Shown piece after piece: positions 1 to 46,409 of a DNA stretch of 46,409 bases. The notes beneath the pieces were generated by a model. That model was not told where the DNA came from, did not search any database, and saw only the letters and a list, made by a program, of their open reading frames with translations. Both the position numbers and the translations under genes were made by a program. The first letter of the stretch is position 1; every line of letters begins with the position of its first letter. Source of the stretch: an uncultured archaeon (GTDB taxonomy: Archaea > Asgardarchaeota > Hermodarchaeia > Hermodarchaeales > Hermodarchaeaceae); contig CAYFXC010000013.1 in NCBI GenBank assembly GCA_964347045.1, forward strand, positions 1 to 46,409, given 5' to 3'.

Positions 1-54
1 GGGGGGGGGGGGGGGGGGGGGGGGGCGGGGGGGGGGGGGGGGGGGGGGGGGGGG
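1..54 (+). repeat. Poly-G low-complexity run at the window edge
   Basis: About 54 nt of G with one C interruption; reads as poly-Pro in the frame of the minus-strand gene; probably a collapsed or erroneous contig end. Confidence 0.85.
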
Positions 55-1555
55 CGGCCCAGATCCACCACCAGTACCAGCCAGGGACGTAGTAGTGGGG
101 GTAGTGTTTGATGCGTTTGTCGTAGTCGGGGGTGAGGAGGAGCCATTCGGCGTAGTCGTTGAGGGCGCTGGCTTGGGCTTTGGGGGTTTGGGCTTGGTCG
201 ATGTGGCGCCAGGCTTGGTCGATCATGCGAGTGTAGAAGACCTTCGTATCGGTGCGGCTGTAGCCTTCGAGTTTGCGGGCGGTGGTTTTGATGAGGGTGT
301 TGAGCATGGTGCGGACGCGGGCTTTGTGCAAGTTGCCTTGGGGGGTGATGGCTTTGAGGAAGAGGCGTTCGTAGTAGTGGAGGCGGCCTTGTTGGCTGGC
401 GGCTTTGGCGATTTCGCCTTGGTTGGGATGGAAGGTGGGTTTCCCGGGGTTGCCTGCGCGTTGAATCGTGAGGAGATCTTTTTTCAGGAGCCCAAAGACG
501 ATCATGGTGAAGACGCGGTTTAGCGGGATTTCATTGAGGACGGCGGCTTCGACGACGGTGAGGCCGCGGCGTACGCCCAGGGCTTCGACTTTGACTGCTG
601 GAGGGAGGTAGCGGCGTTTGACGAGGCGGCGGGCAAGTCCGCCTCGCTGAGCGCTTCGGACGACGCCGAGACAGCAGGCCCCGAGGAAGATAAGCATCAC
701 CGCGCCGACAAGGAGGATTTCACCGTATTCTTCGAAGAAGGCCCAGAAGTCGAAACCATCGGTGGGTCCGTTGGTCGTGTAGTAGGTGGTGATGTAGGAT
801 TCATCGTAGGGGAAGCTGATGCCGTGGAGGATGCCTTGGTAGTTGGCAAGGTTGGTGTATTCCCAAGCATAGACGAGGCTGGTGTTCGTCCAGTAGAAAG
901 TGGACGGAGCATTGTAGTGGTATTTGGCGAGTGTGCCATTGTTAAAACCGTCAGGGAAGTGGAGGTGACAGGCCAAGTAATCAGTGCCTCGGTTGAAGTC
1001 AGGGTCAAACCAGGTAGGGATAAATTGGTAACCGACGTAGCCAGGGGTGGCCGGGTCGGTGTCCAAGTAGACCATGCGTTCTTGGTTACCCCAGACGAGG
1101 AGGGTCCCCTCTTCACCAGTCCCGGGGCGGAGCGCCGGCGGAATGAAGATTTCGACGCCAATGTCGATGACCGAAGAGGCGGCAATAGAGGTGAGCTCAA
1201 CGTAGGAGGCATTTTCAAGTGACCAGTAGGCACGAAAGCTGCCAAGCACATAGTAGGGATTGGGTAACCCGACATCGATGTAGTCGAACTCGGTGCCATA
1301 ATTTTCAAAGGTCATTGAGTAGTTGATGATGACGGAGGCATCAATTTGGGGCAGGATATGTACGGTCTCGTTCAGGACGCGAAAATCATAATTCAAGGGG
1401 GTCGATCGATGGGAGGGAGTGGCGACATTTAGTGTATCGCCATATGGTGCTCCTTGCGTGAGCACAAAGGGACTTAAGAGTGTGAAGAAGAGACACACCA
1501 TCAGAGCGAAGGGAAAGAGTCTGGTTCGCGTCACGAGTTGGGCACATCCTTTCAT
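1..1555 (-). CDS. Large membrane protein, 3'-truncated (signal peptide, extracellular domain, TM helix, conserved RRGLT..EAA cytoplasmic domain); missed by the ORF track
   Basis: Manual translation from ATG 1555 (ATGA overlap with upstream stop): MKGCAQLVTRTRLFPFALMVCLFF...FDYIDVGLPN...FIPTWFDPDF...ILLVGAVMLIFLGACCLG...KRRYLPPAVKVEALGVRRGLTVVEAAVL...YERLFLKAI...YAEWLLL...GWYWWWIW, with no stop before the edge. Confidence 0.85.
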   Translation of the reverse strand, partial: MKGCAQLVTRTRLFPFALMVCLFFTLLSPFVLTQGAPYGDTLNVATPSHRSTPLNYDFRVLNETVHILPQIDASVIINYSMTFENYGTEFDYIDVGLPNPYYVLGSFRAYWSLENASYVELTSIAASSVIDIGVEIFIPPALRPGTGEEGTLLVWGNQERMVYLDTDPATPGYVGYQFIPTWFDPDFNRGTDYLACHLHFPDGFNNGTLAKYHYNAPSTFYWTNTSLVYAWEYTNLANYQGILHGISFPYDESYITTYYTTNGPTDGFDFWAFFEEYGEILLVGAVMLIFLGACCLGVVRSAQRGGLARRLVKRRYLPPAVKVEALGVRRGLTVVEAAVLNEIPLNRVFTMIVFGLLKKDLLTIQRAGNPGKPTFHPNQGEIAKAASQQGRLHYYERLFLKAITPQGNLHKARVRTMLNTLIKTTARKLEGYSRTDTKVFYTRMIDQAWRHIDQAQTPKAQASALNDYAEWLLLTPDYDKRIKHYPHYYVPGWYWWWIWAAPPPPPPPPPPPPPPPPP

Positions 1556-1920
1556 TGATTGTTATCTTTAATTGATTGTTGGTCAATATCGTTCAAGAGC
1601 TTTTGGGCGCTTTCCGCATCGATGCGCATCAGCTCATCGAGGACCCTTTCGTCGAAGTCTTCGTTGGTGGCTTCGATGATGACTCGCCCCCAATAGCCAC
1701 ATCGAAGACAGCGGAATTTAGGCGGGGTAATTCCCATGGCGCCTCCGATATCATACCAAGGTTCCCGGCTACGAATATTAGGAGATTTACATTTTGGACA
1801 GATTGTAATCCGAACGAGTTTTCCATCTTTTTTCAAGTCTTCCAGTACTTGAGTGAGCCGTGAGAGGATTTCTTCACTCGACAGTGTGTCCGAAGACGGT
1901 TTGGATGGTTTGGGGGCCAT
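1552..1920 (-). CDS. Zinc-ribbon protein
   Basis: CPKC...CLRC motif pair; stop overlaps the start of the next gene. Confidence 0.75.
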   Translation of the reverse strand: MAPKPSKPSSDTLSSEEILSRLTQVLEDLKKDGKLVRITICPKCKSPNIRSREPWYDIGGAMGITPPKFRCLRCGYWGRVIIEATNEDFDERVLDELMRIDAESAQKLLNDIDQQSIKDNNQ

Positions 1921-2016
1921 TTATGTGTTCAGCTCAGTCAGGGTCCTTTTGAGGAAAGATTGGGTTGTCTTATTGGTGCTAAGGAAAGACAGGCTTTTTT
2001 GCTTTCGGTTTTGATA

Positions 2017-2400
2017 TCACCATTTAACATCTTCGACGAGTTGGGAGACTTTGTTACAGTAGGCGCAAGTGAGGATAACGGCGCCGATACGTGGGTCGTA
2101 AGCAAGGTGTTCTCGGTCAGGTGTGCCACCACAATGTGGACATTTGATCTGGCCGACGTCAAAATCCCGTGGGAGATCAACTTGTGCCTGAACAACAACC
2201 CGTTCTGGTTGGCGTTGTCCAAGATACCCGAGAATGATAGCAACGACAATCAGTATTCCTGCACCACCGAAAAGCGTGAACGCCGTCATTTGATTGGCGA
2301 TGAGATCACCAACAGTGGCAATCAGGAACATGAAGCCGAAAAATCCTGCAATGATTGCAATGATTCCAAAGAAAATTGCAATACACGTTAATGCTCTCAT
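2017..2400 (-). CDS. Two-TM membrane protein with C-terminal zinc ribbon
   Basis: Two hydrophobic helices, then CPHC...CAYC. Confidence 0.8.
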   Translation of the reverse strand: MRALTCIAIFFGIIAIIAGFFGFMFLIATVGDLIANQMTAFTLFGGAGILIVVAIILGYLGQRQPERVVVQAQVDLPRDFDVGQIKCPHCGGTPDREHLAYDPRIGAVILTCAYCNKVSQLVEDVKW

Positions 2401-2455
2401 ATGAGAGAGTTTGCAAGCTTTCGCCTTTTATCCTTTCGTGTCACCTAAATTGTGC

Positions 2456-2514
2456 CCCGCATTCACCGTTTTGTGAAGGCGGGTTTTCCAAGGATACCCC
2501 GAGAGGGGTGCCTT
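2456..2514. other. Two tandem stem-loops between divergent promoters
   Basis: CCCGCaTTCAC-N6-GTGAAgGCGGG (2456-2483) and AAGGaTACCCC-GAGA-GGGGTGCCTT (2490-2514). Confidence 0.55.
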
Positions 2515-2545
2515 TATAGGAGCCGAATCGAGGGATGTATAGGTT

Positions 2546-3232
2546 GTGCTCGTTATGGTTCGGCTACAAGTTGCTTTAGACTTTGAGAATCTAGATGATG
2601 CACTCAAAGTAGCAGAACAAGTGGCGCCTTATGTGGATATCATGGAGGTTGGAACGCCTCTGATCAAAGCCGAAGGGATTGGCGCCATCAAAGCCATTAA
2701 CAAAGCCTATCCAAACAAAGCGCTTTGTGCAGATCTTAAAACCGCGGACACAGGCTATTTAGAGGTGCGGATGGCAGCAATGGCTTCCGCGAATATTATT
2801 ACGGTGTTAGCAGATGCCTATGATGAAACACTCCTTGGAGCCCTTAAAGCAGCCCATGAATTTGGAGTAGAGGTCATGGCGGATTTGATTGTCTCCCGGA
2901 TCCCCATCAGCCGACTAGCCGATATTCTAGGACTTTCGTATAAAGGCACCGAAATCCACTACGCTTGTGTTCACAGCGGATTGGATCGTCGCGCGGCACG
3001 ACGTGCACCCTTAGCTGAGTTAGATTCGGTTGCTCGATTACGTGGTCACCCCTGTCTTGCTGTCGCCGGAGGCATTCGGGTTGCCGACCTCCCCAATATT
3101 TTAGCCTACCCGGTTGAAATTGTGATTGCCGGGGGAGGAATTACCAAATCAAAAAATCCCGCTCGGGCTGCCCAAGCGTTCCAAAAAACAATACAGAAAC
3201 TAACTGCCAAAAAATCAGAAAAAGCCTTTTAG
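2546..3232 (+). CDS. hxlA: 3-hexulose-6-phosphate synthase (OMPDC/HUMPS family)
   Basis: LQVALD, EVGTPLIKAEG, DLKTADTG (DxKxxD), HSGLD, AVAGGI; TTTATA at 2513-2518; true start may be ATG 2555. Confidence 0.88.
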   Translation: MLVMVRLQVALDFENLDDALKVAEQVAPYVDIMEVGTPLIKAEGIGAIKAINKAYPNKALCADLKTADTGYLEVRMAAMASANIITVLADAYDETLLGALKAAHEFGVEVMADLIVSRIPISRLADILGLSYKGTEIHYACVHSGLDRRAARRAPLAELDSVARLRGHPCLAVAGGIRVADLPNILAYPVEIVIAGGGITKSKNPARAAQAFQKTIQKLTAKKSEKAF

Positions 3233-4986
3233 CTTTCGGTCGGTTCGAGTTCTCTATCGATCCAAGCAAATTTGCGTTGCAGGATCGCCGAGTAAAAGTC
3301 CTTCCAATCATAATCGACTTGACGCCCCCAATCACGATAAATCCGTGGATCAATATAGGCTTTGAGACTTGTCCCAAGATTCCAAGTTCGGGTTTTTTTA
3401 GCAATATCGATCTGAGCATTAAGTTTGTCTTTAGCTTCTTTCGCCCGGGTGAGGCGTTCTTTCGCGGTTTCGACACTTCGTCGCGCGGTTTCGATTGAGG
3501 ACACATACGGGCGATTCTTTCCACGTGGAATGGGTTTGCCCTTTTCTTTTAACTGGTTAAGTTTCACCTTTTGTTTCGTTTCAAGCTCTTTTAGACGAGT
3601 TAGTCGAGCATCAAGATTTTGTTTGGCTTTAGTAATCCGTTCAACTGCTTTCTTTTTCCGTTCCCGGAATCGTTGTAATCGGTTGGTCCAACCTTTAGGT
3701 GCTTGCTTGGTATGGTTACACACAATGGCTGCTTGGAGATTAGCTCGTTTTGCGGCGTTTTTCTTTACCCAATTAGGATCTTCAGATTTGACTCGTGAGC
3801 GACTCAAAGAGGTTCGAACAGTACTACTGGCATGATAAGTACGAAATACTTTGGCAGTCAATCCTGGCATAATCTCTGAAAGATAAGCGTTGACGTTGCG
3901 GCTCTTAACATCCGGGAAAATCTGAGGGCGATCTCGACTTGGATGCCCCCGTCCTCGACGATTACTGGGTCGTGGTGTTCTAGCATTCTCGATGAGTGCT
4001 TCTAATTCTTCGATTACCTCAGGAGGTAATTTCACCGTTTTATGCCACGGAACCGAGTCTTTTCCAAGAAACCTGAACTCAACTTCGCCATTGGCTTTTA
4101 CCGTAACATGTTCAGGGCGCAACGTGGTGGCACCAACTGTATCAGCTTCATCTGGGTCTTTTTCATCCCCAACACGGAGACTTAGCACATCAATAAGATA
4201 ACAGGCTGTAGCGATTTCTCGTCGCCTTGCTTGATTAGAATTCATGTCATCTTGAATAGCACGACGCACGCTAGTAATGCGTTTGGCGAGCTGTAGAGCA
4301 ACCGCAAATTTCTGTGCCTCCCGATCCTGCTTTATTGATGCAGTATCAGACACCCAGACATATTTGATCTTGCCCGACAACTTGTCTTCCCATCGAGCAA
4401 CCCAAAGATTATCAGGTTGCCACATGCGCCCTGCCCAGTTCCCGTGGGGCATAGGAGCATCAGGACTCAGATTAAGTGTAATATCCTTCTGTTGTGGACC
4501 AGGCTTCCATCTTCCCCGTAAGGGATGTTTACCTCGCCCCATGAAAATACAGCTTGGCTCAGCTGTCCAATTGGAAATTTCAACCTGTTCATCATCAATA
4601 ACAGCATACCCGAATTGCTCGCGGAGGGCTTCACGGATTTCTTTACGCTCAGCAGCTAAGATCTTTCGATCTTCCTTGGTTAGGGCGTTTTTTTCTTCTT
4701 GTTCCCGGTCTCGGCGTTCGATGCCTTCGCGAAAGACAACGCCTAATTCAATTTCTTGAGGTTTTACGGCAGGTTTGATGCCTAAGGCTTTACTGAAATC
4801 TTTCAAAAAATTTCGCACAAAAACTTGGTCTTCCCAATAACCTAGGTGTCGTTTAGCGACAAACGTCATGACCATTTGTTCTTGTTGGGCATCAAGTTCA
4901 TAATCGGTACCCCGAATGGTTAGTACCATACCTGTGGGAGGTGGAAGGCTAATGATCCGGATACCATTATGAACCAGCCGTTTCAT
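3229..4986 (-). CDS. top1: DNA topoisomerase IB (long, eukaryote-like form)
   Basis: FMGRGKHPLRGRWK, LRVGDEK (R), DTVGATTLR, FLGKDS (K), KVFRTYHAS (R), CNH (H), coiled-coil linker, LGTSLKAYIDPR (catalytic Y); start placed at MKRLVHNG. Confidence 0.96.
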   Translation of the reverse strand: MKRLVHNGIRIISLPPPTGMVLTIRGTDYELDAQQEQMVMTFVAKRHLGYWEDQVFVRNFLKDFSKALGIKPAVKPQEIELGVVFREGIERRDREQEEKNALTKEDRKILAAERKEIREALREQFGYAVIDDEQVEISNWTAEPSCIFMGRGKHPLRGRWKPGPQQKDITLNLSPDAPMPHGNWAGRMWQPDNLWVARWEDKLSGKIKYVWVSDTASIKQDREAQKFAVALQLAKRITSVRRAIQDDMNSNQARRREIATACYLIDVLSLRVGDEKDPDEADTVGATTLRPEHVTVKANGEVEFRFLGKDSVPWHKTVKLPPEVIEELEALIENARTPRPSNRRGRGHPSRDRPQIFPDVKSRNVNAYLSEIMPGLTAKVFRTYHASSTVRTSLSRSRVKSEDPNWVKKNAAKRANLQAAIVCNHTKQAPKGWTNRLQRFRERKKKAVERITKAKQNLDARLTRLKELETKQKVKLNQLKEKGKPIPRGKNRPYVSSIETARRSVETAKERLTRAKEAKDKLNAQIDIAKKTRTWNLGTSLKAYIDPRIYRDWGRQVDYDWKDFYSAILQRKFAWIDRELEPTES

Positions 4987-5151
4987 CGCAAGAGGTCCTC
5001 GTTGTCTCGTTTCTGCGCCACCAATACAATTCGATATTTTAAGCATTTGGGGGAAACTACAGAGTACTTTGATTTCTTAACTCATTCCTAGCCCTTATGC
5101 ATGTATTCATTTCTTCTAATGGGAAGCGGCAAATATTTGATCGGAGTACTG

Positions 5152-5568
5152 TTATTCAGTAGCTTCTGTTTCTTCAATGAAATATTGTTCAACAAAACTG
5201 AAAATGGCATTACCCAAAAGGCTGCCAGAGAGCCCGAGTAATCCTCCAATGAGAATAATAATTGCTGCAAGTGCAGCGCCCATACCTTCTAGTCCCGCAA
5301 GAGCACCAAAGAGATCAAGAACCGCGATTCCACCAAAGGCAAGATGGATGCCAACAAGGATTCCCCAGGCCAAGAGCCCTCCCAGGAAGCCGACCAATGC
5401 GGCGCGCGAATAGCGACGCACGAAGAATCCGGCGACCACAGCAGCAAGAATTGCTCCTGGCCAACTGATAAAGTAGAGCAAGATTATTGTCAGGAACAGA
5501 ATTAGAAGGAAGGTTTTGATGAGATTTTGTTGAGCAAAAGCTTCGTAGATTCGTTGTGTTATGGTCAT
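5152..5568 (-). CDS. Small multi-pass membrane protein
   Basis: About four Gly-rich hydrophobic helices; 6 nt downstream of the acylase gene. Confidence 0.75.
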   Translation of the reverse strand: MTITQRIYEAFAQQNLIKTFLLILFLTIILLYFISWPGAILAAVVAGFFVRRYSRAALVGFLGGLLAWGILVGIHLAFGGIAVLDLFGALAGLEGMGAALAAIIILIGGLLGLSGSLLGNAIFSFVEQYFIEETEATE

Positions 5569-5574
5569 TGGGTA

Positions 5575-8133
5575 TCACCCCGTTAATATCAGGATTGATC
5601 CTATTCGAAACGAACGGAGCAGGAGATCATTGATATCGAAGTAGAGATAGTCGAGATGGTAGTCACCGATTAGGAAATACTCGAAGAGTTGATCGCTGTA
5701 ATGCCGTGAAAGGGGATTTCCACTTTGCCCACCGGGGATTACGCTTATTGCATGGTAGGGGTCGTTTAGGTTGACTATAAGGCGTTCACTGGCCCCACTT
5801 CGTGCGGCACCTTCTTCGCGCTCCCACATGTTCACTCGTGAGGGATTCACCGTCACTCCACTGCCATCCGCAGGTATCGGTTCATGCCCTAAAGCATCTC
5901 CGACCATGTGCGAATACACCACAAAATGGAACTTATCCCACGTCCATTGACTAACATCTAACCCTTCTTCATCGGCTAATCGCGTTACAGCAGCTTGAAA
6001 TGCGCGGATAATAATATCATCCCGTGTTTCGATGGTTCCTAAAGTTGTAACGTCATCAAACCAAGGAGAATTCGGATTAAACCGCGTCAGATTTTCTAAA
6101 ATTACCGGAGAAGGCCAAAGTAAACCAGCACGATTGGCAGGATATTCGTCACCGAATACATCTTCCCAATAAAAATCAAACCACGCGCGCCAAATAGTCG
6201 GAGCCACCCATTCTTTCAACATAGTATAATTCCAAGTACGTAATTGATCAATCGCAGCAGAGAGTAAGGAATCGCTGGTTATTGCTGAAGAGGCATTATC
6301 GAAGGCGTCGATTAGAAAAGGAACGAAGGCTTCGGCAGCTGTGTCTAAGACATCATTTTGGATACGTTTCATGTCATCCACAGTGAAACTATCATCACTT
6401 TCAAGCATCTGAATAATACGTCGTGCACGATAACCGGGGGCATAGCCTTGATGAATATAATAAGGATACGCAGAGGGACCTTGCAAGGCAGCCAGTTGGT
6501 TGGCACTGACAACCCACCCACGATCGGGATTAAGCGAAAGAGGTAATTCATCGAAGTCAATAAAATCAACCCATTCGCCCTCACCGGCAGACCCGTTGAA
6601 GGGAAGTCCACCATACCCTTCGGCACGAATGGGCCAATGACCCGTAGGACGAATGGCAATATTCCCATAGATATCAGCAAAAACAATGTTTTGTGAAATC
6701 GTCCACCAGAATTTTTGGCCTTCAATGAATTCAGTGTAATTTCGTGCCATAGTCATTTTATCTAAGGCTATTAATTCATAACTTGGTTCGGCACCAGTCC
6801 AATGTTGAGCGAGGACATAGTCATTATGGGTGATGCCTACATCGGACATGATGGTACCGTGGATACTACGTCTGATAGTATGATAGTAGGGTGGTTCTCC
6901 TTTCACAGTAATAATCGTGGTTTCTTCCTCAAAGGTGTGCCAAGCACCATCATACCAGTATTCATTGGGGTTTGCTGGATTGATTGTATAATAATACCAG
7001 TCAATGACATCTGCCCCAACGTTAGTAAAGCCCCAAGCCACATATTCGGTGTGTCCCGCGATAATGAGTGGAATACCCGGAGGAACGAACCCGTAAATGT
7101 TGCGACCCGTATCCGCTGCAACGAGGTGGGCTTGATACCAAATGGCAGGGACATCGCGTGAAAGATGCATGTCATTACAAAGGATGGGTCGACCTGTAGC
7201 GGATTTTGTGCTATTAATCGCCCAGTTATTGGAACCAATGAAATCATCTTGCCACCCTGATAGAATATTCTGAGGATCGGGAATATTTTCAGTCCACCTT
7301 AGGACGGCAGAGATGGCACTTTGTAAAGATTCAGGAACAGCTGGAGTATTGATGTCGATGGTAGGTGGGGAAATGTAGGAGTCGCCGTATTCAGGGACAA
7401 CAGGAATTTGGAGAGGGGGATTCAGCGGGAAGAGCTCCCAGGCGGACTCATTGCCTAATTCCGCGATTGTTCTAGCGAACTGAAGATCGGTATCAGACCA
7501 AGATAAGCCATAATCCAGAATTCTACCAATAGAAATCGAATCGATCAGAGTCCAAGCCCTGGGGTGATAATTCAAGAGCTTAAATTCAATTGGTAGATTT
7601 GCCCCGATATTGCTGATATAGAAGTTTACACCTAAGGCAAAGGCTTCAAGATTTTCTCGGAGAGTGGTGTTGTACTCATCTTGCTGAGAGTAAATTTGGT
7701 CAATGGTTAGTTGAGCAGCACGTTCCATTCCAAGGGTCCGTAAGAACCTATCTGCCGCAATGTAATTCGGTCCGAGAATCTCGGCCAATTGACCACGCGC
7801 TTGTCGACGTGTGATATCCATTTGCCAAAGCCGATCTTGGGCTTGGACATATCCAAAGGCAAAATACAAATCCCGTTCGTTTGCCGCATAAATGTGAGGC
7901 ACCCCCCAATTATCACGAACAACAGTTACTTGATCCGAAAGCCCAGGAACGTGAACCGCCGCGAAAGGAGGATGTTCTGCGTCTTGATACACTGTCCAGA
8001 TACCGGTAAACGGATCTATGAGTCCACCTAATGGCGGAATGATATCCAAGGGGACGATAAGAACTACAGACATACTGATTACCAGAGCGAGAGCAATGGC
8101 AAATTTTCCGATTTTTTTACCTGTTGAAGACAT
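5575..8133 (-). CDS. Penicillin acylase family Ntn hydrolase (peptidase S45), membrane-anchored
   Basis: RDNWGVPHIYA, GYVQAQDRLWQMD, GSNNW (N-terminal nucleophile Ser), NDMHL, PGGQSGNP; N-terminal TM. Confidence 0.93.
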   Translation of the reverse strand: MSSTGKKIGKFAIALALVISMSVVLIVPLDIIPPLGGLIDPFTGIWTVYQDAEHPPFAAVHVPGLSDQVTVVRDNWGVPHIYAANERDLYFAFGYVQAQDRLWQMDITRRQARGQLAEILGPNYIAADRFLRTLGMERAAQLTIDQIYSQQDEYNTTLRENLEAFALGVNFYISNIGANLPIEFKLLNYHPRAWTLIDSISIGRILDYGLSWSDTDLQFARTIAELGNESAWELFPLNPPLQIPVVPEYGDSYISPPTIDINTPAVPESLQSAISAVLRWTENIPDPQNILSGWQDDFIGSNNWAINSTKSATGRPILCNDMHLSRDVPAIWYQAHLVAADTGRNIYGFVPPGIPLIIAGHTEYVAWGFTNVGADVIDWYYYTINPANPNEYWYDGAWHTFEEETTIITVKGEPPYYHTIRRSIHGTIMSDVGITHNDYVLAQHWTGAEPSYELIALDKMTMARNYTEFIEGQKFWWTISQNIVFADIYGNIAIRPTGHWPIRAEGYGGLPFNGSAGEGEWVDFIDFDELPLSLNPDRGWVVSANQLAALQGPSAYPYYIHQGYAPGYRARRIIQMLESDDSFTVDDMKRIQNDVLDTAAEAFVPFLIDAFDNASSAITSDSLLSAAIDQLRTWNYTMLKEWVAPTIWRAWFDFYWEDVFGDEYPANRAGLLWPSPVILENLTRFNPNSPWFDDVTTLGTIETRDDIIIRAFQAAVTRLADEEGLDVSQWTWDKFHFVVYSHMVGDALGHEPIPADGSGVTVNPSRVNMWEREEGAARSGASERLIVNLNDPYHAISVIPGGQSGNPLSRHYSDQLFEYFLIGDYHLDYLYFDINDLLLRSFRIGSILILTG

Positions 8134-8213
8134 TGCAACTCCGTCCTTGCAAATTCCTAGAATATAGGTGATTCTTCCTAAAAGCAGTTAAGTTTCTTGC
8201 ATCCCAATACATC

Positions 8214-8909
8214 GTGGACGCAATGTGGGCATTCTATCTTGTTTTGGCAATCATCGGTACTATTCTGATATTTCTTGTTTTCATCATCGCCACGGAGGGA
8301 CGTTACTTCGGCAAAAGATTAATTCGTTGGGGATATGACCGGCAATCAGCGGCATTCGAAGTTCGAGATGATTGGGAGCTATGGGAACACCTCATAAAGC
8401 GACTGAGAATTAGCCCCACTGAAAAGCTCCTAGATTTAGGAACACAAACGGGGCATTTGCCTCGACTTGTTGCCCGACGACGAGGATTCAAAGGACACGT
8501 TGTGGGCATTGATTGGTCAGAAGAAATGATTCGAGAAGCCCGCCGACAATCACGACTAGAGGGAACCCAATCCAACACCCAGTTTCTTTGTAGAGATGTT
8601 CAAAAACCACTGCCATTCGAAAATAACACATTCACTTTGGTAACAGTAGTAACTGGTTTAATGAATGGCTTGAAAACCCCTGAAGCATTATTTCAAGAAA
8701 TCCACCGAGTCCTAACACCACTTGGTCGAGTTGCGTTTCGTTTTACCCCTCAACAGTTACGATATCCACCAATTAGGAAGCCAAAGTGGTTTGTATCACG
8801 ATTAGAGCCACTTGGATTCATCTACTTAGAATCTCTAAAATGGACAACTAATTACGAAATTATCGTATTTCAGATACCAGAACTAGAAAAACCTGAAATA
8901 TCAACCTAG
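8214..8909 (+). CDS. Class I SAM-dependent methyltransferase with N-terminal TM
   Basis: LLDLGTQTG, GIDWSEEMI, LPFENNTF, EIHRVLTPLG. Confidence 0.85.
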   Translation: MDAMWAFYLVLAIIGTILIFLVFIIATEGRYFGKRLIRWGYDRQSAAFEVRDDWELWEHLIKRLRISPTEKLLDLGTQTGHLPRLVARRRGFKGHVVGIDWSEEMIREARRQSRLEGTQSNTQFLCRDVQKPLPFENNTFTLVTVVTGLMNGLKTPEALFQEIHRVLTPLGRVAFRFTPQQLRYPPIRKPKWFVSRLEPLGFIYLESLKWTTNYEIIVFQIPELEKPEIST

Positions 8910-9179
8910 ATGCGGGAGTTCACGGGTGAGTACCCAATAGGGTTTACCAGGAACACGATGTCGATAAATCTCAAAGCGCTTCCCACTTTCAACTTGGACG
9001 ATAAAGTAATCCCGATGTTTTCTTCGATACCAGGTACTCCGAAGATCCAAACGCCGGTCGCTAGCCTCGATTTCAACAATCTTATAGTGCTGATTTCGCC
9101 AAGTAAAACTCACCGGTTTTTCGAGATCAATAGTCTTGACAGAAATCCGTTCACCAATAAATCGCCCTTTGTTAGTCAT
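8901..9179 (-). CDS. Small conserved hypothetical protein (DUF6504-like)
   Basis: PVSFTWR...WYRR..RDYF.V...G..FEIYR.....W.L pattern. Confidence 0.7.
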   Translation of the reverse strand: MTNKGRFIGERISVKTIDLEKPVSFTWRNQHYKIVEIEASDRRLDLRSTWYRRKHRDYFIVQVESGKRFEIYRHRVPGKPYWVLTRELPHLG

Positions 9180-9224
9180 TTAATGTTCAGATTCTTTTAT
9201 GCCCGTAACTTTTTTTACGTTCCT

Positions 9225-10025
9225 ATGTCCACTGATAATTTTATGGAGGACAAAGACGTCTTGGTAGTTCAAGAAACCCTATTCGAGATTGTAGAGCTAG
9301 TTGAACAATCAAAAGGAAAGAAACATGCAATTATTGCGTTACCTGATGCAGGCTTAGTTGGAACAATAGCAGGAATGCATTTAGTGCAAGCACTCCATAT
9401 GCGGCTAGTCGGTTACATCGATACGGATGTCATGCCACCAGTAGCTGTCATCCATGATCGCAAGGCGCGCCCCCCAATTCAGTTGTATGCAAACGAGGAT
9501 TTCCTGTTAATTGTATCCGAGATTCCTCTTCCCGTAGAGGCCATGCGACCAGTTTCCACCGCCATTTTACAATACCTCCAAGAATTAGAGCCTAAATCCA
9601 TTACAGCCCTTGGAGGAACCGCATTGCCCCCTGCGCTTCGATCCCAAATAGAAACACCGGAAGTGTATGCTGTAGCAACGACAGAATCTGAATACGATCG
9701 AATAATGGATAAAAAAATCAAGTTTCTTGATGAAGGCATCGTGGCCGGTACGTATGCTATTATTCTCTTGGAGGCACAGCGTCAAAAAATTCCAGTGACT
9801 TATGTGATGGCTCAGTCTTTCTTAAATTTCCCCGACCCAGGTGCAGCTGCAGAGACGATTAAGACCTTATCAAAACTCACTAACACCCCCATCCCCACTG
9901 AAGCCCTTATCGAAGGGGCGGAAGAGGTACGGGTCCGAGTCCGGGATTTAATGAACCAAACAACGACAACAATGCAAACGAGCGGCAAAGAGCAGGAATT
10001 TCAGATTCCTGCCTTTTATTCGTAA
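9225..10025 (+). CDS. Proteasome assembly chaperone PAC2 family (PbaA/PbaB-like) with C-terminal HbYX
   Basis: LPDAGLVGTIA, MPPVAVI, PDPGAAA; ends FYS; start moved to ATG 9225, about 25 nt after TTTTAT. Confidence 0.9.
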   Translation: MSTDNFMEDKDVLVVQETLFEIVELVEQSKGKKHAIIALPDAGLVGTIAGMHLVQALHMRLVGYIDTDVMPPVAVIHDRKARPPIQLYANEDFLLIVSEIPLPVEAMRPVSTAILQYLQELEPKSITALGGTALPPALRSQIETPEVYAVATTESEYDRIMDKKIKFLDEGIVAGTYAIILLEAQRQKIPVTYVMAQSFLNFPDPGAAAETIKTLSKLTNTPIPTEALIEGAEEVRVRVRDLMNQTTTTMQTSGKEQEFQIPAFYS

Positions 10026-10039
10026 GGAGGAGCCCATAA

Positions 10040-10510
10040 ATGCCTGAAGTAAAACAACCAAAGAAACGGAAAGACGTGCTTCATCGGCTGGAAGAATCTG
10101 TAAAAGCATTGCAACGTCGTTTCGATGAGCTTTTGGGGGTACCGGAAGGATTCCGGTCAAGGATTCGAGCCCTTTGGGACGGCGATTCCTGCTGCCTTGA
10201 GGCGCTGGGGGATGTCCAGGAGACCGAAACAGAATATATTGTTACCCTAGATTTGCCTATGGTGAATAAGGAAGATATTGAAATCACCGTTATGGATGAC
10301 CATCTCAGTGTCCAGGCAAAAATGCGTCAGGAGGTCCATTATGAGCGATGGGGAACAGTTCAACGACAAATTCGATTTCAAAGCCTTTCGAAAAAGGTTC
10401 CCCTTCCTCGCGATGCTGATGCAGAAAATGTCCAAGCCGGATTCAATGAAGGATTTCTAGAAATCCGTGTCCCTAAAAAGAAGCAGCCAAGACGAGTACA
10501 GATCGAGTAG
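10040..10510 (+). CDS. Small heat-shock protein (Hsp20/alpha-crystallin)
   Basis: DVQETETEYIVTLDLP, A.FNEGFLEIRVPK, C-terminal VQI motif; SD AAGGAGG. Confidence 0.92.
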   Translation: MPEVKQPKKRKDVLHRLEESVKALQRRFDELLGVPEGFRSRIRALWDGDSCCLEALGDVQETETEYIVTLDLPMVNKEDIEITVMDDHLSVQAKMRQEVHYERWGTVQRQIRFQSLSKKVPLPRDADAENVQAGFNEGFLEIRVPKKKQPRRVQIE

Positions 10511-10534
10511 GATATAACTCATAACAACGCATCA

Positions 10535-11083
10535 CTAAATCATTTTTGTCCCTGCAATGAGAATCCCAATAATTGAGACACAATCAGTGATTTCGTGCCG
10601 CTTAACCATTTCAAGTGCCTGGGTTATTGAGATTTGAGCCGTTTCAAATTCTTCCGTTTCATCAGGCGCCTCAGAGCAGAGTGTGAGCCCTCGAGCAAGG
10701 AAGATATACCCTTTATCACGCATTAGCGATTTATTCGATTGCATGATACTGACCAGCTCTAATGTTTCAGCTTGATACCCCACTTCCTGACGGAGTTCGC
10801 GCTGAGCAGCCTGTTCAGGGGTCTCGTTTTCATCGATGGCGCCTGAAGCTATTTCCCAACTAATTTCATTTTGAATGTAGCGGTATTGTTGAACTAATAC
10901 CACGGTCTTGGAGTCAAGCAGAGGGACAACTCCAACAAAGTTACTTTTTGGCTCAACTATTCCATAAAGTGTCGTGTTTCCATTCGGGAGTTGTACCTGG
11001 TCTTCATAAACCCGTATCCAAGGATTTTCATAGACAATTCTTTGATTGAGGCACTTCCACGAACGAATCTTTGAATTTGGCAC
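10535..11083 (-). CDS. NUDIX hydrolase (ADP-ribose pyrophosphatase-like)
   Basis: QYRY, Nudix box GAIDENETPEQAAQRELRQEVGY. Confidence 0.88.
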   Translation of the reverse strand: MPNSKIRSWKCLNQRIVYENPWIRVYEDQVQLPNGNTTLYGIVEPKSNFVGVVPLLDSKTVVLVQQYRYIQNEISWEIASGAIDENETPEQAAQRELRQEVGYQAETLELVSIMQSNKSLMRDKGYIFLARGLTLCSEAPDETEEFETAQISITQALEMVKRHEITDCVSIIGILIAGTKMI

Positions 11084-11106
11084 AGGTAATTCCTCGTAGG
11101 AGTCAG

Positions 11107-12876
11107 TTAATTGGCAACTACTTCAGTCGTTTTCTTTTCTTTTTTCTCATCTTCTTCAACTGGAGGTGGTGTACAACCTTCTAACCAAATCGATCCGATT
11201 AAGGCAAGTTCTGGCGGGTTAAGGTTTGCTTCCCGATCAATAATCACATCGATGACCGCAGGTAGCTTGGATTTAATTGCCCGTTCGAGGGCGGGTTGAA
11301 TTTCTTTAATTTTGGTAACGCGTTCCCCAAAGCAACCCATTGCTATGGCCACTTTATCATAGCGAACATCGGTGAAATCGACCTGATAATATCGATCTTC
11401 AAACAGAAGATGTTGAACTCCTGCAATCATCCCATACCGTCGATCATTGGCAATTATTGCAATCATCGGAGTATTGAGTCGCGCCGCAGTTTCTAATTCC
11501 TGAATATTAAACATGAAAGCGCCATCACCACTAATCAGATAGACTTGACGATTTGGGTGCGTTTTCTTTGCGGCTATTGCATAAGGAAGCCCGACGCCGA
11601 GATGCCCTGAATCACAGGCATAGAGATAAGAGCGGGGTTTATAGATACGATTTAGATGAAGAGTCCAAAGAATACTATTTCCTCCATCAACACAAACGAT
11701 TGCATCTCGATCAAAGAAGTCACGAACCTCTTTAGCCAGGCGAAGGGGATGAATAGGTTCAGTGTCCTGAGATGCAATATCTAATTGGGATTGATAGAAC
11801 ATTTGTCGAGTGTTTTGACACTGTGTTAGTAGAGTTGAAGGAGGTTTAGCCTTGCTACGTCGCCGAACTTCTGAAAGCAGAAACTGGAGTGTACTTTTAG
11901 CATCTCCTACAAGGGCTAAATCTACTTCCCGATTGACACCAATCATCTCGCTTGAAATGTCAATTTGTACGAGTTTCTGTTGTTCAGGAACCTTCCACCC
12001 TGGTGGTTTCCCCCAAAAATCTAAGTCGCCTAGCCGTCCTCCAACGAGAAGAACAATGTCCGCACAGTTTTGTGCAAATGCTCCGCATTGAAGCCCGGGT
12101 TCAAACGCAAGGGGATGATCCTCGGGGATGACTCCTCGTGCGGTAGGGCTCACCGTCACCGCTGCGGAAAGATGTTCTGCAAGCTCTACGAGCACTTCTG
12201 AAGCTTCGGCCCATAACACGCCAGATCCTGCATGAATGAGTGGGAACTCAGATTCTAGCAACATCTGAGCTACTTGTCCAATAAGGGTTGGATATGCCGT
12301 GGGCTGAGTGGTTGATCGATATTTTTCAGGAGGAATAATTTGGGGTGGTGTCTCCACGGTTCCGTAGAGGACATTGGAAGGCAGATCAAGATGAACAGGT
12401 CCTGGTCGACCAGCTAAGGCGGTGCGAAAGGCTTGCTGAACAAGCTGAGGAATGCGATCAATCGACCAGGCAATAGCATTCCATTTTACTATAGATGTGA
12501 ATAGGCGAATCTGATCGAGGCCTTGCGTCATTCCCGTATCAGGATAAATCCGCCAAGTTTGGTTCTGTGCAGTTAATACTACGATAGGTACACTATCAGC
12601 ATATGCAGCATATACACCGCCAGCTAAGTTTACTGCACCAGGTCCCACTGTTCCAAGGCAAATTCCAGGTTTTCCAGTTGTCCTGGCATAAGCATCAGCC
12701 ATATGGGCAGCAGCGGCTTCATGTCGCGTAGTAACGAATTCAATGCCCAATTTGTCTCCCTTTCGTGCGAGTACATCAAAGAAAGAATTCCATTGATCAC
12801 CGATGATACCGAATATGTATTCTACTTGTTCATTAGCAAGGCATCTAGCTAGAATTTCTCCACCTGAAATTGTCAC
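11107..12876 (-). CDS. Thiamine-diphosphate enzyme (acetolactate synthase large subunit / 2-hydroxyacyl-CoA lyase-like)
   Basis: TRHEAAAAHMADAYAR, GPGAVN, GRPGPVHLDLP, GDGAFMF...ND TPP motif; GTG start at VTISGG. Confidence 0.88.
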   Translation of the reverse strand: MTISGGEILARCLANEQVEYIFGIIGDQWNSFFDVLARKGDKLGIEFVTTRHEAAAAHMADAYARTTGKPGICLGTVGPGAVNLAGGVYAAYADSVPIVVLTAQNQTWRIYPDTGMTQGLDQIRLFTSIVKWNAIAWSIDRIPQLVQQAFRTALAGRPGPVHLDLPSNVLYGTVETPPQIIPPEKYRSTTQPTAYPTLIGQVAQMLLESEFPLIHAGSGVLWAEASEVLVELAEHLSAAVTVSPTARGVIPEDHPLAFEPGLQCGAFAQNCADIVLLVGGRLGDLDFWGKPPGWKVPEQQKLVQIDISSEMIGVNREVDLALVGDAKSTLQFLLSEVRRRSKAKPPSTLLTQCQNTRQMFYQSQLDIASQDTEPIHPLRLAKEVRDFFDRDAIVCVDGGNSILWTLHLNRIYKPRSYLYACDSGHLGVGLPYAIAAKKTHPNRQVYLISGDGAFMFNIQELETAARLNTPMIAIIANDRRYGMIAGVQHLLFEDRYYQVDFTDVRYDKVAIAMGCFGERVTKIKEIQPALERAIKSKLPAVIDVIIDREANLNPPELALIGSIWLEGCTPPPVEEDEKKEKKTTEVVAN

Positions 12877-12998
12877 AGTATCACGCCACCGAGCATTATT
12901 GAATAGTAGCAAAATAATGCGTAGTTTGTCTTCTTATGTCATGTGGGTCGCCAAAAAAGGGAGGATTTTATAAGTAGTTATGAATATAAATTCATAAC

Positions 12999-13436
12999 AT
13001 GCCAAGGCCCCATAAGCGCAGATTTGTCCGCGCAGAGCCCAACGTACGCCATTACGCACCTAGAGGCATCCCCATCGGGACCATTGCGGAAGTCAGACTC
13101 AATGTTGACGAATATGAAGCGGTTCGAATCAAACATTATGAGGGAGCTTCTCAGATCGAAGCAGCACATCAGCTTAGGATTTCACAGCCAACCCTTCATA
13201 GAATCCTAAAATCAGCTCTTGCTAAGGTAGCAGATGCACTAGTTAATGGTAAAGCACTTCGAATAGAGGGGGGACCATTTGAACTTCCAACTATGAGATG
13301 GTTCCGTTGTTTTACCTGTCAGCACCAATGGAGTGAATCTTTTGGAACAGGTAGACCGGGAACTTGTCCACGATGTAATAGCCACTATCTGCGCCGCCTA
13401 GCACCCTCCGAAGTTGATGAACAAGGAGATGAATGA
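12999..13436 (+). CDS. DUF134 HTH protein with C-terminal zinc ribbon
   Basis: MPRP..RR.V, DEYEAVR, ISQPT..RIL..A..KVADALVNGKALRIEGG, then CFTC...CPRC. Confidence 0.88.
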   Translation: MPRPHKRRFVRAEPNVRHYAPRGIPIGTIAEVRLNVDEYEAVRIKHYEGASQIEAAHQLRISQPTLHRILKSALAKVADALVNGKALRIEGGPFELPTMRWFRCFTCQHQWSESFGTGRPGTCPRCNSHYLRRLAPSEVDEQGDE

Positions 13437-13816
13437 TGACGAGAATTTTTCTAACAGCACAGGGTCCAACTCTTGATGCACCTATTGATGATCAATTTGG
13501 TCGGTGTGCAAACTTCATTATTGTTAACAAAGCAAAGTTGAAGATTGAAACAATTCTCAATCCAAGAGCTATGACAAGTTATGGAGCGGGAACCTTGGCA
13601 GCCCATTGTGTCGTCGATCACGAAGCAAAAATCGTATTGACAGGAAAAATGGGTCCTAAACCCCATAATGTCCTAAATACATGTGGTGTGGAGATTTACA
13701 TAGGAATTACTGGAATTGTACGTCAGACAATTGATCAATTCAAGAGGAATAAACTGATTAAACTGACAATACCCATGGTTCCTGCCCATAGAGGTAAAGA
13801 ACATAGGCACGATTAA
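13433..13816 (+). CDS. NifB/NifX family Fe-Mo cofactor-binding-like protein
   Basis: FGRCANF, GAG, TGKMGP; overlaps the DUF134 stop. Confidence 0.85.
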   Translation: MMTRIFLTAQGPTLDAPIDDQFGRCANFIIVNKAKLKIETILNPRAMTSYGAGTLAAHCVVDHEAKIVLTGKMGPKPHNVLNTCGVEIYIGITGIVRQTIDQFKRNKLIKLTIPMVPAHRGKEHRHD

Positions 13817-13919
13817 TGGTAGTTCCAAAAAAGTCGTTTGATACTTTTACTCATTAAAGGCTCAAATAAATATCACCGCGAAAGATTCTTGAGAAAACCT
13901 TGCGTTGAAAGTAAATAGG

Positions 13920-15221
13920 CTAGTCTTTGGATTTGCGATATTGGTCTGGTTCAGCGCGGTAGACTTTTTCAACGGTTTTACCGGCTCCAGGAGTATCGAG
14001 TTCAACATCACGTTTCTCGCCACGAGGTTCTTGGAGAAATTCTTTGATTACGTCACTTTGGATAATGAGCCGCATGATTTCACTGCTACCTGTCCAAATG
14101 GTAGCGAGCCGGGCATCGCGATACAATCTTTCGATGGGATAGATGTCGGTATACCCGATCCCTCCGAGTATTTGCATGGATTCTGATAGTGTTTTGTAAC
14201 AGGCTTCTGTGGCAAACAGTTTAGCTTGGGAAACGGCTTTACGACTAGGTTGTCCGGCATCCGCGAGTCGTGCTGCACGATATACTAGCCCTCGTGCCGC
14301 GTCCAAGGCTGTAGCGCAATCGGCAATTTTGAAGCTGACACCTTCAAAACGACTTATGGTTTGACCAAAAGCTTCACGTCGAGTTGCATAGCGGATGGCA
14401 AGTTCTAGCGCCGCTCGCCCCATCCCAATAGCACCTGCAGCGGAGGTGAGCCTTTCGGGGACCATCATTGCATTGAAAATATCCGTGGCGCCGTCTAGCT
14501 GACCGACGAGGTTTTCTTTGGGAACTTCTACATCATTCAAGACAATTCGAGCAGCTCCCATACCACGGCACCCCATGAGACTGTAATGTTCATCGACTTC
14601 TACGCCCATATCACGATCGACGAGAAATGCACTAAGTGATCGATGAGGAGGTGCCTTTGTATTGGTTTTTGTATAAATCAAGAAATAATCAGCACCTATA
14701 CCGCCTGCCACAAACCGTTTTTCCCCATTTATCACAAAATGATCGCCTTGAGCAACAGCAGAGGTAATTGTGCCAAAGAAATCGGAACCTCCACGAGGTT
14801 CAGTAAGACCTTCAGCACAAATTTTCTCGCCACGGAGAGTTGGAGCAAGATAGGAAAGCTTCTGGTCCTCTGATCCAAATTTATCGATGGATTCCCCCAC
14901 AATACTGGGTAGGGAGTAAGCACAGCCCAGAGCAATACCTAATACGCCAATTTCTTCGATGGCCAACATTTCAGAGACCCAGTTAAGGCCTCGTCCAGAA
15001 TATTTCTTAGGAAACCGTAATCCGATTAGGTTTGACTTTGTAGCCGATTTGATGAAATCATAAGGGTATTCTTGCTCATTTCCATCCATACGGATGATTA
15101 GATTTGGATCTATTTTATCACGAACAAATTTTCGCATTTCATCACGAATTTCACGCTCACTCTCTGTAAGTAGAACATCAAACATGTTTGGATCCCTCCG
15201 AATGGGAGCTTCAGAGTACAA
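13920..15221 (-). CDS. Acyl-CoA dehydrogenase
   Basis: GLTEPRGGSD, NGEKRF, RREAFGQ, GGIGY...ERLYRDAR...IWTGSSE. Confidence 0.93.
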   Translation of the reverse strand: MYSEAPIRRDPNMFDVLLTESEREIRDEMRKFVRDKIDPNLIIRMDGNEQEYPYDFIKSATKSNLIGLRFPKKYSGRGLNWVSEMLAIEEIGVLGIALGCAYSLPSIVGESIDKFGSEDQKLSYLAPTLRGEKICAEGLTEPRGGSDFFGTITSAVAQGDHFVINGEKRFVAGGIGADYFLIYTKTNTKAPPHRSLSAFLVDRDMGVEVDEHYSLMGCRGMGAARIVLNDVEVPKENLVGQLDGATDIFNAMMVPERLTSAAGAIGMGRAALELAIRYATRREAFGQTISRFEGVSFKIADCATALDAARGLVYRAARLADAGQPSRKAVSQAKLFATEACYKTLSESMQILGGIGYTDIYPIERLYRDARLATIWTGSSEIMRLIIQSDVIKEFLQEPRGEKRDVELDTPGAGKTVEKVYRAEPDQYRKSKD

Positions 15222-15236
15222 TGTCGATTATGTACA

Positions 15237-15584
15237 CTAGTCCAATAAAGCGCTTAAGGTATCCGATTTTGAAGAGCTTCGGGCGATATAAATAGCATCT
15301 ACAGGGCAGACTAGCTCACAGGCAAGGCATTCTAGACAAGCAGATTCGTTCACGGGGTCAGCCTTGATCACACCAGGTGATACCTCCCATTGCTCGAAGA
15401 CATCTTCAGGGCATACAGTCAGGCATTTTACGCAACCAGTACAAACATCAGAATCCACAGCTACACGTGTTCCGTGAATGCCCAGTATCGATGTTTTGGA
15501 TTGCCAAACCGAATGATTGTGATGCTGACCAGTTCGATTCCATGTAGATAGGAAAGTTCGATCGATGGGCATATGTGGCACCAT
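15237..15584 (-). CDS. 2x[4Fe-4S] ferredoxin
   Basis: CTGCVKCLTVCP and CLECLACELVCP. Confidence 0.9.
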   Translation of the reverse strand: MVPHMPIDRTFLSTWNRTGQHHNHSVWQSKTSILGIHGTRVAVDSDVCTGCVKCLTVCPEDVFEQWEVSPGVIKADPVNESACLECLACELVCPVDAIYIARSSSKSDTLSALLD

Positions 15585-15654
15585 TTCGCACAGGTGTTAT
15601 AAACAAAGTGTATCGCGCCTATTCTTTTGATAGTGCCCGTATATCTTAAGTACA

Positions 15655-16236
15655 GTGACTGTTCGAGATAGCATATCAGGTAAAAAAAATCCTGTCTGTC
15701 TATTGGGGATGTTTTCCATATCTCCTGCCAAGTCTTTGCAAATTACCCCGCTTTCGAGAAAAAACCTGGAGCAGGCCGCGCGAATATATGCACAGGGTTT
15801 ATTGATGGAGAAGCCACCAGGATCTTCGGAGCCTTTGGATGAGTTAATTGAATCTCTTAAGCTTCATCTGCAGATTGCCCTTGGAACAAAAGAAAATCGG
15901 ATAATTTGGCTTGCAACGCAGAAAACCAGAGTGAAAGGCCTTTTGGACTTTTATCATCGTCCGACTGAACTTTTTATTCGATTCATCTGTGCGATTCCCA
16001 CGAATCTAGGAACAGGAACCTGGCTCCTCAATCAGCTTGCTAAGTATGGATTAAAACACCAAATTGATTTAGTTAAAGCGACAGTTAGCTCGGTTGATTC
16101 GCGCGCGCATCAGTTTTATTTTACTCACTTAAAATTCCAGAAAGTGGGTAGTCGCTTTGATGAACCAGGGTTTGAATTGTTTCTAGCAGAGATTTCATCT
16201 CAAACCTTGTATGATATAAGTTCTCAATCTGGCTGA
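15655..16236 (+). CDS. GNAT family N-acetyltransferase
   Basis: NLGTGTWLL motif A variant, A..FY...F; start uncertain (possibly ATG 15709). Confidence 0.7.
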   Translation: MTVRDSISGKKNPVCLLGMFSISPAKSLQITPLSRKNLEQAARIYAQGLLMEKPPGSSEPLDELIESLKLHLQIALGTKENRIIWLATQKTRVKGLLDFYHRPTELFIRFICAIPTNLGTGTWLLNQLAKYGLKHQIDLVKATVSSVDSRAHQFYFTHLKFQKVGSRFDEPGFELFLAEISSQTLYDISSQSG

Positions 16237-16237
16237 T

Positions 16238-16284
16238 AAAATAGAAAAAGGTCCTTCACATCCCCGCTTTGAGACGTGAAGGCC
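16238..16284 (-). terminator. Hairpin plus U-tract after SSB-1
   Basis: Minus strand CCTTCACGTCTC-N6-GGGATGTGAAGG (12 bp with G-U pairs), then TTTTTCTATTTT. Confidence 0.7.
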
Positions 16285-16305
16285 AAGGAGAATGGAAATT
16301 GAGGT

Positions 16306-16776
16306 TTAATAACGACGTCCACGGTCGCGTCGATCGCCACGCCGATATCCGCCACCGCGCCCACCATAGCTTCGTCGACGATAGCGGGGTTGTTCGTGTT
16401 CTGCGGCGGACATGTCGTTTTCAGCATCAACTTCTTCAATAGGTTCTTCGGCTTCGCTGATTTCTCCGTATCGTCCTATGTTCAGGCGGAGGTGTCCTTG
16501 AAAAAGGCTTGTATAGCCCTTTTCTAAGCGGTAGGTTTTGTCAATTTCAACGGCTTCGATATTGTCGTCCCATAAGGAGAGAAAGACTGTGCCAGTGGTA
16601 TCACCTGCTGTTGCATCAACAACTCGATGAGTTTCGCCATCTCGGCGGGAAGAGACTTCGCGTTCTTCACCCTTCTCGATGACTTTGAAGGTGATATTCA
16701 AACTTTTCATAAAAGGTCGCAATTCTGCGACTGTAGCCTCAACAGGCTCTCGATCGTAGCTCATTTTCGGTACCAC
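16306..16776 (-). CDS. ssb: Single-OB-fold ssDNA-binding protein with RG-rich tail (SSB-1)
   Basis: GDTTGTVFLSLWD, GYTSLFQGHLRLNIGRYG (crenarchaeal SSB / hSSB1-type OB fold); acidic linker; tail ends DRGRRY. Confidence 0.9.
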   Translation of the reverse strand: MVPKMSYDREPVEATVAELRPFMKSLNITFKVIEKGEEREVSSRRDGETHRVVDATAGDTTGTVFLSLWDDNIEAVEIDKTYRLEKGYTSLFQGHLRLNIGRYGEISEAEEPIEEVDAENDMSAAEHEQPRYRRRSYGGRGGGYRRGDRRDRGRRY

Positions 16777-16896
16777 GTTGCTTCAATATTCAGGTTCCTT
16801 ACCAAATCTTTCCTCTAGTTCTGCCGCAATCTGAGGTAGCCACAAGAGAAATCGATTCAGAATGTTAGACCTGCTTCATTCTCCAAACCAATTCGG

Positions 16897-16905
16897 ATAT
16901 AAAAA
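16897..16905 (-). promoter_or_regulatory. TATA box of SSB-1
   Basis: TTTTTATAT 120 nt upstream of GTG; position conserved with SSB-2. Confidence 0.65.
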
Positions 16906-16956
16906 GGCTACGGGCACTCGATTTCGCGAGAGTTTTGAGTTCCGGGAAATCTCGTA

Positions 16957-16981
16957 ATAGATAAATAACCTCTTTATCTAT
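16957..16981. promoter_or_regulatory. 9-7-9 palindrome (operator or back-to-back TATA-like boxes)
   Basis: ATAGATAAA-TAACCTC-TTTATCTAT. Confidence 0.45.
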
Positions 16982-17054
16982 CAGGTGCTAAAATTGGGTA
17001 AGAATTCAAGATTGGACGGTCCGGATATTCGTTCATTATACTTTGGTGGTAATA

Positions 17055-17222
17055 TTGTCGGATTTGAATCCGCTTTTAGATAACTGCAATCGACGGAGCG
17101 TTCACTACGACCAAGAAAAGATTAAGGAGCTGAGAAGTAGTTTGGATGAGATGTTAGAGCCACCGGCAAGACATCACTTGAAGAGCGATCAACAAGCAAT
17201 AAAAACGAACAAACAGTTTTAA
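17055..17222 (+). CDS. Possible 55-aa small protein
   Basis: TTG after GGTGGT; MSDLNPLLDNCNRRSVHYDQEKIKELRSSLDEMLEPP...; fills an otherwise empty gap; no recognisable motif. Confidence 0.3.
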   Translation: MSDLNPLLDNCNRRSVHYDQEKIKELRSSLDEMLEPPARHHLKSDQQAIKTNKQF

Positions 17223-17294
17223 CTTATAATTAAAGACTGTAATCTCACGATTAATCCAAAAAATTAGCCGAATAATTGTATCATAATTATCCTA

Positions 17295-18014
17295 ATGGAG
17301 CTAAATAATATGGGTACGGATTTGGACATGTCTGTGCTTGATCTTCTCAGCTATGGATTATATATTGTAGCGGCAAAATCAGGTGAGCAAATTAACGGGC
17401 TGATTGTGAATACCGTTTTTCAAATAACCGCATTTCCACCGCGAGTAGCAGTTAGTATCAATAAGGAAAATCTCACACACGACCTTATTGTCCAAAGTGG
17501 TATGTTTTCTGTTTCAATTCTTGATCAGTCAACACCTCTAGCGTTTATTGGCCGGTTTGGGTTTAGGTCTGGACGAGAATTGGATAAGCTTAGTGATGTC
17601 AAACACCTGGAAGGAATAGAAAATTGCCCCATCATTGTTGATTATGCACTTGCTTACCTTGAAGTGAAGGTAATCAATCAAGTAGATGCCGATACACATT
17701 CAGTATTTATTGGGGAAGTCAAGGGTGCAAAAATGCTCCAAGAAGGTACTCCTTTGACGTATGCATATTACCATCAGATCAAAGGAGGAAAGACTTCGAA
17801 ACGCGCCGCCACCTATATTCCACCAACTTCTGACAAGGTACCAACCACTGAAGTTTCGGGGAAGTATCAATGTGAAGTGTGCGGCTGGATTTATGATTCG
17901 GAAAAAGGAGACCCAGAAAATGGGATACCAGCTGGTACAGCCTTTGAAGAAATTCCAGATGATTGGGTATGCCCTGTTTGTGGGGCTAGTAAAAACGCGT
18001 TCAAACCGATTTAG
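17295..18014 (+). CDS. hrb: Flavin reductase-rubredoxin fusion (high-molecular-weight rubredoxin)
   Basis: [35 protein letters not shown]; C-terminal CEVCGWIYD...WVCPVCG. Confidence 0.9.
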
Positions 18015-18073
18015 AAAAGAGTTCTAAAAATAGCGAAATTAATATTGGGCAAGTGAATTTCCTCTAATATGAG

Positions 18074-18538
18074 GTGTTTATGATAGGTTTACCAAATGTT
18101 GGACAGCCGGCCCCAAATTTCATTGGAATTACAGATGATAATTCTGAGCTTGAATTAAGCACATTGAAAGGGAATATTGTTATTTTGTATTTCTATCCCC
18201 GTGCATATACACCAGGATGCACAAAGGAAGCCTGCTCCTTTCGTGATAATATGATCCGATTAACGGGCATGGGCGTCAAGGTGATCGGTGTAAGCACAGA
18301 TAGTTTAAAACGCCAATCAGGATTCAAAGCCAAACATGACCTGTCCTTTCCTTTAATTGCAGATACGGACAAGAAAATCGTTGACCTCTATGGAGTAAAA
18401 AGGGCAGGCATCGGAATAGCGAAACGGGTTACTTTTCTCATCGATCAGGAAGGCGTCATTCGATTTGTATGGCCTAAGGTCAGCGTCGAGGGACATGTCG
18501 ATGAAATCATAGCCAAAATTAGTGAACTTGCCCTATAG
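18074..18538 (+). CDS. bcp: Peroxiredoxin Bcp/PrxQ
   Basis: YFYPRAYTPGCTKEACSFRD, RVTFLID. Confidence 0.92.
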   Translation: MFMIGLPNVGQPAPNFIGITDDNSELELSTLKGNIVILYFYPRAYTPGCTKEACSFRDNMIRLTGMGVKVIGVSTDSLKRQSGFKAKHDLSFPLIADTDKKIVDLYGVKRAGIGIAKRVTFLIDQEGVIRFVWPKVSVEGHVDEIIAKISELAL

Positions 18539-18593
18539 CAAAAGATGAGGCTATATTTGCTGAATGTTCAACAAACAGCAAGGGGGGATAACC

Positions 18594-18842
18594 TCATTGA
18601 GTAGCGGACTTGGGATAGACTTTGAGTGCGTTGTTTGGGCAGGCCTCAATGCAGGTGTTGCAACCATTGCAAAACATTTGCATCGCTGGTGAGATCACAT
18701 ATTCAGTGGGTGGTATGCCTTCTTCTCGATTGGGAGCATATAACGCGAAAACGGCTTGCGGACAAACGCGAAGACAACGAACACAATCAAGAGCGTTTTG
18801 ACACTTCTCGTTGCTCCACTCAACCTTGTAGTAATTCTGCAT
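18594..18842 (-). CDS. Small [4Fe-4S] ferredoxin
   Basis: C....CVRCLRVCP and CNGCNTCIEACP; ATG 2 nt after the upstream stop. Confidence 0.85.
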   Translation of the reverse strand: MQNYYKVEWSNEKCQNALDCVRCLRVCPQAVFALYAPNREEGIPPTEYVISPAMQMFCNGCNTCIEACPNNALKVYPKSATQ

Positions 18843-18844
18843 AT

Positions 18845-19696
18845 TTACCACCAATCCTTTAATGCCGGTAATGATTCCCGGTGAATAAGATCGATTGCGT
18901 TCTCCGGACAAGTTTCGTTGCAGAGGCCACATCCGTAACATTTCCACATATCAACATTCGCTTGTTCAGTAGCATTCGAAAAGGTTACCGCACCGAACTG
19001 GCATCGAGACAAGCATTCTCTACACCCAGAACACTTATCGATATCCACTTTGGCAACCCAGTGACTTCTGATTATATATTTAAAGCCCATATCGACTCGG
19101 GGTCGCAGGGCAATACAAAAAGGAAGCTCGCAATTACACACGGCCATAGCCATAGGAAGTGGTGTCCCTGCAAGGGTGTGAACACGTCCTTCTTGATTGA
19201 ATTGTCTTGTAAGAGCTACGGCTTCATCAACACTGATACGCTCCACCTTTTCCTCCTTTGAGGGAAACATTTCAGCGGTTTCACCATGCAGCCCTAAAGG
19301 AATGCAGCAACGATCGTTGGCCCCATTGATCATTTTTCGGCAAAGACATTCCACCAGATAGGGTTCGCCGGAGAGCTTGATGACCCCTTCAATTTCCTCA
19401 CGCGTGAGTACCTGAGCCCCATGCCCTTGTGGAAAGGTGAATGTAACGCCTTTTTCAAGGGGGTGGATTTGAAAGATCATATCATCCATCATTTTCCGGA
19501 TGCTTTCAGCCATTACGGGATTCGCCATTGCATCCCCCGCTTGAGCCGCAAGTTGAGCGTATTGTTGATGAACATAGTGCCAGTGATCCTTTTCCCACGG
19601 TTCAAATCCCATTTCTTTTGCATATTTTACTTCAACATGACGTTTGATTTCGAACCATTTTTTGCCAGCCCCATGGGCAGTGCAGATTTTACACAT
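18845..19696 (-). CDS. Cys-rich [4Fe-4S] dicluster protein
   Basis: MCKIC..HG.GKKW N-terminus, CLCR, CNC...C, C-terminal CSGCRECLSRC and CYGCGLCNETCP. Confidence 0.85.
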   Translation of the reverse strand: MCKICTAHGAGKKWFEIKRHVEVKYAKEMGFEPWEKDHWHYVHQQYAQLAAQAGDAMANPVMAESIRKMMDDMIFQIHPLEKGVTFTFPQGHGAQVLTREEIEGVIKLSGEPYLVECLCRKMINGANDRCCIPLGLHGETAEMFPSKEEKVERISVDEAVALTRQFNQEGRVHTLAGTPLPMAMAVCNCELPFCIALRPRVDMGFKYIIRSHWVAKVDIDKCSGCRECLSRCQFGAVTFSNATEQANVDMWKCYGCGLCNETCPENAIDLIHRESLPALKDWW

Positions 19697-19858
19697 AATG
19701 GTCACCAACAGTCCAGAATTTTGTTTACTGTATGTTCTTGGTTTTTCTTTGTTACGAACATTAGAATAAAGGAGATTGTTCAACGATGTTCCTAATACAA
19801 ATGAGAAGGAGTTATACCATACTTTTGATTATTCTTTCAACATTAGGGGCGTGTATTT

Positions 19859-20308
19859 TTGAGTCCGGATGATTGGGCATGTAAGCAGGGTGAGTTGCCA
19901 ACAAATGATTCAAAATACTTTGAGAATATGACAAGAGTAATTTTTCAAGCGGGGCTCAATTGGAAGGTTATTACAACGAAATGGCCTGATTTCGAGGATG
20001 CATTTGCTAAATTTGTTATCGCAAAGGTAGCTAGTTTTGACGACACGGATGTTAGTCGACTAATGGAAAATAAAGCAATTGTTCGAAATGAAGCCAAAAT
20101 TCGGGCAACGATTATGAATGCCAGTGTATTCCAGGAAATCGCTTCGATTCATGGTTCGTTTCATCCATACTTGAAGAATCTACTTGCAGAGAAAGGGCTC
20201 GATCAAACCATGAAAACGCTTCAAAAAGAATTCAATCGACTAGGCAAAATAAGTGTGCGGATTTTTTTGTGGAGCGTGGGTGTTGAAGTGCCCCATTCGG
20301 AACACTAG
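19859..20308 (+). CDS. tag: DNA-3-methyladenine glycosylase I (short form)
   Basis: YFE...IFQAGLNW, F..AF..F, IVRNEAKIRATI.NA. Confidence 0.85.
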   Translation: MSPDDWACKQGELPTNDSKYFENMTRVIFQAGLNWKVITTKWPDFEDAFAKFVIAKVASFDDTDVSRLMENKAIVRNEAKIRATIMNASVFQEIASIHGSFHPYLKNLLAEKGLDQTMKTLQKEFNRLGKISVRIFLWSVGVEVPHSEH

Positions 20309-20736
20309 CCTATGGTTTGGAGTTTCTTTTGATTCTGGGAGTGATCTTCGACGAGATGATCAAAAATATCTGGAACTTCATCAAGAAAGCCTAACTCGTT
20401 ACTCGTATCTCGGTAAAAGTCCTGAACCTGTTGTTCCATGGTGATAGCTAATTGGATTAATTTGTCATCAAGACATCCTGAAGGACATTCTGTTTTCGGA
20501 CGATAGTGCTCGCCCATAATACCTGTAACGGTCGCTTGTTTTTTGACAAGTGATAATTGACGGTAAAGTTGCATACGCATTTGAATACGACTTTGCCCTT
20601 GCATAATCATCGCTTCAAAGAGACTTTTCAACTCTTGGATTTGGGTGATAGGCGTCGCGGTTTCATAAAAGGCAGCAGCGGAGGCTTCAAGATCAATGGC
20701 AAAGTTGAGGAGGACACCAACAGTAGCAAGACCCAT
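20305..20736 (-). CDS. Ferritin/rubrerythrin-like four-helix protein
   Basis: FAIDLE...AFYE and AITME...FY repeats; some diiron ligands appear absent. Confidence 0.7.
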   Translation of the reverse strand: MGLATVGVLLNFAIDLEASAAAFYETATPITQIQELKSLFEAMIMQGQSRIQMRMQLYRQLSLVKKQATVTGIMGEHYRPKTECPSGCLDDKLIQLAITMEQQVQDFYRDTSNELGFLDEVPDIFDHLVEDHSQNQKKLQTIG

Positions 20737-20761
20737 GATCTCTCTTGTATTGATTTGACGT

Positions 20762-21976
20762 TTATTCTTTTTTGATGAATTCAACTGCATCGGCACCGCA
20801 GACTACAGCACAGAGCCCGCAACCGTCACACTTCTCAGGATCTACGACAAGATGTGTACCTTTCATGCGAATGGCTTGATAACCAGCGTCAGCACAAGCA
20901 ATTATACACTCTTTCCTAAGTTCACATCTTTCTGTATTAATCTGAGCAATGACAGGGGATAATTTTGGTAAATCGGTCCAGGTTGTAATGTTAGGAAGCG
21001 CTTTCCCAACCATCGAATCAAGGGTTTCGTACCCTTTCTTTTCCATGAAATTCGACAAATTCTTGACAAAATCACGAATTATGCGAAAACCAAACCACAT
21101 CACTGCGGTGCAAATCTGAATAGTGCTTGCTCCCACCATTAAGTACTCTACAGCGTTTTGCCAATTTTCGATGCCTCCAATTCCAGAGATAGGCGTATTT
21201 GGAAGGGCTTTGGCAATCTGCGACACAAAGCGTAAGCCTAGTGGTCGAATGGCTGGTCCACATAAGCCGCCATAGGTACTCTGGGGATGAGATAACTCTG
21301 GATCATAAGCAAACGGATGTGGTGTTGCGGTTTCAATATCAACACCAATGAGCGATTCGACTGTGTTGATCGCGGACAAGGCATCGGCGCCTCCTCTCAC
21401 AGCAGCCTTAGCAATTGGAACAATATCAGTCACGTTGGGGGTTAATTTCACAAACAGAGGTAGTTCTGTCCCCTTTTTTGCAGCCTTGGTTACTTTTTCG
21501 ACGAGTTCAGGATTTTGCCCAATAAACGCGCCCATATGTTTCTCGGGTGATCCATGAGGACACGAAACATTGAGTTCTAAAGCATCAACACCGGTTCGGG
21601 ACATGGTTTCGGCTAAGACAGTCCAGCCTTCTGGGTCAGGACCAGACATAATACTAGCAACCACAACGAAGCTGTTGGGAGCCTTGGCTTTAATTTCAGG
21701 AATCCACGAGTCGGTCCATTGCTTTAACGGATGCCGTGAAAGAAGCTCGATATTGTTCATCCCAATGAGCTTGCCTTCTTTACGTAGTACCCCTAACCGT
21801 ATACGCGGATCCACGGTGGGTTCCTCGGTCACAGTTTTTAATACCGCGCCACCCCAACCGAGTTTTGCAGCACGAATCACCCGTCGAGCATCGAGTGTGG
21901 GCGGGGCAGATGATAGCATAAAGGGATTTGTAAATTGAATACCCGCAAATTCGATTCCTAAGGCATGCTTTGACAT
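20762..21976 (-). CDS. preA: Dihydropyrimidine dehydrogenase FMN subunit PreA with C-terminal 2x[4Fe-4S]
   Basis: NPFMLSSAPP, GWGGAVLKT, NNIEL, ELNVSCPHG, KLTPNVTDI, INT, CIIACAD, CDGCGLCAVVC. Confidence 0.93.
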   Translation of the reverse strand: MSKHALGIEFAGIQFTNPFMLSSAPPTLDARRVIRAAKLGWGGAVLKTVTEEPTVDPRIRLGVLRKEGKLIGMNNIELLSRHPLKQWTDSWIPEIKAKAPNSFVVVASIMSGPDPEGWTVLAETMSRTGVDALELNVSCPHGSPEKHMGAFIGQNPELVEKVTKAAKKGTELPLFVKLTPNVTDIVPIAKAAVRGGADALSAINTVESLIGVDIETATPHPFAYDPELSHPQSTYGGLCGPAIRPLGLRFVSQIAKALPNTPISGIGGIENWQNAVEYLMVGASTIQICTAVMWFGFRIIRDFVKNLSNFMEKKGYETLDSMVGKALPNITTWTDLPKLSPVIAQINTERCELRKECIIACADAGYQAIRMKGTHLVVDPEKCDGCGLCAVVCGADAVEFIKKE

Positions 21977-22080
21977 AAAATGAATAACCTCCGATTGATT
22001 CTAAATAGAAGATTCCTCTAGATAAAACCTTTAGTGTAACAATGTGTAATCTAAAAGTTCCCCTGATGGAGTTGAATCCT

Positions 22081-23418
22081 ATGGATGAAAAGCTTGTTCC
22101 AGAAGATTTGCGTAAAGCCTATTCTGCTAAAGAGATCCTTGAGATAGAAAAAAAACACGTAATTCCTGCAGTTTCACATTATTATGAAGAGCCACTGCTG
22201 CTGGTGCGAGGTGAAGGTGCAACTCTTGAGGATGCAAAAGGGAAAAAGTACATAGATTTGTTTGCAGGGATTTGCACAACGATTACTGGATATTCGCACC
22301 CGAAATTTGTTGCAACACTAAAATGGCAACTAGATCGACTGGTTTACACAAGTTCATTGTATGCAACTATTCCATATGCAGTGTTGGCTAAACGGCTTGT
22401 GGAAATTGCACCCAAGGGAATAAGCCAGTCATTCATCGTCAATAGTGGTTCCGAAGCCAATGAAGCTGCACTATTCATGGCGCGGAAATTCAAAAATAAC
22501 CCCTATGTTGTTGCGTGTACTCATGCTTATCATGGGCGAACGATGCTTGCGCGCGAAATATCAAGTGCGGGATGGCGAACTGTTCCGGAAGCACACCCCC
22601 CGGGCGTCCGGTTTCAACCCTATGGGTATTGCTATCGTTGTCCCTTTGCAAAGGAATATCCCGAGTGTGATTTGCAATGTGCACGATATCTTCGGGAATT
22701 AATCCGTACCCAAACTAATAAGGCCATAGCGGCCTTTATTGTTGAACCAATACAGGGCGTAGGCGGGATTATTCAGCCACCTCCTGAATTCTTTCAAATT
22801 ACCAATGAGATTGTAAAAGAATTCGATGGGCTTTATATCAGCGATGAAGTGCAAACAGGCTTTGGTCGAACAGGTAAGAAGTGGTGGGGTATACAACATG
22901 CGGGAGTCAACCCTGATATTGTAACTATGGCGAAGGGATTTGGAAGTGGCATTCCAATTGGCGGATTCCTGACTCGACCTGAATACGCTGAAGAGTACAC
23001 CACAACGGATAGTTTTGCTACATTCGGAGGGAATCCATTATCTTGTGCAGGAGCTATTGCGGTGCTTGACATCATTCAGGAAAGTAATTACCTACAACGT
23101 GCGTTCGAACAAGGAAGGTATTTGAGAAAACAATTAGAAGCACTCAAACAAGAGCACAAAATTGTAGGAGAGGTACGTGGGCAGGGAATGATGCAAGGCA
23201 TCGAATTAGTTCGTAACCAAGATACGAAGGAACCAGCGTCTCAAGAATTACTCCAAGTCATGGAATTGTGTAAAATTGAGGGATTGCTCATTGGTAAAGG
23301 AGGAATCGACGGAAACGCCATCCGAATCCAACCACCACTAGAACTGACCAAAGAACAGATAGATGAAGCCTACCAAATCCTTGACAAAGCTTTCACGCAA
23401 GTCGAAAAAACCCTCTAA
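22081..23418 (+). CDS. Class III PLP aminotransferase (AGXT2/PydD-like, probably beta-alanine transaminase)
   Basis: NSGSEANE, AYHG, EPIQGVGG, DEVQTGFGRTG, TMAKG (PLP Lys), TFGGNP; lies within the pyrimidine catabolic cluster. Confidence 0.88.
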   Translation: MDEKLVPEDLRKAYSAKEILEIEKKHVIPAVSHYYEEPLLLVRGEGATLEDAKGKKYIDLFAGICTTITGYSHPKFVATLKWQLDRLVYTSSLYATIPYAVLAKRLVEIAPKGISQSFIVNSGSEANEAALFMARKFKNNPYVVACTHAYHGRTMLAREISSAGWRTVPEAHPPGVRFQPYGYCYRCPFAKEYPECDLQCARYLRELIRTQTNKAIAAFIVEPIQGVGGIIQPPPEFFQITNEIVKEFDGLYISDEVQTGFGRTGKKWWGIQHAGVNPDIVTMAKGFGSGIPIGGFLTRPEYAEEYTTTDSFATFGGNPLSCAGAIAVLDIIQESNYLQRAFEQGRYLRKQLEALKQEHKIVGEVRGQGMMQGIELVRNQDTKEPASQELLQVMELCKIEGLLIGKGGIDGNAIRIQPPLELTKEQIDEAYQILDKAFTQVEKTL

Positions 23419-24284
23419 AGATCACACAATTCTTTGTATAGATCAGGACGGCGATCTCGGAAGAACTGCCATGTGGACCGAACTTCCTTAATCATATCCA
23501 AATCAATGTCAACGACGAGTAGTTCATCCTTCTCCGATGAGGCTTGTTTAACAATTTCGCCACGTGGATTAGCAACATATGAACTTCCATAGAAAGTTCC
23601 CATCTTCCAAGGACTTTCGCCGACACGGTTAATTGCTGCTATGAAATAGCCATTGGCTACAGCGTGTGCGGGTTGTTCAAGGGTCCATAGATGATCAGAA
23701 AGTCCTTGAACGGTTGCAGAGGGATTGAATACAATTTCAGCCCCATTTAAGCCCAGAGCACGGGCCCCTTCAGGAAAGTGCCTATCATAGCAGATGTAGA
23801 TACCAATTTTCCCATACATAGTGTCAAAAACAGGATACCCCAAGTTTCCAGGTCGGAAATAGAATTTCTCCCAAAAACCAGGTCCTAAGTGGGGAATATG
23901 GGTTTTACGATATTTTCCGAGAAGCGTCCCGTTATTATCCAGAACAATCGCAGTATTATAGAACACACCTTTCATTTCTTCTTCGTACATTGGCGCAATT
24001 AGAATCAGATTATTGGTTTTGGCCAGATGGCTCATACGATCACTAAGGGGTCCTGGAATCGGTTCAGCAAATTCATACCAGAGGGGTTTTTGTTCCGCAC
24101 AAAAATAAGGTCCAAAGAACAACTCTTGAAAACAGAGAATGTGCACGCCTTCCTTTGCTGCAATCTCTGCGAAGGCTTCGTGTTTTCGAATCATCGATTC
24201 AATGTTCTTTCGAATTGCTTTTTCATCCGAAACGCTACCTTCCCACCGGGATTGTACTAGGCCAATACGAACTTTTCGCATCAT
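23415..24284 (-). CDS. Beta-ureidopropionase (nitrilase superfamily)
   Basis: QELF (E), KYRKTHIP (K), ICYDRHFPE (C), FWEKFYF.PGNLGYPVF, WQFFRDRRP. Confidence 0.9.
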   Translation of the reverse strand: MMRKVRIGLVQSRWEGSVSDEKAIRKNIESMIRKHEAFAEIAAKEGVHILCFQELFFGPYFCAEQKPLWYEFAEPIPGPLSDRMSHLAKTNNLILIAPMYEEEMKGVFYNTAIVLDNNGTLLGKYRKTHIPHLGPGFWEKFYFRPGNLGYPVFDTMYGKIGIYICYDRHFPEGARALGLNGAEIVFNPSATVQGLSDHLWTLEQPAHAVANGYFIAAINRVGESPWKMGTFYGSSYVANPRGEIVKQASSEKDELLVVDIDLDMIKEVRSTWQFFRDRRPDLYKELCDL

Positions 24285-24391
24285 TTTTACACCATATGAA
24301 AATTAGAATAAACATAGGTCTTTCGTGATTTAGGCATTTCCCAAAGCAATAAAGGGCAAAAAAGAGGGAAAACCTTGAGAAGTGACTTTCT

Positions 24392-25786
24392 ATGAAGCTG
24401 GATTTATTGATAAAAAATGGAACCCTTGTAACTGCCACTGATACAATTCAAGCAGATGTCGGAGTAGAAGGTGAAAAAATTGTTTCAATTGCAGAGAACA
24501 TAGATCCAACTTCAGATACTGTGGTTGTTGAAGCCAAAGACATGTATGTCTTTCCGGGCGCGATTGATGTTCATGTTCATTTCCAGTTACCTTTCAGTGG
24601 AACCATTTCCGCTGATGACTTTGAGAACGGAACAAAAGCGGCGGCAATGGGAGGTGTCACAACAGTACTTGATTTTGCTATTCAACAAAAAGGCCATTCA
24701 ATCATGGAAGCCGTCAAAGCTCGTCGGAAAGAAGCCGATGGAAAAGTTTGCATAGATTACGGGCTACATGCGGCCATAACCGATTGGAATCCACAAACCC
24801 AGGCAGAAATCAAACAAATCATCGAATACGGAATTCCAACCTTTAAGATGTTCATGATCTACAAAAATGAGGGGTGGATGGCCGATGACGGTATGCTCTT
24901 TCAGGCTCTTGAAGAAACCAAGAAATTTGGCGGAATGATTGGCGTTCATGCGGAAAGTGTTGATATTCTTGATATGCTCATTGAACGATATGCACAAGAA
25001 AAGGAAAAATGGGGAGCATATGCCCACACACTTTCACGACCTGATTATACTGAGTCTGAAGCGGTCCAGCGAGCCATTAAATGGGCAGAAGTGACAGGTG
25101 GACGGTTGTATATTGTCCATATGTCAGCGGGAGAAAGTGCTCAATATGTTCATGATGCCCGAGAAAGAGGAGTGCATGTGTATGCTGAAACTTGCCCACA
25201 ATACCTTCTCCTAGATGATTCGGTCTTTAAAGGAGAAAATGGTCACCTGTATGCTACCTGTCCACAAATTAAGAAAAAGGAAGATAGTATGAGACTCTGG
25301 AAAGGCTTAATCGACGGTGACATCCAGATTGTCGCCACTGACACCTGTACCTTTGATACTAAACAGAAAGCCATGTGGGAAGGTGATTTCCGTAGGATTC
25401 CTTTTGGGTTGCCCGGGGTGGAAACAATGTTTCCTCTTCTCTACACTGAAGGGGTGGCTAAAAAGCGATTCTCAATAAACCACTTGGTGCGCCTTGCGAG
25501 TACGAATCCCGCCAAAATCTTTGGAATGTTTCCTCGGAAAGGAACAATTGCGTCTGGGAGTGACGCGGATTTAGTCGTTTTTGATCCCAACAAACAGGTT
25601 ACCATACATGCGAAGGACTTGCAAACTAATTGTGATTGGAGCCCATTTGAAGGATGGCAACTGAAAGGCTACCCCCACACTACAATCTCGCGAGGTGAGC
25701 TTGTCGTATCAGATGGAAAATTTGTTGGCAAGTGTGGACGTGGTCAATTCCTTAAACGTCAAGCCGTCAAACAGCTTGATATCTAG
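24392..25786 (+). CDS. hydA: Dihydropyrimidinase
   Basis: IDVHVH, GGVTT, FKMFM (carbamylated K), VHAE, VHMS, ETCPQYL, NPAKIFG. Confidence 0.94.
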   Translation: MKLDLLIKNGTLVTATDTIQADVGVEGEKIVSIAENIDPTSDTVVVEAKDMYVFPGAIDVHVHFQLPFSGTISADDFENGTKAAAMGGVTTVLDFAIQQKGHSIMEAVKARRKEADGKVCIDYGLHAAITDWNPQTQAEIKQIIEYGIPTFKMFMIYKNEGWMADDGMLFQALEETKKFGGMIGVHAESVDILDMLIERYAQEKEKWGAYAHTLSRPDYTESEAVQRAIKWAEVTGGRLYIVHMSAGESAQYVHDARERGVHVYAETCPQYLLLDDSVFKGENGHLYATCPQIKKKEDSMRLWKGLIDGDIQIVATDTCTFDTKQKAMWEGDFRRIPFGLPGVETMFPLLYTEGVAKKRFSINHLVRLASTNPAKIFGMFPRKGTIASGSDADLVVFDPNKQVTIHAKDLQTNCDWSPFEGWQLKGYPHTTISRGELVVSDGKFVGKCGRGQFLKRQAVKQLDI

Positions 25787-25809
25787 CAATTTTCACGAAT
25801 TCGCAGAAT

Positions 25810-26262
25810 CTATTCAAGATTTTTTGCTGCAAAAACGGCTTCTTCTTGTCCAGTATTCGGTTCTATTGAACCATGGCGAAGATGACGAATTTGTGATATC
25901 GCAGATTCGGGTGAAACGCTTTTTCGTTGCACAAGATAAAGTGCAAGAAGCATTCCGGTTCGCCCTAAACCACCTTGACAATGGACAAGGGTTGGGAGAT
26001 TTTTTTCACGGAATTTATCAATTATCTGAAGCGCTTTTTCCCGTTGATCAGATGATCCCGCGGTGAAATCTGGAATCGCAATGGTTTTGACCTGAATTCC
26101 TAGCTGTTGAGCTTTTTCGTGATCTGCGGGGGCTAGAGGGTGAAGTGAGAGAATGGCACGAATTCCCTGCGTATTAAATAACCAATCTAGACACGGCCCA
26201 GGGTAGCCTGAACCCGCGAGTTCTCCTTCCGCTAGCCAGTAAAAGCCACAGGTTTCAACCAT
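25810..26262 (-). CDS. Dual-specificity / protein-tyrosine phosphatase
   Basis: IPDF acid loop and HCQGGLGRTG (CX5R). Confidence 0.9.
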   Translation of the reverse strand: MVETCGFYWLAEGELAGSGYPGPCLDWLFNTQGIRAILSLHPLAPADHEKAQQLGIQVKTIAIPDFTAGSSDQREKALQIIDKFREKNLPTLVHCQGGLGRTGMLLALYLVQRKSVSPESAISQIRHLRHGSIEPNTGQEEAVFAAKNLE

Positions 26263-26363
26263 AGAAACTCACTTTATGAAAGAGAAGACATGATAGAGTA
26301 AATAGATTTTTAGTTCTTACAGGAGGCGTAGAAGTGCTTCTTGATTTCATGATGTGATTAACG

Positions 26364-27185
26364 ATGGTAAAAGTGGCGTTAGTGGAATTGGAAAAAGATG
26401 CAACTACGTCCTTTCAACGCGCACTCAAATTAATTGGAGGTATTTCTGACCTCAATCTGCCGAACCGGGAAGTGCTGTTTAAAGTTGGAGTTTTTGAGCC
26501 GAAACAGCAAGCATATACGACGGTACCTGTGGCACGAGCCATCGTTGAAAGTTTTTCGCTAGTACCAAAAATTTGGATGATCGAATCCGATAATTATCGT
26601 GGATCGGCAATCGAACGGCTTCAAATTTGGAAGGACCTATTTTCAGATCGAGTAGTACCCTTTAATCTCTCTGATGAGACACAGGTAAAGCCAGTAGATA
26701 TCGCGGGAGAAGAGATGCAACTTTCACATCTGTTATTTGAAAATCGTGTCCTTATTAGCTCACATAACTTACGTCGATATGCAAGAGGATCCGTAATTAA
26801 GAACCTCTTTGGCCTACTTCCAATGAAAAAGAAAGCAGTATACCATAAGAACTTAGAGCCCCTGCTTCTCGACCTATTCGAAGCGGTAGGGGGAATCGAC
26901 TTAGCTGTGATTGACGGAACCTATGCATTTCCAACTCCCGCGGCGAAAATTGAAAAACGACTCCCTATCAACGTGATTCTGGTTGGACGAGATGCGGTCG
27001 CTGTAGATGCCGTGGGGTTTGCATTATTCGGCAAAGATCCAGTAAAAATGCCGATAATCAAGAAAGCAATGAAGCGGGGATTAGGGCAAGGTGATCTTGC
27101 TAAGATTGATATTGTCGGTAGTGAATTTGTACAAATTCGAGAAAAAATTGTATCTGCTTTTAAGGCGAAAAACGTGCGTATCTAG
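26364..27185 (+). CDS. DUF362 domain protein
   Basis: ESD, KNLFG, IDG, D.VAVDA, GLG signatures. Confidence 0.8.
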   Translation: MVKVALVELEKDATTSFQRALKLIGGISDLNLPNREVLFKVGVFEPKQQAYTTVPVARAIVESFSLVPKIWMIESDNYRGSAIERLQIWKDLFSDRVVPFNLSDETQVKPVDIAGEEMQLSHLLFENRVLISSHNLRRYARGSVIKNLFGLLPMKKKAVYHKNLEPLLLDLFEAVGGIDLAVIDGTYAFPTPAAKIEKRLPINVILVGRDAVAVDAVGFALFGKDPVKMPIIKKAMKRGLGQGDLAKIDIVGSEFVQIREKIVSAFKAKNVRI

Positions 27186-27189
27186 ATAG

Positions 27190-28329
27190 CTAAATGGATT
27201 TACAAAGAGCGTCAAATGTCTCAGAAATCCTGGGACGCCATTCATGATGAAGTTCAAGGCGCTGTTGATCTGCTTGTAAAAATTTTGCGACGGCGGGAGA
27301 CTGTAAGGTTTGATTTAGAATTAATGCCTTGTTGAGATAGGGAATCGAAGCGTTGATTGCTGCTGTCCACAAAGTGAGTTCTTCTTCAGCTTGTTTTAAG
27401 GCCAAAGGCAAAGTATCAGTAGGCAGAGGATCAGGAATAAGGTCACCGACATTTTGAGAGGGATTCAATCCCAATGTGATTAACACCTGTTCAACTGGAG
27501 TCTCTTCTGGTAATACAGCATTTAGAAGTGCCGTTTGTTCGTTAATAAGAACAGAATACACTTGGGAGCGGATTTGAACAAAATTACGCAGATTCTTGGT
27601 TCCCTCAAGAAGTTGTTTAATCAAACCTTGACTGGCCTGAAGCTCTTCAGGTGAATATGTGGCGATGGTAGAAGAATCACTAACAAACATCGGCATTGCT
27701 GACACTACTTGTGAAATTGTATCCAAGTATCGACCAAATTGCTGTAGGGTAATGGATGGATCTCCGCGCGTGTCGATTTCTTGAAGAAGAGTCGAGAGAG
27801 GAATTAGAAAGTCACGACGTGATCGTTCTCGCCAACTTTTAGCGATTTGTTGGGATCCAACAAAAAATGGTCCACCAAATTCATCTGCCAATTTTATTAA
27901 ACTGGAAGCGTCTACTAGCAGTTCATGAGATGTTGCAATGAGCCGATCCAGCTCTTGCGCGGCGTCTTCGAGAACCCACCTCAGATAATTTTGATCAAAG
28001 TTCTTGGACGGCAGAACTTCTGAGGCACGTAATTCCTGTTTTTGAATTTTAATGATTTCACGTTGTGTTGCACCTAGGTTCCGCGCAAGCCCCAGAGTGT
28101 GATCAACCCAGTTCCGTACCAATTCAATATAGTTTTGGATAATTCGAAGTGCTTCAAGTAGAGAGTGGAGCCACTTGGTTTCCATCCGAACTGTTGTATC
28201 AGGTTCTTGAAGTATTGTTTTAAGTTGGTCAATGTTGTAGATTCCAGAATCCACTAGAAGCAGAGCTACGATATAATCGCGCACGGTCTCAGAATGTTGA
28301 GTAAACGCTTGACGTAGGGCATTCATCAA
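27190..28329 (-). CDS. Hypothetical all-alpha protein (379 aa)
   Basis: Long uninterrupted ORF, L/Q/E-rich amphipathic helices, no recognised motif. Confidence 0.75.
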   Translation of the reverse strand: MMNALRQAFTQHSETVRDYIVALLLVDSGIYNIDQLKTILQEPDTTVRMETKWLHSLLEALRIIQNYIELVRNWVDHTLGLARNLGATQREIIKIQKQELRASEVLPSKNFDQNYLRWVLEDAAQELDRLIATSHELLVDASSLIKLADEFGGPFFVGSQQIAKSWRERSRRDFLIPLSTLLQEIDTRGDPSITLQQFGRYLDTISQVVSAMPMFVSDSSTIATYSPEELQASQGLIKQLLEGTKNLRNFVQIRSQVYSVLINEQTALLNAVLPEETPVEQVLITLGLNPSQNVGDLIPDPLPTDTLPLALKQAEEELTLWTAAINASIPYLNKALILNQTLQSPAVAKFLQADQQRLELHHEWRPRISETFDALCKSI

Positions 28330-28460
28330 ATTTCTCTCTCATATTATATGTAAAGGCGTTTCGGAAGACGCCCCAGATATTCTTAGACTGTTAAGAAGAC
28401 CGCATTCAAATTTCACCTAGCACCTAGGGAGTTTTTGAATCTCTTTGACACAAACTTACT

Positions 28461-29798
28461 GTGAAATCTATTACTGGTTCCTCAGAAAAATTAGACCATC
28501 AAAAAGGAAAACCACTCACACCTCGACCTAGCCAAGAGGAGATTTTTCGTTCTATTGAAACCAAACGAGATCGCCTTATCGCAGTATTAGAAAAGCTCAT
28601 TCGAATTCCCACTGTTGTTCCGCCGGGAAATAACTACGAAGAAATTGTCCAGTATTTGGAATCACTTTTCCAGAATATGCAATTTCATACCGAACGAGTC
28701 GTTGTTCCCCAAGAAGAAATCGAAAAGATTCCACTCCCATTAGAAGGGCCTCGTATGAATCTTGTTGCGCAACAAAAGCATAATCGACAAGAAACGGTGA
28801 CGATTTACGCGCACATGGATGTTGTTCCCATAGAAGAACGGTGGACAAAAGATCCATTCAATGCCAATGTTGAGGAGGGAAAACTCTATGGACGCGGCGC
28901 AATTGATATGAAAGGTAGCATCGCCTCCATCATTGTCGCTTGTGAAGTAATGCAAGAACTTGCGCTCAAACCGCACTTCAATCTCATCTGCACTTTCTGC
29001 ACCGATGAAGAAATTGGCATGTACCCCGGAATCTTTCATCTAGCTAAGGAGGGGTATGTCCAAGGACATGTAATCAATGCCGAACTCGGAGGCCAAATGC
29101 CCCTTATTGTTGCAGGAGTCGCAGGCAATGTTGATGTGAGCATTACCTCCAAGGGTCGGAGTTGTCATTCAGGCATGAACTTCATGGGAACAAACGCTGT
29201 TGAAGCCATGATACCCATTCTCTTGGAGCTACAAAATCTGAAAGCGGAGGTTGAAAAACGTGAATCAGCCATTCCGCTTGTTCCCCTGCTACAGTCTTTA
29301 GGAGCCCCGTCAGACAAAGTCACCCCCATGTTTAACATTGACATTATCCAAGGGGGCACAAAGAGCAATATCATCCCTGCAGAATGTACAGTCGTAATTA
29401 ACCGGCGTTATATTCCAGAAGAACCCTATGAACAAGTTGTGCAAGAAATTAAACAAGCTGTAGAGCGAGGGAAGACTAAAAGCAAAGCCCTCAATGTCGA
29501 AGTTTCCTTCATCCATTCCTATCGCCCATTCAAAGCGGATATAACAAGCAAATACGCTATGAAAATGCGCGATGCCCTTAAAGCCGTCCACAACTATCAA
29601 GACGCAGAATTTATTATCGGAGGCGCAGCCGCGTCGACCGACATGGGCTTCATAGCCCAGGTTTGTGACATCGAGAGCATCATCGGAATAGGCGCAGCAT
29701 CCTTTGATAACCTCTCAGCACATAAGCCGGATGAATGGATTCGAATTGATGACCTCGTTAACATGACCAAACAGCTAGTTCACTATCTCTGCCTTTAA
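28461..29798 (+). CDS. M20 family (ArgE/DapE-like) amidohydrolase
   Basis: AHMDVVP, YGRGAIDMKG, DEE, GRSCHSG, AHKPDE. Confidence 0.9.
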   Translation: MKSITGSSEKLDHQKGKPLTPRPSQEEIFRSIETKRDRLIAVLEKLIRIPTVVPPGNNYEEIVQYLESLFQNMQFHTERVVVPQEEIEKIPLPLEGPRMNLVAQQKHNRQETVTIYAHMDVVPIEERWTKDPFNANVEEGKLYGRGAIDMKGSIASIIVACEVMQELALKPHFNLICTFCTDEEIGMYPGIFHLAKEGYVQGHVINAELGGQMPLIVAGVAGNVDVSITSKGRSCHSGMNFMGTNAVEAMIPILLELQNLKAEVEKRESAIPLVPLLQSLGAPSDKVTPMFNIDIIQGGTKSNIIPAECTVVINRRYIPEEPYEQVVQEIKQAVERGKTKSKALNVEVSFIHSYRPFKADITSKYAMKMRDALKAVHNYQDAEFIIGGAAASTDMGFIAQVCDIESIIGIGAASFDNLSAHKPDEWIRIDDLVNMTKQLVHYLCL

Positions 29799-29829
29799 CC
29801 AGAACTAGCCAATACCCTTCGCTTTATAC

Positions 29830-30092
29830 CTAGAGAAGAAAGGCTATCCAAGGCGTACTCAATGCCATCCAAAGCATCACGAGAAAGAGAACAACGCCCC
29901 CAAGAATCATTTGTCGCCCGCGAGAAGATTTCCAACCAGACAACCAAAAAACACCCCCAGTGCAATGAGCAACACAGCAGTGAAATTACCGAAAAAGAGG
30001 ATTACACTCCATGCGGTGATTAAATATTGAACAAAATCTGCAATGAATGAATCCAGTGGCAATTGAATACTCAGCAATACCAATATCTCCAT
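29830..30092 (-). pseudogene. Small membrane protein split by a 1-nt frameshift in a T6 run
   Basis: Frame 1 MEILVLL...IALGVFF; one extra T continues WLSGWKSSRGRQMILGGVVLFLVMLWMALSTPWIAFLL*. Confidence 0.55.
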
Positions 30093-30224
30093 TTGGTATT
30101 CACGACATAGGTTCATTCACTAAAAACAACTTAAACCCCCCAAAAATGCGCAAAAAGTCCATAGGTAAATGCCTCATCCAACAACTTAATTGATTATATC
30201 CAATAAGCCTGAGGCGAGATTCCG

Positions 30225-31118
30225 ATGGCAAGAGAACAATTGGAAGCGGTAACTGACCAGGTTTTTTTAGTGCATGGTGAAAACGAAGGTCGATTTCCCC
30301 GCGCTCACTCCTTCCTCATTGCAGCAGAGGAAACTGTGCTAATCGACACTGGATGTGGTATTTCTCGCCTACGGGAACTTAAACAAGAATTCGAAATTGA
30401 TTATATCATTAACTCACATACCCATCCCGATCATTCAGCAGGGAACTGGGTATTTCATGACCTCCGTATTTTCGTACCCCAAGAATCCTTCAGCACAAGC
30501 GGAAATCTCGTCGGGCTTTCAAAACGATTTGTTGGAAACGTGCTTGCCCCGATTTGGCGACAATTTGCCCAAACCCAAATGGAATTTCAAAACTGCCGTC
30601 CCACTCACAGTTTCAATGAGAACTCGGCGTTCCAATTCAGTGATTTAACACTTACTCCAATCTATACACCAGGCCACACTAGTGACCATTATTGTTTCTA
30701 CGATGAGAAGAATCGTATCCTTTTTTCTTTTGACTATGATCTTACACAATTTCCCTGGTATGGTCATCAAGAATCCAGTCTAACCGAATTCCGACAATCA
30801 ATCACCCGTTTGAAGAAACTGCCTTCAAAAAAGATTGTCACTTCCCACCGAGGGATTATCAGCTCAAAAATCAAATCTGAATGGAAACAATATTCACAGC
30901 ATCTTGACGAAAGAAATCAGCGGATTCTCAATCTCCTAGAATCACCAAAAACACTCGACCAGCTAGTTGAAGCCAAACCTATCTATCGAAAATTCCCGTA
31001 CCAAGAACCCCTTCTCCGGTACTGGGAACAAATAATGATTAAACTTCACTTAGCCGAACTTCAAGATACTGGTAAAATTTCCCAACAGGATAAAAAATAT
31101 CGTCATACAAAAAAGTGA
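30225..31118 (+). CDS. MBL-fold metallo-hydrolase with C-terminal winged helix
   Basis: IDTG, SHTHPDH, TPGHT, D, SH. Confidence 0.9.
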   Translation: MAREQLEAVTDQVFLVHGENEGRFPRAHSFLIAAEETVLIDTGCGISRLRELKQEFEIDYIINSHTHPDHSAGNWVFHDLRIFVPQESFSTSGNLVGLSKRFVGNVLAPIWRQFAQTQMEFQNCRPTHSFNENSAFQFSDLTLTPIYTPGHTSDHYCFYDEKNRILFSFDYDLTQFPWYGHQESSLTEFRQSITRLKKLPSKKIVTSHRGIISSKIKSEWKQYSQHLDERNQRILNLLESPKTLDQLVEAKPIYRKFPYQEPLLRYWEQIMIKLHLAELQDTGKISQQDKKYRHTKK

Positions 31119-31121
31119 TTT

Positions 31122-31144
31122 GAGGGGAGGTTAGATCTCCCCTC
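31122..31144. terminator. GC-rich hairpin between convergent genes
   Basis: GAGGGGAG-N7-CTCCCCTC. Confidence 0.55.
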
Positions 31145-31190
31145 CAATTGTGGCAAATCCAGAGATTTCCCATTCACCATTTAGCCAGTA

Positions 31191-31433
31191 TCATTTTGGT
31201 TCTATGACAAAGTCTGAACTCAGTGATATTGTTCCGTCCCAGCTTAGAAAAGCGAAGTCAAAGCCCACATAGGGTGAATCAACAGCGATTTTGGGAGTGG
31301 TTGCACAAGGATTAGCCTCAAGGAATTTCAAAGATTGATTAGTGTAAATTATACCTACAGGAAGAGCTACCATGGTAACAAAAAAAATTAACCCGATTCC
31401 GAGCCAGATGAGTTTTTTTGTTTCTTGGTTCAT
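31191..31433 (-). CDS. 80-aa single-pass membrane/secreted protein
   Basis: GGAGG SD before ATG; MNQETKK then a hydrophobic helix and a short polar domain. Confidence 0.65.
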   Translation of the reverse strand: MNQETKKLIWLGIGLIFFVTMVALPVGIIYTNQSLKFLEANPCATTPKIAVDSPYVGFDFAFLSWDGTISLSSDFVIEPK

Positions 31434-31441
31434 TTTCAAAT

Positions 31442-31501
31442 CCCTCCAATTGGTTACCCATTTTATGAAAGCAACACAGTTGTTTGGTGATTGAACTATT
31501 G
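31442..31501 (-). repeat. Fixed-spacing leader element, copy A
   Basis: Plus strand CCCTCCAATTG-N30-TTTGGTGA-N5-CTATTG; same blocks and spacing at 33544-33603. Confidence 0.75.
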
Positions 31502-31507
31502 AAGAAA

Positions 31508-31547
31508 TACATATCAATCGACGGGAGCTAGGATGTGCAAAAAATCG
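31508..31547 (-). promoter_or_regulatory. Conserved 40-bp upstream motif, copy 1
   Basis: CGATTTTTTGCACATCCTAGCTCCCGTCGATTGATATGTA; 33 of 41 aligned columns match 32701-32739. Confidence 0.7.
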
Positions 31548-31621
31548 TAGAAAGAACAAACTGAGAGATGAAATTTGCACTAAATGGTGTAAATCTCGGT
31601 TTTCCCAGCACTCTCCCAAAA

Positions 31622-32563
31622 TTATGGATTGAGTAAGGTGTCCAACTGATTTTGCCCCAACCCTGGGAATTTACGATGAGGGAACATGACCATGGAATGA
31701 ACAATCGTACTATATGACAACTCTTTGAGTTGAAAGTCAATATCCTCAACTCGATGGAGATTATTAACAGCAAAATCGAGCAGGAGCGTGGGTTCGCTAG
31801 TAAGCAGATACGACGTCCAATATTCAAGAGGATATTTCTGCTCAAGCCAGGAAACCAGTTTTTTGGGAGTAATTTTCTCCCCATCATAACGCATACGACA
31901 ACGAAATTCGATTTGATCAGCAGAGCTACGTAGCCATTCAAGCGTAAACCGTATCATGCTTGTGTTATGAAATTCGTGAAGCATCATACGCACACGTTTT
32001 GCAGACAGTTTCGTCTGACGAGCAATATCGACAACTGGCATGCGTGGATTTTGACGGAGACATCGTAAAACGTCAACTTGTGACCTTGATAACGCAAAAT
32101 CTAGCCCAATGGGTCTAACAAAAGAGCTAGTAGTGCCATGAGGGTGCATTTCAATACATTCGTGGATTTCAACATGGGAAACTCGGTCGAGCGCACGAAG
32201 AAACTGACCAAAATTTATCGTGCCCATCTTCCCGCGAACATCAGCTTCAATGTCATACTTTCCATTTGCTAAGCGAGAGACTAGCCGAACAACGGGACTC
32301 TTTCCAATATTGTTAATGAATGATTGAATGTCTTCTGATCCAAGTGTCGTAACCTCCGCAATTACTAGATGCGCACCAAGAAGTTCGGGATTCAACTCAA
32401 TGATGAATCGCTGAATCACGCCGGAGTCCTTGAGTTTTTCAATGCGACTTCGGACGGTTTTACTCGAGATTCCAATCTTTCGAGCTAGTACTCGATAGGA
32501 CTGACGACAATTACCCTCCAATTCGGCAATAATGCCTTTATCAACCATATCCACCGGTGACAC
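31622..32563 (-). CDS. Tandem (double HTH) Lrp/AsnC family transcriptional regulator
   Basis: D..II.EL..NCRQSY..LA..IGIS..TV..RI..L...GVI and a second HTH L..NPRMP..DIA..T.LS.KRVR. Confidence 0.88.
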   Translation of the reverse strand: MSPVDMVDKGIIAELEGNCRQSYRVLARKIGISSKTVRSRIEKLKDSGVIQRFIIELNPELLGAHLVIAEVTTLGSEDIQSFINNIGKSPVVRLVSRLANGKYDIEADVRGKMGTINFGQFLRALDRVSHVEIHECIEMHPHGTTSSFVRPIGLDFALSRSQVDVLRCLRQNPRMPVVDIARQTKLSAKRVRMMLHEFHNTSMIRFTLEWLRSSADQIEFRCRMRYDGEKITPKKLVSWLEQKYPLEYWTSYLLTSEPTLLLDFAVNNLHRVEDIDFQLKELSYSTIVHSMVMFPHRKFPGLGQNQLDTLLNP

Positions 32564-32700
32564 CGATTTTTCGATGTAGTCTTACATTACTGTATTAGAT
32601 GTATATATCGATTCGCTTTTGAACTACAACAACTCTACAGCCTTGAACTGGATTCTACACCACACTGTTCAAAAATCTGCTAAAAAGGGGTTACCAGCGT

Positions 32701-32739
32701 CGATTGTTGCACCCCTAGGCTCCCTTTGATTGATATGCA
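32701..32739 (+). promoter_or_regulatory. Conserved 40-bp upstream motif, copy 2
   Basis: CGATTGTTGCACCCCTAGGCTCCCTTTGATTGATATGCA. Confidence 0.7.
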
Positions 32740-32796
32740 ATGTCTCCTTTTAGTTAATTGTTCTTCGGAACTGTACTATTGGATGGTGGTGATAAA

Positions 32797-33063
32797 ATGG
32801 TAGCCAAAGATGTGGGACAGAATTCACAACAAATCGGCTTGGTCCCTCAAGAAAGAACCGAGCAATGCTCCTATCATTGGATGTATGAAACCGCACAGGA
32901 TCAGGATATCGAAGTTCAAGTGACAGCTGTCGGACAGGGACTATTCACAATTGATACTCTCTGGTATCGTACTCAAGTACGAACCTACGATTTACTCGAT
33001 ACGGTTGTTCGTTTCTGCCAAAATATGTATGGTCCGGGAAAACTCACAATTATCATGCAATAA
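32797..33063 (+). CDS. Small hypothetical protein (88 aa)
   Basis: GGTGGTGA SD before ATG; plausible alpha/beta composition. Confidence 0.6.
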   Translation: MVAKDVGQNSQQIGLVPQERTEQCSYHWMYETAQDQDIEVQVTAVGQGLFTIDTLWYRTQVRTYDLLDTVVRFCQNMYGPGKLTIIMQ

Positions 33064-33091
33064 TATCAAACTTCAGGCACACCAATTGATT

Positions 33092-33517
33092 TCATGCGTT
33101 CGGCGGTTTAAATTTAGTAAAAAACGCTTTACTAGGTTCCTCATCGATTTCACAGGAGGCAACCCAGATCCCCTCCTCATCGAAGAAATCTAGATTGAAG
33201 CCAGCCTTTTGAAGAGCAAGAAGATATTGGAAGAGCATTAGAATTTCCTCTAACGAGACGCGAAGCTGAGGTTGATCAGGTGATGAAAATTCGTTGGAGG
33301 TTAAATTGGCGTCTAGTCCCCAGATCTGCTCAGGAAGAGTTATCTCGATTTCCATTTTAATTAGTTGAGGTTCTTCTGGCTTGCGAACGAGGATGATTCG
33401 GATTTGATCCGTTTCATGAATGGTGATTGTCTTTTCAGACAACCCGTATTTAACAAAATCATCCACACGAAGTGAAAGTAATTGCCGGTATTCTTTGATC
33501 AAATCCGAATACTTCAC
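33092..33517 (-). CDS. Hypothetical protein, paralogue of 45860-46282
   Basis: MKYSD...IHETD..R...QL...L......YLL.L..AGF.L....EEG.W.A shared with the paralogue. Confidence 0.8.
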   Translation of the reverse strand: MKYSDLIKEYRQLLSLRVDDFVKYGLSEKTITIHETDQIRIILVRKPEEPQLIKMEIEITLPEQIWGLDANLTSNEFSSPDQPQLRVSLEEILMLFQYLLALQKAGFNLDFFDEEGIWVASCEIDEEPSKAFFTKFKPPNA

Positions 33518-33543
33518 CGCATCTTAGCTCCTCGTTGGGTCAA

Positions 33544-33603
33544 CCCTCCAATTGTGTTGGCAATAAGCTTGGATGACCATCGACTTTGGTGACATTTCTA
33601 TTG
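33544..33603 (-). repeat. Fixed-spacing leader element, copy B
   Basis: CCCTCCAATTG-N30-TTTGGTGA-N5-CTATTG with a different N30. Confidence 0.75.
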
Positions 33604-33723
33604 ACCGGTCCTAATGGGGTTCCGAAAGGGTCTGAAATTCATGAAAAATCGGCATATTGAGGACTTCTATTCCCAGAAAACGGCATCGCGAATATTTTTC
33701 GTAAGAAGTCAAGAGAAGCAAGG

Positions 33724-33733
33724 TTTTTTATAC
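33724..33733 (+). promoter_or_regulatory. TATA box of SSB-2
   Basis: TTTTTTATAC 119 nt upstream of GTG. Confidence 0.65.
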
Positions 33734-33852
33734 TGGTATCGGGTTGGCATGAGTATCAGCACCGAAATGTGAATTGTGTTTGGGCTAGATTCCAGGTATG
33801 GTTGAGTCCCGAGTTACGTTCTCTTTTTGGAAGCCTGATTTGAGATAGATAC

Positions 33853-34368
33853 GTGGTACCGAAAATGAGCTATGATAGAGAGCCTGTTGAGGCAACAGTC
33901 GCAGACTTGCGACCTAGTATGAAAAGTTTGAACATCACCTTCAAAGTCATCGAGAAGGGCGAAGAACGCGAAGTCACCTCACGTCGCGATGGCGAAACCC
34001 ACCGAGTATTAGATGCGGTGGCTGGTGACTCCACTGGTACAATCGTTTTATCCCTTTGGGACGATATGATTGATACGGTCGAAACTGACAAGAGCTACCG
34101 TTTAGAAAATGGTTACACCAGCCTGTTCCAAGGCCATCTCCGATTGAACATCGGACGCTATGGTGAACTGAAAGACGCAGACAGTGAAATCGACGAAGTC
34201 GACATGGACAACGATCTTTCTGCTGCCGAACATGAACGTCCTCCCCGTCGATCCTATGGTGGATATGGCGGTGGGCGCAGCTATGGTGGCGGTGGACATC
34301 GTGGTGGCGGTTATCGTCGCGGTGGTGGCGGTTCACGCCGTGGAAGCCGAGATCGAGGTCGCTACTAA
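33853..34368 (+). CDS. ssb: Single-OB-fold SSB with long RGG/YGG tail (SSB-2)
   Basis: OB fold highly similar to SSB-1; tail RRSYGGYGGGRSYGGGGHRGGGYRRGGGG...DRGRY. Confidence 0.9.
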   Translation: MVPKMSYDREPVEATVADLRPSMKSLNITFKVIEKGEEREVTSRRDGETHRVLDAVAGDSTGTIVLSLWDDMIDTVETDKSYRLENGYTSLFQGHLRLNIGRYGELKDADSEIDEVDMDNDLSAAEHERPPRRSYGGYGGGRSYGGGGHRGGGYRRGGGGSRRGSRDRGRY

Positions 34369-34384
34369 GAGAAGACCAACCCAT

Positions 34385-34440
34385 ATGGAGGCGAAGCCAC
34401 ACATTTTTTGGCTCGACCTCCCATTTTCCTTTTTTTATTT
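34385..34440 (+). terminator. Hairpin plus U-tract after SSB-2
   Basis: ATGGAGGCGAAGCCA...TGGCTCGACCTCCCAT, then TTTCCTTTTTTT. Confidence 0.65.
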
Positions 34441-34468
34441 CAAAATTAGCATTTACGAAATCGAAGTT

Positions 34469-34978
34469 TTACTCAGATTTTCGTTCAATCCGTGACCACA
34501 TGAATCCGCGTGTCCGACGAACCGGTGTTTCCCGACGGTCTCTGGATCCTTTTTCATCTTTTGAACCCATTTTTGCTGAGCGTGGTTTAGACGATAAGTT
34601 ACGTTCAGTATTAACTTCTGATATCGCTTGGTCCGAAGCCTCAAGTTTTCCGCTTCGCCCCAAACTAACTTGTAATCGTCCTTGAAAAAGGCTTGACTGT
34701 CCACCGACAATACGAAAGGTTTTAGCATCTTCGATTTGCGAAATCTCATCATCCCACAGGGTAAGGAGCATGACTCCGGTTTCATCACCGATGAGCACAT
34801 CCGCCACACGGTGGTTCGAGCCATCATGACGGCTTTGTACTTTCCGAATGGCTTCCGTTTTTATGACTTTAAAATGAAAAGTAATTCCCCGTTGATAAGG
34901 CTGGAGGGTGGCTAATTTCTGTGCAAGATTTTTCGACACAATAATGACCTTGGTTAGTTTGTTGATCTGCGAGTCCAA
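34469..34978 (-). CDS. ssb: Divergent single-OB-fold SSB with basic tail (SSB-3)
   Basis: HRVADVLIGDETG...LTLWDD, SLFQGRL.V.LGRSG; start uncertain. Confidence 0.85.
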   Translation of the reverse strand: MDSQINKLTKVIIVSKNLAQKLATLQPYQRGITFHFKVIKTEAIRKVQSRHDGSNHRVADVLIGDETGVMLLTLWDDEISQIEDAKTFRIVGGQSSLFQGRLQVSLGRSGKLEASDQAISEVNTERNLSSKPRSAKMGSKDEKGSRDRRETPVRRTRGFMWSRIERKSE

Positions 34979-35262
34979 AAAGCGTTCGTGACCCGCGGAC
35001 TAACCAGCGTTTATAAGTTAGAACCCAAGAGCCTAGTAACTTTTTCTTTAACAGACCATTGGAGCAATTCACGAAGCTCCTTAAATATTTACCTTGTAAT
35101 CCAACTCGATGAACTAAAAAATCAAAAGTAGCATCTTCGAAAAAAATAACGGCCTTGGCTAGAAATTGGCGATTTTTTTGGGGATTTGACTCGTTTGTGA
35201 ACCGGTCAGTATCTAAAATTTTTTATCTTCAGGTTCTAGGCGAGTTAAATGGGTGAACATGG

Positions 35263-36468
35263 ATGGTGCTTCATGTTCCTAAGTTCCTCAGTTTCTTCCT
35301 TTTCTGTTCCATGCTATTTGTCATTCCTTTGCCAGCCCAAAATACAATTAGCACATCTTTTGCCAATTATTGGCCCACCCAAGAATGGGAAACCGCGCCA
35401 CCAGACTCCCAGGAGGTGGACAGTACGCTTTTACAGGAAATGGAAGAAGAAATCACCTACAGACTATGGCGGAACGATATCATTTCACTGCTCATTGTAC
35501 GGAATGGCTACCTCGTGTATGAGAACTACTTTGGTGTCCCCGAGCGTATAAACTATGCCAATGAAATTCATTCCTGCACAAAAAGCGTCACGTCAATCCT
35601 TGTCGGCATCGCCTTAGCACAGGGTCTGATTGGAAGTGTCGACGACTACGTGCTAGATTATTTCCCTGACCGTACGTTTGATAACATGGATGATGACAAG
35701 CAAGCGATTACCATACGCCACTTGCTCACGATGACTTCAGGGCTTCCCTGGGATGAATCTTCTTACCCGTGGGGGCATCCTCTCAACGATTACAGCGCCA
35801 TTGTTAACAGCAGTGATTGGGTGCAATGGATGCTGGATCGCCCCATGGAATATGCCCCTGGCGAAGTCTGGAACTATAATACCGGTGGATCCCATGTCCT
35901 GTCAGCCATCGTATCAGAAGCCTCCGGCATAAATACCAGCGTATTCGCTGATACCTACCTGTTCACGCCCTTAGGTATCACCTCGTTTGCTTGGCCCGGT
36001 GACGCCAATGGCCACGCCATGGGTGGTTCTGACTTGTATTTGATTCCACGCTTTATGGCAAAAATTGGCTATCTTATGCTACGTGGCGGGCACTGGGAAG
36101 GACAAACAATTGTACCCCTCGCCTGGGTGCTCGAATCGTCCGTAAATCATCATAATTTCATCCCAAATAATCCCAATGCCGAAGGCTATGGATACCAATG
36201 GTGGACCTATCCTCGTTTGAGCGCCTACTGTGCCCGAGGCTATTTAGGCCAGTATATCTGGGTGATTCCCAGCCATGACCTCGTCGTCGTCATCACCGGT
36301 AACAGCAACGCCATCGAAGACCACTGGCTCATAGAACGCCACATCCTACCCGCAACCACACCGCTCCCTCCACAGCTCAATCCTGTATTGATTTTGGTTC
36401 CTGTCGGAGTCGGTCTCAGTATCGCGGTCATTCTCAGTGCCTATTATTGGAAGCGTCGAACACGATAA
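35263..36468 (+). CDS. Serine hydrolase, beta-lactamase/AmpC-like, surface-anchored
   Basis: Signal peptide, SCTK (SxxK), LLTMTSG, YN, YGYQWW, C-terminal TM plus KRR. Confidence 0.9.
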   Translation: MVLHVPKFLSFFLFCSMLFVIPLPAQNTISTSFANYWPTQEWETAPPDSQEVDSTLLQEMEEEITYRLWRNDIISLLIVRNGYLVYENYFGVPERINYANEIHSCTKSVTSILVGIALAQGLIGSVDDYVLDYFPDRTFDNMDDDKQAITIRHLLTMTSGLPWDESSYPWGHPLNDYSAIVNSSDWVQWMLDRPMEYAPGEVWNYNTGGSHVLSAIVSEASGINTSVFADTYLFTPLGITSFAWPGDANGHAMGGSDLYLIPRFMAKIGYLMLRGGHWEGQTIVPLAWVLESSVNHHNFIPNNPNAEGYGYQWWTYPRLSAYCARGYLGQYIWVIPSHDLVVVITGNSNAIEDHWLIERHILPATTPLPPQLNPVLILVPVGVGLSIAVILSAYYWKRRTR

Positions 36469-36497
36469 CCTTGTTCTAATAATTTACAGCCAAACCC

Positions 36498-36537
36498 AAA
36501 AAAAGAAGGAAGAACCCGTCCAAGTATTGAGACGGGT
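36498..36537 (-). terminator. Hairpin plus U-tract between convergent genes
   Basis: ACCCGTC-N10-GACGGGT with an adjacent A-run on the plus strand. Confidence 0.6.
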
Positions 36538-36559
36538 CCTTTAATATTGTCACCACGGG

Positions 36560-37249
36560 CTATAAGAGATTGAACCAACAGGTATCAGGTGCCTCTGGGG
36601 GTAGCACCCCAATCATCTTCAAAAAAGCGACATCCATGTCGCTATTCCACTCGCCAAAAATGTCTACAAAGACTAATTTTAACGTATGCGGACCAGGTCC
36701 AATGATTGCTTTGAGTTCACCGGCTCGAAAAACAGTTCCAACCCGATAGAAATACACAGGCCAGCCTTCATCACCTGAATGTGGAATATAGACAACGGGT
36801 GAAATTCGAAGGTCCACCTCATATGGGGTCTCAGTATCCCAATCGATAATGATTTTTAGCTCAATGCTTTCCTGAACTTCCTTGGCGGTTTTCTGTGTTA
36901 ATGGATTACCAGCGTAATCCCGATCGAGACCCATTCCGAAGCCGATTACTATTTCGTCGTCACCATTATAATCCGGCAATTCAGGATCCCAGGGAACCCC
37001 AGCCTGAAGGTCATCGAATGGATCACACCACCAATACATTATGAGACGACTGGTTTCAGGATCCCACGAGTCGAGCATGGTTTGCCATGGTGCTGAGTGC
37101 CAATTAGATGGAAAGTTTATACCAAAACTAGGAATTCGGATGAATGAATTGAGTTCTCCGTGGCTGGCAACGGCCAGGGGGACAAAGGCGAAGCCAATGA
37201 TTGGGACGAAAAGTAGAATCACTAGTACGATCTTTGTTTTATTTCTCAT
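36560..37249 (-). CDS. Secreted hypothetical protein
   Basis: GGAGG SD, MRNKTK plus hydrophobic signal; acidic W/P-rich beta domain. Confidence 0.75.
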   Translation of the reverse strand: MRNKTKIVLVILLFVPIIGFAFVPLAVASHGELNSFIRIPSFGINFPSNWHSAPWQTMLDSWDPETSRLIMYWWCDPFDDLQAGVPWDPELPDYNGDDEIVIGFGMGLDRDYAGNPLTQKTAKEVQESIELKIIIDWDTETPYEVDLRISPVVYIPHSGDEGWPVYFYRVGTVFRAGELKAIIGPGPHTLKLVFVDIFGEWNSDMDVAFLKMIGVLPPEAPDTCWFNLL

Positions 37250-37510
37250 TGTTTGTTTTTCCCTCCAACTTGGGCGTTGAGTGTCCGACAACGACCAGTG
37301 AAGCAGTCGGTTTAATTCCGTAATCGCTTTTATAATAACGGGTATTGTGGTGGTAACATACGAGTCGAAAATTAGATAAAAAGAGACAAAAGCGTACATC
37401 TTGTTTTCTCAAAAAGGCGCTTTTCACTAGCAAATTTAAAGAAGAGAAACTTAAATCGCAGCATCAGAAGGAAGGAGCTCCGCTATTATCGATAAGGAGC
37501 AAACGGAACC

Positions 37511-38002
37511 ATGTCAAAAGAGAACGTGTGTATTTTCATTGATGGGGGCAATGTCTTTCATGCGACCGATGCGTTGCACATCCGGGTTGATTTTGCCAAA
37601 CTTATACATGAACTGACGGGTCCGAGACACCTGGTGCAAGCCTACTATTATGGGGCAACCCCAAATTCTCCTGATCAAAATCGATTTTTTGACAAGTTAC
37701 GCCATCTGGGTATCGATGTGAAAACCCTCCCCCTTCGCCAATACCACGGAACCCCTTTTGAGAAAGGCATCGATGTCATGCTCGTCACCGACATGATCCT
37801 GTTTGCCCATCAAAACCGCTATGACACCGCCATCCTCGTCTCCGGCGACAAAGACTTCACCTATGCCATCAAAGGCATCCAAGCCATCGGTAAAACTGTC
37901 GAAGCAGCCGCCTTTGACCATGTGTTCGCTATCGAACTCCAGCAGGCGGCAAACAAAACGGTTATCCTCGACCAGCTTATCCCCCAAATTAAACTCTCTT
38001 AA
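37511..38002 (+). CDS. NYN domain (PIN-like, LabA/DUF88) protein
   Basis: FIDGGN, EKGIDV, SGDKDF. Confidence 0.9.
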   Translation: MSKENVCIFIDGGNVFHATDALHIRVDFAKLIHELTGPRHLVQAYYYGATPNSPDQNRFFDKLRHLGIDVKTLPLRQYHGTPFEKGIDVMLVTDMILFAHQNRYDTAILVSGDKDFTYAIKGIQAIGKTVEAAAFDHVFAIELQQAANKTVILDQLIPQIKLS

Positions 38003-38130
38003 CAAGGAAACCAAAAAAACCTGGGGAGGACAAGCCGTCTAAAAGAAAAAACAGCCAACAAGCTAGCAGCAACAACAATGACGAAGATTGTATTTCGAAC
38101 GGCATATATTTTATTATAGGAAATCAGGCA

Positions 38131-39789
38131 ATGGGTGGCATGGACCCGCTGGCTATCGTGTTCAGCATTGTCGGTGGTTTAGCCATCTTTATGTTCAGCG
38201 TTAAATTGCTCAGCGATAGCCTCAGCAAAATAACAGGTCCACGAGTTGTCCGGATTCTGGAACGAGCAACCAATAACCCCGTGAAAGGCATGGGGGTGGG
38301 AACCGCTACCACAGTGATGACGCAAAGCTCGAGCGTTACTGTTCTAACTTTAATTGGCATGGTGAATGCGGGATTGTTGACCTTTCGCCAATCGGCAAAT
38401 GTCATCTTAGGTTCAGAGATTGGAACTACCATAACAGCTCAAATTGTTTCATTTGATATCGGCCTAGCTTATATGCCACTAATTGCCATAGCGTTCTTCG
38501 TCGGGTTCTTTTCGAAAAATGAGAAAGTGAAACTAGGAGCGCGAGTAGTGTTCAGCTTGGGGCTACTCTTTCTGGCCATGGAACTGATGGCGACAGGAAT
38601 TGGTCCCCTCGTGGATTTACCCCTTTTTGTTTACTTGATTGACACCTTTGGTTCGATTCCAGTAATTGGGGTCCTAATCGGATCGTTAATTGCTGGGGTC
38701 ACTCAGAGCAGCTCCGCCACCACGAGTCTAGTGATTGCATTTGGGCGAGTGGATGCCATCTCGCTAGAAGCGGCGATCGCCATGGTTATGGGTGCGAATA
38801 TCGGAACCACATTCCTCGAGTTATTCGCAGCAATTGGAGCCTCACGACCAGCGAAACGAACAGCCATAGCTCAGGCGTTGATCAATGTGATTGGCGTTTT
38901 AGTATTCCTTCCATTTCTTTACCCCTATGCGAATCTAGTAAGGTTGACGAGTCCTGATCTTACTCGGCAGATTGCCAATGCACACACCATCTTCAACGTT
39001 TTGGTGAGCTTCTTATTCGTTCCGTTTGTGGGTGCATTAGTCTGGACCTGTGAACGCATAATTCCGGTGAGAGAAGGGGAACTCACCCCACGACATTTCT
39101 TTGACGAAAAAATGCTCAACTTCGCCCAACTGGCTTTACAAGAGTCCGAGCGGGAAGTGATTAGTATCGCTGAAAAAACCCTGAAAATGCTGGAGCTCAG
39201 TAAGGTCGCATTAATTGACGATGACATAGATGCCGCAAAAGAGATTATCAGATTAGAAGACGAAGTGGACGAATATTGCGATGAAACTGAATTATTCATT
39301 GACAGAATAAGAGAAGGGGATCTAGCCGAGAAGCAACAGATGTGGCGAATAAAATTACTGAATATCATAACCGATATTGAACGCGTCGGAGATATGACCA
39401 ACAATCTTGCCGAATTTGCCATGAGAAAAACCAGTGAACAAATACCATTCTCTGAGACAGCCAAGAAGGAATTAACGAAACTATTCGAAAAAGTCGAAGA
39501 GACCTATTCTATAGCCATAAGAGCCATGAAGCAAAAGAGCGAAATCCTCGCCCAACAAGCCGTGGATATGGAGGACGAAGTCGATTTCTTAGAACGAAAA
39601 TACAAGCGCGCTCACATCAAAAGGACCACCGAAGGTATCTGCGTCCCTCAGGCAGATGTGATGTTCACCGAAACCCTTAGAAACCTAGAAAGAATTAGCG
39701 ATCACGCCGATAACATCGCTTACGATATCCTTGACACCTTCTATAACCATATCATCGTAGGAACTCGAAAACGAACACCATCCTCTTAA
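38131..39789 (+). CDS. Na+/Pi cotransporter with two PhoU domains
   Basis: Two QSSS repeats, GANIGT, ANAHT.FN, DIERVGD, NLERISDHA. Confidence 0.93.
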   Translation: MGGMDPLAIVFSIVGGLAIFMFSVKLLSDSLSKITGPRVVRILERATNNPVKGMGVGTATTVMTQSSSVTVLTLIGMVNAGLLTFRQSANVILGSEIGTTITAQIVSFDIGLAYMPLIAIAFFVGFFSKNEKVKLGARVVFSLGLLFLAMELMATGIGPLVDLPLFVYLIDTFGSIPVIGVLIGSLIAGVTQSSSATTSLVIAFGRVDAISLEAAIAMVMGANIGTTFLELFAAIGASRPAKRTAIAQALINVIGVLVFLPFLYPYANLVRLTSPDLTRQIANAHTIFNVLVSFLFVPFVGALVWTCERIIPVREGELTPRHFFDEKMLNFAQLALQESEREVISIAEKTLKMLELSKVALIDDDIDAAKEIIRLEDEVDEYCDETELFIDRIREGDLAEKQQMWRIKLLNIITDIERVGDMTNNLAEFAMRKTSEQIPFSETAKKELTKLFEKVEETYSIAIRAMKQKSEILAQQAVDMEDEVDFLERKYKRAHIKRTTEGICVPQADVMFTETLRNLERISDHADNIAYDILDTFYNHIIVGTRKRTPSS

Positions 39790-39859
39790 ACACCAAGTAA
39801 AAGCCCCGTGAATGGAATGCCAATCCATTCCTACTCACCAACAAAAGGAGGCTACAATT

Positions 39860-40612
39860 CTGCCTAAACGTGCATTGGTTCGTGAACCCAGCGCTCAATA
39901 TGCGCGCTGTATTTCTTCACACGCCTTACGCAATACCGTGAATGTGGCTCGAGCACGAGCTCAACATAAAATTTACACTAATACGCTAGCAGAACTTGGA
40001 CTTGAAATTATTCGATTAAAGGTGGACAATAACCATCCAGATGCCTGTTTTGTGGAAGATACCGCCGTTATCCACGCGGGCAAAGCCCTAATTAGCCGCC
40101 TTGCCAAGACGAGCAGACGCGGCGAAGAAGAAACAGTAGCGGAAGTACTTCAAGAATATGTACCTGTAAAGCATGTCAAAGCTCCTGGGACCCTTGAGGG
40201 CGGAGATATAATCCATGTACCCAACCAGATAATTAGTGGGATTGGTCAGCGTACCAATCATGCGGGGATTGAACAAATGCAGACCTATTTTGACGTGGCT
40301 GTTAGTACAATTGAGGATTCCAAGATCATCCATCTAAAAAGTCATGTGACCTATCTGAATAACAACATTTTGCTCGCTACCTCAACCTATGCACAACACC
40401 CGACCCTATCGAAATTCGATGTCCTCGTCGTTCCCGATGATGAACGCTATGCCGCTAATACCCTCACCATTGACGATACCGTGCTAATGCCTACGAGACA
40501 CCCCAAAACCCAACAACAAATCGAAAACGCGGGATTCAATGTTATCTGTTTGGAGATGAGCGAATTCGCCAAATGCGAAGGCGCCCTCACATGCCTTTCC
40601 CTCATCTTCTAG
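39860..40612 (+). CDS. ddaH: Dimethylarginine dimethylaminohydrolase family amidinotransferase
   Basis: PDACFVED, RRGE, LEGGD, HLKS, GALTCLS; start placed at CTG 39860 after AAGGAGG (alternative ATG 39812). Confidence 0.85.
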   Translation: MPKRALVREPSAQYARCISSHALRNTVNVARARAQHKIYTNTLAELGLEIIRLKVDNNHPDACFVEDTAVIHAGKALISRLAKTSRRGEEETVAEVLQEYVPVKHVKAPGTLEGGDIIHVPNQIISGIGQRTNHAGIEQMQTYFDVAVSTIEDSKIIHLKSHVTYLNNNILLATSTYAQHPTLSKFDVLVVPDDERYAANTLTIDDTVLMPTRHPKTQQQIENAGFNVICLEMSEFAKCEGALTCLSLIF

Positions 40613-40637
40613 ACCACTCAAACCCTCCAAAATAAGG

Positions 40638-40659
40638 AAAAACGGAGGCAACGCCTCCG
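40638..40659 (-). terminator. Hairpin plus U-tract between convergent genes
   Basis: CGGAGGC-N3-GCCTCCG followed by TTTTT on the minus strand. Confidence 0.6.
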
Positions 40660-40688
40660 AGATGAAAAGCGAATATTCGAAGAGAGAA

Positions 40689-41000
40689 TTAGTCACTGAC
40701 ATCTAACCCGGGTCGGAGCAATCGGATACTGATATCATCAAGGAGGCCCGACGCCTTAGCCATTAACTTTTGGACCTCTTCATGGTCGTAGAAGTTCCCA
40801 AACTTTTCCATGCTCTCAAACGGGAACCAATACAGGATTCGTCCAGTGTTATCAGCCCAAATTTCAACGCCAGTATCGATTATTCCCGCCTTTGTCCATT
40901 CTTTTTCTTTTTTCTCAAGAATTTTTTGCAGTTCAAGGAGTTGTTTCCACCGAGCCTCATCCTTCGGTGCCCGATACTCCACCAGCAGCACCCACTTCAC
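40689..41000 (-). CDS. Hypothetical ~103-aa protein (possible dimeric alpha-beta barrel)
   Basis: GGAGGTG SD before GTG AAG TGG; ferredoxin-like residue pattern. Confidence 0.65.
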   Translation of the reverse strand: MKWVLLVEYRAPKDEARWKQLLELQKILEKKEKEWTKAGIIDTGVEIWADNTGRILYWFPFESMEKFGNFYDHEEVQKLMAKASGLLDDISIRLLRPGLDVSD

Positions 41001-41299
41001 AACTACCACCTCCATTCCATAAATTTTGACAGTAATTATTCTCTCCAAAGCAAACTAGAAGTTCCCATTCAGCCCTCCAGAGAGAAGCAACCCACCTAAG
41101 ATGATATTCTATATTTATTTCTTTACAATTCCGAACGCAAATAAAAAAGAGATACAGGGTCTCCCACTTAGTTAAGCTCTTTTGAAGCATTGATGGAGAA
41201 GGCTAGTGTCTTGGACTATCTTTTTTTCTAAAGAGAGTAACTTTAATGGGCAGATGTTTAGTCATAAGACTCGCTTGAACACACTCACGATTTTCTGGT

Positions 41300-42751
41300 A
41301 TGATAATGGTCGAATCAACTCCGTCCTCAGAACAGCATCTTCGCTTTGGTATGGATGAAAAGCAATGGGTCGCATTTACCTCCGTAATTGCAGCGATAGT
41401 GCTCACCATCTCAAAGCTCATAGTGGGCCTGTGGACCAATAGCTTAGGCATTCTTTCTGAAGCCCTTCACTCCGCACTCGATTTATTCGCAGCAGGCATT
41501 ACCTTATTCGCAGTACGAAAAGCCGCCCAACCCCCCGATGCAGATCACCATTACGGACACTGGCGCGTCGAAAATCTATCAGCATTAATCGAAACCATTC
41601 TGTTACTCATAACGGTGATTTGGATTTTTTACGAAGCCCTACGCCGCATCATTTTTCAAGACCTTGCCGTGGAAGTCAATATCCTTGCCTTTGGAGTCGT
41701 CATATTTGCCATTATAATTGATTTTTCACGATCACGGGCGCTAAAACGTGTCGCCAAGAAATACGATAGCCAAGCCCTGGAAGCAGATGCCCTGCATTTT
41801 AGCACCGACATTCTTAGCTCTAGTGTTGTCCTCGTTGGATTGCTTTTTACATTTCTGGGATTTCCACTGGGCGATCCAATAGCAGCAATGGGAGTGGCTC
41901 TCGTGGTTCTTTACCTGACTATAAAACTTGGTCGTGAAACCATCGATATACTAACAGATCGGTCACCAAAGGAATTGGTAACTCCCATCCAACAAGCTAT
42001 TGAACAAATTGAAGGAATCAGAGAGTGTAGCCGTATTCGATTACGAAAAGCCGGACCCATTACCTTTGTCGATGTTGTCTGTCATGCGGACCCATCAATT
42101 TCCCTCGGTACAGCACATGAAATTAGTGTAGAAGCACGAAAGACTGCAGAACAGATCATTGGTCGAGCAGATGTCGTTGTCCATATGGATCTGGCATCAA
42201 AACTTCATCCCGACCTTGGAGATGCTATCAGAAAAGAAGCTAAAGACTTTCCTTGGATAAAAGACATTCATAGTATTGAAACATTTGAAAAAGAGGAAAA
42301 AATTGCTCTCGTGTTGGATCTCCAAGTAGACCGGACGATGAATCTCGATGAAGCCCATCAACTCGTCACAGAATTTGAAACCCAAATAACATTACAGTTC
42401 CCCTCCATCGATGAAATCACCACCCACCTTGAACCAAGCCGTCAACTCAATAAACGGATCCAGGATCAAAAAGCCATCACAGACCAAGTGCGTTCACTCG
42501 TGAAAAAGAATCCTCTCCTACATAATTGTCATAACATCCAACTCATTTCCCTTTCTCCCAACCTGTATAATCTCACATTTCATTGTGAAGCCTCTCCTAA
42601 ACATACCATTGAAGAAATCCACACAGCCACGACAATACTCGAAGATGAGATCCGGGAAGAACTCCCGATATTTTTTCAAATCAGAATCCACCCCGAACCA
42701 ATGACAAAAGAACAGAAGCGAAGAAAAACGGAAAAAAGGGAAGAAAAGTAG
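41300..42751 (+). CDS. Cation diffusion facilitator with three C-terminal dimerisation domains
   Basis: EALHSALD, PPDADHHYGH, ADALHFSTD, then three H.D/H.EP-ending CTD repeats. Confidence 0.92.
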   Translation: MIMVESTPSSEQHLRFGMDEKQWVAFTSVIAAIVLTISKLIVGLWTNSLGILSEALHSALDLFAAGITLFAVRKAAQPPDADHHYGHWRVENLSALIETILLLITVIWIFYEALRRIIFQDLAVEVNILAFGVVIFAIIIDFSRSRALKRVAKKYDSQALEADALHFSTDILSSSVVLVGLLFTFLGFPLGDPIAAMGVALVVLYLTIKLGRETIDILTDRSPKELVTPIQQAIEQIEGIRECSRIRLRKAGPITFVDVVCHADPSISLGTAHEISVEARKTAEQIIGRADVVVHMDLASKLHPDLGDAIRKEAKDFPWIKDIHSIETFEKEEKIALVLDLQVDRTMNLDEAHQLVTEFETQITLQFPSIDEITTHLEPSRQLNKRIQDQKAITDQVRSLVKKNPLLHNCHNIQLISLSPNLYNLTFHCEASPKHTIEEIHTATTILEDEIREELPIFFQIRIHPEPMTKEQKRRKTEKREEK

Positions 42752-42823
42752 TCCAATTGCGGCTAGTTAGTAAACGCAAAGCCGCGATACAGTTCCACCA
42801 CTTCGCATTCAAATCGTTTATGG

Positions 42824-43603
42824 TCATTTTCTTCCAAAAATAAAAACGATAGAGGCATCGGCAACGCCTATTTCTTTAGCACGGAATTTTAGTTGTTCAG
42901 CTTCCGCCACCAGTTCAGGTGTTCTTTCGCTAGGCTTCAATTTCTGGAGGGTCTTCTTGATTCCGTTAATAAAAAACTCAACTCTTGATGCTGATTGGGG
43001 GTCTTCGCAGTCATATCGCTGAGAGCAAAATAAGCAATCCACGTAACGAGAAGAATCTAAAATCTCTAGATTGACAAGGTGGAGATCGATTAAAACCTCG
43101 ATGATTTGATTTCGTTTCAAGGTCTCATGGTGTGTTATGTCTCGCATTCGGTCAATCTTAGCTGTCCAATGATGTTCCATGATCCCTGTGCGTTGTGCTT
43201 CACTTTGCGCGCCATCTTGATACATTTCTTCAACAATGAAATATCCCCCAGGTTTGAGCACGCGCTTCATCTCCGACAGCACCAAAGGGATGTTATCCAA
43301 ATGATGCAATGAGTTGGCAATACACACTGTATCGAAAGAAGCATCTTCAAAGTCTAGGTTTTCGGCATTCATCTCTATGAACTTCACTGATTGGTCCTGG
43401 AACTCTTCATGAGCTGCGGACAAATCTTCACGGTGTAAATCAATACCAACAAAGCTGCTAGCAATCTTTAGTGTCTTCATCAGTGTCTCGATGAAGTTCC
43501 CTTTTCCCGTGCATACATCTAACACTTTTCCGCCTGAAATCGTGGATAAATGTTTGGCAATCTCTTGGGCACCCGATGCCGCTAAATTTGGTAACCCAAT
43601 CAA
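42824..43603 (-). CDS. Class I SAM-dependent methyltransferase
   Basis: VLDVCTGKG, FDTV..ANSLHH, EMKRVLKPGG. Confidence 0.88.
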   Translation of the reverse strand: MIGLPNLAASGAQEIAKHLSTISGGKVLDVCTGKGNFIETLMKTLKIASSFVGIDLHREDLSAAHEEFQDQSVKFIEMNAENLDFEDASFDTVCIANSLHHLDNIPLVLSEMKRVLKPGGYFIVEEMYQDGAQSEAQRTGIMEHHWTAKIDRMRDITHHETLKRNQIIEVLIDLHLVNLEILDSSRYVDCLFCSQRYDCEDPQSASRVEFFINGIKKTLQKLKPSERTPELVAEAEQLKFRAKEIGVADASIVFIFGRK

Positions 43604-43637
43604 TTAAACCAGCCATCACTAAACTTTGTCTAAGATA

Positions 43638-44480
43638 TCAGGTTGTGAACCTAATATGTATGAAGGAGGCTACTTTGAGCCAATCACTTAACCGCATCAT
43701 CATACGGGTTTTCCATTTCCACTTGGAATTCTTACTAATACGACTAAACATGGGAAACCAATCAAGGAGCTGTACTCGATGAGACCAGTCAAGGATTTGC
43801 TTTCGTGCATTACCCAAGCCAAATTGGATGTCAATCCCCTCAATGCCAAATGACTTAAACCGGCGTTTAAGGATGCGAATTCCAAATCGTGAGACCATAT
43901 CGAAGAAGAGTTCACCTTGGGGAAACTGCGTCGCCATTGCGTCAACAAGAGTCGCAACATCTGATTCCGGAAAATAATGAAATAACCCCCCGGCAAAGCA
44001 AAATATCCCATTTTCAGGACTAAACGTAATTTCTTTCATCCAAGATGTATCAAACGCGGACCGCGCAATATATCGATTCCGTGCGGATTCAGAAAGAAAT
44101 TGTCGTCGATACTCAATAGCAGCAGCTAAATCCAAATCATACCACAAAATTCGACCATTATCGACCCGAGAAAAGGTTGTGTCCAACCCACACCCAATGT
44201 TCACAATCGTTGAATTCGGGTGCGTCGAGAGGAACTGATGAACTGCGTCATCAAAAGTTCGAGCACGAATCAGAAAGATCAACCCATAAAATTCATTAAT
44301 GAATTTTTCCATTATCGAAAATTCCGCCTGCGCATCTGGATGTTTTGCTTTCACCTGCTCAATGAGTTGAACTGATTGGTTATCAGACAATACCTCAGGA
44401 AATTTTTGACTATACGTGGCTCTTGCCCATAACGGTCCTACCATCGTCGATTCAAGGCGCATTGCAATCGAACTAGACAC
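43638..44480 (-). CDS. LCM/TcmP-like O-methyltransferase
   Basis: PLWARA, R...FD, VNIGCGLDT, WYDLDL. Confidence 0.88.
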   Translation of the reverse strand: MSSSIAMRLESTMVGPLWARATYSQKFPEVLSDNQSVQLIEQVKAKHPDAQAEFSIMEKFINEFYGLIFLIRARTFDDAVHQFLSTHPNSTIVNIGCGLDTTFSRVDNGRILWYDLDLAAAIEYRRQFLSESARNRYIARSAFDTSWMKEITFSPENGIFCFAGGLFHYFPESDVATLVDAMATQFPQGELFFDMVSRFGIRILKRRFKSFGIEGIDIQFGLGNARKQILDWSHRVQLLDWFPMFSRISKNSKWKWKTRMMMRLSDWLKVASFIHIRFTT

Positions 44481-44667
44481 CGCCAGCCCAACTTAATGAC
44501 TAGGAGACCATACACCCTACAAATATGTATACCACATACACGCTTTCACCCTTTGAACCACTCTTATTCTCATTTTCTCACACAAATACCCAAAAAACGC
44601 AAATGTAATGATCAGAGTACCTGCGTTGCTCACCTGGTGTCATTAAGACTTTGTGAGTGGCTTGTAA

Positions 44668-45567
44668 TTACATAATCTGCGCACGATAGGAACCATGATA
44701 AGACACAAAGAGGACACGTCCCAACTGATCCACAACAGCGCGCTGATAGAACCAGAACTCATCATACCAACCATATGAGCCAGCACCCGATCGAATGACC
44801 CTTAGTCGCATATCAATGAAAAACACATCAGTATAATTCAAGCAGAGGAAAGAAGGGCCGCTATAATCTCCAAACCGATTATACTCAAAGCCCGTGTAGT
44901 TGGATCCTTCCCAATATCCTCCCCGCCAGAAAGAACAGGGCCACCATGAAAAAAAAGCATCCGGTCCCCAAGGTTGGACAATTGTGCCACTATTAGATGC
45001 AAAAACAACTGGCTTATCACCGTATGATTCAATCGATGTGGAATTCAGCGTCACATTTAGGGTTGGAAAATGTGTGCAGTTAGCGACATACGATATTGCA
45101 CGTCTACCCCAAATGAGAAACGGATTGAACGTATGATTTATGACCGCATATTCAAACAGAGTATCGTTGGACAGAAATATCGCTCCACTGACCGGCACTA
45201 ACGAATACTCGAGCGCTCCCTGGTAAAAACTTGAATCCGACAGATTGGTTGATTCATTAACCGGAATGAGGGCATAGTTGAAGGTTTCCGCCACTCGCAG
45301 CGCAACCGCTTCTTCGGTCGTTTCAAAACTACGTCGCTCCGTGTAAACATACATCCCCGGCCACCCTCCCCCAATCAGAACATACGCCCAAAACGGAAAA
45401 ATCCCAATCCCAAGAATCACCAAAACCACTAACCCCACCCCAATAATCCACACCCTCCGTGACCTCATTTTATACGCTGTGACCACAAGGACCCCAGCAA
45501 CCAATACTATCACAAACACATAGAGGTACAGACCAATATTCGCTAACCCAATATACCCAACAACCAT
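44668..45567 (-). CDS. Membrane protein with two TM helices and an extracellular domain
   Basis: GGAGGTG SD; two TM helices; many N-x-S/T sequons (NES, NLS, NDT, NHT, NVT, NYT). Confidence 0.75.
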   Translation of the reverse strand: MVVGYIGLANIGLYLYVFVIVLVAGVLVVTAYKMRSRRVWIIGVGLVVLVILGIGIFPFWAYVLIGGGWPGMYVYTERRSFETTEEAVALRVAETFNYALIPVNESTNLSDSSFYQGALEYSLVPVSGAIFLSNDTLFEYAVINHTFNPFLIWGRRAISYVANCTHFPTLNVTLNSTSIESYGDKPVVFASNSGTIVQPWGPDAFFSWWPCSFWRGGYWEGSNYTGFEYNRFGDYSGPSFLCLNYTDVFFIDMRLRVIRSGAGSYGWYDEFWFYQRAVVDQLGRVLFVSYHGSYRAQIM

Positions 45568-45859
45568 CCACTGCACCTCCACGCCAACACAACAACATAT
45601 GTTACCAACACCATAAAGCCATTTCACTCAAACAAACACCTCACAAACAACAAACTTGACTCCGAGAAAAAAAAGAACAATTCAAGAAAACAATATAAAA
45701 AAGAAAAACTGGAAGCAAGCCTCCCAAAAAAACAGCCACTTACAAGCACCGATGAAAAACGCCAGCACCCTGCTCCATGTATTCTTTCTTCGTCACCCAC
45801 ATGCTCATTCATCATTATACAGCTTCAAAAACGATCTTTCCAAATTTCGTTTTCGCCCA

Positions 45860-46282
45860 TCAGCCTTCTAGAGGCGATAGCAAAAGAAATAGATCCCTTG
45901 ATGGAGTGTCTTCCAGCAGCGTCCACGCACTCCAAAATCCTTCTTCCGGAATTATTGTTAAACTAAATCCTGCCTCACTTAACTTGAGTAGATATTCCAA
46001 ATGATGAATTTGTTCATGTAAGACCGTTTGCAACTGCAGAGTATGATCAGGGGAGCGTTCGTTGGGAGCTCCTGTTAAACTCAAATCCTGAACCCATGCA
46101 GGAAAGGATACTTCGACGATCAGTTTGACAATATCCGAGCTCTGTTGATTATAGGCAAAAAGGACCCGAGCCCAATCCGTTTCGTGGATAAGTAGAACTC
46201 TTTCGTCTTCATACTCAACATCCACCGTCTTCGATTGTGCAAGTAAGTCCCTGTGTGCTTTAACAAAATCCGAATACTTCAT
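45860..46282 (-). CDS. Hypothetical protein, paralogue of 33092-33517
   Basis: Shared MKYSD, IHETD, YLL.L..AGF.L, EEG.W.A motifs. Confidence 0.8.
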   Translation of the reverse strand: MKYSDFVKAHRDLLAQSKTVDVEYEDERVLLIHETDWARVLFAYNQQSSDIVKLIVEVSFPAWVQDLSLTGAPNERSPDHTLQLQTVLHEQIHHLEYLLKLSEAGFSLTIIPEEGFWSAWTLLEDTPSRDLFLLLSPLEG

Positions 46283-46342
46283 TGCTCTAATTCCACTCTC
46301 AATAGTCTAAGTCCATGTTTTCCGCTAGTCAAAAACGGATGG

Positions 46343-46363
46343 TGGGGAGGCCAAGCCTCCCCA
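46343..46363. other. Perfect 9-bp hairpin
   Basis: TGGGGAGGC-CAA-GCCTCCCCA. Confidence 0.55.
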
Positions 46364-46409
46364 GATAGAATACAATGAGGTCTGACGCCATTATGATTCT
46401 ACTTTCTTA

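Follow-up and report, generated by a model that had tools for sequence, protein, structure and literature searches.

The motif locus

The window (the whole 46,409-nt stretch of DNA that was analysed) contains a locus in which three small orphan genes, of 80, 88 and 141 aa, lie around a gene for a 313-aa regulator (Table 1). The earlier note described this as an Lrp/AsnC locus. The regulator does have an N-terminal AsnC-type HTH (residues 5–51; E = 4e-18 over residues 5–45), but a C-terminal RAM (AsnC_trans_reg) domain gave no match at E <= 0.01 and a second, MarR-like wHTH occupies residues 158–205; with this tandem arrangement, no label more specific than 'Lrp/AsnC-like HTH' is justified. The protein is one of 17 paralogues in its genome (G000). 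The 80-aa gene is fast-evolving, its product being 36–39% identical among four species. The 141-aa gene has a paralogue on contig C30 that adjoins another regulator; a related-locus search with the 141-aa protein gave no match.

Table 1. Coordinates of genes and sequence features in the window
Feature	Coordinates	Strand	Description
Hairpin and T6 run	31109–31144	-	Arms 31137–31144 and 31122–31129; T6 31109–31114
Box T	31136–31152	-	Minus strand CACAATTGGAGGGGAGA; 17-nt perfect complement of the small RNA loop
80-aa gene	31191–31433	-	Orphan membrane or secreted protein
Copy 2	31442–31452	-	CAATTGGAGGG; Shine-Dalgarno of the 80-aa gene, 8 nt before ATG 31433
Blocks 2/3 of copy 2	31483–31501	-	CAATAG-N5-TCACCAAA; close to the promoter of the 80-aa gene or around its transcription start
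P1 of the 80-aa gene	31510–31531	-	CTAGCTCCCGTCGATTGATATG; BRE/TATA-like; conserved in four species
313-aa regulator	31622–32563	-	Two winged-helix HTH domains
P1 of the 88-aa gene	32715–32737	+	Serves the divergent orphan gene at 32797–33063
141-aa gene	33092–33517	-	Orphan; GTG start; own Shine-Dalgarno GAGGAG (33528–33533)
Box Y	33544–33557	-	Minus strand ACACAATTGGAGGG; 14-nt perfect complement of the small RNA loop
P1 of the 141-aa gene and bases just after (blocks 2/3 of copy 3)	33585–33606	-	GGTCAATAGAAATG-TCACCAAA; TATA-like
Looser variant	37261–37271	-	AAGTTGGAGGG; Shine-Dalgarno of a secreted orphan of 229 aa whose ATG is at 37249

As the earlier note had reported, CCCTCCAATTG occurs three times on the plus strand, at 31140, 31442 and 33544, and the 80-aa gene lies between two copies 302 bp apart. 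With up to one mismatch allowed there were five matches in the window against 1.1 expected, a count that none of 100 shuffles reached. Read in the mRNA sense (minus strand), the motif core is (A)CACAATTGGAGGGG. The extension of two copies by further blocks in exact register also proved correct: copies 31442 and 33544 share TTTGGTGA (31483–31490 and 33585–33592) and CTATTG (31496–31501 and 33598–33603) at identical offsets. Aligned at the anchor, the two have identity runs of 8 and 7, and a comparable pair of runs was found in only 4 of 200,000 random pairs of 70-mers from upstream of GGAGG in the same genome. Their whole-length identity (23/70) is ordinary, so the N30 stretches between the blocks are unrelated. 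Other parts of the description fared less well. The ATGGT...TTGCCA common to copies 31140 and 33544 is unequally spaced, and the looser variant at 37261–37310 corresponds to AAGTTGGAGGG, which is a ribosome-binding site.

A shared promoter element and a variable spacer

Scaffold blocks 2/3 belong to a local promoter element, P1, that is common to the three small genes around the regulator. A degenerate P1 pattern occurred four times genome-wide, three of them at this locus. Next to P1 of the 80-aa gene, TCACCAAAC is retained in species G003 and G004 and deleted in G001, and CAATAG is not retained; in the promoter region of the 141-aa gene, GTCAATAGAAA is invariant in six of seven species. The shared element is probably a control layer of the double-wHTH regulator itself, with CTAGCTCCCGTCGATTGATATG possibly also an operator. 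Judged from the orthologues, the N30 is a non-conserved spacer between promoter element and box: its sequence is not conserved, and its length, which the earlier note had taken to be exact, is 29–37 nt in relatives. Each N30 is unique in the genome and without an exact match in viral contigs, contrary to what a small RNA with a fixed scaffold and a variable core would suggest. Neither do the leaders behave as self-folding RNAs that sequester a Shine-Dalgarno: two leaders folded at shuffle level (z = -0.16 and +0.06), the 141-aa gene has a separate Shine-Dalgarno, and Rfam gave no match at E <= 1 in the motif locus.

Box T lies within the 3' UTR of the 80-aa gene and supplies, with its G-rich part, the 5' arm of a hairpin (MFE -17 kcal/mol, z = -1.8). 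The hairpin and the T-run that follows probably terminate the 80-aa mRNA or structure its 3' end, and overlap the stop codon (TGA, 31116–31118) of a convergent MBL-fold gene. Both hairpin and T-run are retained in G001, G003 and G004 while the hairpin loop drifts, and ACAATTGGAGGGGA of box T is unchanged in the four species despite the low identity of the protein. Copy 31442 is different. Its CAATT part is not kept in three orthologues and only GGAGGGAT is conserved, so that its 11-nt match to the small RNA loop described below is species-specific; the copy is a ribosome-binding site only and not a conserved box.

Box Y is part of the 5' leader that precedes the 141-aa gene, approximately 20 nt upstream of the true Shine-Dalgarno, which itself is 10 nt before the GTG; box Y is thus not the ribosome-binding site. 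In the predicted transcript it would occupy positions +12 to +25 or thereabouts. It is kept in seven species while its flanks drift, although in G003 and G006 it has an A-to-G change that would still pair as a G-U wobble. The leader of the 88-aa gene carries a degenerate box, ATTGGATGG, and the equivalent position in the sister species G008 reads CACAATTGGATGG.

The box is the complement of an invariant small RNA loop

On other contigs of the genome there are two predicted genes for a small RNA (sRNA), at C8:104617–104739 (+) and C5:39470–39597 (-), together with two divergent paralogues. Approximately two strong and two divergent genes are present per genome, and the sRNA was found in all 19 genomes of the Hermodarchaeota family, the sister genus included, but in only 1 of 132 other genomes of the phylum, with a marginal score (E = 2e-4). 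In an alignment of 42 copies, 92.9% of cells are paired, compared to 43–59% when the partners are slid, and 21 of the 30 pairs have changes on both sides, which none of 500 shuffles matched. We assigned the strand from a conserved BRE/TATA that ends 20–24 nt before the 5' end, T-rich tracts 3' of the RNA in 29 copies, an excess of G-U over A-C pairs in the stems (73 versus 25) and the position of the C5 copy between convergent ORFs. By these sequence signals alone, the sRNA appears to be an independent transcription unit.

The stem of the 42-copy consensus includes a bulge–helix–bulge (BHB) of canonical geometry, with a 4-bp central helix and a 3-nt bulge on each strand. The central helix (helix 2) is 96.7% paired and covarying, and three unpaired columns follow each strand. 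From this geometry a tRNA-splicing endonuclease could release a piece with a predicted length of 86 nt for the C5 copy and 81 nt for the C8 copy; a ring of the C5 type would join a 3' end in CGCCAU to a 5' end in AGAUC. Two EndA-type genes (PF01974; on C7 and C1) and one for RtcB (PF01139) are present in the genome. Rfam had no match for the sRNA, a tRNA scan of the sRNA and box loci made no call, and a 28-mer from the loop was absent from the viral contigs searched. The combination of a long stem and a pyrimidine-rich loop recalls a Y-RNA; we rejected this assignment as the genome lacks a Ro60/TROVE gene.

The stem is closed by an unpaired, C/U-rich loop of ~45 nt that contains CCCCUCCAAUUGUGU and is invariant in 41 of the 42 copies. 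The box is a perfect complement of part of this loop, over 14–17 nt here and up to 20 nt in a relative; for box Y the match is 15 nt in orthologues. The boxes explain only 14–17 of the 45 invariant nucleotides. In the window, the only perfect loop-complement sites of at least 11 nt are the three motif copies, while AAGTTGGAGGG could make 10 base pairs with the loop, including one G-U, which is weak evidence. The sole variant loop belongs to G012, which has a single better-matching site of 16 nt; a stop codon is among the extra bases of that site. No enrichment of complementary sites was found for the two divergent sRNA paralogues.

Distribution of the boxes in the family

The core (A)CACAATTGGAGGGG is enriched in all 19 family genomes and nearly absent outside the family. 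CAATTGGAGGG occurs 2–8 times per genome, against 0–3 (mostly 0) for a reversed control. The 13-mer CACAATTGGAGGG has 62 matches in the family against 2 for its control, and 1 in 22 outgroup genomes. Within the genome studied, once the sRNA genes were excluded, only the CACAATTGGAGG part of the loop complement was over-represented. Boxes designated class S, X and R are found in several species at orthologous positions. Wherever the flanking genes could be read the box was on the sense strand (3 of ~26 13-mer sites could not be classified). The recurrence in this and related genomes bears out the view in the earlier note that the motif is functional across the family and linked to control at the RNA level close to Shine-Dalgarno sites.

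The contexts are non-homologous. Many boxes overlap a Shine-Dalgarno or follow a stop codon; others are upstream of the Shine-Dalgarno, in a 3' UTR or intergenic. In genes for 46–47-aa basic orphans on other contigs, the box itself is the Shine-Dalgarno site. Boxes of class R fall in the gap that separates a terminator from the TATA of the following gene, approximately 60 nt upstream of that TATA; they would be in a transcript only if termination were leaky, and their position would suit a DNA-binding activator. In Pfam searches the box-bearing genes were all orphans except for a radical-SAM gene downstream of class R boxes. We also ranked seeded duplex energies genome-wide. Any G-rich site scored well and the reversed-loop control behaved alike, so the ranking was not used as evidence.

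Alternative explanations

Boxes T and Y are exact complements of a loop that does not change, and for that reason they are probably docking sites for the sRNA. More generally, the comparative evidence suggests that the motif is probably not a repeat element but an mRNA-sense box, (A)CACAAUUGGAGGGG, that is a lineage-specific docking site for the sRNA. On balance we favour the view that the boxes are bound by this RNA, possibly in circular form, acting in trans.

An unlikely but credible alternative is that the boxes have no partner in trans and are inherited pieces of paralogous leaders or terminators, a strong Shine-Dalgarno with its context, so that the loop match is historical; the sRNA might, for example, have arisen from the antisense strand of such a leader. 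The box-bearing genes do fall into a small number of paralogous orphan families that accompany the regulators, GGAGG is the Shine-Dalgarno in several of them, and copy 31442 illustrates how an 11-mer can arise from a Shine-Dalgarno in one species. Set against this, boxes of 14–15 nt are invariant while leader, coding sequence and hairpin loop drift, and the same box is found in the non-homologous contexts listed above. An extended Shine-Dalgarno can also be rejected: in genus mates the 16S 3' end has the standard sequence GGAUCACCUCCU, which cannot pair with the CACAAUU of the box, so that this part contributes nothing to pairing with the 16S tail. The 16S loci had no complement of at least 9 nt to the sRNA loop. 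Finally, the sRNA is older than the boxes, since the RNA is in both genera and the boxes were seen in one only, no 13-mer box having been found in the sister genus outside its sRNA genes. This last observation also means that the ancestral role of the sRNA may have been different.

We consider it improbable that the box is instead a DNA site for a common transcription factor or for the double-wHTH regulator, with the copy in the sRNA gene reflecting an unrelated constraint or another such site. In G000, each box locus has one of the 17 regulator paralogues within 2.5 kb, the distance of class R boxes from the TATA is typical of an activator, and CAATTG is palindromic. However, the other 9 of the 17 paralogues have no box within 2.5 kb, and the box-linked regulators do not form one clade: they are scattered over the family tree and are ~30% identical to each other, yet the box beside them is invariant. 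This rules against the box as the operator of the adjacent regulator and argues for one common trans factor. A protein site would also not readily account for the sense-strand position of all boxes with readable flanking genes or for the many boxes over a Shine-Dalgarno or after a stop codon, and the site in the sRNA gene is not in the promoter but midway in the 45-nt invariant loop, at approximately +75. With three of its four occurrences at this locus, P1 is the better operator candidate for the regulator.

The remaining readings, in which the copies are cassette boundaries, a scaffold-plus-variable-core sRNA or self-folding leaders, are highly improbable: two copies do share exact spacing and the 80-aa unit is present in four species and wholly absent from G008, but no box is left at the empty junction in G008, copy 31442 is internal to the unit, neither a copy of the unit flanked by the same boxes at other loci nor a small transcript spanning scaffold and N30 was seen, and, as the earlier note had stated for the adjacent genes, a scan of nine neighbouring genes gave no recombinase or nuclease domain.

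A possible mechanism

In the favoured scheme, the sRNA is predicted to be transcribed from its own BRE/TATA and to fold into the long covarying stem with its BHB. Cutting by the tRNA-splicing endonuclease could then give the 81–86-nt piece, perhaps as a ring. We infer that the RNAs meet and pair, and the direction of regulation and the circularisation are likewise deduced. Where the box is the Shine-Dalgarno, as in the 46–47-aa basic orphans and more weakly in the 80-aa gene, the paired sRNA would mask the ribosome-binding site; in the 141-aa leader it would sit just upstream of the true Shine-Dalgarno. Downstream of the 80-aa gene, the sRNA would have to engage the single-stranded CACAAUU first and from there push aside the 3' arm of the terminator hairpin. 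Since that arm is a copy of sRNA sequence, the exchange could alter the stability of the 3' end.

A fuller version of this scheme is possible, and we offer it tentatively: an Asgard-specific sRNA, cut by the tRNA-splicing machinery and conceivably an 81–86-nt ring, would control a private regulon of rapidly evolving orphan genes that accompany an expanded family of double-wHTH regulators, and by pairing with the 14–17-nt boxes in leaders would block or modulate ribosome access. The hairpins in 3' UTRs would be opened by toehold strand displacement, as suggested by the copy of the sRNA seed in the hairpin 3' arm.

Discussion

Base-pairing sRNAs with C-rich loops are known from Bacillota (the RsaE/RoxS type), and in archaea the sRNA41 of Methanosarcina mazei pairs with ribosome-binding sites. 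The Asgard sRNA is like these in being a stand-alone gene with its own promoter, in having an invariant unpaired C-rich stretch with a CCUCC-like sequence, in its complementarity to the G-rich Shine-Dalgarno regions of several mRNAs and in the specificity given by bases that flank the Shine-Dalgarno. It differs in its lineage, in the lack of any sequence or Rfam relationship, in a seed that is held in a single very large (~45 nt) terminal loop on a long stem, and in the splicing-type BHB motif of that stem. Its candidate targets also extend to terminator hairpins in 3' UTRs and to sites that precede the true Shine-Dalgarno. In the literature searched we found no paper on sRNA regulators or their targets in Asgard archaea, this lineage included.

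The archaeal splicing endonuclease and RtcB release or close tRNA introns, rRNA processing stems and circular C/D-box and SRP RNAs. The canonical 4-bp helix with 3-nt bulges, and the EndA-type and RtcB genes in the genome, place the sRNA close to these BHB-processed RNAs. Here, however, the BHB is in a stand-alone gene rather than an intron or rRNA spacer, and the released piece would be an antisense regulator; the cleavage and the ring are both predictions from sequence. The boxes also resemble integron attC sites and cassette-array boundary repeats, in that a short repeat recurs in the same orientation among small orphan genes that are unrelated, and one gene unit occurs in some species but is missing from another. 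Unlike those, the copies do not mark the borders of the unit and the junction without the unit retains none, neither a folded recombination site nor a nearby recombinase is present, and the boxes lie inside leaders and 3' UTRs, always in the mRNA sense.

A puzzling 'repeat' has thus been resolved into ordinary parts, namely a promoter element, a spacer and a box, and this decomposition guards against over-reading similar patterns as mobile cassettes. The analysis also provides a concrete pair for testing, in the form of a defined RNA with a 15-nt seed and a short list of conserved candidate boxes in specified leaders and 3' UTRs. Asgard archaea are the closest known relatives of eukaryotes. 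The splicing-type stem suggests that the sRNA may be made by the tRNA-splicing enzymes and, if true, a eukaryote-like form of RNA processing would be linked to antisense regulation in this group.

Three copies of an 11-mer in the window

The 11-mer CCCTCCAATTG occurs at 31140, 31442 and 33544, each time on the plus strand. The neighbouring small genes all run on the minus strand, and the meaningful reading is thus CAATTGGAGGG (the box). With up to one mismatch the window holds five matches against 1.1 expected, a number that no shuffle reached. Each of the three copies is of a different kind. The G-rich part of copy 1 forms the 5' arm of a hairpin with a T6 run behind it. Copy 2 differs in its CAATT part in all three orthologues, and so is a mere Shine-Dalgarno (SD) site that extends to 11 nt by chance in this species. 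Copy 3 precedes a gene with a separate SD (GAGGAG), 10 nt ahead of its GTG start.

Features of the locus, box classes and small RNA genes. C numbers are contigs of the window's own genome, G000 (2.58 Mb in 83 contigs, 89% complete); other positions are those of the window
Feature	Position	Strand	Remarks
MBL-fold gene	30225-31118	+	
Copy 1, extended	31136-31152	-	CACAATTGGAGGGGAGA; 40 nt past stop of 80-aa gene
80-aa orphan gene	31191-31433	-	
Copy 2	31442-31452	-	SD of 80-aa gene, 8 nt ahead of ATG
Promoter element	31510-31531	-	80-aa gene
313-aa regulator gene	31622-32563	-	two winged-helix HTH domains; RAM domain absent
Promoter element	32715-32737	+	88-aa gene
88-aa orphan gene	32797-33063	+	
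141-aa orphan gene	33092-33517	-	
Copy 3, extended	33544-33557	-	ACACAATTGGAGGG; upstream of 141-aa gene
Promoter element	33593-33606	-	141-aa gene
SSB-type OB-fold gene	from 33853	+	start (33851-33900) 94% identical over 50 nt to that of a distant SSB-type paralogue (16729-16778)
Class S	C2:117144; C13:57028		box is SD of 46-47-aa basic orphans; at least five other species
Class S genes	C2:116982-117122; C13:56863-57006	-	lysine/arginine-rich orphan family; also loci L001, L007
Class X	C30:12028; C13:47238		leader of secreted orphans, then short GGGG/CCCC hairpin and second SD
Class Y	copy 3		leader of 141-aa family; 7 species
Class T	copy 1		ahead of hairpin and T-run; 4 species; similar sites in related genomes G010, G012
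Class R			between terminator and TATA of radical-SAM gene; 4 species
Small RNA gene	C8:104617-104739	+	small RNA loci include L074, L085
Small RNA gene	C5:39470-39597	-	
Small RNA gene	C5:64881-65003	-	
Small RNA gene	C12:15787-15909	+	

The box across the family

A pattern search, as suggested in the earlier note, found further copies: there are eight exact 11-mers in the window's own genome and two to eight in each of the 19 family genomes (two genera), against 0-3, mostly 0, per genome for the reversed motif. The 11-mer is absent from most other genomes of the phylum. The 13-mer CACAATTGGAGGG gave 62 family matches versus two control matches, and one in 22 outgroup genomes. About 26 of these sites lie outside the small RNA genes described below, all within 11 genomes of the window's genus, a figure that misses class members matching over 11-12 nt only. 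The sister genus has the small RNA, yet no 13-mer box outside its genes.

Intergenic sites sort into five recurring classes (S, X, Y, T and R). In class T, ACAATTGGAGGGGA is invariant despite 36-39% identity of the 80-aa protein. The box is real, selectively conserved and family-wide. That it is inherited leader context, with no partner, is unlikely, since in class Y a 15-mer is fixed whilst the upstream leader drifts.

The class S orphans have no Pfam match; in six or more species their genes adjoin paralogues of the regulator. The radical-SAM gene (L054:1590-2747) and its orthologues in three genomes (G002, G005 and G009) carry a conserved box ~60 nt upstream of the TATA, directly behind the preceding gene's terminator; the gene also adjoins a regulator paralogue. 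Boxes of class R may fall outside any transcript. A terminator-like hairpin at C2:26063-26100 has AATTGGAGGG in both arms, placing the motif on both strands.

A predicted hairpin small RNA with an invariant loop

Of the genome's eight 11-mers, two lie at the centre of a conserved intergenic hairpin (the predicted sRNA), which has no Rfam match and which ARAGORN does not call as a tRNA. A covariance model built on eight copies found it in all 19 family genomes, most often with two strong paralogues and at most two weaker ones, and gave a single marginal match among 132 other phylum genomes; metagenome contigs added thirteen copies. Across 42 aligned copies, 92.9% of cells are paired versus 43-59% with partners slid, and both sides have changed in 21 of 30 pairs; no shuffle reached these values. 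The loop (~45 nt) is identical in 41 of the 42. The four paralogues in the window's genome all lie outside the window. Two share the invariant loop, whilst the loops of the other two have diverged; for these, complementary sites are not enriched.

Three features indicate the sRNA strand. It carries a conserved BRE/TATA (two types) ending 20-24 nt ahead of the first base of the stem, and T-rich tracts beyond its last. Its stems contain 73 G-U versus 25 A-C pairs. The C5 copy lies between convergent ORFs, leaving nothing else for its TATA to serve.

In the consensus, a 4-bp helix that covaries has three unpaired bases behind each of its strands, a canonical bulge-helix-bulge geometry. Cleavage there would free 86 nt from the C5 copy and 81 nt from the C8 copy. 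The genome has an RtcB gene and two of EndA type. In a genus mate, the 16S rRNA gene (L030, G006:C71:619-4212) spans 3.6 kb for 1478 model positions, indicating large insertions or introns; a ~30-nt insertion near its 3' end is absent from the sister-genus copy (L029).

Complementarity of loop and box

On the sRNA strand, the loop includes ...CUCUCCCCUCCAAUUGUGUCC..., which is perfectly complementary to the boxes. The match covers 17 nt at copy 1, 14 nt at copy 3, 11 nt at copy 2 and 20 nt at the class T site in the related genome G003; apart from the three copies, the window has no perfect site of at least 11 nt. Excess complementary sites in the genome are confined to the box-complementary part of the loop, and two-thirds of the invariant loop is not accounted for by boxes. 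The 16S tail cannot account for the CACAAUU part of the box. Energy-based target ranking does not discriminate for such a C-rich loop.

The sole variant loop is that of the G012 copy L082 (G012:C1:20008-20130), which has a changed seed, AAUUUAGUCC in place of AAUUGUGUCC. A single site, L160 (G012:C37:75251), a hairpin and T-run directly after a 516-codon ORF, has a 16-nt rather than 14-nt match to this loop, and the extra bases include a stop codon.

Regulators, promoters and alternative readings

The regulator is one of 17 such paralogues in the genome, and no box locus is more than 2.5 kb away from a member of this set. Such zones make up ~4% of the genome. The proximity would suit recognition of the box by a DNA-binding protein, which we nevertheless consider distinctly improbable: the box is invariant, whilst the linked paralogues are spread across the family tree, with only ~30% identity to each other. 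A single trans factor common to all the boxes fits better than a set of private operators.

A promoter element is a stronger candidate than the box for the site of the local regulator. It reads roughly TAG-CyCC-sGTC-rATwGAwATG, is common to the three small genes around the regulator and is kept in orthologous promoters; this degenerate pattern has four occurrences in the genome, three at this locus and one elsewhere. The arrangement resembles a local regulon of three promoters that has a candidate operator.

The earlier note had seen a fixed scaffold around a variable 30-nt core at copies 2 and 3. The shared blocks, TCAATAG and TCACCAAA, do stand in exact register around unrelated 30-nt stretches, and such paired runs (8 and at least 6 nt) arose in 4 of 200,000 random pairs. 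The fixed spacing did not hold, the exact 30 nt being peculiar to this genome and the distance from TCACCAAA to the box 29-37 nt in relatives. Alignment of orthologues resolves the scaffold into promoter, then spacer, then box. The CTATTG block of the 141-aa promoter belongs to the TATA-like promoter element; at the 80-aa gene this element stands 9 nt farther upstream, CAATAG is unconserved in orthologues, and two species retain TCACCAAAC, which a third has deleted.

The 80-aa unit is present in three relatives (G001, G003 and G004). The note had suggested a search for strains without it, and G008 is such a genome: its MBL gene and regulator run convergently straight up to a different hairpin. 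The gap is an ordinary indel rather than a cassette site. The note's own cassette or leader ideas are very improbable, as the missing segment is not bordered by the two motif copies, no box remains in G008, and the leaders fold no better than shuffles (z about 0).

It is somewhat more probable than otherwise that the boxes are docking sites for the sRNA.
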